Of a stretch of 64,000 nucleotides of DNA, positions 1-64,000 are shown piece by piece. The notes under the pieces were generated by a model. That model did not search any database. It was not told the origin of the DNA and worked only from the letters and a program-made list of their open reading frames with translations. The translations under genes and the position numbers were made by a program. The DNA lies in the NCBI GenBank assembly GCA_031409275.1, contig JANNXA010000036.1, forward strand, positions 1 through 64,000. The letters are read 5' to 3'. Position 1 is the stretch's first letter. Each line of letters begins with the position of its first letter. This DNA is from Planctomycetota bacterium (GTDB lineage: Bacteria; Planctomycetota; B15-G4; SIAN01).

Positions 1-86
1 GCAAGGAGAAGCGTCCCGAAGCTGTGTCCGAAAGGACACTGCGATGGGCACTTCGACGCCGCAGATGGCGCCCCGCCGCAAGTCGC

Positions 87-929
87 CTAGTTCCACACCT
101 CGACTTCGTGCTCGAGCTCGATCCCGTGGACCTGCGCGACGCGGGCGCGGACCAGCGCCATCAGCGCGAGGAAGTCGCTGCCGGTCGCGCCGCCGGCGTT
201 GACGATGTAGTTCGCGTGCAGCGGCGAGACGAGCGCGCCGCCGATTCGCGTGCCCTTCAATCCCGCCTGATCGATCAGCCGGCCCGCGGGCTGCTCGGGC
301 GACGGGTTGCGGAAGATGCAGCCGGCGGATGGATAGCGCAGCGGCTGCGTCGTCTTCTTGTGCTCGTGGACTTCGGAAACACGTCGCTGCGTCGTCGCCG
401 CGTCGCTGCGCGCGAATTCGAGCGTCGCGTCGAGCACGAGATCGTCCCACCAGGCGCTCTTGCGGTAGGCGACGTCGCCCGGCTCGACGCTGCGTCGGAC
501 CACCTGGCCGTCACGCGTGAGCAGCGTCACTTCGCGCAGCACCCCCGCGATCGTGCCCCACTTGCCACCGGCATTGATCCGCACCGCAGCGCCGAGCGAT
601 CCCGGCACGCCGGCGCAACACTCGAGGCCGGAAAGGCCGCTGCGCACCGAGCGCGCCACCATCTCGCCGAGCGGTACGCCCGCATCGGCGCGCCAGCGCG
701 TGTCGCTCTGCTTCTCGAATCGCCGCAAGCCGCGCAACGAGACGATCGCCGCTTCCAGCGGCCCGTCGCCCGCGATGATGTTGCTGCCACCGGCCAGCAC
801 CCGAAAGTCACGGCCGCGCGCGCGCAGCCGATCGACCAACGCGACCAGCTCGGCCACGTCGGAAGGCTCGTACGCCTCGGCCGCGGTGCCGCCGATCTTC
901 GCGGTCAGGCGCGAGCGCAGGTCAAGCAA
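87..929 (-). CDS. murB: UDP-N-acetylenolpyruvoylglucosamine reductase
   Basis: GGSN, GVPGSLGAAVRINAG, SAGCIFRNP, HANYIVN and LEHEV motifs. TTG start at 929 with GGAGG upstream, overlapping the murC stop. Confidence 0.95.
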   Translation of the reverse strand: MLDLRSRLTAKIGGTAAEAYEPSDVAELVALVDRLRARGRDFRVLAGGSNIIAGDGPLEAAIVSLRGLRRFEKQSDTRWRADAGVPLGEMVARSVRSGLSGLECCAGVPGSLGAAVRINAGGKWGTIAGVLREVTLLTRDGQVVRRSVEPGDVAYRKSAWWDDLVLDATLEFARSDAATTQRRVSEVHEHKKTTQPLRYPSAGCIFRNPSPEQPAGRLIDQAGLKGTRIGGALVSPLHANYIVNAGGATGSDFLALMALVRARVAQVHGIELEHEVEVWN

Positions 930-2325
930 CCGTCGCCTCCGGTGCCTGCGTCGGCGCATCGCGCAGCACGTCGGCGAGATCATCGATGTCGCCCGCGCCC
1001 ATCAAGACGACGAGGTCGCCCTTGTGGGCGACGCGGCCGACGGTCGCGAAGACATCGCCGAGTCCGACCGTGCGATGCGGAGCGCGTCCGCGCGCAGCGA
1101 TGGCCGTGACCAATGCCTCGGTCTCGAACTCGACGCCTTCGCGCGACTCGCGCACCGAGAAGATGTTGGGCACCACCACTTCGTCGAACGCCGCGAGCTC
1201 CAGGGCGAAATCGTCGCGGAAGTCGCGGGTGCGGCTGGCCTGATGCGGCTGGAACACCACCACCAGCCGTTCGCCGGGATGGCTGTCGCGCAACGCCTGC
1301 CGTACGGCGCGAATCTCGGTCGGGTGGTGGGCGTAGTCCGAGAAGTACTGCACGCCATCGCGCGCGCCGACCGCTTCGAGGCGACGTCGCACGCCACGGA
1401 ACGTGCGCACGGCCTGCTCGATCGCCAGCGGAGCGGCACCGAGTTCGAGCGCGGCCGTCGCCGCGACCGCCGCATCGACGAGGTTGTGATCACCCGGCAA
1501 CGGCAGCTCGAGCAGCAGCGGCGCGTGGCCGCGCACGCGCAGCTGGCCGCGCCCGCAACCGTGGACGTTGCCGCCGCGCAGCAGGCGCGCCGTGCAACCG
1601 ACGCTCTCGCCCACGACCCGCACGTCGCCGGTGACGCGGCCCGCCAGCACGGCGGCGGCCGACTCGTGCAGCACCGCGACGCGATCGGCGACGCGGGGCA
1701 CGAGGAAGTCGGCGAAGGCGTCGATCACCTTCTCATGCGTGCCGAAGAAGTCGAGGTGGTCGGGCTCGACGTTGGTCACCAGCGCGACACGCGGATCGAA
1801 GTTGAGGAAGGAGCGGTCGTACTCGCACGCTTCGACCACGAAGTGCGGGCCGGCTCCGGCGCGGCCTGGCAGCGGCCAGCTGACCGGGAAACCGCCGACG
1901 ACGGCGCTCGGGTCTTCGCCGGCGGCCGCCAGCATCTCGGTGAGCAGCGTCGTGGTGGTCGTCTTGCCGTGCGTGCCGGCCACCGCCACGCACTCGCTGC
2001 GGTTCGCCTCGGCGCCGAGGAACTGGGCGTACTTGTGCGCCGGGATCGAATGGCGAGCAGCGGCGACGAGCTCCGGATGGTCGGGCCGCGCCGCCGCGGT
2101 GTAGATCAACGCATCGAGCGGGCCGGCCGCGTGCGCCGCCGCGTGCTCGAGATCGATCGCGGCGCCGTGGCGCGCGAGCAATCGCAGCAACGCGCCGTCC
2201 TTCTGATCACAGCCGCTGACGCGATCGCCGCGCAGCAGCAGGTAGGAAGCGAGGGACGCGAGTCCGCTGCCGCCGATGCCGACGAGGTGGAAGTGCCGTC
2301 CGCTCGCGCCGCCTGCTTGAACCAC
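922..2325 (-). CDS. murC: UDP-N-acetylmuramate--L-alanine ligase
   Basis: HLVGIGGSG, AGTHGKTTTT, EACEYD, DHLD, GVRRR, DYAHHPTE, FQPH and MGAGD motifs. Confidence 0.96.
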   Translation of the reverse strand: MVQAGGASGRHFHLVGIGGSGLASLASYLLLRGDRVSGCDQKDGALLRLLARHGAAIDLEHAAAHAAGPLDALIYTAAARPDHPELVAAARHSIPAHKYAQFLGAEANRSECVAVAGTHGKTTTTTLLTEMLAAAGEDPSAVVGGFPVSWPLPGRAGAGPHFVVEACEYDRSFLNFDPRVALVTNVEPDHLDFFGTHEKVIDAFADFLVPRVADRVAVLHESAAAVLAGRVTGDVRVVGESVGCTARLLRGGNVHGCGRGQLRVRGHAPLLLELPLPGDHNLVDAAVAATAALELGAAPLAIEQAVRTFRGVRRRLEAVGARDGVQYFSDYAHHPTEIRAVRQALRDSHPGERLVVVFQPHQASRTRDFRDDFALELAAFDEVVVPNIFSVRESREGVEFETEALVTAIAARGRAPHRTVGLGDVFATVGRVAHKGDLVVLMGAGDIDDLADVLRDAPTQAPEATVA

Positions 2326-2358
2326 GAATGCCCCCCGATTGCGTCGTACGAATGGGAT

Positions 2359-3516
2359 CTATAGCGCTTGCAACGCCACCAACGCGGCGGCCCCGATCGA
2401 TTGCGGACCTGAAGCCTGATCGAGCAGCTGCTCGATCTCCTCCACGATGCGGCGCGTGCCATCGCGACGGCCGAGCGCGAACGCCTTGCGGCCACGCGCC
2501 TCGAGCTCGTCGGGATCGGCGAGCTTCGGGAGGAGATGGTGCGCGACGAAGTCGGCGCCAGTCGCCCCCTCCTCCACCATCCATGCGGCGCCCGCGTCCA
2601 CCAGCACGCGCGCGTTCCACTCCTGGTGGCGATCGGCGTGGTGGGGATAGGGCAGGAAGAGGGCGGGGCGTCCCGCGGCGGCGAGTTCAGCGACCGTCAT
2701 GCCACCGGCGCGCGCCAGGACGAGGTTGGCCGCGGCGTAGCAAGCCGCCATGTCGTCGCAAAACGGGAGGACCTTCGCGTCGACGCCCGCCATCGCGTAG
2801 GCGTGGCTGACCTTCTCCTCATCGCGCGGACCGCTCAGGTGCAGGAGCTGGAGGTCGCGCGTCGCGGCGAGATCGGCGGCGCCCGCAATCAGACGTTCGT
2901 TGATCGCGTTCGCGCCGAGGCTGCCGCCGAGCGCGAGGAGCACGCGCGCATCGGGGTGCAAGCCCAGCCGGCGACGCGCTTCACGCTGTCCCGGCAAGCT
3001 GTCGAACTTGAGCGGCATGCCGGTCACGCGCGCACGCCAGTCGGGGAGCCGAGCTTCCGGTGGCGGCAACCACTGCAGGAAGACGCGCTTCGCGAAGGGC
3101 GCGGCCAGCCGCGCCGAACGGCCCGGCAGCACGTTCGATTCGAGGATGACCATCGGTGCGCGCAGCCGCGCGAAACGGGCGATGAAGGCGACATAGCCGC
3201 CGAGGAAGACCAGCAGGTCGGGCTTGCTCTTCGCGAGGAAACGGGCGGCGTTGAACCAGGCGCGCGCGTAGAGGTCGGCGCGCCATGGCGCCGGGCGCGA
3301 GGTGCGGCCGGGGAAGAGCTCGAGCCCGGTCGCCTCGGAGCTGACGAAGTTGCGCTCCACGGCGCGACCGGCCAACAGGAAGGGCAGCTTCCAATCGGGG
3401 TGGCGGCGCAACAACGCCTCGCGCAGCACGACGCCCGGCTGCAGATGACCGCCGGTGCCGCCGCCCACGAAGACGATGGTGCGCGGACGCGAGGGAGCGA
3501 GGGGTGGCGGGTTCAC
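2359..3516 (-). CDS. murG: Undecaprenyl-PP-MurNAc-pentapeptide GlcNAc transferase
   Basis: GGGTGGH, GGY, ESN, GGSLGA, RAGGMTVAE and HQEWNA motifs. Confidence 0.95.
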   Translation of the reverse strand: MNPPPLAPSRPRTIVFVGGGTGGHLQPGVVLREALLRRHPDWKLPFLLAGRAVERNFVSSEATGLELFPGRTSRPAPWRADLYARAWFNAARFLAKSKPDLLVFLGGYVAFIARFARLRAPMVILESNVLPGRSARLAAPFAKRVFLQWLPPPEARLPDWRARVTGMPLKFDSLPGQREARRRLGLHPDARVLLALGGSLGANAINERLIAGAADLAATRDLQLLHLSGPRDEEKVSHAYAMAGVDAKVLPFCDDMAACYAAANLVLARAGGMTVAELAAAGRPALFLPYPHHADRHQEWNARVLVDAGAAWMVEEGATGADFVAHHLLPKLADPDELEARGRKAFALGRRDGTRRIVEEIEQLLDQASGPQSIGAAALVALQAL

Positions 3517-4289
3517 GGGATGCGCAATTCGAGTCCGACGCGCACGCGGCCGGGGCCGTCGAGGACGTCGCGATTCGCCTCGAGCAGATCGATCCAGCGC
3601 TCCTCATCGCCGTACCAGCGCTTCGCGATCGAGCGCAACGTTTCATCGGCCATCACGACATGCCGTCGCGCCGCCGGTGTCGCGGTCACCTTCGGTGCCG
3701 CGCGCACGACCGGCGGCAGTTGCAGCTTCGCGCCCGTCTTCAGCCGCTTGGGATCGAGGCCCGGATTCCACGCGATCAGCACGCGCCACTGCTCGGAGCT
3801 GCCGAGCTCGCGCGCGGCGATCTTCTGCAGCGTGTCGCCCTTCTGGATGACCGTCGAGCGCGCGTCGGCGACGGCGCCCGGCGTCGGCGGCGCGATCACC
3901 GCCATGCGTCCAGGCAAGCGCACGGGCGGCTCGAAGAAGTCGAAGTGGGCGCGCCGCGCGGGTTGGCGCGCGACCCCCCCACCAGGAGCGTCCTGCCGCC
4001 GATCGAGGAGTGCGACGCCATGCGTCTCGACGCGCGGCGCCGGCGGCTGGATCGCTTCCACATCACTGGCAGCGTCTGGCGCCTGCGCGTCGTCGGAGCG
4101 CTCGGCCGGCACCTGCTCGGGAATCTGCGCCAGGATCTCCTGTGCGTTGGCCACCGGCTCGTTCCCCGCCAGCGCCTGGGCGAGGTAGGCGACACCGAGG
4201 ATGAAGGCCGCCACCAAGGCGAGCAGGCCGTAGCGCTCGAGGTCGCCGTGCGACGTCCACTCGAAAGGGGTGCGACGGCGTCGGCTCAC
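3513..4289 (-). CDS. Membrane-anchored protein with two LysM peptidoglycan-binding domains
   Basis: C-terminal part of ORF 3513..5579. TM segment YGLLALVAAFILGVAYLA, Pro/Ala linker, LysM1 (IQKGDTLQKIA...LKTGAKLQLP), LysM2 (VMADETLRSIA...VRVGLELRIP). GTG start overlaps the ftsW TGA. Confidence 0.85.
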   Translation of the reverse strand: MSRRRRTPFEWTSHGDLERYGLLALVAAFILGVAYLAQALAGNEPVANAQEILAQIPEQVPAERSDDAQAPDAASDVEAIQPPAPRVETHGVALLDRRQDAPGGGVARQPARRAHFDFFEPPVRLPGRMAVIAPPTPGAVADARSTVIQKGDTLQKIAARELGSSEQWRVLIAWNPGLDPKRLKTGAKLQLPPVVRAAPKVTATPAARRHVVMADETLRSIAKRWYGDEERWIDLLEANRDVLDGPGRVRVGLELRIP

Positions 4290-5557
4290 CGTGCCACTCC
4301 AGCGTCGTCCATGGCGCTCTCCCCCTCCTCGACTCCGAGTTCCGGATCGTTCGCGCGCGCGTGGCGGGCGCACGCCAGAGCGACGCCGACCCCCAGGCAC
4401 AGCAGCGTCAACGACGAGCCGCCCGAACTGATGAACGGCAGCGGGATGCCCTTCACCGGCGCCCAGCGCACCGCGACGAAGACGTTCATCAACGCCTGGA
4501 TCGCGATGGTGATCAGGACACCCGCGAGCACGAAGAAACCGAAGCGGTGCCGCATCCCGAGCAGTACGCGGCGACCGCTCCACAACAGCAGGGCGAAGAG
4601 CAGCAGCACCGACGTCGTGCCGATGAACCCGAGCTCCTCGCCGATGTTGGCGAGGATGAAGTCGTTCTCGCCCTCGGCCAGGAAGAAGAGCTTGTGGCGA
4701 CCGGCGCCGAGCCCGACTCCTGTGAGCCCACCGACTCGCAACGCCGACTGCGCGAAGTCGACCTGCGTGGGCAGGCCCGAGACGGGCGCGACATCGCCGA
4801 AGTGGTGATCCGTGAACGCGCCGATGCGCTTGAAGATGTACTGCGTATCGGGATTGAGCCACAGGAAGGCGCCGCCCAGCGGCAGCGCGATGGCCGCCAG
4901 CAGCAGCAGATGGCGCACGCGCGCACCGGCCAGCAGCAGCAGCAGGAAGCCGAGCGCGGAGAGCAGCAGCGACGTGCCGAAGTCGGTTTCGAGCAGGATC
5001 AGGGCCGCCGGCAGCAGCACCATCGCAGCGGCCGGAAGGAACGTCTTCGTGAAGCTCGCGCCGAGGTCCTGCACCTTGGAGACGTAGGCGGCGATCGCCA
5101 ACACCATCGCGAGCTTGGCGATCTCGGACGGCTGCAGCCCGAAGCCGATCAGCTTCTCCGTGGCCATCCAGCGCCGCGACCCGTGCGAGTTGACCCCGAT
5201 TCCCGGCACCAGCACCAGCACCAGCAGCACCAGCGCCAGCACGTAGAAGGGCTTCGCGAGCCGCAGCAGCCGGGTCGGTGCCAACCGCGAGGCGCCGAAC
5301 ATCAGCAGCAGCCCGACCACCACCTTGGCGCCGTGCTTCAGCAACGGACGAACGGTCGATTCGCCCGCCTCGGCCGACTCGATCGCCGAAGCGCTGAAGA
5401 CCATGACGACACCGAACGCCAGCAATGTCAGCACGCAGCCGAGCACCAGGAACGACGAGCGCTCGATCTCTTCGGGCGGCGTCTCGCGCGCGAGCGGGAG
5501 CACTGCGTCCGCCGACGCGACCTGCAGCTCGTCCGGATGCAACGTGGTGGAGTCCAT
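4286..5557 (-). CDS. ftsW: SEDS-family peptidoglycan glycosyltransferase FtsW
   Basis: MVFSAS, GSRRW, QPSEIAK, DFGT, NDFILANIGEELG and KGIPLPFISSGGSS motifs. ATG overlaps the mraY stop (TGATG). Confidence 0.93.
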   Translation of the reverse strand: MDSTTLHPDELQVASADAVLPLARETPPEEIERSSFLVLGCVLTLLAFGVVMVFSASAIESAEAGESTVRPLLKHGAKVVVGLLLMFGASRLAPTRLLRLAKPFYVLALVLLVLVLVPGIGVNSHGSRRWMATEKLIGFGLQPSEIAKLAMVLAIAAYVSKVQDLGASFTKTFLPAAAMVLLPAALILLETDFGTSLLLSALGFLLLLLAGARVRHLLLLAAIALPLGGAFLWLNPDTQYIFKRIGAFTDHHFGDVAPVSGLPTQVDFAQSALRVGGLTGVGLGAGRHKLFFLAEGENDFILANIGEELGFIGTTSVLLLFALLLWSGRRVLLGMRHRFGFFVLAGVLITIAIQALMNVFVAVRWAPVKGIPLPFISSGGSSLTLLCLGVGVALACARHARANDPELGVEEGESAMDDAGVAR

Positions 5558-6723
5558 CAGCGCACCGCCAACGTCGCAAGGCCGACCAGCGCGCACAAGC
5601 CGGCGACGATCCAGAAACGCGTCACGATCTTCACCTCGTGCATGCCACCGAACTGGAAATGGTGATGGAGCGGCGCGCAGCGGAAGATCCGTGTGCGGGT
5701 GCGCTTGAACCACGCCACCTGCAGCACGACCGACAGCGCCTCTGCGACGAAGACTCCGCCGACGATCGGCAGCACCAGTTCCTGCTTGGTGACGCAGGCG
5801 ATGAAGCCGAGGAGTCCGCCGAGCGCGAGCGAGCCGGTGTCGCCGAGGAAGACCTGCGCCGGATGGGCGTTGAACCAGAGGAAGGCAAGGCAGGCGCCGG
5901 CGAGCGCGGACGCCACCACCGCCATCTCCTCGGCGCCGGCGACGTGCGTGATCGGGAGGTGGTACGCGCGCTCCGAGCGGCCGACGGCATAGGCGATCAC
6001 TGCGAACGCGGAGGCCGCCAGCACCACGCAGCCAGGGGCGAGCCCATCGAGGCCGTCCGTCAGGTTCACGGCGTTGCTGGTGCCGACCATGATCAGCGTG
6101 CACGCCAACACATAGGGCAGTCCGTGCCACCACGACAGGTCGATCTTCGCGCTGGTGAAAGGGATGGAGAGGGAGAGCAGGTCGCGCAGTTCGTCCGTGT
6201 CCTTCGTGCTGCCCTTCATCGTCGCCAGCAAGGCGAAGCCGAGCGCCGCCGAGACGCCGATCTGCAATGCCATCTTCCCGCGGGCCGAGATGCCGCTCTT
6301 GCCGTCCGGCCCGTTGCCGCGTCGCGTGAGCTTCAGCAGGTCGTCGATCATCCCGATCAGGCAGAAGCCCACGGCACCGAGCAGCGCGTCGACGACGTAG
6401 GGATTGTGCAGGTCGCCAAAGCAGGCCAGCGCAAGTCCCATCGCCGGCAGGAACAGGACGCCGCCCATGGTCGGCGTGTCGCGTTTGCTCTTCGAGAGGT
6501 CGGCCAGCTTGGCCGAGTCGACCTTGGTGACCGTCTCCTGCGTGCGCAGTCGCTTGAGCCAGCGCACGACCAGCGGTCCGATCAGGACGCCGACCAGGAA
6601 CGCCGTCGCGCCAGCCTTCGCCGTGCGCAGCACGACCTGGGGACCGAGATCGGGTCCGCCGGGCGCGATCGCAAGGGTTTCCGCCACCGTCTCAAGAAAT
6701 GCCACGGCCGGCTCCTGCAGCAC
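5557..6723 (-). CDS. mraY: Phospho-N-acetylmuramoyl-pentapeptide transferase
   Basis: TPTMGG, IDD, NAVNLTDGLDGLA, FLGDTGSL and APLHHHF motifs. Start could be the GTG near 6705. Confidence 0.96.
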   Translation of the reverse strand: MLQEPAVAFLETVAETLAIAPGGPDLGPQVVLRTAKAGATAFLVGVLIGPLVVRWLKRLRTQETVTKVDSAKLADLSKSKRDTPTMGGVLFLPAMGLALACFGDLHNPYVVDALLGAVGFCLIGMIDDLLKLTRRGNGPDGKSGISARGKMALQIGVSAALGFALLATMKGSTKDTDELRDLLSLSIPFTSAKIDLSWWHGLPYVLACTLIMVGTSNAVNLTDGLDGLAPGCVVLAASAFAVIAYAVGRSERAYHLPITHVAGAEEMAVVASALAGACLAFLWFNAHPAQVFLGDTGSLALGGLLGFIACVTKQELVLPIVGGVFVAEALSVVLQVAWFKRTRTRIFRCAPLHHHFQFGGMHEVKIVTRFWIVAGLCALVGLATLAVR

Positions 6724-8107
6724 GCGCCGCCGATTGGCCGTGCGAGACTTCGATGGCCGCGACGACGCGCTCCATCGCCATGCCGCGTGATCCCTTCACC
6801 AACACGACATCGCCGCGTTGCAGCAACGGCGGCAGCAGCACTGCCGCCGCCTTCGCGTCCGCGCAGGTCAACGCGCGCTCTTCCGCGAGGCCGCGGCGCC
6901 GAGCGCCCGCGACCACATCGTGCGCATGGCTGCCGACCGCGACCAACAACGCGTCTGGCACCAGGCTCAGCAGCTCGCCGCACTTGCCGTGGAGCGCCGC
7001 CGATTGTTCTCCGAGTTCGAGCATGTCGCCGAGCACCACCACGCGACGCCCCTTCGCCGGAGTCGCCGCCAGCGTGCGCAGCGCCGCCTCGACCGAGCCG
7101 GGGTTGGCGTTGTAGGTGTCGTCGAGGAGCGTGATGCCGTCGAGCCGCAACGGCGCGAGGCGCATCGGCGGCCCCTCCACGCGGCGCAACGCCGCGATCG
7201 CATCGGGCAACGGCACGCCGAGCGCGTCGGCGGCGGCCAGCGCGGCGAGCGAGTTGTAGACGTTGTGGCAACCGCCGAGCGGCACGTAGACGCGCTGTCC
7301 GCGCAGCTTGTAGACGAGTCGGCGGAAGTCGAACTTGATGTCCACCGCGCGGAAGTCGGCCGGCCGGCGGATGCCGAACGTCACGACGCGCGCCGCCGTC
7401 CGCGTGCGCAGCTTGAGCAGCGCCGGATCGTCGGCGTTCAGCACCGCGACGCCATGCGCCGGCAGCGCTTCGACGAGCGCCCCCTTCTCCGTCACGACGC
7501 CATCGAGGTCGCGCAGGAACTCGACATGCGAATAGGAGCAGTTGGTCACGATTCCGACCTCGGGTCGACCGAGGTCCGCGAGGCGCGCGATCTCGCCAGG
7601 ATGGTTGGTCCCCATCTCGAGCGCGGCGAAGCGTGTGGTCGACTCGATCGACAGCAGCGTCAACGGCAGCCCGATGTCGTTGTTGAACGACTTCTCGGAG
7701 GCGATGGTCGCGCCGCCCGCCGCCAACGCCGAACGCAGCAGTTCCTTCGTCGTGGTCTTGCCGTTGCTGCCAGTCACCGCGGCGCGACGCGCATCGCAGC
7801 GCAGCGCATGCCAGCGCGCGAGACGACCGAGCGCGCGACGCGTGTCATCGACTTCGATGCGGGCGATCCCGGCCGGCGCCGTGCCCGCGAGCGGCCGATC
7901 GACGAGCGCGACCTTCGCGCCGGCGCGCGCGGCGTCGGCGAGGAAGTCGTGGCCGTCGAATCGATCGCCGCGCAACGCGACGAAGAGGAGGTCGGCGCCA
8001 GCCTGGCGGCTGTCGGTCGTGACCCCCGCAAGCTCGCGATCGGGAAGCGACGGCACCAGCCGCCCTCCCGTCGCGGTGACCACTTCGCTCAGCCGGAACG
8101 TCGGCAC
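6692..8107 (-). CDS. murF: UDP-MurNAc-tripeptide--D-Ala-D-Ala ligase
   Basis: TDSR, DGHDF, TGSNGKTTTKE, NNDIGLP, EMG, DDTYNANP, LGDMLELG and KGSRG motifs. GTG start with GGGAG upstream. Confidence 0.96.
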   Translation of the reverse strand: MPTFRLSEVVTATGGRLVPSLPDRELAGVTTDSRQAGADLLFVALRGDRFDGHDFLADAARAGAKVALVDRPLAGTAPAGIARIEVDDTRRALGRLARWHALRCDARRAAVTGSNGKTTTKELLRSALAAGGATIASEKSFNNDIGLPLTLLSIESTTRFAALEMGTNHPGEIARLADLGRPEVGIVTNCSYSHVEFLRDLDGVVTEKGALVEALPAHGVAVLNADDPALLKLRTRTAARVVTFGIRRPADFRAVDIKFDFRRLVYKLRGQRVYVPLGGCHNVYNSLAALAAADALGVPLPDAIAALRRVEGPPMRLAPLRLDGITLLDDTYNANPGSVEAALRTLAATPAKGRRVVVLGDMLELGEQSAALHGKCGELLSLVPDALLVAVGSHAHDVVAGARRRGLAEERALTCADAKAAAVLLPPLLQRGDVVLVKGSRGMAMERVVAAIEVSHGQSAARAAGAGRGIS

Positions 8108-9621
8108 AGGTGCTCCCTCGCGACGGCGCGATCGTCGAATGGCAGCTTCGCGCCTTGGACCAGCTGGTAGTCCTCGTGTCCCTTGCCGGCGATGAGGACG
8201 ACGTCGCCGGGTTGCGCCAGATCGAGGGCGCGCGCGATGGCGCAACCGCGGTCGAGCTCGATCTCGACGATCGCCGCGCTCGGCAGCCCGTCGACGATCT
8301 CAGCGACGATCGCCGCTGGATCTTCGCTGCGCGGGTTGTCGCTGGTGACGATGGTGCGATCGGACCAGGTCGCCGCGACGCGGCCCATCCGCGGCCGCTT
8401 GGTGCGATCGCGATCGCCGCCGCAGCCGAAGACGGTGAGCAGACGGCCGGGCGTCAGCGGACGCAGCAGCCGCAGGATCTTCTCGAGCGCGTCATCGGTG
8501 TGGGCGTAGTCGACGAGCACCGTGAACGGCTGGCCCGCCTCGACCGGCTCGAGGCGACCCGGCACGTGACGCAATGCGGCGAGCCCCGCAGCGATCGCCG
8601 GGCGCGGCAGATCGAGCGCGAGCGCCGCTGCGGCCGCAGCGAGCGCATTCATCAAGTTGTGGCGACCGGGCAAGGCGATCGCAGCTTCCATGCGGCCGCC
8701 GCCGAGCGAGCCATCGAGCGCAAGCTCGAAACGGCTGCCGTGCACGTCGGCGACGATTGAAGTCAGGCGCACATGGGCGCCGGGAAGATCGCCGTACGTG
8801 ACGAGGCGCGCCGGGCTTGCCTTGACCATGTCGAGCGCATGCGGATCCTCGCCATTCACGATGGCGAGACCATCCTCCGGCAACTGCGCGAACAGCAAAG
8901 CCTTGGCGTCGCGATAGTGCTCCACGCTCGGGTGGTAGTCGAGGTGCTCGCGTGCGAGCTGCGTGAAAAGCGCGGCGCGGAAGCGCATGCCGGCGACGCG
9001 CTCCTGATCGAGCGCATGCGAGGAGACCTCCATCGCCAGCGAGCGGCCGCCAGCTTCGCGCACTTGCGCGAGCAGCTTCGCGAGATGGAGCGAATCGGGC
9101 GTCGTATGGGTCGAGGGGCGCGGCGCCTGACCGTACAGACGCTCCTCGATCGTGCCGAGCAGCGATGGCGCGAGGTCGGCAGCGGCGAACACGGAGTGCA
9201 GGTAGTTGGCGGTGGTGGTCTTGCCCTTCGTTCCGGTGACGCCCACGCACAGCAGATCGGCCGATGGATCGCCGTGGAACGCGTGGGCCGCCAGCGCCTT
9301 GGCGCGCCTCACCTCCTCGACGACGAGCAGGGGCAGCCCGCTCCGGATCGCCACCGCGGCATCGAGCTGCGCGCGGCCGACGACAGCCGCGAGCGCTCCC
9401 CGTCGGTGCGCGTCGAGCAGGTAGCGGACGCCATCCTCGCGGACGCCCGGAACGGCGAAGAAGAGCGCGTCTCGCGGGCAGTCGCGGCTGTCGCTCGACA
9501 ACGCGGCCGGCACCCAGGCGGCGACCTCGCACGGCACGACCGCCCCCATCGCGCGCGCGAGCGCGGCGAGAGTCGTTGCGCCTGGAATCGTCGCTGCGGC
9601 GGTGCCGAAGCTCGCGGTCAT
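8089..9621 (-). CDS. murE: UDP-MurNAc-Ala-Glu--meso-diaminopimelate ligase
   Basis: TGTKGKTT, TTPD, MEVSSHAL, EHLDYH, DYAHT, FGCGGDRD, DNPR and AGKGHE motifs. ATG overlaps the ftsI stop. Confidence 0.96.
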   Translation of the reverse strand: MTASFGTAAATIPGATTLAALARAMGAVVPCEVAAWVPAALSSDSRDCPRDALFFAVPGVREDGVRYLLDAHRRGALAAVVGRAQLDAAVAIRSGLPLLVVEEVRRAKALAAHAFHGDPSADLLCVGVTGTKGKTTTANYLHSVFAAADLAPSLLGTIEERLYGQAPRPSTHTTPDSLHLAKLLAQVREAGGRSLAMEVSSHALDQERVAGMRFRAALFTQLAREHLDYHPSVEHYRDAKALLFAQLPEDGLAIVNGEDPHALDMVKASPARLVTYGDLPGAHVRLTSIVADVHGSRFELALDGSLGGGRMEAAIALPGRHNLMNALAAAAAALALDLPRPAIAAGLAALRHVPGRLEPVEAGQPFTVLVDYAHTDDALEKILRLLRPLTPGRLLTVFGCGGDRDRTKRPRMGRVAATWSDRTIVTSDNPRSEDPAAIVAEIVDGLPSAAIVEIELDRGCAIARALDLAQPGDVVLIAGKGHEDYQLVQGAKLPFDDRAVAREHLCRRSG

Positions 9622-11588
9622 CGCTCCTCCCCAACCGCTGGCGAAATTAGCAGTTCGGGTTCGGGTTCGGCCAGGGGCGCCGCGGGGGCACGCGCGGCGG
9701 CGGCGAGCCCTTCGGGATCGGTCGCGAGGACCTCTTCCGGACGATCGCGCGGAACGTCGAAGCGTTCGAGCAGCGCGCCCATCACCGCGCCGGCGACTTT
9801 GCCGGCGTTGTCGGAGGCGAAGCGACCCCGGCGCGGATGGTGCAGGACGGTCAATACCAGGAAGCGCGGCGCCGAGACCGGCGCGAAGCACCAGTAGGAG
9901 GAGATGGAGATCTCGTGGCGGCGCTCGTCCTGCGCGGTGCCCGTCTTCCCACCCATCGACCAGCCGCGCGGCTTCCAGCGCTTGGTCGCGCCGTCGTCGA
10001 CGACGTGCTGGAGCATTCCGCGCACGCTCGCCGCAGTCTTTGGCGAGAAGACGACGCGATCGCCGCCGGGCAGCGTTGGAACGGGCTCGAAACCGGAGTC
10101 GCCTTCGACGGCGCGCACCAGACGCGGCGCGCGCCAGATGCCGCCATTGGCGACCGCAGCGCATGCCGTGGCCATCTGCAGGCTGGTGACCAGGATCTGC
10201 TGGCCGAAGGAGAGCGAGGCGAGGGTGTAGTTGCGGTCCATCGAGGCGAGCGGAGGAACGATTCCATTCTCCTCCCCCTCGAAGCCGCCGACGCGAATGC
10301 CGAATCCGAGGCGGCGCAAGTGGTCGAGGACCGGCTGGAACGCGGGCGCACCGCGCTTCGCGTCGGTGGGCACCAGCGAGAGCACGAGCTTCGACATGCC
10401 GATGTTCGACGACTCGACCAGCACCTGGGTCGTGGTGAGCAGCGACTTCGGATGGACGTCGTGGATCACGCGACTGCCGAACGCGGCCGCACCGTTCTGG
10501 CAATCGACCATGGTGTCGGGCGTCGCCTTGCCGCTTTCGAGGACGAGCCCGAGCATGAACGGCTTGAAGGACGAACCAGGCGGGTAGACGCGGTGGACCA
10601 CGAGGGCCTGATGGCGGGCGAGGATGCTCTCGTTGGCGGCGGTGACGCGCGCGCGCTCCTCCTTCGTGGCGTTGGCCGCGATCGCGGCGAGGCGCGGCAT
10701 CGGGGCGGAAGGCGTCGGCCGCTGCCCGACCGCCAGCACGTCGCTCGTCGCCGGATCGAGCACGATGACTTGCGCCCAGTCGGGCGTGAACTCCTCCATC
10801 GCCGCGTCGAGTTGCTCCTCGACAGCGATCTGGGCGAGCGGTTCGAGGGTGAGCTGCACGTCGTGACCATCGCGCCACGGCGTCGTCGGCAGCGCGGGGT
10901 CGATCATCTCGGTCTGGCGGCCGTCGCGTTGGACGAGCCGTTGCCCGCGGGTCGGAGTCAATGCCGCGTCGCAGCGCTCCTCGAGGCCGGCGACACCGAC
11001 GAAGCTCCCGGCATCGGGCGCCGCGGTGGCCCCGTCCGCGTCGGTCGCCGTCGCCGTCGCGGTCCATCCGACCCAGCCCAGCAGCGGCGCGAAGAGGCTG
11101 CCGCGCGGGTACTCGCGCACGAATCGCGTTTCGAGTCGCAGCGCACGGAAACCAGGTTTCTTGGCAAGTTTGCGCAGATCGGCGATGACGCCGGGATCCC
11201 GCACACCGCGGGCGAGCAGCACCCACTGATCGGGCTTGTCGAGCGTCTTCCGGGTCGCCGCCGGATCGGCGCCGACGAGTCGTGCCAGCTTGTCCGCGAG
11301 CAAGGCGGGATAGTCGTGGCGCGACGTGGCCGCGATGCCGCTGGTCCAGACGCGCAGGTCGACCTCGCGCACCGACGTCGCGAGCACGCCGCCTCGGGCG
11401 TCGAGCAGATCGCCGCGCCGTCCCACCTCTTCGATCGCGAAGGCGCGCCATGCAGCGACCGATGCTGGATCTCGCTGACGGCTGATCTGGAGCCAGAAGA
11501 GCCGCGCCCCTGCCGACGCGAGCAGCACGCATGCGAGCGCGAGGACGAACACCGAGCGATAGCGAGCCCGCTGCAGAAGTGTGCGCAC
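9618..11588 (-). CDS. ftsI: Class B penicillin-binding protein (FtsI/PBP3-like transpeptidase)
   Basis: N-terminal TM, RGDLLDARG, REYPRG and GLE motifs; intact SxxK (SSFK), SxN (SSN) and KTG; dcw position. Confidence 0.88.
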   Translation of the reverse strand: MRTLLQRARYRSVFVLALACVLLASAGARLFWLQISRQRDPASVAAWRAFAIEEVGRRGDLLDARGGVLATSVREVDLRVWTSGIAATSRHDYPALLADKLARLVGADPAATRKTLDKPDQWVLLARGVRDPGVIADLRKLAKKPGFRALRLETRFVREYPRGSLFAPLLGWVGWTATATATDADGATAAPDAGSFVGVAGLEERCDAALTPTRGQRLVQRDGRQTEMIDPALPTTPWRDGHDVQLTLEPLAQIAVEEQLDAAMEEFTPDWAQVIVLDPATSDVLAVGQRPTPSAPMPRLAAIAANATKEERARVTAANESILARHQALVVHRVYPPGSSFKPFMLGLVLESGKATPDTMVDCQNGAAAFGSRVIHDVHPKSLLTTTQVLVESSNIGMSKLVLSLVPTDAKRGAPAFQPVLDHLRRLGFGIRVGGFEGEENGIVPPLASMDRNYTLASLSFGQQILVTSLQMATACAAVANGGIWRAPRLVRAVEGDSGFEPVPTLPGGDRVVFSPKTAASVRGMLQHVVDDGATKRWKPRGWSMGGKTGTAQDERRHEISISSYWCFAPVSAPRFLVLTVLHHPRRGRFASDNAGKVAGAVMGALLERFDVPRDRPEEVLATDPEGLAAAARAPAAPLAEPEPELLISPAVGEER

Positions 11589-11639
11589 GGCGACTTCCCC
11601 CCTCTTCGCACGCGGCAGCCCACCGATCGCGGCGCCGTC

Positions 11640-11927
11640 CTAGAGCCTCGCCAGAACCTCACCCGGACCGGCCAGTGTCAGCGCCTGCAGTCCGAGGCGG
11701 CGACGCTCGCGCAACTGTTCGACCGCGGCCGTGACGCGTTCGGGCGTGAATCGCGCCAGCACCCGCAAACGAACCGCGTCGACGGCTTCCTCGCCCTCGA
11801 CGATCGCCTCGTACGCACGCGCCAGTTCATAGGCCCGCAGCCGCGTGCGCACCTGAAGATCGACAGTGGTGCCAGCGACGGCGACCGTCGTTCCAAGCGC
11901 CATCAACATCAGGGCCTTGTGAATCAC
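11640..11927 (-). CDS. Small membrane/coiled-coil protein, positional FtsL-like
   Basis: 95 aa, hydrophobic N-terminus, helical region, PERV resembling the FtsL P-x-R-I motif; lies between rsmH and ftsI. Confidence 0.6.
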   Translation of the reverse strand: MIHKALMLMALGTTVAVAGTTVDLQVRTRLRAYELARAYEAIVEGEEAVDAVRLRVLARFTPERVTAAVEQLRERRRLGLQALTLAGPGEVLARL

Positions 11928-12069
11928 CGCGCTTCCGTCATCCAGGTTTCAAAACGGATCCGGGTCGCGGGCATGGCGCCGCGCCGAGGGCGATCCAAGG
12001 ATTCGCCGTCCGCAGCCGAATCCCCGGTTCGACGGGGCTCCATGCCCGCTCCCGAATTCATCCGTCGTT

Positions 12070-12993
12070 TCACATCGTCGCAGCCGCGCCGTCGGCCAAT
12101 CGACGCGCGGCGCGCAGCTTTGCGCTGCGTGCCCGCGGGTTGGCCTCCACCTCTGCCGGCCCCGGCTCCACCACCTTGCGCGTCAGCAGCTCGAACTGCC
12201 CCGCCGCCGCCTGTGCGCGCAGGCTTCGCTTCACCACCCGGTCCTCGCCGCTGTGGAACGAGAGGACCACCAGCCGACCGTCGGGCGCGAGCCAACGCCC
12301 CGCTTTCGCGAGGACCCGCTCGAGTCCGCCGATCTCGTCGTTCACCGCCATTCGCAAAGCCTGGAACGTGCGAGTCGCCGGGTGGATCCGGCTGCCACGC
12401 CGACCACCGACCGCCCGCTCGACCAGGTCGGCGAGCTCGAGCGTGCGGCGGACTGGCGCATGCCGACGGCGCTCGACGAGAGCCCTCGCGATCGCTCGCG
12501 AGCGCGTCTCATCGCCGAAGCGGAACAGGAGGTCCGCGAGCTCCCGCTCCGAAACGCGGCCGAGCAACTCGGCCGCCGTCTCTCCGACGCTTCGGTCCAT
12601 CCGCATGTCCAGGCTGCCATCGCGCTCGAAGCTCAGCCCGCGTACCGGATCATCGAGCTGCAGCGACGAGATGCCGAGGTCGAGGAGGACGCCCTGGCAG
12701 GCTCCCTCGAAACCGGTCACCCCCACTGCAGCCGCCGCCTCGTCCGCGCGATCGAACGGCGCGTGCAGCGCCATGAACCGCTCGCCGAAGCTGGCCAACC
12801 GCTCCGCCGTCTGCGCGAGCGTCGAGGCATCTCGATCGACCCCGATCACGCGCACCGTCGGCGCACGCTCGAGGATCTTCCGCGCGTGACCTCCCCCGCC
12901 GAGGGTCAGGTCCAGGTATCGCCCACCCGGCCGCAGGTCGAGGAAGTGCAGGATCTCCTCGACCAGGACCGGAACGTGGCGCGTCTCACCCAC
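12070..12993 (-). CDS. rsmH: 16S rRNA m4C1402 methyltransferase
   Basis: HVPVL, DLTLGGGGH, DLGISSLQLD, LDMRMD, HPATRTFQALR, SFHSGED and NPRARSAKLR motifs. Confidence 0.96.
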   Translation of the reverse strand: MGETRHVPVLVEEILHFLDLRPGGRYLDLTLGGGGHARKILERAPTVRVIGVDRDASTLAQTAERLASFGERFMALHAPFDRADEAAAAVGVTGFEGACQGVLLDLGISSLQLDDPVRGLSFERDGSLDMRMDRSVGETAAELLGRVSERELADLLFRFGDETRSRAIARALVERRRHAPVRRTLELADLVERAVGGRRGSRIHPATRTFQALRMAVNDEIGGLERVLAKAGRWLAPDGRLVVLSFHSGEDRVVKRSLRAQAAAGQFELLTRKVVEPGPAEVEANPRARSAKLRAARRLADGAAATM

Positions 12994-13034
12994 CCGGACT
13001 CGCCCCTCTCCGCGTCCGACTCTTCCTGTCGGCG

Positions 13035-13475
13035 TCACGCACGGAAGATCCCCTTCGCGTGCTCTTCGTATCGCACTCCGTTGCGGCCGTCCTGCGCCTC
13101 CCAGCGCTCCGGCGACCACAGCTCGAGCCGAGTGTCGACACCCACGAACAGGGCGTCGTTGCCGATGGCGGCGAAATCCCGCAACTCCTTGGGCAGGAGA
13201 ACGCGACCCGCCGCATCGACCTCGAGCTCGCGCGTCGAGGCAAAGAACTTCCGCGAGAAGGCGCGAGCCTCCTCGCTGCCAAGCGAGTTGGATCGGACCT
13301 GCGCGACCACGGCGTCCCACTCTTCCGGGGGGAAGAGGAAGACGCAGCCATCGAGGCCTTGGGTCGCGAAGAACATCCGGGACTCGGTCGGCGCGCGAAA
13401 GTGATCGAGGAACTTCCTCGGGACGTTCAGCCGCCCCTTGGCATCGATCGTGTGCTTGTAGGACCCGACGAACAC
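13035..13475 (-). CDS. mraZ: dcw transcriptional repressor MraZ
   Basis: FVGSYKHTIDAKGRL, DAAGRVLLP and ELWS motifs; first gene of the dcw operon. Confidence 0.95.
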   Translation of the reverse strand: MFVGSYKHTIDAKGRLNVPRKFLDHFRAPTESRMFFATQGLDGCVFLFPPEEWDAVVAQVRSNSLGSEEARAFSRKFFASTRELEVDAAGRVLLPKELRDFAAIGNDALFVGVDTRLELWSPERWEAQDGRNGVRYEEHAKGIFRA

Positions 13476-13537
13476 CAGGAACCCTCGCACTCGAAGCGGT
13501 TCGACCACCACCCCCGCGCTTCACCCTGACGCGTGGA

Positions 13538-13590
13538 ATCCTAACCCACTTCAACCCACTCGCAACCAGTTTTCGACTTTTTTCGACTTT
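13538..13590 (-). promoter_or_regulatory. Putative sigma70 promoter of the dcw operon with MraZ boxes
   Basis: Minus-strand TTGCGA(13565-13560)-16 bp-TAGGAT(13543-13538). Two GTGGG repeats 10 bp apart lie in the spacer; an A-rich tandem repeat lies upstream. Confidence 0.7.
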
Positions 13591-13786
13591 TCTTGTGGAA
13601 TTCCAGGTTTCGCCACCCCACCCGAATAGTGCTTATTTCGCACGCATCGTTGGGGTGCTCGAAGGAGCAGCAGGGACACGAACGAACCGCGATCAACGCG
13701 CTGGACAGCGCGGCGCGAAAAGGCGACTCGGCGCCTTGCTCGACTCGAGGGAATGAACGCTCGTCCGCGTGCCCGCCGGCGCGGCT

Positions 13787-14323
13787 TCAGGTTTCGGCGG
13801 CGGTGGCAGCGTCCGTCGTGGCAGGCATTTCCGCTTCGTCGATGCTGCCGTCGATCAACTCTTCGAGACGGTGTCGCAGCGGCGGCACATCCGCCGGCGT
13901 CAGCAACGGCGCTGGAGCCAGGTACCACTGTTCCGTCGGACCGGGCCGACGCAACCGCAGACACTCCTTGCCGTCCTCGTTCACCAGATCGACGAGCTTG
14001 AGGTAGCGCTTGCGGACCAGCAGCAGCGTGATCAGGTAGAGCAGCGATTCGCTGTCGCGCGGCGGCGCCTTCTGCCAGGCCTCGAAGACGCGCAGCAGGC
14101 GATCGAAGTCGACCTTCTTCTTCTTCGGCGCGTGCTGCTGGAAGTGCGTCTCCCACCAGACGATCGTGACCGCATCGGCTGGCTTGCACGCAGAGCAGAG
14201 GTCGCGGCGGACCGCGCGCTCCTCGGCGTCGAGCGTGATCGCCGAGATCACACGCTCCTCGTGGGCGAAGACCTTCGCGCAGGTGGCGCAGCGATCACGG
14301 ATTCGGTCGATCTTCCAGTCCAT
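13787..14323 (-). CDS. Hypothetical protein with CxxC...CxxC Zn-finger
   Basis: MDWKIDRIRDRCATC...RRDLCSAC...LLYLITLLLVRKRYLK; typical codon usage; starts 7 nt after the upstream gene's stop. Confidence 0.8.
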   Translation of the reverse strand: MDWKIDRIRDRCATCAKVFAHEERVISAITLDAEERAVRRDLCSACKPADAVTIVWWETHFQQHAPKKKKVDFDRLLRVFEAWQKAPPRDSESLLYLITLLLVRKRYLKLVDLVNEDGKECLRLRRPGPTEQWYLAPAPLLTPADVPPLRHRLEELIDGSIDEAEMPATTDAATAAET

Positions 14324-14330
14324 CGTCGTT

Positions 14331-15521
14331 TCACTCGCCTCGCCAACGCTCATCGAGCAGCGCACGCCATCCCGCGGGGTTGATCTTCTTCGGGGTCGCT
14401 CGCAGGTTCACCGCCAGGATGCGCAGGATCTCGCTCACGAGTCCGGCAGCGCGCCCGTCGCGAACCTGCAGACGATTGGCGCGATCGAGCGCATCCACCA
14501 ACGCGTACTGCGCGGCACGCGTCTCGCAGTTGAGCAGCGACTGCGCCGCCTTGCCGACCACGTCGACTTCCGGGTCCTGCAGCGCCGCGATCAAAGCCGC
14601 CTCGACGGCCGGTTCGAAGCTGTAGAGCGAGAGCGCTTCGGCGGCCGCGACGCGCACCGCGCGCTCCGGATCGCGAGTCAGGAAGTGGATCACATCAGCG
14701 AGCGGGACGGAGTTGCCGCTGATGTCGCCATTCTCGGTCAGCGAGCGCACCGCCTGCGCGCGGACGAATCCATCGGGGTCGCCGACGGCCGCGGCCAGCG
14801 CCGGTCGCGACCGCGGGTCGGAGGTGCGCCGTCGCAGCAGTTCCGCCGCGACTCCGCGCACCTGCCAATCGGGATCCTCCCTGAGTCGTGCGCACAGGAC
14901 CTCCCCGACCCGTGGGTCGTCGAGGGTCGCCAATCCGCGCAGCGCTTCGGTACGAACCTGCAGCGCGAGACGCCCCTGCGTCGGGGCCAGCGACAGCCCG
15001 GCAAGCTCCTCGAATGCATGCAGTTCGACCAGGCCGTTGGTGATGCGCTCGATCACGACGCCATCGACGCGCTCGCGAGCCCCCAGGCCGCGCAGCCCCT
15101 CCACCAGCGGCGCGATCGCTTCCGATCCGAACCAGGTCAGCTCGCGGCGAGCTCGCGCCGAGCGGAACGACGTGCCATTGCCGCGGCCGGCCGAGTCATC
15201 CGCCATCAGCTCCCGCAGCAGGTTGTCGAGCAGCAGCTGGCGCTCGGAGGGCGGTCCCGCGAGCCATCGCTCGCGCGCCGCCGGCCACTGCTCGTCCTCG
15301 CGCAGATAGAGCTGCCACTCCTTGGCGAGCACTTCATTCGCGCGCCGATCGAGCGGCGCGGCGGCGGGATCTGCCGCGCAGCCGGGCCCGGTGGCGGCGC
15401 CGAACAGGAGGGCGAGGAAGGCGATGCCACGGACGCCCCGATCGAGGGCGCCGAGGCGCGCGTCCACTTTGCGTCTCGAGAGCATCCTGGGAGTTCTCCC
15501 CGATCGCGCCGGGCTGGGCAA
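14331..15521 (-). CDS. HEAT-repeat exported protein (possible lipoprotein); true start probably further downstream
   Basis: Hydrophobic segment IAFLALLFGAATGPGC; HEAT repeats DPDWQVRGVAAELL, DPDGFVRAQAVRSL, DPERAVRVAAAEAL and DPEVDVVGKAAQSL. Confidence 0.8.
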   Translation of the reverse strand: MPSPARSGRTPRMLSRRKVDARLGALDRGVRGIAFLALLFGAATGPGCAADPAAAPLDRRANEVLAKEWQLYLREDEQWPAARERWLAGPPSERQLLLDNLLRELMADDSAGRGNGTSFRSARARRELTWFGSEAIAPLVEGLRGLGARERVDGVVIERITNGLVELHAFEELAGLSLAPTQGRLALQVRTEALRGLATLDDPRVGEVLCARLREDPDWQVRGVAAELLRRRTSDPRSRPALAAAVGDPDGFVRAQAVRSLTENGDISGNSVPLADVIHFLTRDPERAVRVAAAEALSLYSFEPAVEAALIAALQDPEVDVVGKAAQSLLNCETRAAQYALVDALDRANRLQVRDGRAAGLVSEILRILAVNLRATPKKINPAGWRALLDERWRGE

Positions 15522-15631
15522 GGGTTCGGTCGAGCGCGCGTTGCTCGACCGGCGCGTGGCACGATAGAAGGCGCGCGGTGAGTTGCGGTCGGCGCGGCGC
15601 GATCGCGGTTGGCCACCTGGGGAGAAGCCGC

Positions 15632-18600
15632 TTGGCGACGCGAAACCGCTGCGTCCATCTGCATGTCCACAGTCACTTCTCGTTGCTCGACGGCAACCCG
15701 ACGATCCAAGGGCTCGTCGAATCGGCGAAGCGCGAAGGAATGGACGCGCTCGCGCTCACCGACCACGGCAACCTCTACGGTGCCGTCGAGTTCATGCGCG
15801 AGGCGAAGGCGGCCGGCATCAAGCCGATCCCGGGCATCGAGGCCTACGTCGCGCGCAAGAGCCGCAAGGAGAAGAGCGGCGGCGACAGCGGGAACTTCAC
15901 CGACCACTTGACCCTGCTGGCTTCCAGCAAGGAGGGCTGGCAGAACTTGATGAAGCTGACGAGCTTCAGCTACATCGAGGGCTTCTATCGCAAGCCGCGC
16001 ATCGACAAGGAGCTGTTGGCGCAGCACAGCAAAGGGCTGATCGCGCTATCGGGATGCCTTTCCGGCGAGATCGCGCGCTGCGTGCAGCACGCCGACCGCA
16101 AGGACGCCGTCGCTGCGGCGCGGCGCTGGCAGGAGATCTTCGAGCCCGGGAGCTTCTACCTCGAGGTCATGAACAACGGCCTCGAGCGCCAGAACCTCGT
16201 GCGTACCGCGCTGCGCGACATCGCCGCCGAGACCGGCCTGCCGATCGTCGGCACCTCCGACGTCCACTACCTGCGCCGCGAAGATGCGCGCGCCCAGGAG
16301 GTGATGCTGGCGATCAACACCGGCAACACGATGCAGGACACCGACCGCATGCGGATGGAGACCGACCGTTTCCATTTCCGCACCGCCGAGGAGATGGCCG
16401 AAGCGTTCGCGGACACGCCCGGCGCCATCGAGCGCACCGGCGAGATCGCCGACCGCTGCAACTTCCAGCTGAAGCTCGGCGAGATGCACCTGCCGACGTT
16501 CGTGACGCCGGACGGGACGTCCCCGGACGAGTACTTCCGCAAGCTCTGCGAGGAAGGCGCCCGCCGTCGCTACCCGGTCATCGACGAGAAGGTGCGCGCG
16601 CGCCTCGAGCGCGAGATCGAAGTCATCAAGCAGATGGGCTTCGTCTCGTACTTCCTGATCGTCTACGACTTCATCCGCTACGCACGCGAAGCGGGCGTGC
16701 CGGTCGGCCCCGGCCGCGGCTCGGCTGCAGGCAGCATCGTCGCCTACTGCCTCGGGATCACGAACGTCGATCCGCTGCGCTACGACCTGCTCTTCGAGCG
16801 CTTCCTCAACTCGTCGCGCATCTCGATGCCCGACATCGACGTCGACTTCTGCCGCGACGGACGCGCGAAGGTGATCGACTACGTCAAGCAGCGCTACGGC
16901 AGCGAGCGCGTCTCGCAGATCGTCACGTTCGGGACGATGGCGGCGAAGGCGGCGATCCGTGACGCGGGCCGTGTCTTGGGCATCGAGTTGCGCGACGTCG
17001 ACCGCATCGCGAAGAAGATCCCGACGACCCCCGGCACCGAGCTCGAGAAAGCGCTCGCCGATCCTGAACTCGCCGCGATCCGCGACGAGGACGCGCGCTT
17101 CGCCGAGCTCTTCGACGTGGCGCAGAAGATCGAGGGATTGAACCGGCACGCTTCCACGCACGCGGCCGGCGTCGTCATCGGCGACCAGTCCCTGATGGAG
17201 ATCGTGCCGCTGTGCACGGTCCAGGGCGAAGTGAACACGCAGTTCGGCATGAACGACCTCGAGTCGCTCGGCCTGCTCAAGATGGACTTCCTGGGGTTGA
17301 AGACCCTCACCATCCTCGACCAGGCGCGACAGATGCTGGCGCGCAATCGCGGCGTGGAGCTCTCCTTCGAGGCGCTGCCGCTCGACGACAAGAAGACCTT
17401 CGACCTGCTGCAGCGCGGCGACACCAGCGCCGTTTTCCAGCTCGAGTCCAGCGGCATGAAGGAGCTGCTGGTCAAGATGCGCCCCGACTGCTTCGAGGAC
17501 ATCATCGCGGTGCTCGCGCTCTACCGGCCGGGACCGCTCGGCTCCGGGATGGTCGATTCCTACGTCAATCGCAAGCGCGGCACCGAGCCGGTGCGATACG
17601 CCCACCCGAAGCTCGAGGAGATCCTGCGCGAGACGCAAGGGATCATGGTGTACCAGGAACAGGTGATGCGAATCACCAACGTCCTGGCCGGCTTCACGCT
17701 GGACGAAGCCGACACGCTGCGCAAGGCGATGAGCAAGAAGAAGCCGGAGGTGATGGCGAAGTACAAGGCGAAGTTCGTCGACGGCGCGGCCGAGCGGGAC
17801 TGCGCGCGCGACGTCGCCACCGCCATCTGGGAGCAGATGGAGTTCTTCGCCGGCTACGGCTTCAACAAGAGCCACTCGACGGCGTACGGCCTCGTCACCT
17901 GGTGGACCGCGTGGCTCAAAGCCAACTATCCGCACGAGTTCTGGGCGGCGGTCATCACCTGCGATTCGGCCAACAGCGAGAAGGTCGCGGCCTACCTCGG
18001 CGAATGCCGCCGCGCGTCGATCGACGTGCTGCCACCGGACCTGCTGCAGTCGGAGCTCGCTTGCACCACGGACGGCAGCGTCGTCCGTCTCGGGCTCGGC
18101 AACGTGAAGGGAATCGGGCCGAAGGCGATCGAGGAGCTGATCGTCGCGCGCACGGCGCTTCGTGGCGCCGCCGACCTCGCCGCCATCCTCGATGCGCTGC
18201 CGCCGCAAGCCGTGAATCGCGCGGCGCTCGAAGCGCTGGCCCAGGCAGGCGCGCTCGACTGGACGGGCCACACGCGGGCGGCACTCGCCGCGGCGCTCGA
18301 CACCATGCTCCAGGAAGCGGCGACGGCGCAGCGCGATCGCAAAGCGGGTCAGAAGCAGCTGTTCGGACTCGGCGGCAAGACGCCGGTTGGCACGCCGTCG
18401 CGCAGCCGAATCGCGGCCGCGCCCGAATGGCCCGAGCGCGAGAAGCTGAGACTGGAGAAGGAGGCGCTGGGCTTCTACCTCTCGAGCAACCCGCTGGCGC
18501 GCTACGCCGACCTTCTCCGCCGCCACTGCACCGCGCGCATCGAAACGCTCGGCGACGTGCCAGACGGCGCCAACGTGACGGTCGGCGGCATCATCAGTTC

Positions 18601-19081
18601 GATCCGAGTCACGGTCGCCAAGCGCGGCAAGTCCGCCGGCAAGAAGATGGCGATCGTCGAGATCGCAGGGCTCGCGGGAAGCGCGACCGCACTGGTCTTC
18701 CCCGACGCCTACGAGCGCGCGAAGGAGTGCCTCGAGGAAGATCGCATCGTCCTGGTCACGGGCCAGCTCGACCTCGGCGCCGAGCGCCCCTCGATCAAGG
18801 CGAACGAGGTCAAGCCGCTCGACAGCGTGATGGGTGGCGCATCGGGCGGCCAGCTCACGATCGACCTGCCGGCCCGGCCTGCCGAAACGGTCCAGCTCGA
18901 TCGACTCGCGGCGATCCTCGGACGCCACCGCGGCAAGAGCCCGGTGTTCTTCCGGATCGCGCTGCCCGAGAAGGCACCGTTGATCTATCGCGTCGCGGAT
19001 GAGCATTTCGTGCAGATCAGCGACGACCTCGTCGAGGCGGTCGATGCCGAACTCGGTCCGGGCAGCGCCGCGATGCGCTGA
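15632..19081 (+). CDS. dnaE: DNA polymerase III alpha subunit
   Basis: PHP domain (HLHVHS, TDHGN), GRGSAAGS, PDIDVDF, LLKMDFLGL, FAGYGFNKSH and clamp motif QKQLF. TTG start after GGGGAG. Confidence 0.97.
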   Translation: MATRNRCVHLHVHSHFSLLDGNPTIQGLVESAKREGMDALALTDHGNLYGAVEFMREAKAAGIKPIPGIEAYVARKSRKEKSGGDSGNFTDHLTLLASSKEGWQNLMKLTSFSYIEGFYRKPRIDKELLAQHSKGLIALSGCLSGEIARCVQHADRKDAVAAARRWQEIFEPGSFYLEVMNNGLERQNLVRTALRDIAAETGLPIVGTSDVHYLRREDARAQEVMLAINTGNTMQDTDRMRMETDRFHFRTAEEMAEAFADTPGAIERTGEIADRCNFQLKLGEMHLPTFVTPDGTSPDEYFRKLCEEGARRRYPVIDEKVRARLEREIEVIKQMGFVSYFLIVYDFIRYAREAGVPVGPGRGSAAGSIVAYCLGITNVDPLRYDLLFERFLNSSRISMPDIDVDFCRDGRAKVIDYVKQRYGSERVSQIVTFGTMAAKAAIRDAGRVLGIELRDVDRIAKKIPTTPGTELEKALADPELAAIRDEDARFAELFDVAQKIEGLNRHASTHAAGVVIGDQSLMEIVPLCTVQGEVNTQFGMNDLESLGLLKMDFLGLKTLTILDQARQMLARNRGVELSFEALPLDDKKTFDLLQRGDTSAVFQLESSGMKELLVKMRPDCFEDIIAVLALYRPGPLGSGMVDSYVNRKRGTEPVRYAHPKLEEILRETQGIMVYQEQVMRITNVLAGFTLDEADTLRKAMSKKKPEVMAKYKAKFVDGAAERDCARDVATAIWEQMEFFAGYGFNKSHSTAYGLVTWWTAWLKANYPHEFWAAVITCDSANSEKVAAYLGECRRASIDVLPPDLLQSELACTTDGSVVRLGLGNVKGIGPKAIEELIVARTALRGAADLAAILDALPPQAVNRAALEALAQAGALDWTGHTRAALAAALDTMLQEAATAQRDRKAGQKQLFGLGGKTPVGTPSRSRIAAAPEWPEREKLRLEKEALGFYLSSNPLARYADLLRRHCTARIETLGDVPDGANVTVGGIISSIRVTVAKRGKSAGKKMAIVEIAGLAGSATALVFPDAYERAKECLEEDRIVLVTGQLDLGAERPSIKANEVKPLDSVMGGASGGQLTIDLPARPAETVQLDRLAAILGRHRGKSPVFFRIALPEKAPLIYRVADEHFVQISDDLVEAVDAELGPGSAAMR

Positions 19082-19241
19082 CCCGGAAACGGTCGCGCAT
19101 CAGCAGATTCAGCCTCGACCTCGGCCCCCGCCGCGACCGAGAAAGTCGGCCATCGCGAACCTTTCGCGGCGCTGCGATGAACGGCATCATGCGGCCCAGG
19201 CAGATGCGCGCCTCAGACCCCGGGAAAAGAGTGGCGAAGCG

Positions 19242-19820
19242 ATGATCCTGCAGACCGTGCTGCTCTTCGGACCACCGGGCTCGGGGAAGGGCACTCAGGC
19301 GAAGCGCCTCGAGCGATCCCTCAGAGCGGTGCACATCTCGACCGGGGACATGTTTCGCGACCACCTGAACCGGCGCACCGAGCTCGGTCTCAAGATCGCG
19401 AACCTGCTGAAGAGCGGTCAGCTCGTCCCTGACACCGTGACCAATGAGATGGTGCGCGATCGCCTGCTGCGCCCCGACGTCGCGCTCGGGACCCTCCTCG
19501 ACGGCTTCCCGCGCAACATCGTCCAGGCGCGCTGGCTCGAGTTGCTGCTCGGCAGCCGCGGCTACGGCATTCGCGGCGTCATCGTCATGAACGTCCCGCG
19601 CGATCAGCTCATCGATCGGCTGAAGGGCCGTGCGATCAAGGAAGGGCGCAGCGACGACGCCGACGAAGCCGTGATCCGAAGCCGACTCGACACCTACGCG
19701 GCGCAGACCGAAGCGTGCCTCGGCTACTACAAGCTCGAACGCAAGCCGGTCCACTTGATCGACGGTGTCGGCGAAGTGGACGCCGTGACCGAGCGCATCT
19801 TGAAGGCGCTCGGCGCCTGA
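19242..19820 (+). CDS. adk: Adenylate kinase (short-LID type)
   Basis: GPPGSGKGTQA, STGDMFR, LDGFPRN and GRSDD motifs. Confidence 0.95.
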   Translation: MILQTVLLFGPPGSGKGTQAKRLERSLRAVHISTGDMFRDHLNRRTELGLKIANLLKSGQLVPDTVTNEMVRDRLLRPDVALGTLLDGFPRNIVQARWLELLLGSRGYGIRGVIVMNVPRDQLIDRLKGRAIKEGRSDDADEAVIRSRLDTYAAQTEACLGYYKLERKPVHLIDGVGEVDAVTERILKALGA

Positions 19821-19951
19821 GCGAGCGCGCCGTCCGATTCGCCCGCGCGGCGGCGCTTCATTCACGCTTTCGCCGATGGCGAGTCCGGGTCGCGTGAGCG
19901 ACTCCAGGGCAGGGTCGCCGCCGACCGGCTGGAACGAAGTTGAAACGAAGA

Positions 19952-19981
19952 CGGCGCGCTCGGTTCTCACCGAGCGCGCCG
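19952..19981 (-). terminator. Intrinsic terminator at the end of the ribosomal protein supercluster
   Basis: 13-bp perfect stem CGGCGCGCTCGGT/ACCGAGCGCGCCG with a 4-nt loop, followed on the minus strand by TCTTCGTTTC. Lies between convergent adk and rplQ. Confidence 0.75.
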
Positions 19982-20071
19982 CAGTGCTTCGAATCATCGT
20001 TTTCCGGTCGTCGTTCCGAACGTCACGCCGTCGTTCGCCCCGCTCGGGCGCGACGGCGATCGCGGGGCCGC

Positions 20072-20554
20072 TTAGCTCTTGGCGGGCTCCTTCGCGGCCT
20101 CTTCGCCCTTCTTCTTCTTCGGCTTCTTGCCCTTGGTGGCCTGTTCGGCCTCGAGCGCCCGAGCCTCGTCGGCCGCCTTCGCGCGGCGTTCACTCTCTCC
20201 GACCAGCTCCAAGATCGCCCGCGGCGCAGCGTCGCCGACGCGTGGCTTCGAGAGCTTCAAGATGCGCGTGTAGCCGCCGGCGCGCTCCGCGAACGGAGGA
20301 GCGACGACATCGAACAAGCGCTTCACGATCGAGCGCTTGTTGCCCAGCTGGGAAGCCGCACGCCGAATCCGAGCGAGCGAGTTGACCTTCGCGAGATGGA
20401 TCAACTTGTCAGCGTGGCGGCGGTACTCCTTCGCCTTCGCCAAAGTGGTCACCACTCGCCCGTGGAGGATCAGCGCAGTCAGCATGTTCATGCGCTGCGC
20501 CTTGCGGTGATCGGCACGAATGCCGAGCTTGCGTCCGAGTTTCTTGTGCCGCAT
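20072..20554 (-). CDS. rplQ: 50S ribosomal protein L17
   Basis: MRHKKLGRKLG, TTLAKAKE and GGYTRILK motifs. Confidence 0.97.
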   Translation of the reverse strand: MRHKKLGRKLGIRADHRKAQRMNMLTALILHGRVVTTLAKAKEYRRHADKLIHLAKVNSLARIRRAASQLGNKRSIVKRLFDVVAPPFAERAGGYTRILKLSKPRVGDAAPRAILELVGESERRAKAADEARALEAEQATKGKKPKKKKGEEAAKEPAKS

Positions 20555-20601
20555 CGCGGGGTTCTTTCTCTGCTCTCGCTACCGGTACTGGCGCGCCGAG
20601 C

Positions 20602-21696
20602 TCAGGAGTTGACGTCGAGGACCGGACCACCGTTGCCCGAGGGCGCGTCGCCAGAGCCGCCGTCATCTTCGCCGTCGTCGACGTAGATGGCCGAACCTGC
20701 GAGGGCCAGGCCGGACTCACCGAGCTTCAGCTTCACTTCCTTCAGCGAGGTCTGGCCGAAGTTGCGCAGCTCGAGAAGTTCCTGCTCGCTCAGCTTCACG
20801 AGCTGGCGGATGGTCCGAATGTTCTCCGCATCCAGGCAGTTGCGAGCCCGCACGGAGAGATTGAGCGTCGTGATCGGCTGATCGAGGAGCGCCGCGCCGC
20901 CACCACCATCGACCGGCAGGTCGACCATGCCGACGCGCGAAGCGCTCGGCTCGCTGCCTTCCGTCGCCAGGATCCCGGCGCCGGGCTGCAGGTAGTGGAC
21001 GAACGGGTTGAGATGCTTGCGGTAGATCTTGGCCGCTTCCACCAGCGCGCTGTCAGGCGTGACCGCGCCGTTGGTCCACACTTCGAGATTCAGCTTGTCG
21101 AAGTTGGTCATCTTCCCGACGCGGGTCTCTTCGACCTTGTAGCGCACTCGGGTCACGGGCGAGAAGTTGGAGTCGATGGCGATGACGCCCGTCTCCTTCT
21201 CTTCCTTCTCGTTCTCTTCCGCGGTGCGATAGCCGCGACCGCGCTGCGCCATCATGTCGAGCCGGAACTCGCGATCTGCCGTCAGCGTGCAGATCACGTG
21301 ATTCGGGTTCATCACTTCGGCGTCGGCCGGGCACTGGATGTCACCGGCGGTGACGGGCCCCTTCTTGCGTACATCGATGCGCAAAGGCACTGGCCCCTCG
21401 CCGGCGAGCCGAACGAGAACGCCCTTCACGTTGAGGACGAGATCGACGATGTCCTCCCGCACGCCCTCGATGGTCGAGAACTCGTGCTGGACGCCATCGA
21501 TCTTGATCTGCGTGATCGCGAAGCCCTCGATCGACGAGAGCAACACGCGCCTCATCCCGTTGCCGACGGTGTGGCCGAAGCCCCGCTCGAACGGCTCGAC
21601 GACGAAGCGCCCGTAGGTGGTCGTGGCCGACTCGGTGTCGGCAGCAACTCGCGACGGCAGCTCGAAGCTGCGCCACTTGATTCGCATCTGGGTCAT
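20602..21696 (-). CDS. rpoA: RNA polymerase alpha subunit
   Basis: EPFERGFGHTVGN, RRVLLSSIEG, HEFSTIEGV, LSVRARNCL and RNFGQTSL motifs. Confidence 0.98.
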   Translation of the reverse strand: MTQMRIKWRSFELPSRVAADTESATTTYGRFVVEPFERGFGHTVGNGMRRVLLSSIEGFAITQIKIDGVQHEFSTIEGVREDIVDLVLNVKGVLVRLAGEGPVPLRIDVRKKGPVTAGDIQCPADAEVMNPNHVICTLTADREFRLDMMAQRGRGYRTAEENEKEEKETGVIAIDSNFSPVTRVRYKVEETRVGKMTNFDKLNLEVWTNGAVTPDSALVEAAKIYRKHLNPFVHYLQPGAGILATEGSEPSASRVGMVDLPVDGGGGAALLDQPITTLNLSVRARNCLDAENIRTIRQLVKLSEQELLELRNFGQTSLKEVKLKLGESGLALAGSAIYVDDGEDDGGSGDAPSGNGGPVLDVNS

Positions 21697-21706
21697 CTCC
21701 GTTGGA

Positions 21707-22333
21707 TCAGCGCGACATCAATTCGACGACGAGCTGTTCGTCGACGGGGAACTCGAGGTGCTCGCGCTTGGGCAGCTCGGCGACCTTGACGGTGAAGGAC
21801 GCCTCATCGAGCTGGAGCCAACTCGGCACCGACTCGCCCTTGCGCGATTCCTGGCACTCCTTCAGGTACTTCACCACCTTCTCGCGCTTGGAGAAGGTAA
21901 GGGTGTCGCCCTGGCGGACGTTCGCCGACGGAATGTTGCAGCGCCGGCCGTTCACGAACACGTGGCCGTGCTGGATGAGCTGACGCGCGTGGCGGCGCGA
22001 CAGCGAGATCCCAGCCAGCTGCACGACGTGGTCGAGGCGCTGCTGGAGCAGCTTGAGCAGGTGCTCGCCGGTATTGCCCGGCAAGCGCGATGCGCGCTCG
22101 AAGACCAGCCGGAACGCGGTCTCCGACACTCCGAAGAAGCGCTTGAGCTTCTGCTTCTCGCGGAGGCGGACACCAAAGTTCGAGGGCCGGCCACGGCTCC
22201 AGGAGTGCTGGCCGGGCTGGTAGTTGCGCTTGACGATCGCGCACTTGGCCGATTCACAGCGAGCGCCCTTGAGGTAGAGCTTCTCGCCTTCGCGGCGGCA
22301 GAGCTTGCAGACCGATCCGGTTTCGCGAGCCAT
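21707..22333 (-). CDS. rpsD: 30S ribosomal protein S4 (Zn-binding type)
   Basis: CKLCRREGEKLYLKG.RC...KC, PGQH, EKQK and ARQLIQHGH motifs. Confidence 0.97.
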   Translation of the reverse strand: MARETGSVCKLCRREGEKLYLKGARCESAKCAIVKRNYQPGQHSWSRGRPSNFGVRLREKQKLKRFFGVSETAFRLVFERASRLPGNTGEHLLKLLQQRLDHVVQLAGISLSRRHARQLIQHGHVFVNGRRCNIPSANVRQGDTLTFSKREKVVKYLKECQESRKGESVPSWLQLDEASFTVKVAELPKREHLEFPVDEQLVVELMSR

Positions 22334-22406
22334 TGCTTCGTTTCGAACTCCGAGTCAGGCGGAAAAGCCGCCCATATTGGCCTTCGAGTCGGGAAAAGCG
22401 AACGAA

Positions 22407-22781
22407 TCAAACGCGACGGCGCTTCCGAGGACGGCAACCGTTGTGCGGAAGAGGGGTGCGATCTTCGATCGCGCGGACGGTAAGTCCAGAGGCGGCGAGG
22501 GCTCGCACCGCCGATTCGCGGCCGCTGCCCGGGCCATTCACCCGGACCTCGACCTCCTTGACGCCCATCTTGATCGCGGTCACGGCGGCCTTCTCGGCTG
22601 CCTTCTGCGCCGCGAAGGGGGTCGATTTGCGCGAGCCCTTGAAGCCGACGTTGCCGGCGCTCGACCAAGCGAGCGTGTCGCCGCGCAGATCGGTGATCGT
22701 CACCATCGTGTTGTTGAACGTCGCCACGACGTGCGCGATCGCCTTCGCTGAACTGCGGCGCGCCTTCTTCTTCTTGGCCAT
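22407..22781 (-). CDS. rpsK: 30S ribosomal protein S11
   Basis: [19 protein letters not shown] and PHNGCRP motifs. Confidence 0.98.
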
Positions 22782-22919
22782 CCGACTTCGTTTCCTGTCC
22801 TGGGACCCGCGAGCAGTCGCCCGCGCGTCGTTCCGTTGCGCCCGCCGTTGGAGCCGAAGCCCGCGACGAGTTCGGCCCGCCGCCCGGTTGCCGGGCGACC
22901 GCCAAGGATTACCTCGGGA

Positions 22920-23300
22920 CTACTTGACCTTCGCACCTTTCTTGCCGGCGACGGTCTTTCGCGGCCCCTTGCGGGTGCGCGAGTTGGTTTTCGTGCGCTG
23001 TCCACGAACCGGCAGGCCCTTGCGGTGCCGCAGCCCCCGGTAGGTGCCGATCTCCTTCAGGCGCTGGATGTTGACCGCGATCTGCCGGCGCAACGTTCCT
23101 TCGACTGGCATCGTCTTGTCGAGCCACTCGGCGATGTGCGCGAGCTCTTCCTCGGTCAGGTCCTTCGCGCGCTGATCCGGATCGATCTTGAGGTCGACGC
23201 AGATCCGCTGGGCCGTCGGAATCCCCACGCCGTAGATGTAGGCGAGCGAGTAAGGGACCTTCTTGTCGGCAGGGATGTCGACACCCTGAATACGAGGCAT
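22920..23300 (-). CDS. rpsM: 30S ribosomal protein S13
   Basis: [16 protein letters not shown] and [20 protein letters not shown] motifs. Confidence 0.98.
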
Positions 23301-23397
23301 GGAGCGTTCCTCTTGTGTGCGGCGAATCGAATGCGTTGCGCGGGCGACGTCTGCGGATCGGCCGTACCGGGCGCGTCGAAAGCGCGCCTCGGTGCGA

Positions 23398-23511
23398 TCA
23401 ACCCTGGCGTTGCTTGTGACGCGGCTCGGTGCAAACCACGAAGACGACGCCACGGCGTCGGACGATCTTGCACTTGTCGCAAATGGGCTTTACGGAAGCA
23501 CGTACCTTCAC
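23398..23511 (-). CDS. rpmJ: 50S ribosomal protein L36 (absent from the ORF track)
   Basis: Manual translation: [37 protein letters not shown]. Confidence 0.97.
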
Positions 23512-23568
23512 AGCACTCTCTCCTGAGTCACGAGACCCGACGAACCCTGCACGCTACTCGCAACCGTC

Positions 23569-23784
23569 CTACTCACGATAGACGATGCGCCCGCGAGTCA
23601 GGTCATATGGCGAAAGCTCGATCGAGACCTTGTCGCCGGGAAGGATGCGGATGAAGTGCATCCTCATCTTTCCCGAAGCGTGGGCCAGGATGGTGTGACC
23701 GTTCTCCAGCTTCACGCGGAAGACCGCGTTCGGCAGCGACTCGGTCACGACCGCCGAGATTCTGATCGCCTCTTCTTTCGCCAC
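23569..23784 (-). CDS. infA: Translation initiation factor IF-1
   Basis: [28 protein letters not shown] and [10 protein letters not shown] motifs. Confidence 0.98.
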
Positions 23785-23832
23785 TACGCCGGATCCTCTC
23801 ACTCGCGTCCTGCGGTCCGAATCTGCCGCCGC

Positions 23833-24612
23833 TCAAGGGAGCGTCAGCACCTGCGGACCATTCTCCGTCACTGCCACCGTGTGCTCGAAGTGAGCCGAGC
23901 GGCGACCATCAGCCGTCACCACCGTCCACAAGTCATCGAGCACGCGGACATCGTGAGTGCCGGCGTTCACCATCGGTTCGATGGCGAACACATGCCCCAC
24001 TTCAAGGACGAGTTCCGAGAACGGAAACCCCGCCTCGAAATAGTTCGGGACCTGCGGCTCCTCGTGGAGCGCGCGGCCGATGCCGTGGCCGACGTACTGT
24101 CGCACCACGGTGAACTTCGACTCTCGCTTGACGAAGGCCTCGACCGCCTTCGACACGTCACCCAGGCGCCGACTCGGTCGCATCTCGGCGACACCCGCCA
24201 TGAGCGCGCCTTCGCAGACGCGCAGCAGTTCGAGCGACTCCGGTTCGATCGCGCCAACGGCGTAAGTGCGCGCCGCATCGCCGTGCCAGCCATCGAGCAC
24301 CGCACCGCAATCAACCGTGACCACGTCACCGGCGACGAGCCGGCGGTTGCCGGGAATGCCGTGCACGACCTCTTCGTTGACGGAGATGCAGAGGCTCTTC
24401 GGAAAACCGTGGTAGCCCTTGAAGGAGGGCTTCGCGCCACGGCTGCGAATGTGCGCCTCGGCGAACTCGTCGAGCTCGAGCGGCGTCGTTCCGGGCCGAA
24501 TCATCGGTCCCACGGCGGCGAGGATCTCGCCGACGATGCGACCTGACTCGCGCATCTTCGCGAGTTCCGTTGCGGTCTTGGGGCGGATGCGAGCTGCCGT
24601 CCGCACGATCAA
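23833..24612 (-). CDS. map: Methionine aminopeptidase type I
   Basis: CISVNEEVVHGIP, GWHGD, GHGIG..LHEEP, AIEPM and AHFEHT motifs. Start approximate (TTG overlapping the secY stop). Confidence 0.96.
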   Translation of the reverse strand: MIVRTAARIRPKTATELAKMRESGRIVGEILAAVGPMIRPGTTPLELDEFAEAHIRSRGAKPSFKGYHGFPKSLCISVNEEVVHGIPGNRRLVAGDVVTVDCGAVLDGWHGDAARTYAVGAIEPESLELLRVCEGALMAGVAEMRPSRRLGDVSKAVEAFVKRESKFTVVRQYVGHGIGRALHEEPQVPNYFEAGFPFSELVLEVGHVFAIEPMVNAGTHDVRVLDDLWTVVTADGRRSAHFEHTVAVTENGPQVLTLP

Positions 24613-25961
24613 TTGCCCTCGCCTTGGGGCTCGCGGCGACGGGCCCAACCCCCGCTCTGCTGACCGCTGGTGAATCCCTCGTAATTGCGCATCACGAGCA
24701 GCGCGTTGATCTTGTCGACGAGGTCGAGGCACACGCCGACCGTGATCAAGATCGACGTCCCGCCGATGGCGTACGCGATCCCGCGACCACCGCTGGTGCC
24801 GAGCAGGTCGTTCGCGAAGTACGGGAAGAGTGCGATGACGGCGAGGAAGGCCGCGCCGACCAGCGTCACTCGCACCATCACGCCCTCGAGGAACTCGGAA
24901 GTGCGCTGGCCCGGCCGGATGCCGGGGATGAAGCTGCCGTATTCCTTCAGGTTGTTCGCCATCTCCTTCGGCTGGAACATCACGGCGGTCCAGAAGAACG
25001 AGAAGAAGAAGATCAGCGACGTATAGAGCAGCAGATAGAGGAACGACTCGTAGCCAAGGTACTCGTTGATGAAGCCGAGACCTGGCGCCTTGCCGAGCAT
25101 GCTCGGGATCACGAACAGGGTCTGCGCGAAGACGATCGGCATGACGCCGACCGCGCTCACCTTGAGCGGAATGAAGTGCCTGGCCCCGCCGAGCTGGCGA
25201 CGTCCGCGCGTCAGCTTCGCCTGCTGGATCGGAACCCGTCGCTGTGCTTTCGTGAAGAAGACGACGGCGATCACGCTGACGAAGAACATGCCGATGATCT
25301 CGGCGATGAACTGGGTCTTGTGATCAGGATCGCCGTTGAGCGACGTCGAGATCTGGGTCGGAAGCCGGGCAATGATGCCCGCCATGATGATCAGCGAGGT
25401 GCCTTGGCCGATGCCGTGCTCGCTGATCTTCTCGCCGATCCACATGATCAGCAGCGTGCCGGCCGTCAAGATCATCACCAGCGCGGCTTTGAAGAAGAAG
25501 CTCGCGAAGAGCTCCGGCGGGATCAATGGCGTCCCGCCCTGAGCGACGTCGCGGCTGATCAGCGTCGTGACGGTCACGCCGGCCTGGAACAGGCAGATCG
25601 GCACCGTCGCCCAACGAGTCCACTGGTTGATCTTGCGCTGACCGGACTGCCCTTCCTTCGCGATCTGCTCGAGCGCCGGGACCATCTTCTGCAGCAACGA
25701 GAAGACGATCGACGCCGAGATGTATGGCATCACGCCGAGCGAGAAGACCGTTGCGCTGCCGAGGGCACCGCCGGAAAGCGCGTTCAGGATGCCGATGACG
25801 CCGCTGTTGCCCGTCCCGAGCCGACGAACGAACTCGTCGGCGTTCACGCCCGGAAGAAGGACGTGGTTCCCCAGACGAAACAGGAACAGAAGACCAAGCG
25901 TCCAGAGGATCTTCTTGCGAAGCTCCGGAACACGAAGGATCTCTGTTGCCTTACCGAACAT
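24609..25961 (-). CDS. secY: Preprotein translocase subunit SecY
   Basis: LGVMPYISASI, WIGEKISEHGIG, FIPGIRPG and GGTSILI motifs. Confidence 0.98.
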   Translation of the reverse strand: MFGKATEILRVPELRKKILWTLGLLFLFRLGNHVLLPGVNADEFVRRLGTGNSGVIGILNALSGGALGSATVFSLGVMPYISASIVFSLLQKMVPALEQIAKEGQSGQRKINQWTRWATVPICLFQAGVTVTTLISRDVAQGGTPLIPPELFASFFFKAALVMILTAGTLLIMWIGEKISEHGIGQGTSLIIMAGIIARLPTQISTSLNGDPDHKTQFIAEIIGMFFVSVIAVVFFTKAQRRVPIQQAKLTRGRRQLGGARHFIPLKVSAVGVMPIVFAQTLFVIPSMLGKAPGLGFINEYLGYESFLYLLLYTSLIFFFSFFWTAVMFQPKEMANNLKEYGSFIPGIRPGQRTSEFLEGVMVRVTLVGAAFLAVIALFPYFANDLLGTSGGRGIAYAIGGTSILITVGVCLDLVDKINALLVMRNYEGFTSGQQSGGWARRREPQGEGN

Positions 25962-26026
25962 ACCGATCTGCCTGGGGTGAGAACGAAGAGCGGCGGGATC
26001 GCCGCGCTAACGGGAACTCGAGTCCG

Positions 26027-26680
26027 TCACTTCTTCTTCGGAGCACCGCCCGTTGGCGGCTTCTTGTCCTTCTTGTCGCCGCCCTTGTCATTCGCCGGAC
26101 GCGCGATCTTCGCGGTCTTCGCCGGCTTGGCGGCCGCTTCTGCGCCCGGAGCAGGAGCGTTGGCCGCGGCCTTGAGCGCCTTCTTCTTGTCCGCGTCAAT
26201 CTTGCGGAAGTTCGGCGACGGCTTCTTCGGCAGCGGCGCGTCCACCTTGCCGCCGGCCTTCTCGAGCTTCGCGCGAGCGGAGACCGAGACCGCAACGTCG
26301 GCGCCGAGCTTGAACGACTTCGTCACTTCGCCCGAACCGAGGACCTTGAGCCGTTCCGCACCGCGGCGGACGAGGCCTCGCTCGACGACGCTCGCCAGCG
26401 AGATCTCCTCGCCGGACTTGAACGCCTTCTCGAGCGCGACGAGGTTGACCGTGTCCCACTCGGTGCGGAACGCGGCGTTGTTGAAGCCGCGACGAGGCAG
26501 ACGGCGGAAGAACCGCATCGTCCCGCCTTCGAAGCCGAGCTTGATGGAGTTGCCGCTGCGCGAGTACGCGCCGTGCTGGCCACGACCCGCGGTCTTGCCG
26601 CTGCCGGAACCGGCACCACGGCCGACGCGCCAGCGTTGCTGGCGCTTCGGGCCGGAGTTGAGAACATCGTGGAGCATCAT
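26027..26680 (-). CDS. rplO: 50S ribosomal protein L15 with long basic C-terminal extension
   Basis: RVGRGAGSGSGKTAGRG, FEGG, RRLPRRGF and KVLGSG motifs. Confidence 0.96.
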   Translation of the reverse strand: MMLHDVLNSGPKRQQRWRVGRGAGSGSGKTAGRGQHGAYSRSGNSIKLGFEGGTMRFFRRLPRRGFNNAAFRTEWDTVNLVALEKAFKSGEEISLASVVERGLVRRGAERLKVLGSGEVTKSFKLGADVAVSVSARAKLEKAGGKVDAPLPKKPSPNFRKIDADKKKALKAAANAPAPGAEAAAKPAKTAKIARPANDKGGDKKDKKPPTGGAPKKK

Positions 26681-27309
26681 CCGAGCGTCACTCCTCGCAG
26701 CGACTCGATCTGCGACTTCGTGCGCAGCGCCTCGAGCCCCTTGAATGCGGCCTTGACCAGGTTGATCGCGTTCGTCTGACCGATGCTCTTGGTGAGCACG
26801 TCCTTGACACCTGCGAGCTCGAGAACGGCTCGCACCGTGCCGCCCGCCACGATGCCGGTGCCGGGCGCTGCCGGCATCATTCGCACCGAAGAGGCCTCGA
26901 AACGCGACTCGACCTGGTGCGGGATCGTCGTGCCGACGCGCGGCACGTTGATGAGGTTCTTCTTCGCGTCCTTGACGCCTTTTTCGACGGCGTTCGGGAC
27001 AGCGCGCGCCTTGCCGAAGCCGAAACCGACCTTGCCGTCGCGGTTGCCGACGACGACGAGCGCCGAGAAGGAGAAGCGGCGACCTCCCTTCATCACTTTG
27101 GCGCAGCGGTTCACCTTGACGACGATCTCCTGGAACTGAGGTTCGTCGCCGTCGTCGCGTCCGCGGCCACGGCCATCGCCCCCACCTCGCGGCGGACGCC
27201 GGCCTTGGCCGCCACCACCGCCGCCGCCACCGCCGTGCGGCCCCCCGCCACCGCCTCGCGGCGGCTGCTGGTCAGGAGTGTCGTTCGAGCTGTCGTTGTG
27301 TTCAGTCAC
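26677..27309 (-). CDS. rpsE: 30S ribosomal protein S5 with Gly-rich N-terminal extension
   Basis: NRCAKVMKGGRRFSFSALVVVG and PAAPGTGIVAGG motifs. Confidence 0.97.
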   Translation of the reverse strand: MTEHNDSSNDTPDQQPPRGGGGGPHGGGGGGGGGQGRRPPRGGGDGRGRGRDDGDEPQFQEIVVKVNRCAKVMKGGRRFSFSALVVVGNRDGKVGFGFGKARAVPNAVEKGVKDAKKNLINVPRVGTTIPHQVESRFEASSVRMMPAAPGTGIVAGGTVRAVLELAGVKDVLTKSIGQTNAINLVKAAFKGLEALRTKSQIESLRGVTLG

Positions 27310-27317
27310 CGTTCACC

Positions 27318-27689
27318 TCAGAAGCTGAGACCGCCCTTGCGCGCACCGTCCGCGAGCGCCTTGACGCGCCCGTGATAACGGTAGTGACGCCGGTCGAAGA
27401 CGACCTTCTCGACACCGACCTTCTTGGCGCGCTCGGCGAGAGTCATGCCGACACGCATCGCCACGCCCACCTTGCCGGCAAGTCCCTCGGCCGGAGCAGC
27501 GAGCTCCTTCTCGAGGCTCGAAGCGCAGGCGACCGTGCGGCCGACCCGATCATCGATGACCTGGGCATAGATGAAGCGATTGCTGCGGAAGACGCAGAGC
27601 CGAACGCGATCCGAGCGAACCTTGATCCGCTTGAACACGCTGCTCGCCTTGCGTCCTCGGCGACGGCGGAGATCTCGATTGTGATCCAT
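27318..27689 (-). CDS. rplR: 50S ribosomal protein L18
   Basis: [18 protein letters not shown] and VFDR..YRYHGRV motifs. Confidence 0.97.
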
Positions 27690-27722
27690 CTAAAAGTGCC
27701 TTTGCGTTGCGTGCTGAAGCGA

Positions 27723-28274
27723 TTACTTGCCCGCGGCCATCGACTTGCCGGCCTTGCGGCGAATCTGCTCGCCCGCGTAACGAACGCCTTTGCCCTGGTA
27801 GGGTTCCGGCGGACGCGAACCGCGAATGCGCGCCGAGAACTCCCCGACCATCTGGCGATCGATCCCCTTGACGTCGATTGTCGTCGGGTTCGGAGTCTCG
27901 ACCGAGATGCCCTTCGGGATCTCGAGGATGACCGGCGTGCTGAAGCCGACGGACATCGACAGCTTGCCCTTCTCGAGTTTCGCCTGGTAACCGACGCCGT
28001 GGATCTCAAGACGCTTGGCGTAACCGGTCGTCACACCCTCGACCATGTTCCGGCAAAGCGCGCGATAGAGGCCGTGCAGCGAGCGGTCGGCGCGATCGTC
28101 CGATGCCCGGCTGAACTTGACCTGCGCCGCGCCGGCGTCGATCTCGACCTTGATGCGCGCGTCGACCGCTTGGGTCAGGGTGCCCTTCGGCCCCTTCACC
28201 GAGAGCGTCCCGGCATCGAACTTGACTTCGACGCCCTTGGTCAATTGGACTGGCTGCTTTCCAATGCGGGACAT
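27723..28274 (-). CDS. rplF: 50S ribosomal protein L6
   Basis: MSRIGKQP, KGPKG and RPPEPYQGKG motifs. Confidence 0.98.
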   Translation of the reverse strand: MSRIGKQPVQLTKGVEVKFDAGTLSVKGPKGTLTQAVDARIKVEIDAGAAQVKFSRASDDRADRSLHGLYRALCRNMVEGVTTGYAKRLEIHGVGYQAKLEKGKLSMSVGFSTPVILEIPKGISVETPNPTTIDVKGIDRQMVGEFSARIRGSRPPEPYQGKGVRYAGEQIRRKAGKSMAAGK

Positions 28275-28672
28275 CAGTACACCTCAAGCAACGCTTCGCC
28301 ACCGACGTTCTGGGCACGAGCCTCTCGGTCCGAGAGGACGCCCTTCGCGGTGGTCAGGACGGTGATCCCCATGCCACGCAGGACCGGGGCGTGCGCCTCC
28401 ACGCTGCGATACACACGGCAGCCCGGCTTGCTCACGCGGGTGATGCTCTGCAACACCTGCTCGCCGTCGGGCCCGTACTTCAGCGCGAGCTTGAGCACGG
28501 GGAACCCGTCGCCGGACTCCACGGAGAAGTCGCGCAGGTAGCCCTCGCGCTTCAGCACTTCGCAAATGCCGGCCTTCAGGTTCGAGTGAGGCATGCGAAC
28601 CTCACCGCGCTTGATCGACAACGCATTGCGAATGCGCGTCGCGAGGTCGGCGATCGGATCAGTCATCGTCAT
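28274..28672 (-). CDS. rpsH: 30S ribosomal protein S8
   Basis: MTDPIAD, EGY and SKPGCRVY motifs. Confidence 0.98.
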   Translation of the reverse strand: MTMTDPIADLATRIRNALSIKRGEVRMPHSNLKAGICEVLKREGYLRDFSVESGDGFPVLKLALKYGPDGEQVLQSITRVSKPGCRVYRSVEAHAPVLRGMGITVLTTAKGVLSDREARAQNVGGEALLEVY

Positions 28673-28700
28673 GAGCGTGGTTCCGAGTACGTCTGGCGAA

Positions 28701-28886
28701 TCACCAGGAAGCCTTCTTCACGCCAGGGATCTCACCCTTGAGCGCAAGGGTTCGGAAGCAGATGCGGCAGATTCCGAACTTCTGATAGTAGGCGCGCGAA
28801 CGACCGCACAGGTTGCAGCGGCTGTGCTTGCGCACTGCGAACTTCGGAGTCCGCTTCGCCTTCACCCTCAAGCACGTCCTGGCCAA
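28701..28886 (-). CDS. rpsN: 30S ribosomal protein S14 (61-aa Zn-binding type Z)
   Basis: RCNLCGR...CRICFR and IPGVKKASW motifs. Confidence 0.97.
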
Positions 28887-28951
28887 AGTTCACCACTCCT
28901 TGTCTGCAGCACCCGGACGTTCCGGGTGCCTCCGGTTCCAATCGAGCGATC

Positions 28952-29518
28952 TCAGGTCTGCTGGAACGGCATCCCAAGAGCCGTCAGCAGGGCCTCGGCC
29001 CCAGCGTCGTTTCCAGCCGACGTCACGATGGAGATGTCCATCCCTTGCAGGTTGACGACCGTGTCGGTGTCGACCTCGGGGAACACCGTCTGCTCGATCA
29101 CGCCCATCGTGTAGTTGCCGCGCCCGTCGAACGACTTGCGCGAGAGTCCGCGGAAGTCGCGCACGCGCGGCAGCGCCAGCGAGATGAGCCGATCGAGGAA
29201 CTCCCACATGCGATCGCGGCGAAGCGTGACCTTGAGGCCGACTTTGTCGCCCTCGCGCACCTTGAAGCCGGCGATCGACTTCCGGGCACGCGTGACGACC
29301 GGCTTCTGGCCGGAGAGCGCGGCGAGGTGCTTCTGCACTTCGTCCACGAACTCCTTGCTTTCCTTTTCCTTCCGCAGCCCCATGTTGATGCCGATCTTCA
29401 CCAGACGCGGCAGCGCCATGCGGTTGGTGATGCCGAGCTTCTGCATCAACATCGGAGCCACCTCGCGCTCGTACTTTGCGCGCAGGCGTGGGTTCTTGCG
29501 TTCGACAGCCTTGGTCAT
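28952..29518 (-). CDS. rplE: 50S ribosomal protein L5
   Basis: SGQKP, ARKSIAGFKVREG, LPRVRDFRG and FDGRGNY motifs. Confidence 0.98.
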   Translation of the reverse strand: MTKAVERKNPRLRAKYEREVAPMLMQKLGITNRMALPRLVKIGINMGLRKEKESKEFVDEVQKHLAALSGQKPVVTRARKSIAGFKVREGDKVGLKVTLRRDRMWEFLDRLISLALPRVRDFRGLSRKSFDGRGNYTMGVIEQTVFPEVDTDTVVNLQGMDISIVTSAGNDAGAEALLTALGMPFQQT

Positions 29519-29538
29519 GGTTGATGTTGCAGCTCGCC

Positions 29539-29853
29539 TCAGTCGAGGGCGACGCCGTCCTTCACTCCGACCCGGACGCGCTTGCCGTCACGAGTCTCGA
29601 CACGGAAGCGCTGCCCCTTGCCGAGCTTCTCGCTCCAGAGCATCACCTTCGAAAGGTTGAGCGGCCCCTCGCGGCGGACGCGTCCGCCCTTGGGGTTCTG
29701 CTGAGTCCGCTTCATGTGCTTGTACTGGAGGTTGATTCCCTCCACGTAGACGCGGTTCGTCTCGACCTCGACACGGATGACCTTGCCGGTCTTGCCCTTG
29801 TCGACGCCGGAGCGCAACATCACCACGTCGCCGCGCTTGATCCGCAGCGCCAT
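29539..29853 (-). CDS. rplX: 50S ribosomal protein L24
   Basis: IKRGDVV...GVDKGKTG and VEGIN motifs. Confidence 0.97.
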   Translation of the reverse strand: MALRIKRGDVVMLRSGVDKGKTGKVIRVEVETNRVYVEGINLQYKHMKRTQQNPKGGRVRREGPLNLSKVMLWSEKLGKGQRFRVETRDGKRVRVGVKDGVALD

Positions 29854-30221
29854 CAGACGACCTCCGCCGCGAGGGAGATGATCTTCATGAAGTTCTTCAC
29901 GCGCAGCTCACGAGCGACAGCGCCGAAGATGCGAGTGCCCTTCGGGTTGTTGTCGTTGTCCAGAAGAACCATCGCGTTGTGGTCGAAGCGTACGTAGCTG
30001 CCATCCTCGCGACGGATCGGAGCCTTGGTCCGCACGACGACACCCTTCACGACCGAGCCCTGCTTGATCTCGGAGCCGGGCGAGGCCTTCTTGACCGCGC
30101 CGATGATGATGTCGCCGACGGCGGCATAACGGCGGCGCGAGTTGCCGAGGATGCGGATGCACATCACGGTGCGAGCACCGGTGTTGTCCGCCACATCGAG
30201 CCGTGTGTAAGTCTGAATCAC
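29853..30221 (-). CDS. rplN: 50S ribosomal protein L14
   Basis: [19 protein letters not shown] and KIISLA motifs. Confidence 0.98.
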
Positions 30222-30224
30222 GGG

Positions 30225-30509
30225 TCAGCTACCCTCCCCCGCGCGCAGCACGCGAACGAGGCTCCAGCGCTTCGTCTTTGACAGAGGACGAGTGAACTCG
30301 ACCTCGACGACGCTGCCGATCTTGGCCTCGTTCTTCTCGTCATGAGCCTTCAAGACCGTGCGCTGGCGCACGAACTTCTTGTAGAGCTGGTGCTTGACGA
30401 GACGCTCGATCACGATGGTGATCGTCTTCTGCATCTTGTCGGACGTCACGATCCCGATGCGGCGCACCTTGCGCCCCGTGGCATCGGCGACGGCCTGGTC
30501 ACTTGCCAT
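30225..30509 (-). CDS. rpsQ: 30S ribosomal protein S17
   Basis: VTSDKMQKT, AHDE and TRPLSKTKRW motifs. Confidence 0.97.
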   Translation of the reverse strand: MASDQAVADATGRKVRRIGIVTSDKMQKTITIVIERLVKHQLYKKFVRQRTVLKAHDEKNEAKIGSVVEVEFTRPLSKTKRWSLVRVLRAGEGS

Positions 30510-30720
30510 GGGCCTTGCCCTCCGCCTGCTTGGACCGCGAGCGCTCGCCCTGGATCGTCAGGATCCGCGCGATGTCGCGACGCAGCCGCACGACTTCCTT
30601 GGTGTCCGAGATCTCCTCGGACGCCGCCTTGAAGCGCAGGTCAAACACCCGCTTGCGCTTCTCCTTCAGCAGGAAGTCGAGCTCGGCCGCCTCCTGCGTG
30701 CGCAGATCCGCAATTTTCAC
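30499..30720 (-). CDS. rpmC: 50S ribosomal protein L29
   Basis: FDLRF and RRDIARILT motifs; GTG overlaps the rplP stop. Confidence 0.95.
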
Positions 30721-31133
30721 AGACCATGCCTCCGGCGAATCATGCGCACCTTGATGGGCAGCTTGTGCGCCACGCGATTGAACGCGAGGGTGGCTTTCTC
30801 TTCGGTGACACCGGCGAGCTCGTAGATGACGTGGCCGGGCTTGACCTCGGCCACCCACATCTCCGGCTCGCCCTTGCCCTTACCCATTCGAGTTTCGAGC
30901 GGCTTCTTGGAGATCGGCTTGTGCGGGAACATCCGGATGTAGAGGCGACCTTCCGGGGCAGCGCGGCTGGCCGCGACACGCCCGGCTTCGATCTGGCGCC
31001 CATCCATCCAGGCCCACTCAAGCGCCTGCAACCCGAACTCGCCGAACGAAACTTCATTTCCACGCTGCGCAATGCCGCGCAACGTGCCGCGCTGAACCTT
31101 GCGCCAGCGGACGCGACTAGGCATCAGCGGCAT
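30717..31133 (-). CDS. rplP: 50S ribosomal protein L16
   Basis: RQIEAGR, FPHKP and ETRMGKGKG motifs. Confidence 0.98.
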
Positions 31134-31779
31134 GGTTTTTCTCCTTGGTCACGGGCTCGTACCAGCCGCGGAAGATCCAGCACTTGCAGCCGATCACGCC
31201 GTAGTTGGTCATCGCGGTCGCGAGGCCGTAGTCGATGTCCGCATCGAGAGTCGCGAGCTTGATCGATCCCTGGATGATCGCCTCGCGACGGGACATCTCG
31301 GCGCCGCCGAGGCGACCGGCGATGTGGATCTTCACGCCCAGCGCGCCCGCCTGCATCGTGAGCTGCGCCGTCTTCTTCAGTGCGCGCCGGAACGAGACGC
31401 GCTTCTCGAGTTGTTCAGCGACGCTCTCCGCCACCAGCTGCGCGGAAAGCTCCGGACGACCGAGCTCGACCGTGTGCACCGTGACGTTATTGCCAACGAT
31501 GCGGGTGAGGTCGTCGCGCAGCTGCTCGGCGCGAACGCCCTTGCGACCGATCAGGACGCCTGGCCGGGCCGTGTGGATGATCACGGTCGTCGCTTCACGC
31601 GTCCGCTCGATATCGATCCGCGCCACCGCGGCCTGCTTGAACTCGCGCTTGATGAAGACGCGGATCCGCTGGTCTTGGACGAGGAGGCCCGGGAAGTCCT
31701 TCTTCGTCGCCGTCCAGCGCGAACGCCACGGCTCGCGGATGCCGATCCGGAAACCAAGCGGGTTGACCTTCTGACCCAT
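31117..31779 (-). CDS. rpsC: 30S ribosomal protein S3
   Basis: [22 protein letters not shown] and GRLGGAEM motifs. Confidence 0.98.
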
Positions 31780-32160
31780 TTAGACGCGACCTCCCGCCTG
31801 CTCAGCCTTTTCGGTCTCCACCGGCGCCGTCGGTGCATCGAGGACGACGTGGAGGTGGCTCGCCTTCTTCAAGATCCGATGGAACCGTCCGCGCGCGACC
31901 GGTCGGCCACGCTTCTGGATCGGCCCCTCGTTGACGAAGATCTCGCGGATGACGAGCTTGCTCAGGTTCACCCCTTGCTGCTGCCCGGCATTCGCAAGCG
32001 CCGACTGGATCACGGTCCGGAACAATCCGGACGCGCGACGCGGGTTGAACGTCAACATCTCGAGCGCGCGGTTGGCGTTCAGCCCGCGCACAAGATCAGC
32101 GATCGGACGCGCCTTGCGGGGCGTCACGTGCGCATACATATGACTTGCCTTGAATGGCAT
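31780..32160 (-). CDS. rplV: 50S ribosomal protein L22
   Basis: TPRKAR..ADLVRG, SALANA and VNEGP motifs. Confidence 0.97.
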   Translation of the reverse strand: MPFKASHMYAHVTPRKARPIADLVRGLNANRALEMLTFNPRRASGLFRTVIQSALANAGQQQGVNLSKLVIREIFVNEGPIQKRGRPVARGRFHRILKKASHLHVVLDAPTAPVETEKAEQAGGRV

Positions 32161-32204
32161 GGTTCTGCCTCGTAAGTCCGGCGTTCAGCGAGACGCCGCG
32201 CGAA

Positions 32205-32510
32205 TCACTTCTTGCCACCAGCCGGAGCCGAAGCGGGCGCTTCGGCCTTCCTGCCCGCCGTGTGCCCACGGAAGGTGCGGGTCGGCGCGAACTCTCCGAG
32301 CTTGTGACCCACCATGTCCTCGGTCACGAACACGCGAACGTGCTGTCGGCCGTTGTGCACGAGGAAAGTGTGCGTCACGAAATCGGGGATGATCGTCGAT
32401 CGGCGCGACCAGGTCTTGATCGCCTCTTTCTTGCTGGCCTTCGCCATCTTGGCGACCTTGACCAGCAACTTCAGATCGACGAACGGCCCCTTCTTGATGC
32501 TTCGTCCCAT
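32205..32510 (-). CDS. rpsS: 30S ribosomal protein S19
   Basis: [16 protein letters not shown] and MVGHKLGEF motifs. Confidence 0.98.
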
Positions 32511-32528
32511 GTTCCGTCAGGCTCCGCC

Positions 32529-33371
32529 TCACACGGTCTCGATGCGCTTCTTGCGGCCGTGGATGATGAACCGGCTCGACGTCTTGCGCGGATGACGAGT
32601 CTTGCCACCCTTGCTCGGCACGCCGGTCGGAGATCTCGGAATGTTGCCGCCCTTGCTGCGACCTTCGCCACCACCCATTGGATGCGCGACAGGGTTCATG
32701 GCCACGCCGCGAACCTTTGACCGCAGCCCGAGCCAACGCTTGCGTCCAGCCTTTCCGAGCGACTGGTTCTGATGATCGATGTTGCCGACCTGGCCGATGG
32801 TCGCCCGGCAGCGAGCATGGACCTTGCGGCGCTCACCCGAGGGGAGCACCAGCGTGGCGTATTCGCCTTCGCGGGCGAGGAGCTGCACCTGGCTGCCCGC
32901 CGAACGACCGAGCTGCCCACCGCTTCCGGGGTGGAGCTCGACGTTGTGAACGAACAGACCAAGCGGAATGTTGCCGAGCGGCATGCTGTTGCCGACGACC
33001 GGCTCGACCTTCTCACCGGACTCGAGCGTCGCGCCGACCTGGAGGCCGAGCGGAGCGAGGATGTAGCGCTTCTCGCCGTCCTTGTAGTTCAGCAGCGCGA
33101 TGCGCGCGCTGCGACCCGGGTCGTATTCGACCTGGGCAACGATGGCCGGGACGCCATCCTTGTTGCGCTTGAAGTCGAGCTTGCGCAGGAAGCGCTTGTG
33201 GCCACCGCCGCGATGACGCGTGGTGACACGCCCGGTGTTGTTGCGACCACCCGTGCGGCGCATCGCCGTGAGCAGGCCCTTCACCACCGGCTTGCCGGTG
33301 ACTTCCGACATGTCGGGGAAGGTGCCGGCGCGACGACCCGGCGATGTTGGCTTGTAGTGTTTGACGGCCAT
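32529..33371 (-). CDS. rplB: 50S ribosomal protein L2
   Basis: [22 protein letters not shown] and [17 protein letters not shown] motifs. Confidence 0.98.
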
Positions 33372-33396
33372 CAGATCTCTCCGGCTCCCGTTCCGC

Positions 33397-33678
33397 TCAG
33401 ACGACTTCGATCTTGTCGCCGTCACGCAGCGTGACGATCGCACGCTTGAACGGGCGGGTCGTGATCGGGCGCCCGAAGGCGCGCCGCGGCTTGCCCTTGC
33501 GCACCATCGTGCGCACGGACGTCACCTTCACGCTGAACAGTTCCTCGACCGCGCTCTTCACCTGCAGACGGTTCGCGTCCGGATGGACCAGGAAGACGTA
33601 CTGCTTCAGCGCGTCCTGCTGGTACGCCGTCTTCTCGGTGACGAGCGGCTTCTTGATGATTTCACGAGCCTCGAGCAT
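33397..33678 (-). CDS. rplW: 50S ribosomal protein L23
   Basis: [15 protein letters not shown] and KRAIVTL motifs. Confidence 0.96.
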
Positions 33679-33698
33679 GCGCAGTTTCCTTCTCGATC

Positions 33699-34358
33699 TC
33701 AGCCCGAGACCTTCGCCGCGAGACGCTGCGCCACCTCGGCGAACGATCCGCCGATGAAGACGAGGTGCTTGCGACGCAGGACGTGCAGCGCGTTGACCTC
33801 CGTCGCAGGGACGACCTCGCAACGCTTGAGGTTGCGGAAGCTGCGATAGAGCGCATCGACATCGCCGCTCACCACGATGGTGACGCCGCGATCCACGCCA
33901 AGGTCCTTGAGACACTTCGCCGCCGTCTTGGTCGACGGCTTCGCGAGATCCAGCTTCTCGATGAAAGCGACCTCACCGTCCACGAGCTTTCCGAAGAGCG
34001 CGGACCGGAGAGCTTCGCGCAGCGCCCGACGCGGGAGGTGCTGGCGATAGTCGCGGGGGATCGGGCCGAAGATCGTGCCGCCATGGCGCCACAGCGGCGA
34101 GTTCTTGTCGCCCGCGCGCGCGCGGCCGGTGTGCTTCTGCGGCCACGGCTTCGCTTCGGAGTAGGAGGTTTCCGCACGGCGCTTCGCCTTGTGCGTACCT
34201 TGGCGCGAGTTCGCCTGGTAGGCGATCACCGCCTGCTTCAGCAGCACCCGGCGACGTCCCTCGCCAAACAAAGCGAGGTCGATGGCGCGAGTGGCGACGG
34301 AGCTGCCCGTCAAGACCTTCGCCTGCGCCGTCTTCGGTGTCTCTTTGGTAGTTGCCAT
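33699..34358 (-). CDS. rplD: 50S ribosomal protein L4
   Basis: RQGTHKAK, KPWPQKHTGRARAG and GGTIFGP motifs. Confidence 0.97.
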   Translation of the reverse strand: MATTKETPKTAQAKVLTGSSVATRAIDLALFGEGRRRVLLKQAVIAYQANSRQGTHKAKRRAETSYSEAKPWPQKHTGRARAGDKNSPLWRHGGTIFGPIPRDYRQHLPRRALREALRSALFGKLVDGEVAFIEKLDLAKPSTKTAAKCLKDLGVDRGVTIVVSGDVDALYRSFRNLKRCEVVPATEVNALHVLRRKHLVFIGGSFAEVAQRLAAKVSG

Positions 34359-34401
34359 TGCTATCGCCCTGTACTCGCAACCGTCACAGCACTCGCGACC
34401 G

Positions 34402-35067
34402 TCACGACGACTTCGAGAACTTGCGGACCGATCGCGCGATCTGCACGAAGACCACCCCGTCGTCAGTCCCCGGCACGGCGCCCTTGACCAGGAGCGTGTC
34501 CTGGTCCGGCTGCACCGCGACCACGCGCAGGTTCTTCACCGTGATCCGCTCGTTGCCCCATTGCGTCGCCATGCGCTTGCCGCGCAACACGCGCCCGGGC
34601 CACGTACGCATGCCGATCGAGCCGGGGCCGCGCACGTTCATGCTGCCGCGCGTGCTCGGCTTGTGGCCGAAGTTCCACGCGGTCATGACGCCGCAGAAGC
34701 CGCGGCCCTTCGCAGCGCCGATCACGTCGACGAGGTCGCCGGGCTGGAAGATGTCGCACTTGATCGAGTCGCCGACCTTCAGCTCAGACGCCGTGTCGAG
34801 ACGAATCTCGCGCAGCATCTTTTTCGCGCCGACCTTGCGCTTCTCGGCCTCGACACGCTGCGGCTTGTTCAGGCGCTGCGCCTTCTGATCGAGGAAACCG
34901 ACCTGAAGCGCGTCGTAGCCGTCACTCGCCTTCGTCTTCACCTGCGTGATGACGCACGGCCCGGCCTTCAGCACCGTCACCGGGACGACCTGCCCCTTCT
35001 CGTCGAAGAGCTGCGTCATCCCCTCTTTGCGGGCGAGGATCGCCTTGTATGCAACAGCTTCGGCCAC
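34402..35067 (-). CDS. rplC: 50S ribosomal protein L3
   Basis: KEGMTQ, DGYDALQ, KGRGF, PGSIG and VKGAVPG motifs. Confidence 0.97.
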
Positions 35068-35116
35068 CGTCAGTCTCCTGCCACCAAGCTCGGCGTGAAC
35101 ACGCGTACCGTCCGAC

Positions 35117-35428
<312 letters not shown>

Positions 35429-35609
35429 GGTCTTCTCAGCGCTTCCTGGGATCACACGTCGTCTGCGGCGCGGTGCCGCCCCGCCACTTCGGCGCGGAAC
35501 AGGTTCAAGCACCCCCTCCGCCTCACGCCTTGTCCGACCTCAAGGGTCGGGTGGCCGGGGGTCGCGGGGTGCATGTTCTGTACTGCTACCGTCAAAAGCG
35601 GGCCGGGAG

Positions 35610-35641
35610 ATCCTAGGAGGGGTCGTTGACAAGTCAACGAC
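35610..35641 (-). promoter_or_regulatory. S10-operon sigma70 promoter overlapped by a perfect palindrome
   Basis: TTGACT(35637-35632)-16 bp-TAGGAT(35615-35610); GTCGTTGAC-AA-GTCAACGAC at 35622-35641. Confidence 0.75.
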
Positions 35642-35756
35642 ATTCTCCGCACCCGCCCGGGAGCGCGCCCGCTCCGCCGGTTCCGGCGGCCGGCGAGCCG
35701 AGGAGCGCGCGACACGCGCCCCGCTGGCGCCTCCCGCCCCGGCTGGCGCACCGCGG

Positions 35757-37808
35757 TCAGAACGTCAGGCGCCCGGCGACATCAGGGGGGACCGGCTGAT
35801 AGTCCGCCGGCTGCATCGAGAAGCTCGCCCGACCTTGCGACATGGAACGCAGCACCGTCGAGTAACCGAACGTTTCGGCCAAGGGGACGACGCCGCAGAT
35901 CTTTGCGAAGTCGTGCTGCGGATCGACCTGCTCGATGGTGCCGCGTCGGGCGTGCAGGTCGCCCGTCACCGCTTTCATGAACTCGGTCGGGGTCTGCACC
36001 TCGAAGGCCATGATCGGCTCGAGCAACACCGTCCCCGCCTTGCGCATCGCATCATGGAAGGCGTCGTCGGTCGCTTTGGCGAGCGCCGCCTCGGTCGTCT
36101 CGCCGTCGCGCGTCTCGCCGTCGAACACTTCGACGTGGACGCGCACGATCGGGTAGCCGAGGTCGAGTCCCGACGTCACCGCCGCCTTCGCCGCCTGCTC
36201 GATCGCGAGCCAGTACTGGCGATGAACCCGCTCGTTGGGGATCGCCATCTTCACGGTCGGCTGGATCTCGACGCGCGGCTCGACGCGAAGGCGGATGCGG
36301 CCGAACTGCGGCTTGCCGGCAAAGACATGGCGGAACGTCGCGTCCCCCTCCATGGCCTGAGCGGCGGTCTGGCGGTACGCGACACGCGGCTTGCCGATCC
36401 GGATCGGCACCTTGTAGTCGCGCCCGATGCGGTTCGACACGATCTCGAGATGGAGCTCCCCCATCCCCGAGACGATCGCCTGCCCGGTCTCTTCATCGAT
36501 CCGGAACCGGAACGTCGGATCGTCGCGCGCCACGAACTCCAGCGCTTCGTTCAGCGCATCGCGGTCGGCCGCCGTCTTCGGCTCGATCGACTGAGAGATG
36601 ACGGTGTCGGGGAACAACATGCCCTCGAGGTGCACCGCTCGCGCTTTCGGGCAGAAGGTGTCGCCGGTCTTGGTGAAGCGCAGGCCGATCGCCCCCACGA
36701 TCTCGCCCGGCCCCGCCTCTTCGAGCGCCTCGCGCTCGTCCGCGTGCATCCGGTAGAGCCGTCCGACGCGTTCCGCCTTCTGCTCGCGGGCGTTGTAGAT
36801 CGACTGGTTGCTCTTCAAGACCCCGCTGTAGATGCGCAGGAACGTCAGATCGCCGTGGTTGTCATGGATCGTCTTGAATGCGAGGGCAAGCAGATCCTCG
36901 TCCGCCTTCGGGGCGAAGCTCTCCGTGCCCTTGCCATCGACGCGCGCCACATCGAGCGGCCCGGCGTCGAGCGGCGACGGCAGGTAGTCGAGCACCGCAT
37001 CGAGCACCGGTTGGACGCCGCGGTTGCGCAGCGCCGCGCCGAAGAAGACCGGAACGAGTCGGCGCGCGAGCACGGCGCGACGCAGCGCCGCCTTCAGCTC
37101 TTCAACGCCGATCGGCTTGCCTTCGAGGAAGTGCAGCGAGAGCTGATCGTCGACGTTGGCGAGCTGCTCGATCAGGTCCGCGCGCGCGAGCTCGGCGTCG
37201 TCCTTCATCGCCGGCGGGATCGGTTGTTCCACGAACGAGTCGCCGAGTTCATCCGTCCAGATCAGCGCCACTTCCCGCACCAGGTCGACCACGCCGTGGA
37301 AGTCGCGCTCGCGGCCGATCGGCAGCTGGGCCGCGACCGCGTTGACGCCGAGGCGGCTGCGAATCGACCGGACGACGCGATCGGGATCGGCGCCGGTCCG
37401 GTCGAGCTTGTTGACGAAAACGATGCGCGGGACGTGATGGCGATCCGCCTGGCGCCAGACCGTCTCCGACTGCGCCTGCACGCCGGCCACGCCGCAGAAC
37501 ACGCCGATCGCACCGTCGAGCACGGACAGCGACCGTTCCACTTCGGCGGTGAAGTCGACATGGCCAGGGGTGTCGATGAGGTTGATCTGGTGCGCCTTCC
37601 AGGTGCAGCTGGTGGCAGCCGAAGTGATCGTGATGCCGCGTTCCTGCTCCTCTTCGAGGTAGTCCATCTTCGTGGTCCCCTCGTCGACCGTGCCCATGCG
37701 GTGCTCCTTTTTCGTGTAGTAAAGGATGCGTTCGCTGAGCGTGGTCTTGCCCGCGTCGATGTGCGCGACGATGCCGATGTTGCGGACGGTATGGAGGTCG
37801 ACGGGCAT
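35757..37808 (-). CDS. fusA: Elongation factor G (divergent paralog type)
   Basis: [24 protein letters not shown] and GMGELHLE motifs; located after rpsG; domain IV loops degenerate. Confidence 0.93.
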
Positions 37809-37913
37809 GAGGTCTCAACTCGGGACCGATGAGGAAACGCGCAGGCGGGTCGGCAAAACGCGACGGATCATATCCCGCGGCGGAATCGCGCTTCGAAGGC
37901 GGGCCGAAACGAA

Positions 37914-37938
37914 CACGGCCCGCGCGAGGCGGGCCGTG
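37914..37938 (-). terminator. Putative intrinsic terminator between rpsG and fusA
   Basis: 10-bp perfect stem CACGGCCCGC/GCGGGCCGTG followed on the minus strand by TTCGTTTC. Confidence 0.65.
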
Positions 37939-38033
37939 CATCGATTGATCTTTCTGTCGTCGAACCTGCCCGCGAGCCCGTCAGAGCGCCGTCGCAGAGA
38001 AGCGGCGGCGGTGACGACTCAGCGAGCCGTCGA

Positions 38034-38507
38034 TCACCAGGCGAAGTGCGCGAACGCCTCGTTGGCCTCCGCCATCTTGTGGGTGTTCTCGCGCTTGGTG
38101 TAGGCCGAGCCCTGCTTGTTGAAGGCGTCGAACAACTCCTCCGCGAGGCGCTTCGCCATCGGCTTGCCCTTCTTGCCGCGTGCGCCTTCGAGGATCCAGC
38201 GAATCGCCAGGCTCTGCTGGCGGCTCCGCTTCACCTCGTGCGGGACCTGGAGCGTCGCGCCGCCGACACGCCGAGAACGGACCTCGACCATCGGCTTCAC
38301 GTTGCTGATGGCGTCGGAGAAGACGTCGATCGGCTCCTTCTCCGGGATCTTCTTCTTCAGGAGATCCATTGCGTCGTAGACGACGGCCTGGGCCGTCGCC
38401 TTCTTGCCGTCGTACATGACGCAGTTGATGAAACGCGAAATCAGCTTGCTGCTGTAGCGCGGATCAGGACGCAGGAACTTCTCGGTGGACTCGTACTTCC
38501 TTGGCAT
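38034..38507 (-). CDS. rpsG: 30S ribosomal protein S7
   Basis: PDPRY, DGKK, EVRSRRVGGAT and HKMAEAN motifs. Confidence 0.98.
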   Translation of the reverse strand: MPRKYESTEKFLRPDPRYSSKLISRFINCVMYDGKKATAQAVVYDAMDLLKKKIPEKEPIDVFSDAISNVKPMVEVRSRRVGGATLQVPHEVKRSRQQSLAIRWILEGARGKKGKPMAKRLAEELFDAFNKQGSAYTKRENTHKMAEANEAFAHFAW

Positions 38508-38518
38508 GGGTTGTCAGC

Positions 38519-38893
38519 TCAAGTCTTGGGGCGCTTGGCGCCGTAAAGCGAACGACCCTGCTTGCGATCCGATACGCCGGCCGAGTCGAGGGTTCCGCGA
38601 ACGATGTGGTAACGAACGCCGGGGAGGTCAGGGACGCGGCCACCACGCACGAGCACGATCGAGTGCTCCTGGAGGTTGTGGCCGACGCCGCCGATGTAGG
38701 CGGTGACTTCCTTGCCGGTCGACAACTTCACGCGGGCGATCTTGCGCAAAGCCGAGTTCGGCTTCTTCGGAGTCATCGTGCGCACGACGGTGCACACGCC
38801 GCGCTTCTGCGCGCACGCCTCGAGAGCGGGAGACCGCACGCGCTTGGGGCGGCGTACACGGCCATGGCGAACCAGTTGGTTGATCGTCGGCAT
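38519..38893 (-). CDS. rpsL: 30S ribosomal protein S12
   Basis: [20 protein letters not shown] and [13 protein letters not shown] motifs. Confidence 0.98.
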
Positions 38894-38989
38894 TGCTACC
38901 TCGGGGCCCATACCGGGCCCGCCTTGGATTGACCCTTGAAGGGCCGTTGATTCAAGCGACTCGTCGGACCGTTTCAATCCATCGCACGC

Positions 38990-43102
<4,113 letters not shown>

Positions 43103-43209
43103 CGAATCGCACCTTTCGGCATCGGGCCGGTCGCCGCCGACCAGCCCATCGGGTTCCCAGGATCCGCCGCGCGCGCGCAGGGCGGCTGCGCTCGCGAAGC
43201 GAATCCGGG

Positions 43210-46887
<3,678 letters not shown>

Positions 46888-46995
46888 GCGGCTCCTCTTA
46901 GCTCATCACGAGAAAACGAAAACTCGCACCAAGCAGGCTCGCCCGGCCCACGCGCACGCGGGGGCCGGGCGTTCGAAGGATGCGAGTGACTTGCG

Positions 46996-47412
46996 TCACT
47001 TGATCTCGACGGTGGCGCCGTTCTCGGTGAGCTTCTTCTTGATGTCGTCGGCCTCTTCCTTGGTGCAGCCGGTCTTGACCGCCTTCGGAGCGGCCTCGAC
47101 GACGTCCTTGGCTTCCTTCAGCCCAAGGCCGGTGATCTCGCGGACCACCTTGATCACCTGGATCTTCTTCTCGCCGGCGCTGACGAGCATGACGTCGAAG
47201 GCCGTCTTGGCCTCCGGCTTCGCCTCGCCCGCAGCCGCGGCGCCCGGAGCTGCCATCGCGACAGCAGCGGCCGCCTGAACGTCGAAGACGTTCTCGAAGT
47301 CCTTCTTGAACTGCGCGAGTTCGAGGACCGTCATCTTGGAAATCGCCACAAGCACTTGCTTGGACGAACCGTCCGCCAGCCCATTCAGTCGGTCCATGAT
47401 CGCCTGGGACAT
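46996..47412 (-). CDS. rplL: 50S ribosomal protein L7/L12
   Basis: MTVLEL, Ala-rich hinge and [28 protein letters not shown] before the ATG at 47412. Confidence 0.97.
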
Positions 47413-47553
47413 CGCATCCTCCGTGAATCGTTCTGAGCGCTCGAAAGCGCGCATCGGTTGTCGTTCATCACGAGCCGCTCCATCGCGACTCGCGCTCGCG
47501 CCTGGCGCAGTTGCCGACGAGCGGCCCCCGCGTCATGCGCACCGCCGCGTCCG

Positions 47554-48084
47554 TTACGCGGCCGGCTTCTCCTGCTTCTTCGCCAGGGCGTCGGCCAACG
47601 CGGCCGGCGACGAGAGGAGACTCTGCGTGAGACCGAGCACCCCGGTGAGCGGTGCAATGACGGTCGCAAGGATCTGGGCGAGCAAGGTGCGACGGTCCGG
47701 AATGTCCCGGAACTTGTCGACCTGGGCCGGGGTGAGGATCTGCTTTTCGAACAGACCTCCACGCACGGCGAGCTTGCCCGACTTCTTCGCGAACTCGGCG
47801 ACCAGACGAGCCACCGAGGGCAGCCCTTCGCCGCCATAGATCAGCGCCGTCGGACCCGCGAGGACGCCGCGAAGCGCATCGGCCTGAACCGCATCCTTGA
47901 GCGCGATGCAGGCCAACGAAGTCTTGACCACCAGGACGTTCAGGCCCTTCGCGCGCCCGAGCTTTCGCAAGTCGGTGAACTGCGCGACGGTGAGCCCTGA
48001 TGCATCGACCGCGACGAAGTCCGGGTTATCGCCGAGGCGTCGCTTGTACTCGTTGACGACGGCGGTGTTGATTCGGTTGGCCAT
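47554..48084 (-). CDS. rplJ: 50S ribosomal protein L10
   Basis: GLTVAQFTDLR, VVKTSL and LAGPTA motifs; position between rplA and rplL. Confidence 0.93.
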   Translation of the reverse strand: MANRINTAVVNEYKRRLGDNPDFVAVDASGLTVAQFTDLRKLGRAKGLNVLVVKTSLACIALKDAVQADALRGVLAGPTALIYGGEGLPSVARLVAEFAKKSGKLAVRGGLFEKQILTPAQVDKFRDIPDRRTLLAQILATVIAPLTGVLGLTQSLLSSPAALADALAKKQEKPAA

Positions 48085-48087
48085 GGC

Positions 48088-48771
48088 TCAGACACCCTCC
48101 ACGAAGAGGCCCGGCCCCATGCTCGTGGACAAGGCGACGCTCTGGATGTAGACGCCCTTCGAAGCCGTCGGCTTCTGAGCGCGGATGAAGGTGAGGATCG
48201 CCTCGACGTTCTCCACGATCTTCTGCGTGGTGAACGAGCGCTTCGCCACCGGAGCGTGCACGATGCCGTGCGCGTCGGCGCGAAGCTGGACCTTGCCGGC
48301 CTTGAACTCGCGCACCGCGTTCGCGACGTCAGCGGTGACCGTCCCGTTCTTCGGCGACGGCATCTTGCCTTGCGGACCGAGCACTTTGCCGAGTCGACCG
48401 ACGATGCCCATCATGTCGGGCGCGGCGACGACGACGTCGAACTCGAACCACCCATCGGTGATGCGCTTGGCGAGTTCTTCGCCGCCCACCTCGAGGGCGC
48501 CCGCAGCTTTCGCCATCTCGATCCGATCGCCCTTGGCGAAGCAGACGACCCGCAGCGTCTTGCCGACGCCGTGCGGGAGCGAGATCGCGCCGCGAACGAT
48601 CTGATCCGACTTCTTCGTGTCGATCCCAAGACGCACGGCGATGTCGACGGTCTCGTCGAACTTCGGTGGCTTGGTTCGCTTCAGGAGATCGACGGCTTCG
48701 GGGAGCGGCGCACTGCGCCGACCGCCGAGGGCCTTGTCGTTCTCCTGGTAGCGCTTGGAACGCTTTCGCAT
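48088..48771 (-). CDS. rplA: 50S ribosomal protein L1
   Basis: KFDETVD, DQIVRG, LPHGVGK and LGPQGKMPSPK motifs. Confidence 0.98.
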   Translation of the reverse strand: MRKRSKRYQENDKALGGRRSAPLPEAVDLLKRTKPPKFDETVDIAVRLGIDTKKSDQIVRGAISLPHGVGKTLRVVCFAKGDRIEMAKAAGALEVGGEELAKRITDGWFEFDVVVAAPDMMGIVGRLGKVLGPQGKMPSPKNGTVTADVANAVREFKAGKVQLRADAHGIVHAPVAKRSFTTQKIVENVEAILTFIRAQKPTASKGVYIQSVALSTSMGPGLFVEGV

Positions 48772-48828
48772 GTTTGCTCGCTACCTGACTTCTGCCAGAT
48801 TCCGTCGAAACGGAAGCCGGCGATCGGC

Positions 48829-49260
48829 TCAACCTTCGACCTTGATCCCCATCGATCGAGCCGTCCCCTCGACGACCCGCATCGCCGCTTCGATCGAGTT
48901 CGCACGAAGGTCGGGCAATTTGACCTTCGCGATCTCTTCGACCTGCTTGCGGTTGACGGTCCCGACCGTCTCCTTGCCCGTGATTCCAGAGCCCTTCGCG
49001 ATGTTCGCCGCCTTCCTCAGAAGAACCGAGGCGGGCGGCGTCTTCAGCACGAGGCTGAAGCTCTTGTCTTTGTAGATCGTGAGCTCAACCGGGATGACGG
49101 TTCCCTGCTGCGGCCGGGTCGCGTCGTTGTACTGCTTGACGAACGCGCCGATGTTGATGCCGTGAGGACCGAGCGCCGTACCAACCGGCGGCGCCGGCGT
49201 CGCTTGCCCTGCGGGCAACGCGAGCTTCACGACGATGAGGACTTCCTTGGCTGCAGCCAC
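48829..49260 (-). CDS. rplK: 50S ribosomal protein L11
   Basis: [19 protein letters not shown] and GTARSMG motifs; AAGGAG before the GTG at 49260. Confidence 0.97.
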
Positions 49261-49447
49261 AGCGATCTCCTTCTGCGAGGCAGCCGTTTCGCCACCGCTC
49301 GCCGCGCTTCGCGCCTTCAAGGCCGCGAAGCGACGCATCAGTTCCGTCTAGTTTGCGACCGTCTTCCCTGCGAACGTCCGAAGAGACTTCCGTCGACCGA
49401 TCCGCCGCGAGCGCGACCTGGGATCGAGGGAGGCTCGGACCTGAAGC

Positions 49448-50017
49448 TCAGACCGGCTCCACCTGCCAGTACTCGAGTTCGACCGGCGTCTCGCGGCCGA
49501 AGATCATCACGTTCACGCGCACGAGCCCCTTCTGAGGATGAACCTCAGCGACGACGCCGCTGAAGTTCTCGAACGGGCCTTCCTTGATCTTGACCTTGTC
49601 ACCGATGCCGAACTGCATGTCGAGCTTCGGCTTCTCTTCCGCGGTCTTGAGCCCACCAACGAGCTTCTCGACCTCATGCGGCTCCATCGGCATCGGGAGG
49701 TTTTCCGACCCGACGAAGTCGCCGATGCCGCTGGTTCCGCGCACGAGATACCACGTCTCTTCGTCGAGGAACATCTCGACCAAGATGTATCCCGGAAAGA
49801 TCTTTCGCTGACTCTCGCGACGCTTGCCCGCCTTGATCTCGGTGATCTTCTCGGTGGGAACAAGCGCGTTGCGCACGCGCTCGGCCTTCCCGGCCGCCTT
49901 CACGCGCGCCAGCAGGTTGTCGCGTACGCGCTCTTCGCGATTGGACGCGACGCGCACGACGTACCAGCGGAACTCCTTCGGAGCTCCCGCGGTTGGGCTG
50001 GCGGCTTCACCGGCCAT
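49448..50017 (-). CDS. nusG: Transcription elongation factor NusG
   Basis: WYVV, FPGYILVEM, GPFENFSG and IFGRETPVEL motifs. Confidence 0.97.
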   Translation of the reverse strand: MAGEAASPTAGAPKEFRWYVVRVASNREERVRDNLLARVKAAGKAERVRNALVPTEKITEIKAGKRRESQRKIFPGYILVEMFLDEETWYLVRGTSGIGDFVGSENLPMPMEPHEVEKLVGGLKTAEEKPKLDMQFGIGDKVKIKEGPFENFSGVVAEVHPQKGLVRVNVMIFGRETPVELEYWQVEPV

Positions 50018-50450
50018 CGCTGCCGCCTCCGTAGATCCAGCCGAAGAAGACCTTCTCCAGTCCGAGGTCGGCCAGGGTAAGGAAGACGACCATGATCACG
50101 ACGCATGCGATCACGACGAGCGACGCCTTGCGCGCTTCGTCGAACGAAGGCCAAGTGACCTTCTTCATCTCGAGCTCGGTGTCGATCAGCAGGTTGGCGA
50201 ACTTCGGCGAGTTGAGCAGCCGAAGGATCGCCCACGCGGCGACACCGAACATCGCGAGCGAGATGAGGAAACCAGGAGTGAGCGGGAAGCCAAGGACCGG
50301 AAGATCGGTGCCGAGGAGATCCTTCTCAGAGAAGTCCCAACGCTGCGACCAGAGGAAGTAGCGGCGAGCAGCGAGGAACGCGAAACCAGCGAGAGTCCAA
50401 AACGCGACTCCGCGGGCGACGACACCCTCTCCTGGTTTGTATTTGAACAT
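50007..50450 (-). CDS. secE: Preprotein translocase subunit SecE (multi-TM)
   Basis: YKPGEG N-terminus, ELEMKKVTWP motif, TM helices; upstream of nusG. Confidence 0.93.
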   Translation of the reverse strand: MFKYKPGEGVVARGVAFWTLAGFAFLAARRYFLWSQRWDFSEKDLLGTDLPVLGFPLTPGFLISLAMFGVAAWAILRLLNSPKFANLLIDTELEMKKVTWPSFDEARKASLVVIACVVIMVVFLTLADLGLEKVFFGWIYGGGSDGR

Positions 50451-50530
50451 CGCTCCCCTCTCGGTCCTGGCGAGCCACCCAAAACGTCGGGCGGCTCTCC
50501 CGAAAGCGTTGGCGGATCAGATCGAAGCGC

Positions 50531-50671
50531 CTACTTGCGCTTCTCTTTGTGCGCGCGGTGACCGCGGCAGTATTTGCAGTACTTCTTCAGATCGAGCTTG
50601 TTCGGATCCTTCGGGGTGCGGTAATTCCGATTCCCGCACTCCGTGCACTCGAGGAACATCCACTCACGCAT
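50531..50671 (-). CDS. rpmG: 50S ribosomal protein L33 (Zn-binding; absent from the ORF track)
   Basis: Manual translation: [46 protein letters not shown]. Confidence 0.95.
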
Positions 50672-50791
50672 CGGTCAATCCGCCACTGTTGTTCGAAACC
50701 GCTGCAGGTTTCGACGTTGCCTGGTTCCAGACGCCGCCGCGAACAACGGCGCTCGGCCGCGCGCGAGCGCAGCCGGGCGCCGCAAAGCGGC

Positions 50792-51991
<1,200 letters not shown>

Positions 51992-52110
51992 TGGACCTTT
52001 ACTCTCCTGGATCTGCGGCCGGTGAGGCCGTGGTCGCGTTCCGGTCTTTCTCGCCGCATGCTCAGCCGGGACAGGTTAGACGCTTTCCCGTGCCGTTGTC
52101 TCAAACTCTT

Positions 52111-52185
52111 TGGAGCGGGTGAAGGGGATCGAACCCTCAACAGCCAGGTTGGAAACCTGGCGCTCTACCATTGAGCTACACCCGC
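52111..52185 (-). tRNA. tRNA-Gly (TCC)
   Basis: Cloverleaf GCGGGTG...CCAGG-TT-TCC-AA-CCTGG...TTCGATC...CACCCGC-T-CCA. Confidence 0.97.
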
Positions 52186-52279
52186 GCGCATGGCCCTCGA
52201 TTTGGTGCTACACGGTCCTTGGGACGCGACTTCAGCTTCGCTGTCCTGCTTTTTGCCGCCCACGACCACGCATCGCGCG

Positions 52280-52364
52280 TGGTGGGGAGAGCAGGATTCG
52301 AACCTGCGAAGCCAGTGGCAACGGATTTACAGTCCGTCCCCTTTGACCGCTTGGGTATCTCCCC
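52280..52364 (-). tRNA. tRNA-Tyr (GTA)
   Basis: GGGGAGA...ACGGA-CT-GTA-AA-TCCGT, long variable arm, TTCGAAT, encoded CCA. Confidence 0.97.
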
Positions 52365-52452
52365 GTCTGTTCCTTCGAGAGCGCGCAAGCTCGGGGCGCA
52401 CGCGCGCCCCTCACCCCCCGCCGCCCGGCACTAGCCAGATCCGACCGCGCCG

Positions 52453-52528
52453 TGGAGCTAGCGGCGGGAGTCGAACCCGCAACCGCCCGCTTACAAAGCG
52501 GGTGCTCTGCCAGTTGAGCTACGCCAGC
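52453..52528 (-). tRNA. tRNA-Thr (TGT)
   Basis: GCTGGCG...CCCGC-TT-TGT-AA-GCGGG...TTCGACT...CGCTAGC-T-CCA. Confidence 0.97.
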
Positions 52529-52624
52529 GAAGCTCGTCGGCTGCGGATCGTCCACCGTTTCCAGGCGCCGTCGGGCCGAGCCTCTGGATTGCTCCTGAGT
52601 TCGACGCCAAGGGCGAAGCGCGGA

Positions 52625-52652
52625 AGCGTAGCGGAGCGGCGCCTACTGTCAA
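52625..52652 (-). promoter_or_regulatory. sigma70 promoter of the tRNA-tuf operon
   Basis: TTGACA(52652-52647)-16 bp-TACGCT(52630-52625), about 95 nt upstream of tRNA-Thr. Confidence 0.75.
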
Positions 52653-52706
52653 CACTCGGCCGGCGGCTTCTCACCGCGCGAAGCGATCGCCCCGTTCGGA
52701 CCAGGC

Positions 52707-53123
52707 CTACGAGGCTTCGAATTCGCCAGGCCGCGCCATCGGTGCCGCTTCAAGGAGAGCATCGACACGCGACTTCAGATCGAAGATGTCGAGCGGCTTG
52801 CGAACAATGAGGGCGATCGACGGTTCACGCGCGACCGTCTCCTCGAGATCGGTCTCGAGGAACGCCGAGGCGAGCACGATGCGCAGCCCCGGTCGAAACA
52901 GCCGCAGCTCGCGCGCGAATTCGAGCCCGGTCCGATCGGGCAGGAGGAAATCGGAAATGCACAGCGCGACGTCGGGATGAGCGAGCGCAGCGGCGAGCCC
53001 TTCGCCCACCGTCGCGCAAGTCGTGACGCGGTATCCGCTGCCGCCGAAGACGTCGGCGAGCAGACATGCGATCACCGGCTCATCTTCGATCACGAGGATG
53101 TGCCGCTGGTTTCCGTCCCCCAT
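52707..53123 (-). CDS. Single-domain response regulator (receiver)
   Basis: ILVIEDE, phospho-Asp in ISDFLLPD, SA and RKP motifs; no output domain. Confidence 0.9.
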   Translation of the reverse strand: MGDGNQRHILVIEDEPVIACLLADVFGGSGYRVTTCATVGEGLAAALAHPDVALCISDFLLPDRTGLEFARELRLFRPGLRIVLASAFLETDLEETVAREPSIALIVRKPLDIFDLKSRVDALLEAAPMARPGEFEAS

Positions 53124-53193
53124 GGGTTCGCCTTCTACCAGTGCGGCGGGGCGAGCGCCAACGAGTGGCCGCCCGGCAACCGCGCGCGCATCG

Positions 53194-55272
53194 CTACGAA
53201 CGGGTGGTCGGATCCTCCGGAAGCTGCACTTCGTCGAACGAAAGCGCGACCTGCATCTGTCGGTAGAGCACGGTCACCTGTCGTTTGCCGTGATCGACCT
53301 TGCGGACCACGCAGTGCTCTTTGTAGCGCGGGAGGAAGACCGCGGCCCCTTTCTTGAGTCCCGCAAGGTAGGCCGCTCGACGTTCGCTCAGTGCCCCGCG
53401 GGAGGGCAGTCCCTCGATGAAGTTGCGCAGCTTCTCGAACGACGGCACGAGCGCCGCCGGCACCGTTCCGAACGTCGCCAGCACTTCGCGCCCGCGCTGC
53501 TGCGCGTCGCGAAGCGCCCGCTCGACTTCGCGATCCTTCTCCTTCTCGAGGAACTCCGCCTTTGCGCCGAGCTCCGCTTCGCGCGCAACGAGTTCCGCGC
53601 GCAGTTGCTCGGATCGCCGCCGTTCCCCCTCCGCGGCGTCGAGGTGGATCAACGCAGCCTGCCGGGTTCGCTCCGTCTGCGCGCGCACGCGGCCGACGTC
53701 ACTCCCGCGCCCGCCGCTGAGCCATGCCTCGGCGCGCTCGACGATGGCGGCGGGCATTCCGTGACGGCGCGCGATCTTGAGAGCGTTGCTTTCGCCCGGA
53801 AGGCCGATCGTGAGCCGAAACAGCGGTTGCAGGGTGTCGCCATCGAACTCGAGTGAGCCGTTCTCGATGCGTTCGACCTCGAACCCGAGGTCCTTCAGGC
53901 CCGACAGATGCGTGGTTGCCACCACCTTGCAGCCGCGTTCGAGCAGCGCCACCAGCAGTGCGCGACCGAGCGCCTCGCCCTCTTTGGGCTCCGTGCCAGT
54001 TCCAAGCTCGTCGAGCAACACCAGGCTCTGCGCGGTCGCGCGGCCAAGCAACTCGACGATGCGCCGAAGATGGCCCGAGAACGTCGACAGGCTCTGCGCC
54101 AAGTCCTGCTCGTCGCCGATGTCGGCGTGGACGTCATCGAACCACGGCACGACGCTCCCCTCGCCCACGGTCACCGGCACCGCCGCCAGCGCCAGCGCGA
54201 CCAGCAGCCCGACCGCTTTCAGCGTCGCGGTCTTGCCTCCGGTGTTCGGCCCGCTGATCACCAACGCGTCGAAGCGTCCGCCGAGCTCGAGGTCGAATGG
54301 CACGACCCGCGCCTGCCCCGCCTCGCCGGCCGCGAGCGCTGCGCTCAAGAGCAGCGGATGACACGCCCGCCGCAGTACCAGCGGGCCGCTTGCCTGCACC
54401 TCGAGGATGCGTGCGCCCAGCCGCCGACCGAGCCGCGCGCGCGCAAAGAGGGCATCCTGGCTCGCCAGCAGGCGTTGGGTCTCGTGCAATGCCGCCTCGG
54501 CACGCAGCACTTCACGGGTCCGCTCGACCAGGATGCGCGCGACCAGCCGACGCTCCTTCGCGCGCAGGTCGGCCAGCCGATTCTGCGGCTCGATCAGCTC
54601 CTCCGGTTCGACGAACACCGACTCACCCGATTGCGAGCGATCGTGCAGGATGCCTGCGATTCGACCGCGTGCGTCGGCCCTGACCGCCAGCATGAAACGA
54701 CCGTCGCGCATCACCGGCGGACCGTCCCGCAACAGCGACCGCCACTCGCCGCGCGCCGCGATGTCCTGCGCCAGATCGCGAACTCGCCGCTCCGCCGGCA
54801 GCAGGCCGCGGCGCGCCTCGGCGAGCTCCGGTGTCGCGTCATCGAGGACCGCGCCGGCGGCATCGATGGTCCGCTCCAGCAGAGCGACGAGCGCGCGCAG
54901 ATCGGGCATCGCCAGCGCACGCGCCTGCAGCCGCGGCGCGGCGGCGCGCGCGGCGAGACGCTGGCGAACGAACTCCCCCGCCTTCACGCTCTTCAGCACC
55001 TGCGCGAGCTCTTTGCCGTCGAGTCCGCTCGCGCGCTGGCGTGCCGCTTCGAGCAGCGGGGCGAGGTCGTCCACGTCACGGAACGAGGGCGCCATCTCCT
55101 GCTCGAGCAGCAACTGTGCTTCGGCGACGGCCGCGCTCGCTTCGAGCAACGAATCGCGCGTACGGAACGGGACGAGTCCCCGCGCGAGTCGCTGGCCGAG
55201 CGGGCTCTCGGCACAGGTGGCGAGCAGCGCGCAGGCGCGCCCCCAATCGAGCGCTTCGAGCGAGCTCTTCAC
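53194..55272 (-). CDS. mutS2: MutS2-family ATPase lacking the C-terminal Smr domain
   Basis: HDRSQSGESVFVEP, GPNTGGKT, DIGDEQ.L.QSLSTFS, LDELGTGT, ATTH and GESNA motifs; coiled coil then a KOW-like end. Confidence 0.9.
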   Translation of the reverse strand: MKSSLEALDWGRACALLATCAESPLGQRLARGLVPFRTRDSLLEASAAVAEAQLLLEQEMAPSFRDVDDLAPLLEAARQRASGLDGKELAQVLKSVKAGEFVRQRLAARAAAPRLQARALAMPDLRALVALLERTIDAAGAVLDDATPELAEARRGLLPAERRVRDLAQDIAARGEWRSLLRDGPPVMRDGRFMLAVRADARGRIAGILHDRSQSGESVFVEPEELIEPQNRLADLRAKERRLVARILVERTREVLRAEAALHETQRLLASQDALFARARLGRRLGARILEVQASGPLVLRRACHPLLLSAALAAGEAGQARVVPFDLELGGRFDALVISGPNTGGKTATLKAVGLLVALALAAVPVTVGEGSVVPWFDDVHADIGDEQDLAQSLSTFSGHLRRIVELLGRATAQSLVLLDELGTGTEPKEGEALGRALLVALLERGCKVVATTHLSGLKDLGFEVERIENGSLEFDGDTLQPLFRLTIGLPGESNALKIARRHGMPAAIVERAEAWLSGGRGSDVGRVRAQTERTRQAALIHLDAAEGERRRSEQLRAELVAREAELGAKAEFLEKEKDREVERALRDAQQRGREVLATFGTVPAALVPSFEKLRNFIEGLPSRGALSERRAAYLAGLKKGAAVFLPRYKEHCVVRKVDHGKRQVTVLYRQMQVALSFDEVQLPEDPTTRS

Positions 55273-55311
55273 GCCACGACCCAACCACGCCGCCCGCTAC
55301 ACTCCTGCACC

Positions 55312-56487
55312 ATGAGCAACACGAACGACTCCCACGCTGGCGACGGCTTCGGCACGCGCGCCGTCCACGCGGGCCAGCCGCCCGACCCGTTGACCGGCGC
55401 CCTGATGGTGCCCATCTACCAGAACTCGACCTACCGTCAACGCGGCCCGGCCGACCCGATCGACGGCTACGAATACGCGCGGACCAAGAATCCGACGCGC
55501 AGCGCGCTCGAACGCAACCTCGCGTCGCTCGAGGGCGGACGCCACGGACTCTGCTTCGCGAGCGGGCTCGCCGCGATCAACACGATCCTCAACCTGCTGA
55601 AGAGCGGCGACCACGTCGTCGCGGGCGACGATCTCTACGGCGGGACATGGCGGCTCTTCGAGAAGCTCTACGTCAACTTCGGCGTGACCTTCAGCTACGT
55701 CGACCTCGCCGACCTCGAAGCGCTGCGGCGCGCGTTGCGGCCCAACACGCGCTTCGTCTTCGCCGAGACGCCGACGAATCCGCTGCTCAAGATCTGCGAT
55801 CTTGCCGCCGTCGCGCGCCTCACTCATGAAGCGGGCGCGAAGGTCGTGTGCGACAACACGTTCGCGACGCCCTACCTGCAGCGTCCGCTCGCGCTCGGCT
55901 GCGACATCGTCGTGCACAGCCTCACCAAGTACCTCGGCGGCCACTCCGACGTGATCGGCGGCGCCCTGATCGTGGAGGACGACGAACTCGCTGCTCGGCT
56001 CGCCTTCTTCCAGAACGCGGTCGGCGGAGTGCCCGGCCCGCAGGAGTGCTTCCTCGTCCTGCGCGGCACCAAGACGCTGCACCTGCGCATGGATCGCCAC
56101 TGCGCGACGGCGGCGCGCATCGCCCATTTCCTCGTCGCCCATCCCGAGGTCACCAAGGTCTACTACCCGGGACTCAAAGATCACCCCGGCCACGCCATCG
56201 CTGCCAAACAGATGAACGGTTTCGGCGGAATGATCTCGTTCGTGGTGAAAGGCGATGTCGCGCGCGGCATGCGGGTCGCCGCACGCACGCGCCTCTTCGC
56301 CTGCGCGGAGAGCCTCGGCGGCGTCGAGTCGCTGATCGAGCATCCGCCATCGATGACGCACGCCTCGATCCCGGCGGAACTGCGGCGCGCGCGCGGCCTC
56401 GACGACGGGCTCCTGCGGATCTCGTGCGGAGTCGAGGATGCCGACGATCTCGAACGCGACTTGCAGCAAGCGATCGAGTCGCGTTGA
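55312..56487 (+). CDS. PLP-dependent cystathionine gamma-synthase/gamma-lyase family enzyme
   Basis: YARTKNPTR, FASG, YGGT, ETPTNP, DNTFATP, HSLTKYLGGHSD and AESLGGVESL motifs. Confidence 0.94.
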   Translation: MSNTNDSHAGDGFGTRAVHAGQPPDPLTGALMVPIYQNSTYRQRGPADPIDGYEYARTKNPTRSALERNLASLEGGRHGLCFASGLAAINTILNLLKSGDHVVAGDDLYGGTWRLFEKLYVNFGVTFSYVDLADLEALRRALRPNTRFVFAETPTNPLLKICDLAAVARLTHEAGAKVVCDNTFATPYLQRPLALGCDIVVHSLTKYLGGHSDVIGGALIVEDDELAARLAFFQNAVGGVPGPQECFLVLRGTKTLHLRMDRHCATAARIAHFLVAHPEVTKVYYPGLKDHPGHAIAAKQMNGFGGMISFVVKGDVARGMRVAARTRLFACAESLGGVESLIEHPPSMTHASIPAELRRARGLDDGLLRISCGVEDADDLERDLQQAIESR

Positions 56488-56513
56488 CGCTCGCCGTCCT
56501 CGCCGCCCGCGAT

Positions 56514-56876
56514 TCAGCCCGTCGGCGCCGATCCCGCCTTGCCGACTTCCGGGCCGCCGGCGCCGGCCGCCCGCGCCTCATGACGCGTGAGTCCATCGCT
56601 CACGACGTCGCGCATGACGCGCCCCACCTTGAACTTCACCACCCGCTTGGGTGGAACCTCGACCTTCTGCAGAGTGCGCGGATTCTGAGCGCGGCGAGCG
56701 CGGCGCGGCTTCACCTCGAAGACGCCGAAGTCCCGGAACTCGAGCCGGTTCCCGAGCGACAACTCGCGCACGATCTCGTCGAGGAAGGTCTGCAGGACCT
56801 CTTTGGCGACGATCTTGGTCTGCCCGGTCTTCTCGGCGATCCGATTGACCAGCTCTTTCTTGGTGATCGTCGCCAT
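56514..56876 (-). CDS. HU/IHF-family DNA-binding protein
   Basis: TKKELV, EFRDFGVFEV, AQNPRT and VVKFKVG motifs. Confidence 0.94.
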   Translation of the reverse strand: MATITKKELVNRIAEKTGQTKIVAKEVLQTFLDEIVRELSLGNRLEFRDFGVFEVKPRRARRAQNPRTLQKVEVPPKRVVKFKVGRVMRDVVSDGLTRHEARAAGAGGPEVGKAGSAPTG

Positions 56877-56980
56877 CGTCCATCCCCGCAGCAGCGTCGT
56901 CGCCGCCACCCTTTCTTCGCTTCGCTGGCGGAGCGCGGGCACGCTCCTCCCCGATCGCTTCGGGCGGCTTGTCCACGGGC

Positions 56981-57008
56981 AACCTAGCTCTTGTCAACTC
57001 CCTGTCAA
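56981..57008 (-). promoter_or_regulatory. sigma70 promoter of the HU/IHF gene
   Basis: TTGACA(57008-57003)-16 bp-TAGGTT(56986-56981), with a second TTGACA inside the spacer. Confidence 0.7.
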
Positions 57009-57098
57009 CCAAGCACTTGCGACGAGAATCGCTCGACCCTGCCGCCGCCCGAGCGCAGTCGCTGCCGAGGCTCGATCGCAACCTCGCCCGGAGCTCCA

Positions 57099-57782
57099 TT
57101 GCCTCCGAACGGAGGGCTTTCCGCGACGACCTTTGCAGCGTTCGCGCAAGCGCCCGCCCACCCCTTCAAGACGCATCGAACCGGCGACGTCGCGCAGATC
57201 GCCGCGAGCGCGACACCATGGGGCGTTGCCGCCATCCGCAAGCGCTTCTGGTACCCGCGTGCCAGCGACCGTTGGAACGGCGTCTTTCGCACGACCTTCG
57301 CCGCCCGCTCGCGAGTCGCCGGCGAAGCGGCCGCACTCGAACGGCTGGCGCGACTCGGGCTCCAACCACCGCTTCTGTTGGCCTGGGGCGAGGCGCGCCG
57401 GCACGGCTTCCTCCACGACTCGTTCCTCTACTTGCGCGAGATCGAGTCGGAGTCGCTCGACCACTGGTTCGCGGCGCCGCATGAGCCGGCCGCGCGACTC
57501 GTCACGCTCGCGGCACTCGCCCGCTTCGTCGCTGCGCTCGGTCGCGCGCGAATCGTCGATCGCGATCTCCACCTGCGCAACTTCCTGCGGCGACCCGACG
57601 GAACGCTCTCGAAGATCGATTCGCCCTTCGCAAGGGTCGTCGGCGGCGCGTGGGGACGGCGCGGTCGGGCGCGCGACCTCGCCGACCTCGAGCGTGACCT
57701 CGCCGCCGCGCTCAGCGAAACCGAGTTCGCGGAGTGGCGCCGCGCGCTGTCCCGATCGTGCGAGACCCCGCCGTCCCGCTGA
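57099..57782 (+). CDS. LPS core kinase-like protein (WaaP/KdkA/InaA family); start uncertain
   Basis: IRKRF, SR..GEAAAL.RL, catalytic-loop-like DRDLHLRNFL, KID and RARDLADL motifs. Confidence 0.7.
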   Translation: MPPNGGLSATTFAAFAQAPAHPFKTHRTGDVAQIAASATPWGVAAIRKRFWYPRASDRWNGVFRTTFAARSRVAGEAAALERLARLGLQPPLLLAWGEARRHGFLHDSFLYLREIESESLDHWFAAPHEPAARLVTLAALARFVAALGRARIVDRDLHLRNFLRRPDGTLSKIDSPFARVVGGAWGRRGRARDLADLERDLAAALSETEFAEWRRALSRSCETPPSR

Positions 57783-57800
57783 TTCGCGACGACGGCGCGC

Positions 57801-58280
57801 TCAACCGCGGTCGGGGGCCGGCACGGCGGCTGGCAGCAGGACGCTCGTGTCGAGCACGAACGTCGCCGGGCCTTCGTTCACCAGTTCGACCCGCATCGAC
57901 GCGCCGAAGCGGCCGGTTTCGACGGGGACGGCGCGGGCGCGGAGGCGCGCCACGAATTCGTCGAACCAACGGCGGCCCGCCTCGGGCGGCGCCGCGGCGA
58001 TGAAGTCGGGACGGCGACCGCGCGCGAGACCGGCCAGCAGCGTGAACTGCGAGATGGCGAGCACGCCGCCAGCGATCTCGGGCAGCGCAAGGTTCATCTT
58101 CCCGGCGCCATCCTCGAAGACGCGCAACTCGTGGATCCGGCGCGCCAGGTAGTCGGCCTCGCGCTCGCCGTCGCCATGCGCGACTCCGAGCAGGACCACG
58201 AAGCCCCGACCGACGCTCCCGACCAGCTCCGCATCGACATGCACCGTGCCGCGAGCGACCCGCTGCACCACGGCGATCAT
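57801..58280 (-). CDS. dtd: D-aminoacyl-tRNA deacylase
   Basis: AVVQRV, LRVF, GKMNL, SQFTL, GRFGASM and NEGPAT motifs. Confidence 0.96.
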   Translation of the reverse strand: MIAVVQRVARGTVHVDAELVGSVGRGFVVLLGVAHGDGEREADYLARRIHELRVFEDGAGKMNLALPEIAGGVLAISQFTLLAGLARGRRPDFIAAAPPEAGRRWFDEFVARLRARAVPVETGRFGASMRVELVNEGPATFVLDTSVLLPAAVPAPDRG

Positions 58281-59437
58281 TGCCCGATCTCCGGCGGCGC
58301 GTCTTCGAGCGGATCGACCGTTCGCGGCGCCGGCTCGTCGCGTTGCAGCTGCGCCCGCAGTTCGCGCACCTGATTGGGCACGTAGAAGAGCCGGTAGAAG
58401 ACCTGGTCGGCCGGCAGCGGTCGCGTCATGGTCTGCGCGCGCAGCAGATACTCCTCGAAGGCCGCGAGCGCTTGTTCGGGATGGTTGCGCTGCTTCATCT
58501 CGACCACGCCGATGTTGTAGAGCGCGGTGAGGCACTCGCGATCGAGCGCCAGCGAGTGTTCCCACGCCGCGATCGCCTCGCCATCGCGATTGCGGCGGGC
58601 GAAAGCGGTCCCGAGGTCGAGCCACGCGTCGCGTGCCAGCTCGAGTGCTTCGGGAGTCGGCGCTTCGCCGACCGTTGCGAGGATCGCGCGCAGCTGCTTC
58701 TCGGCGGCCGTCGCGTCGCTGCGATCATCGGCCTCGAGCAGCAGCTGCGCGAGCCGATGGCGCTCGAACGGATCGCCGGCCGTGATCTCGACCAGCAGTT
58801 CGCGCGCCTCGATCGCCCGCTCGCGCGTGCCGCCGTCCTGTTCGAGGTCGGCAAGCATCCGCAACGCCTCGATCAGCGACGGGTCACGCGCCAGCGCCTC
58901 GTCGCAGAGCACCCGGGCCCGATCGGCGCGTCCGTCGCGCTGCTCCAGGAAGGCCAGTCCGTACCTGGCAAAGGCGAAGTCATCGTCCTGATCGATCGCG
59001 GCGGTTAGCAGATTGCGCGCCTCGGCCGACCGCTCCGGCAGGAGAGCGCGCGCGGCGAGCAGCTTCTCCGCGGCGGTCGCGACCGGGCCACTCGCGTAGC
59101 GCTCGCGCGCGGCGCGTTCATCGAGCGCGATCTCGAGGTCCTGCACCAGCAAGGCGGCCCGAATCTCCTCGGGCGCCGCCACTTGCGCGAGCCGCGCCGA
59201 GATCAACGCCGATTCGAGCAGCGAACGGCGCTCGACCTCGCCAACCGTCGCCGCGTGTCGCTGGGCCTCGACCGCTCGCGCCATGGCGGCCGCCACTGCC
59301 GGCGCGAACTCGACCGGCTGCGCCCGCAGCCTCGACGCGCAGCCCCCCGACGCGAGCGCCAGCACCACGAGCAGCGGCAGAATCCGCCACGAACCGTGCG
59401 CCGGCGCCGCGAACCTGTCGGCCCCGCCGCGTGTCAC
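58277..59437 (-). CDS. Tetratricopeptide-repeat lipoprotein
   Basis: Signal LPLLVVLALASGGC; TPR-like AFARYGLA, AWLDLGTAF and ALYNIG segments. Confidence 0.8.
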   Translation of the reverse strand: MTRGGADRFAAPAHGSWRILPLLVVLALASGGCASRLRAQPVEFAPAVAAAMARAVEAQRHAATVGEVERRSLLESALISARLAQVAAPEEIRAALLVQDLEIALDERAARERYASGPVATAAEKLLAARALLPERSAEARNLLTAAIDQDDDFAFARYGLAFLEQRDGRADRARVLCDEALARDPSLIEALRMLADLEQDGGTRERAIEARELLVEITAGDPFERHRLAQLLLEADDRSDATAAEKQLRAILATVGEAPTPEALELARDAWLDLGTAFARRNRDGEAIAAWEHSLALDRECLTALYNIGVVEMKQRNHPEQALAAFEEYLLRAQTMTRPLPADQVFYRLFYVPNQVRELRAQLQRDEPAPRTVDPLEDAPPEIGQ

Positions 59438-60450
59438 TTCCGCGGTGCGAGGCCGCGCACGCCGATGCGCGTGCGGACCTCCTCCATCGTCGCCTGCGCG
59501 ATGGCCGCCGCCTTCTTGCGGCCAACTTCGAGCAGATCGTGCAGGTCATCGGGCCGTGCCCGCCACGCCGCTTGTGCTTCGCGAATCGGCGTCAGCTGCT
59601 CGATGACACGATCGGCGAGCTCCTTCTTGCAGTCGACGCATCCGAGCGCGGCGCTGCGGCAGTCGCGCTCGATCGCCTCGACGCGCGCCGGATCGCGCGG
59701 GCCGGTGAAGCAGCCGTGCAACGTAAAGATGTTGCAGATCTCCGGATGGCCCGGATCGTTGCGGCGCAGTCGCGCGGGATCGGTGACGGCGACCTTCAGC
59801 TTGGCGCGGATCGCGTCGGGCGCTTCGCCGATGGCGATGGTGTTGCCCTTCGACTTCGACATCTTCGAGTTGCCGTCGAGCCCCTTCAGTCGCGCCAGCT
59901 TCGAGAGCAGCGGCTGCGGTTCGGGAAAGGTCTCGCCGAAGCGACGGTTGAAGCGGCGCGCGATCTCGCGGGACAGCTCGAGGTGCTGCACCTGGTCCTC
60001 ACCGACGGGGACGCGGTCGGCCTTGTAGAGCAGGATGTCGGCGGCCTGCAGCACCGGGTAGGTGAGGATGCCGGCGTTGAGGTTTTCGCTGTGCTGCGCC
60101 GCCTTGTCCTTGTACTGCGTCATCCGCTCGAGTTCGCCGACCATCGTGCAGCAGATGAAGATCCACCCGAGTTCGGTGTGCTCGGGCACAGCCGACTGGC
60201 GGAAGAGCGTCACCTTCGCCGGGTCGAGGCCGCACGCGAGCAGGCTCGCCGCCATGTCGAGCGAGTTCGAGCGCATCTGGTCGGGCGACAGGTCGATCGA
60301 CAGCGCGTGGTAGTCGACGATGGCGTAGAGCGCGTCGGCGCGATCGGGCGCGGCCTGCTGCTCCACCCATTGGCGGATCGCGCCGAGGTAGTTGCCGAGA
60401 TGGGGTTCGCCGGTCGGTTGGATGCCGCTGAAGATGCGGTGACGTGCCAT
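59434..60450 (-). CDS. trpS: Tryptophan--tRNA ligase
   Basis: FSGIQPTG, HLGN, YPVLQAADIL, VPVGEDQ and KMSKS motifs. Confidence 0.98.
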   Translation of the reverse strand: MARHRIFSGIQPTGEPHLGNYLGAIRQWVEQQAAPDRADALYAIVDYHALSIDLSPDQMRSNSLDMAASLLACGLDPAKVTLFRQSAVPEHTELGWIFICCTMVGELERMTQYKDKAAQHSENLNAGILTYPVLQAADILLYKADRVPVGEDQVQHLELSREIARRFNRRFGETFPEPQPLLSKLARLKGLDGNSKMSKSKGNTIAIGEAPDAIRAKLKVAVTDPARLRRNDPGHPEICNIFTLHGCFTGPRDPARVEAIERDCRSAALGCVDCKKELADRVIEQLTPIREAQAAWRARPDDLHDLLEVGRKKAAAIAQATMEEVRTRIGVRGLAPRK

Positions 60451-60519
60451 GCGATCCCTTTGGTTGCGCCTTGCGGCGCGCGAGCATAACTTCGCCCGCG
60501 TCCGCACGCGGAGGGGAGC

Positions 60520-62046
60520 TTGAGCGGTCGATCGCGCGCGCGCGCCACGAAATCCTCGTCCACCACCATCGCAGCGGCGCTCGTCGCCATGCTGGCGGTA
60601 TCGGGCTGCGCCGGCTCGGACATCGACGCCAACCCGTTCCACGTCGGCCGCACCTACGACACTGGCCACGGCGAAGCGGCGCGCGTGCAGGTGCTTGGCC
60701 CCCTCTGGGACGATTCGATCGAGCCCGATCGGCGCGAGACGGCGCTCCACCCCTTGTGGCGCCGGGTCGAGACGCCGACCGAAGTCCGAACGCAGGTGCT
60801 CGCCCCCCTCTTCGCCAACCGGACGACGGCCGACGAGAGCAGTTCGCGCTTCCTGGCGCTCGCCTTTTCCCGGACCCACCGTTCGAGCAGCACGACCGGC
60901 GACTACGACTTCATGTTCTTTCCGCTGCTGTGGTGGGGAAACGGCGATCGCGCCGCCGAGCGCTACTTCGCCCTGTTCCCGGTCGGTGGCGTCATCGAGA
61001 GCTTCGGCGGCTTCGCGCGGGTCGGCTTCGTCCTCTTCCCGCTCTACTACTGGGCCACCAAGGAGATCACCGAGTCGGAGACGTTCCACAACATCACGCC
61101 GTTCTTCGGCTGGGTCGACGGCGGACCGCGCGACGGCTCTTGGCGCGTGCTGCCACTCGTCGGCCACTGGAAATACGAGGGCAAGTACGACAAGTGGTCG
61201 GTCCTGTGGCCCTTCCTCCACTGGCAGAGGAACCGCCTCGACACGAACGACCCGTCGACCAACTTCGCCTTCTGGCCGCTGTTTGGTCTCGAGCGCAGCA
61301 AGCGAATCCACTTCCTCTCCTTCCTCTGGCCCTTCTTCCGCTTCCGGACCGAGCGCGTCGAGAGTTTCGATGAGGCAAACGTCCGTACCGAGAGCGAGTA
61401 CTGGCGGCGCGACGTCCTGTGGCCGCTGTGGCGCAGCGAACACGAGCGCGACTGGGACTACTTGCGCCTCTTCCCCTTCTTCTCGCGCTACCGCAGCGCG
61501 GAGCTCGACAGCGACGCCTACGCGATCCCGCTGCTGTGGCGCCGCACGACGCGCGAGCGCGATTGGACCAAGCAGACGTTCGACTTCGTCCCGCTCGTCC
61601 ACTGGGAGCGCAAGACCTGGAACACGCCGGCCGCGGGCGGCCCTCCTCGCGCCGACGACACCGCATTCAAGCTGTGGCCGCTCTTCTCCGTCAGCGACGA
61701 GGCGAGCGCGAACGAGGTCAAGGTACCGGCGCTGCTGCCGCTCGACCTCGAGCGCTACACCGGCGACTTCGAGGCGAGCTTCGGTCCGCTCTTCGAGCTC
61801 TGGCACACGCGACGAGCGGCGGACGGCAGCGTCCGCGGCAACGCACTGCTGCGCCTGGTCGACTGGGAATCGCGCGACGGGCGCGACCGATTCTCGATTC
61901 CTCTGCTCTACTCCCTCGACCGCACGCCGACCCGGACCACCCATCGCCTGTTGCTGGGCATGCTTCGCTTCGGCAGCGGCGAGGGCGGCGCGGAGTTCAA
62001 GCTCCTCGGCATGCCGATCCTGACCCCCGAGGTTGCATCCCGGTGA
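60520..62046 (+). CDS. Uncharacterised lipoprotein with about 20 aromatic (L/F)WP(F/L)F-type repeats
   Basis: Lipobox LAVSGC; repeating hydrophobic-Pro-aromatic units; TGA overlaps the mlaE GTG. Start uncertain. Confidence 0.8.
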   Translation: MSGRSRARATKSSSTTIAAALVAMLAVSGCAGSDIDANPFHVGRTYDTGHGEAARVQVLGPLWDDSIEPDRRETALHPLWRRVETPTEVRTQVLAPLFANRTTADESSSRFLALAFSRTHRSSSTTGDYDFMFFPLLWWGNGDRAAERYFALFPVGGVIESFGGFARVGFVLFPLYYWATKEITESETFHNITPFFGWVDGGPRDGSWRVLPLVGHWKYEGKYDKWSVLWPFLHWQRNRLDTNDPSTNFAFWPLFGLERSKRIHFLSFLWPFFRFRTERVESFDEANVRTESEYWRRDVLWPLWRSEHERDWDYLRLFPFFSRYRSAELDSDAYAIPLLWRRTTRERDWTKQTFDFVPLVHWERKTWNTPAAGGPPRADDTAFKLWPLFSVSDEASANEVKVPALLPLDLERYTGDFEASFGPLFELWHTRRAADGSVRGNALLRLVDWESRDGRDRFSIPLLYSLDRTPTRTTHRLLLGMLRFGSGEGGAEFKLLGMPILTPEVASR

Positions 62047-62840
62047 TCCGCTTCTTCTCGTTCCTCGGCCGCACGATCGAAGAGGCGGTGCAAGGCACCG
62101 GCAAAACGGTCGAACTGCTGATCGTGGCGTCGCTCTACGTGAGGCACGCCTGGAAGCGCCGCCGCTTCCTGCTCGAGCAGCTCTACACCTGCGGCATTCG
62201 TCCTCTGCCGGTCGTCCTTGTCGTCGCCCTCTTCACCGGGATGATCCTCGCGCTGCAGACGGGCATCGAGCTCGACCGCTTCGGTGCCAAGGACCGGATC
62301 GCCTCGATCATCGGGCTCGGGCTGTGTCGCGAGATGGGCCCGTTCATGACGGCGCTGATCCTGACCGCGAGCGTCGGGTCGGGCATCGCCGCCGAGATCG
62401 CCACGATGAAGGTCTCGGAGGAGATCGACGCCCTCGAGATCATGTCGATCCGACCCGAGTCGTTCCTGGTGATGCCGCGCCTCATCGCCATGGCGATCGC
62501 GACCCCGGTGCTGACGTTCGTCACTGACACGGTCGGCGTCCTCGGCGGCTGCCTCGTCGGCGCCACGCGGCTACGCATCGCGCCCGAGCTCTTTCTGAAG
62601 CACGTGGTCGAATCGCTGTCGCAGGACTTGACGATCTTCGGCTTGCCCAAGGACCTCTACACGGGGCTCGCCAAGGCCTTCGTCTTCGGGATCATCATCG
62701 CGGTGGTCGGCAGCGCGACGGGCCTGCGCGCCACCGGTGGCGCCATCGGGGTCGGCCGCGCCACTCGTAGCGCCGTCATCCAGAGCTTCGTCCTCATCAT
62801 CGTGGTCGGGTACTACCTGACTTCGCTCTTCTACTCGTGA
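62043..62840 (+). CDS. mlaE: MlaE-family ABC permease
   Basis: FTGMILALQ, REMGP, GSGIAAEIATMKVSEEIDALE, PRL and GVGRAT motifs. Confidence 0.94.
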   Translation: MIRFFSFLGRTIEEAVQGTGKTVELLIVASLYVRHAWKRRRFLLEQLYTCGIRPLPVVLVVALFTGMILALQTGIELDRFGAKDRIASIIGLGLCREMGPFMTALILTASVGSGIAAEIATMKVSEEIDALEIMSIRPESFLVMPRLIAMAIATPVLTFVTDTVGVLGGCLVGATRLRIAPELFLKHVVESLSQDLTIFGLPKDLYTGLAKAFVFGIIIAVVGSATGLRATGGAIGVGRATRSAVIQSFVLIIVVGYYLTSLFYS

Positions 62841-63655
62841 GCGCGCGCGTGGAACCTCCGTCCGAAGCTGCTGCTCCCCCTGCCTCGGCTGGCACCGACG
62901 AGGTGCTGATCCGCATGGTGGACGTGCACAAGGCGTTCGGACGCAAGCAGGTGCTGCGCGGGATCAACCTCGATGTGCGGCGCGGCGAGACCTTCGTCAT
63001 CCTCGGCCCATCGGGCACCGGCAAGTCGTGCCTGCTCAAGCTGCTGGTCGGGCTGCTCGAGCCGGATGCTGGCGAAGTATGGGTCGGCAAGGAGCGCGTC
63101 GACCACGCCACGCACCGCGTCCTCTGGGAGGTGCGCGGCCGCATCGGCTACCTGTTCCAGTCGAGCGCGCTGATCAACTGGCTCTCGGTCGCCGAGAACG
63201 TCGCCCTTCCGCTCGCGGAGCACACGCGACTGCGCCGGCACGAGATCGATCGGCGCGTGGACGAGTACCTCTCGAAGGTCCACATGCTGCAGTCGAAGTA
63301 CCAGATGCCAGCCGAACTCTCGGGCGGGCAGAAGCGCCGCGTCGCGCTGGCGCGCGTGCTGGCGGGGGCGCCGACCATCATCCTTTACGACGAACCCACC
63401 GCCGGACTCGATCCGGTGATGACGGCGAACATCGCCGCCCTGATCCGCAGCGTGCAGCGCGAGTTCGGCGTCACCTCGATCCTCGTCACCCATGACCTGC
63501 CATGCGCGTGGGAGGCCGGCGATCGCGTCGCCTTCGTCGATGGCGGCACGGTCGTCCACTGCGACTCGACGCAACGGTTCCAGCACAGCAGCCATCCGGC
63601 GCTGCGCAACTTCCTGAGCGGCGGCCGTACCCCCGCATCCGGAGCTCCGCGATGA
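62837..63655 (+). CDS. mlaF: MlaF-family ABC ATPase
   Basis: GPSGTGKS, LFQSSAL, LSGGQ, YDEPTAGLDP and VTHD motifs. Confidence 0.92.
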   Translation: MSARVEPPSEAAAPPASAGTDEVLIRMVDVHKAFGRKQVLRGINLDVRRGETFVILGPSGTGKSCLLKLLVGLLEPDAGEVWVGKERVDHATHRVLWEVRGRIGYLFQSSALINWLSVAENVALPLAEHTRLRRHEIDRRVDEYLSKVHMLQSKYQMPAELSGGQKRRVALARVLAGAPTIILYDEPTAGLDPVMTANIAALIRSVQREFGVTSILVTHDLPCAWEAGDRVAFVDGGTVVHCDSTQRFQHSSHPALRNFLSGGRTPASGAPR

Positions 63656-64000
63656 ACGCGATCCGCCACACGATCCTCGGCCTCTTCTTCTTCGTGACGC
63701 TCGTCGCGCTCGGCTTCATGACGATCTACCTCGGCGACGTCACGACGACCGCGCAGCGCACCACGCTCATCGCCTACTTCGCCAACGTCGAAGGACTTGG
63801 CGCCGGCGATCCGGTGATGGTCTACGGCGTGCAGAGCGGCCGCGTGATCAAGGTCGAGTTCACTCCCGGCAACCCGCCACCGGAACGGCGGCTTCGCGTC
63901 ACCTTCGTGGTCGACGTCCCGGTCGAGCTCAAAGAGGACTACGCCATCGCGATCGGCAGCCCGTCGCTGCTCGGCGGCAAGCAACTCGACCTGATGGCGG
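63652..64000 (+). CDS. mlaD: MlaD/MCE-domain protein (partial, runs off the window)
   Basis: Manual translation: MNAIRHTILGLFFFVTLVALGFMTI...FANVEGLGAGDPVMVYGVQSGRV...SLLGGKQLDL. Confidence 0.88.
   Translation, partial: MNAIRHTILGLFFFVTLVALGFMTIYLGDVTTTAQRTTLIAYFANVEGLGAGDPVMVYGVQSGRVIKVEFTPGNPPPERRLRVTFVVDVPVELKEDYAIAIGSPSLLGGKQLDLMA

Follow-up and report, generated by a model that had tools for sequence, protein, structure and literature searches.

The product of gene X, encoded directly ahead of mlaE, mlaF and mlaD in a planctomycetote genome (assembly GCA_031409275.1), belongs to a sizeable family of exported repeat proteins that has no name and whose distribution is complementary to that of the MlaD-fused barrel and to that of MlaA. 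This complementarity with other outer-membrane ends is what is new in the present analysis. As X is linked to MlaE-MlaF-MlaD in three phyla and rarely occurs with other outer-membrane ends, it is likely to be a new outer-membrane end piece. Specifically, we consider it fairly probable that X caps the far end of the long MlaD needle at the outer membrane, its greasy edge dipping into one leaflet. How MCE transporters take lipids from the outer membrane, or put lipids into it, is an open question. No published description of the X family was found in a literature search in which the Geobacter GSU/Gmet locus tags were guessed.

Gene X and its operon

The window, a 64,000-nucleotide stretch of contig JANNXA010000036.1, carries gene X at 60520..62046 on the forward strand. 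Its open reading frame, AlphaFold2 (AF2) model, synteny and distribution make the 508-residue product a candidate outer-membrane-side partner of MlaD. The start codon is TTG, preceded at 5 nt by a Shine-Dalgarno-like GGAGG (60510..60514, +), and the start call is supported by the N-terminus that close homologs share. The predicted signal peptide (60520..60609, +; pattern and hydropathy) ends in the lipobox V-S-G-C30, the predicted lipidation site. The earlier note had described a lipoprotein, which by this pattern holds for X itself but not as a family trait. Relatives of X number 626 after clustering at 50%. A loose lipobox pattern was matched by 15 of the 22 close relatives, by 59 of the 104 distant ones and by 3 of the 109 mostly Geobacter ones; over the whole family, 95 of 319 members match. 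The lack of a lipobox in most Geobacter members argues against an outer-membrane cap.

The open reading frame of X ends in an overlap with mlaE (62043..62840, +), which encodes the permease (Pfam PF02405, 1.9e-66). The mlaF gene for the ABC ATPase follows (62837..63655, +; PF00005 (ABC_tran), 1.3e-34) and then mlaD (63652..64000, +), of which the first 116 of 390 codons lie in the window and which ends at position 64824 of the contig (PF02470, 2.8e-13). All three stop/start overlaps reported previously are real: GTGA at 62043-62046 (X/mlaE), GTGA at 62837-62840 (mlaE/mlaF) and ATGA at 63652-63655 (mlaF/mlaD). With MlaE, MlaF and an MCE-domain MlaD encoded together, the operon specifies an MCE/Mla ABC transporter. 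The four-gene unit is bounded upstream by a divergent gene outside it (59434..60450, −), which we take from its translated sequence to be tryptophanyl-tRNA synthetase-like. At the other end, mlaD is the last gene of the operon: beyond position 64000, in the part read by eye, the next recognizable genes lie on the opposite strand, and no mlaA or mlaC was found there.

The missing MlaA and MlaC, first remarked on for the visible part of the operon, are a feature of the whole source genome (92.9% complete), in which neither PF04333 (MlaA) nor PF05494 (MlaC) had a match; the controls for these searches were positive in E. coli and Caulobacter. Similarly, the profile of the fused MlaD barrel found nothing in this genome. 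The source MlaD, of 390 residues, comprises a transmembrane helix, an MCE domain, long helical repeats after which it ends without a barrel, and a conserved C-terminal amphipathic tail, which is also the end of other X-linked MlaD proteins.

Repeat and predicted fold of X

X contains 20 Pro-centered motifs, or 23 hairpin tips if non-Pro variants are included, at a median spacing of 19 residues. A stricter motif pattern occurred 15 times, whereas 2000 shuffled sequences had 0.38 occurrences on average and never more than 3. The roughly 20 short hydrophobic-Pro-aromatic units claimed for the protein are confirmed. The turns read hydrophobic-(W/F)-Pro-hydrophobic-aromatic. Across 586 sequences, positions −2, −1, +1 and +2 around the turn Pro were 75-92% hydrophobic, and positions at least 5 residues from it were 31-48% charged. 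Based on this tip profile and the AF2 model, the row of turns is the sole conserved greasy part of X.

The AF2 model (pLDDT 94.3, pTM 0.84) is an all-β, single-layer ribbon of about 22-23 β-hairpins, with strands mostly of 5-7 residues whose far halves are charged. X is therefore predicted to be a single-layer, curved β-meander with one greasy edge, in agreement with the repetitive β-hairpin sheet with greasy tips that had been proposed from the sequence.

Searches of X against Pfam (E up to 1) and NCBIfam returned no family, PDB sequences gave no match to a 117-row X profile, and no X was found among plasmids. Foldseek with the X model gave no real match (best TM by query, 0.20). The ESM Atlas returned unannotated clusters only, with TM values of 0.86-0.92 among the Atlas models; the automatic Atlas name 'GWxTD domain-containing' was dropped as it had no Pfam support. 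The best structural matches of the model were open single-layer sheets, CPAP TCP10 (Z 11.5) and MORN1 (Z 10.2). More broadly, CPAP/SAS-4 TCP10, MORN repeats (Morn1, junctophilin-2), OspA and the ApoB100 belt form, like X, an open antiparallel ribbon (Z 8-11.5), in partial matches of 5-8 Å rmsd over at most about 230 of the 508 residues and at most 10% identity. The structural alignments gave no evidence of common descent with these single-layer β-meander proteins.

These comparisons bear on whether X might instead form a closed barrel or pore that spans the outer membrane, as a single chain or in an oligomer, such that lipids or hydrophobic nutrients would cross the whole membrane. Porins and TonB-dependent barrels gave weak alignments to residues about 160-385 (Z 5.5-6.6, rmsd 4-7 Å), and the pTM of X, together with the TM values among the Atlas models, suggests a defined global shape. 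Moreover, many members lack a lipobox, and X alternates with a real barrel (see below). Nevertheless, we regard closure as unlikely: barrel proteins matched the model at Z 7.3 or less, its closest matches being open sheets, and the modeled strands are short for a bilayer, charged in their far halves and hydrophobic at their tips only. Within X, adjacent tips covaried (e.g., F195-V210 and L233-F251), but no long-range closing contacts or ring-closure signal were seen (effective depth 411), and the C-terminal residue of the family is variable.

The elongated ribbon, and an alignment with ApoB100 of Z 9.5 and 5.1 Å rmsd over 232 residues, would also suit a periplasmic lipid bridge or carrier replacing MlaC, a curled ribbon with a hydrophobic groove like the AsmA/TamB-type or ApoB β-belt. 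We find this very improbable, as the hydrophobicity of X lies along one edge, in the turns, rather than along one face of the sheet, and its partner MlaD is already of the long needle type.

Genomic linkage and complementary distribution

Of the genomes sampled, 134 of 301 from Planctomycetota and 46 of 121 from Desulfobacterota encoded X, which was also found in Verrucomicrobiota. The linkage to an MCE operon on which the earlier note was built recurs among the homologs and is tight with mlaE or mlaD in all three phyla. Thus, X relatives flanked mlaE or mlaD in 66 of 70 Planctomycetota loci: in 27 of the 30 best loci and 38 of the 40 spread ones X sits immediately upstream of mlaE, and one more is arranged mlaF-mlaD-X. 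The same upstream position was found in 69 of 80 Geobacterales loci and in 73 of 80 Opitutales-like loci, the other seven of which had no downstream DNA. In the wider Desulfobacterota, X adjoined mlaE (7) or mlaD (18) in 25 of 30 loci. No other neighbor was conserved across the X groups in the fetched loci. The Geobacter metallireducens ortholog, WP_004512097.1, makes the role of X directly testable.

Several observations concern fusions and other neighbors. An apparent MlaD-X fusion (L329, 855 residues) was an artefact in which an N-gap spans the junction, and no such fusion was found among 29 longer hits (1057-3015 residues only). In one species cluster, a single ORF encodes both an HpnN-like transporter and X, and Geobacter X loci have CruF-like and HpnG-like neighbors that score below the cut-off. 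A general hopanoid link was dropped, there being no HpnN match in any fetched locus or in the source genome.

Orphan X genes made up 3 of 30 (family f47), 8 of 80 Geobacterales and 5 of 30 Desulfobacterota loci (within 1.5 kb). Longer proteins carrying the X repeat (530-1470 residues) sit away from MCE genes, so the repeat is not MCE-specific. Both facts could be accommodated if X were an envelope protein merely co-regulated with mlaEFD and had no physical part in transport. We give this almost no credence, since the linkage survives changes of gene order in three phyla and the presence of X goes along with one type of MlaD tail, also where the genes are unlinked. Specifically, X is unlinked in f47 and in genome G302, yet an X-type MlaD with the tail is still encoded in the genome. 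Among the best 150 matches of an MlaD-tail search, all 118 genomes with a match reaching the tail have X, a count that is partly circular.

A second long MlaD has a 10-stranded C-terminal domain predicted to be a barrel (AF2 pLDDT 89.5), for which the top Foldseek matches were mostly transmembrane barrels at E 5e-4 or weaker. The profile of this fused barrel matched 50 of 301 Planctomycetota genomes. X and the fused barrel occurred together in 2 of the 301, as compared to 22.3 expected (2 of 48 X families), and in none of the 121 Desulfobacterota genomes, for which 9.5 were expected. Similarly, none of 29 barrel-type MlaD loci contained X. Among the Desulfobacterota, X was found in 46 genomes, the barrel in 25 and MlaA in 50; 112 of the 121 genomes had at least one of the three and 103 had exactly one. 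Of the anticipated anti-correlation with mlaA/mlaC, that with MlaA was clear in this phylum, in which X and MlaA shared 4 of 121 genomes versus 19 expected, but was weak in Planctomycetota, where 11 of 33 MlaA genomes have X. With MlaA and MlaC together, X was barely anti-correlated in Planctomycetota: 5 of 21 genomes with both have X (about 9 expected).

A quick MlaE tree of 99 rows contained six barrel/X changes, three of them forced, suggesting several independent switches. These were not upheld in a reduced tree of 62 rows, from which most of the outgroup had been removed, together with 16 near-duplicates and 4 rows on long branches: a single barrel-type clade was not rejected (p-AU 0.41). 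The exclusivity of X and barrel may thus reflect few evolutionary events.

The same data bear on the idea that X is a collar or assembly scaffold for MlaE/MlaD on the inner-membrane side, its greasy edge resting on that membrane's periplasmic face. In most loci X runs into the start of mlaE or directly adjoins it, and Lol transport would be unnecessary for its non-lipidated members. Furthermore, in five Geobacterales loci X is kept with mlaE with no mlaD after it, which an inner-membrane partner fits equally well. However, a collar leaves unexplained the alternation of X with two outer-membrane parts, the fused barrel and MlaA; closely related MlaE proteins do without X in barrel-type systems; and in 18 of the 30 wider Desulfobacterota loci X comes after mlaD and not before mlaE. 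We judge a collar quite unlikely.

Proposed role and comparison with known systems

X is inherited together with an MlaE-MlaF-MlaD lipid transporter of the long-needle kind. As an outer-membrane cap, it would be located at the outer membrane and would contact the C-terminal helix of MlaD. Its greasy turns, with 3-5 hydrophobic residues per strand, would enter about one leaflet deep, and X would pass lipids, putatively glycerophospholipids, to or from the MlaD needle. MCE needles are described as binding their outer-membrane partner through a C-terminal peptide (PMC13631591). When X was paired with the MlaD tail (97 pairs), the covariation signal between the two proteins did not rise above controls (top z 8.4 versus 7.0-8.1).

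The part that X replaces appears to be the outer-membrane end of the long MlaD needle, either the fused barrel of a Veillonella-type MlaD or MlaA. Of the earlier proposal that X stands in for MlaA/MlaC, the outer-membrane half is retained. The MlaC half probably falls away: the source MlaD is a 390-residue helical needle type, with which a soluble MlaC-like shuttle is likely to be dispensable. We tentatively suggest that X could represent a new class of MCE outer-membrane terminus, in which a single polypeptide wraps about 22 greasy hairpin tips around the end of the MlaD hexamer, thins or confines one leaflet and extracts or delivers lipid without a pore. Such a terminus would be evolutionarily interchangeable with the fused barrel and MlaA, and longer LA_1737-like relatives would form a wider, unrecognized family of edge-inserting membrane ribbons.

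The outer-membrane partners named in PMC13631591 are confined to porin-like barrels and to MlaA-like and PqiC-like proteins, and PMC10665443 offers no explanation for the outer end of most long barrel-less MlaD needles. The X family is a specific candidate for that end, with a fold unlike those of the porin-like, MlaA-like and PqiC-like partners.

Long X-profile proteins match the C-terminal domain of the Leptospira LA_1737 family (NCBIfam NF047486; two of nine over the cut-off), so the repeat is probably shared with that family, for which a literature search found no paper. Members of X length fall short of it (one hit among 12, at E 0.057; best 13.4 bits, cut-off 60 bits), X itself had no hit, and the long X-repeat proteins examined were not beside MCE genes.

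The source genome does not encode the E. coli-type MlaFEDB-MlaC-MlaA system, as it has no MlaA or MlaC and its MlaD has 390 residues versus about 183. MlaA (VacJ, PF04333) is the outer-membrane part of that system; in Desulfobacterota the two are nearly exclusive, MlaA and X having 4 of 121 genomes in common. MlaA is α-helical, is seated on OmpC/F and passes lipid on to MlaC, whereas X is all-β, goes with a needle MlaD, and showed neither a PF04333 match nor an α-helical fold.

PqiC has roughly 200 residues and an α/β fold. Like X, E. coli PqiC and P. aeruginosa PA3214 (PMC13631591) and Brucella MpcA (PMC12436622) are described as exported partners encoded with a needle-type MCE protein, and the needles of PqiC-type systems, as here, are described as ending in a conserved C-terminal peptide. 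PqiC is depicted as an octameric ring, whereas X is one all-β repeat chain, often non-lipidated. Neither Pfam (E up to 1) nor the 117-row profile against PDB sequences placed X in the PqiC-like family, and the PqiC fold was not listed in the fold searches with X, whose monomer model is all-β.

A close counterpart is the Veillonella parvula-type transenvelope MlaEFD, described in PMC10665443 as having, like the source operon, MlaE-MlaF-MlaD with a long helical MlaD and no MlaA or MlaC. According to the same description, most long MlaD proteins carry no barrel, and room is left for 'as yet unidentified proteins'. The source genome shares the long helical MlaD and the lack of both MlaA and MlaC but not the fused C-terminal barrel. 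In its place is a separate hairpin-repeat protein of ~500 residues, X, and hardly any genome has both arrangements.

X, its operon, and its family

The 508-aa hairpin-repeat protein, X, is encoded at 60520-62046 (+) by the first gene of an X-mlaE-mlaF-mlaD unit, an MCE/Mla ABC system with a long MlaD of the helical-needle type. The open reading frame carries a lipobox signal and its stop overlaps the mlaE start (GTGA), as proposed in the earlier note; the overlaps claimed for mlaE, mlaF, and mlaD proved to be of the same kind. The proposed repeat was likewise recovered: X contained 15 strict matches to the short hydrophobic-Pro-aromatic unit, versus at most 3 in any of 2000 shuffles, and had 23 tips, spaced by a median of 19 aa. 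The observation of X is real. MlaD extends past position 64000, outside the window, to a full length of 390 aa, and the unit stops there. MlaA and MlaC, noted as missing from the visible operon, were found nowhere in the genome.

Near the operon, a TPR-like lipoprotein candidate (58277-59437, -) and a small kinase-like ORF (56991-57782, +) were labeled from their translations only. The only other MlaD of the genome is encoded in a separate operon on another contig (G000:C27:135315-138891, outside the window), together with an N-terminally extended MlaE and a lipoprotein labeled by eye as PqiC-like.

X had no match in Pfam, NCBIfam, or PDB sequences. Its relatives numbered 626 among 50%-identity representatives, and a profile for distant members matched 1267 of 7993 candidate proteins. 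Close homologues were annotated as Planctomycetota proteins; named normal-length members, 'hypothetical' or 'uncharacterized' throughout, came from Planctomycetota, Desulfobacterota, Verrucomicrobiota, and Tectomicrobia. Nearly all invariant columns of the family alignment were turn prolines. The repeat also occurs in longer proteins of 530-1470 aa (loci L158:3988-7044 and L250:809-2407; proteins P0379-P0405) related to the Leptospira LA_1737 family, with no MCE genes seen beside them at the two loci read. In one 90% cluster (P0378, P0407, P0408), a single reading frame joins an HpnN-like RND transporter to a whole X that retains a signal-like segment; it arose either when a stop codon was lost or by recent fusion.

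Linkage of X to mlaE and mlaD

The suggested neighborhood linkage was evident in three phyla. Specifically, mlaE lay directly downstream of X in 27/30 top-ranked Planctomycetota loci, in 38/40 further loci spread down the ranking, in 69/80 Geobacterales loci (3 were too short and 8 lacked mlaE), and in 73/80 metagenome loci fetched by an Opitutaceae-centered alignment, the other 7 having no downstream DNA. Among the best 30 loci of a phylum-wide Desulfobacterota sample, the arrangement was X-mlaE in 7 and mlaD-X in 18, and 5 had no MCE gene within 1.5 kb of X. No further neighbor recurred from one group to another. The Planctomycetota exceptions comprised one mlaF-mlaD-X order, one 1018-aa paralogue, and three loci of one family in which X adjoins unrelated genes. 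In that family (L014, L019, L028, L248, L249) the operon is split, with X beside a gene labeled by eye as phosphoesterase-like and mlaF-mlaD elsewhere without an adjacent mlaE.

The Geobacterales units (L031-L110) are ordered leuC-leuD-X-mlaE-mlaD, and mlaF was found in 0/80 at a 38% identity threshold. Each of the two Geobacterales genomes checked also has another MCE operon, whose MlaD ends in a different tail; mlaF was seen in one of these operons (L310), and the X units may share its ATPase. Two genes near mlaD scored under their curated cut-offs: a CruF-like membrane protein in 58/80 loci (e.g., L095:10424-11317) and an HpnG/MTA-nucleosidase-like gene in 29/80 (e.g., L036:5978-6748).

X-linked MlaD is long, with GxGxLGKL-type helical repeats, and ends in a conserved Pro-capped amphipathic segment, mostly with a terminal Phe. 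Genomes with unlinked X have the same tail type. Among the best 150 of 688 rows matched by an MlaD-tail profile, all 118 genomes whose match reached the tail have X, a count that is partly circular because the profile derives from X-linked MlaD. Covariation between X and MlaD did not rise above the control. We hold with high confidence that X belongs to the MlaE-MlaF-MlaD transporter.

Complementary distribution of X, a fused barrel, and MlaA

In some Planctomycetota without X, a related long MlaD carries an additional domain at its C terminus, predicted as ten long strands and a terminal helix (pLDDT 89.5), for which the best Foldseek rows were mostly transmembrane barrels. Across 301 Planctomycetota genomes, X orthologues (E 1e-50 or better, leaving out 24 weaker hits) occurred in 134 and barrel MlaD in 50 (e.g., L241:5132-6496 and L274:1501-2139), with both in 2 versus 22.3 expected; 119 had neither. 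Counted by family, X occurred in 48, barrel MlaD in 24, and both in 2. X was present in 0/29 barrel MlaD loci. Separately, barrel-type MlaD occurred in 13 of the 24 genomes with only such weak hits, to longer-repeat proteins.

Of 121 Desulfobacterota genomes, 46 had X, 25 had barrel MlaD, and 50 had MlaA; X and the barrel coincided in none, versus 9.5 expected. All 12 barrel hits checked lay inside MlaD proteins. At least one of the three was present in 112 genomes, and exactly one in 103. The anticorrelation of X with MlaA/MlaC raised by the earlier note held for MlaA in Desulfobacterota (X with MlaA in 4/121 versus 19 expected) but was weak in Planctomycetota (X in 11/33 genomes with MlaA and 6/23 with MlaC). 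In all of these counts, related genomes are not independent and many genomes are incomplete, the Desulfobacterota sample being without stated completeness. X-type and barrel-type sequences were intermixed in an MlaE tree of 99 rows; in a 62-row test, a single barrel clade was not rejected (p-AU 0.41). The complementary distribution of X, fused barrel, and MlaA is a new result.

Predicted structure, mechanism, and known systems

AlphaFold2 modeled X from 117 sequences with a pLDDT of 94.3 and pTM of 0.84, as a signal helix followed by over 40 short strands and a single short helix, with every conserved proline in a turn. At the four positions nearest the turn Pro, residues in 586 sequences were 75-92% hydrophobic; those at least 5 away were 31-48% charged. 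Covariation within X recovered pairs between neighboring strands and from tip to tip; it gave no closing contacts. The nearest solved folds were open single-layer sheets (CPAP TCP10, Z 11.5, rmsd 7.8; MORN1, Z 10.2; ApoB100, Z 9.5), while barrels reached Z 7.3 at most. A Foldseek search gave no match above TM 0.20; Atlas models of homologues agreed with one another at TM 0.86-0.92. The meander topology and profile suggest a single greasy edge that would reach a depth of about one leaflet.

On the simplest reading, MCE needles would need an outer-membrane end, for which X would be one of several interchangeable solutions. In PA3213-PA3214 and PqiB-PqiC, according to PMC13631591, a C-terminal needle peptide binds a groove on the partner; by analogy, X would be the docking site for the conserved tail of MlaD. 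The hydrophobic turns of X would insert into the outer membrane's periplasmic leaflet, easing lipid exchange with the tunnel. We infer location, binding, cargo, and direction alike. That X acts at the outer-membrane end of the transporter is likely; the full one-leaflet cap model is the account we lean toward.

X is not MlaA, is not a PqiC-family sequence, and does not reach the cut-off of the LA_1737 family (NF047486). No description of the X family was found in literature coverage mostly without subscription papers. The extra MlaD domain of Planctomycetota resembles the Veillonella parvula MlaD barrel, as described in PMC10665443. That study reports the barrel as absent from PVC MlaD in a 1083-genome sample, and its supplements, which list MlaD types by genome, may bear on barrel distribution. 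The predicted barrel MlaD in 50 of 301 Planctomycetota genomes extends the range given there.
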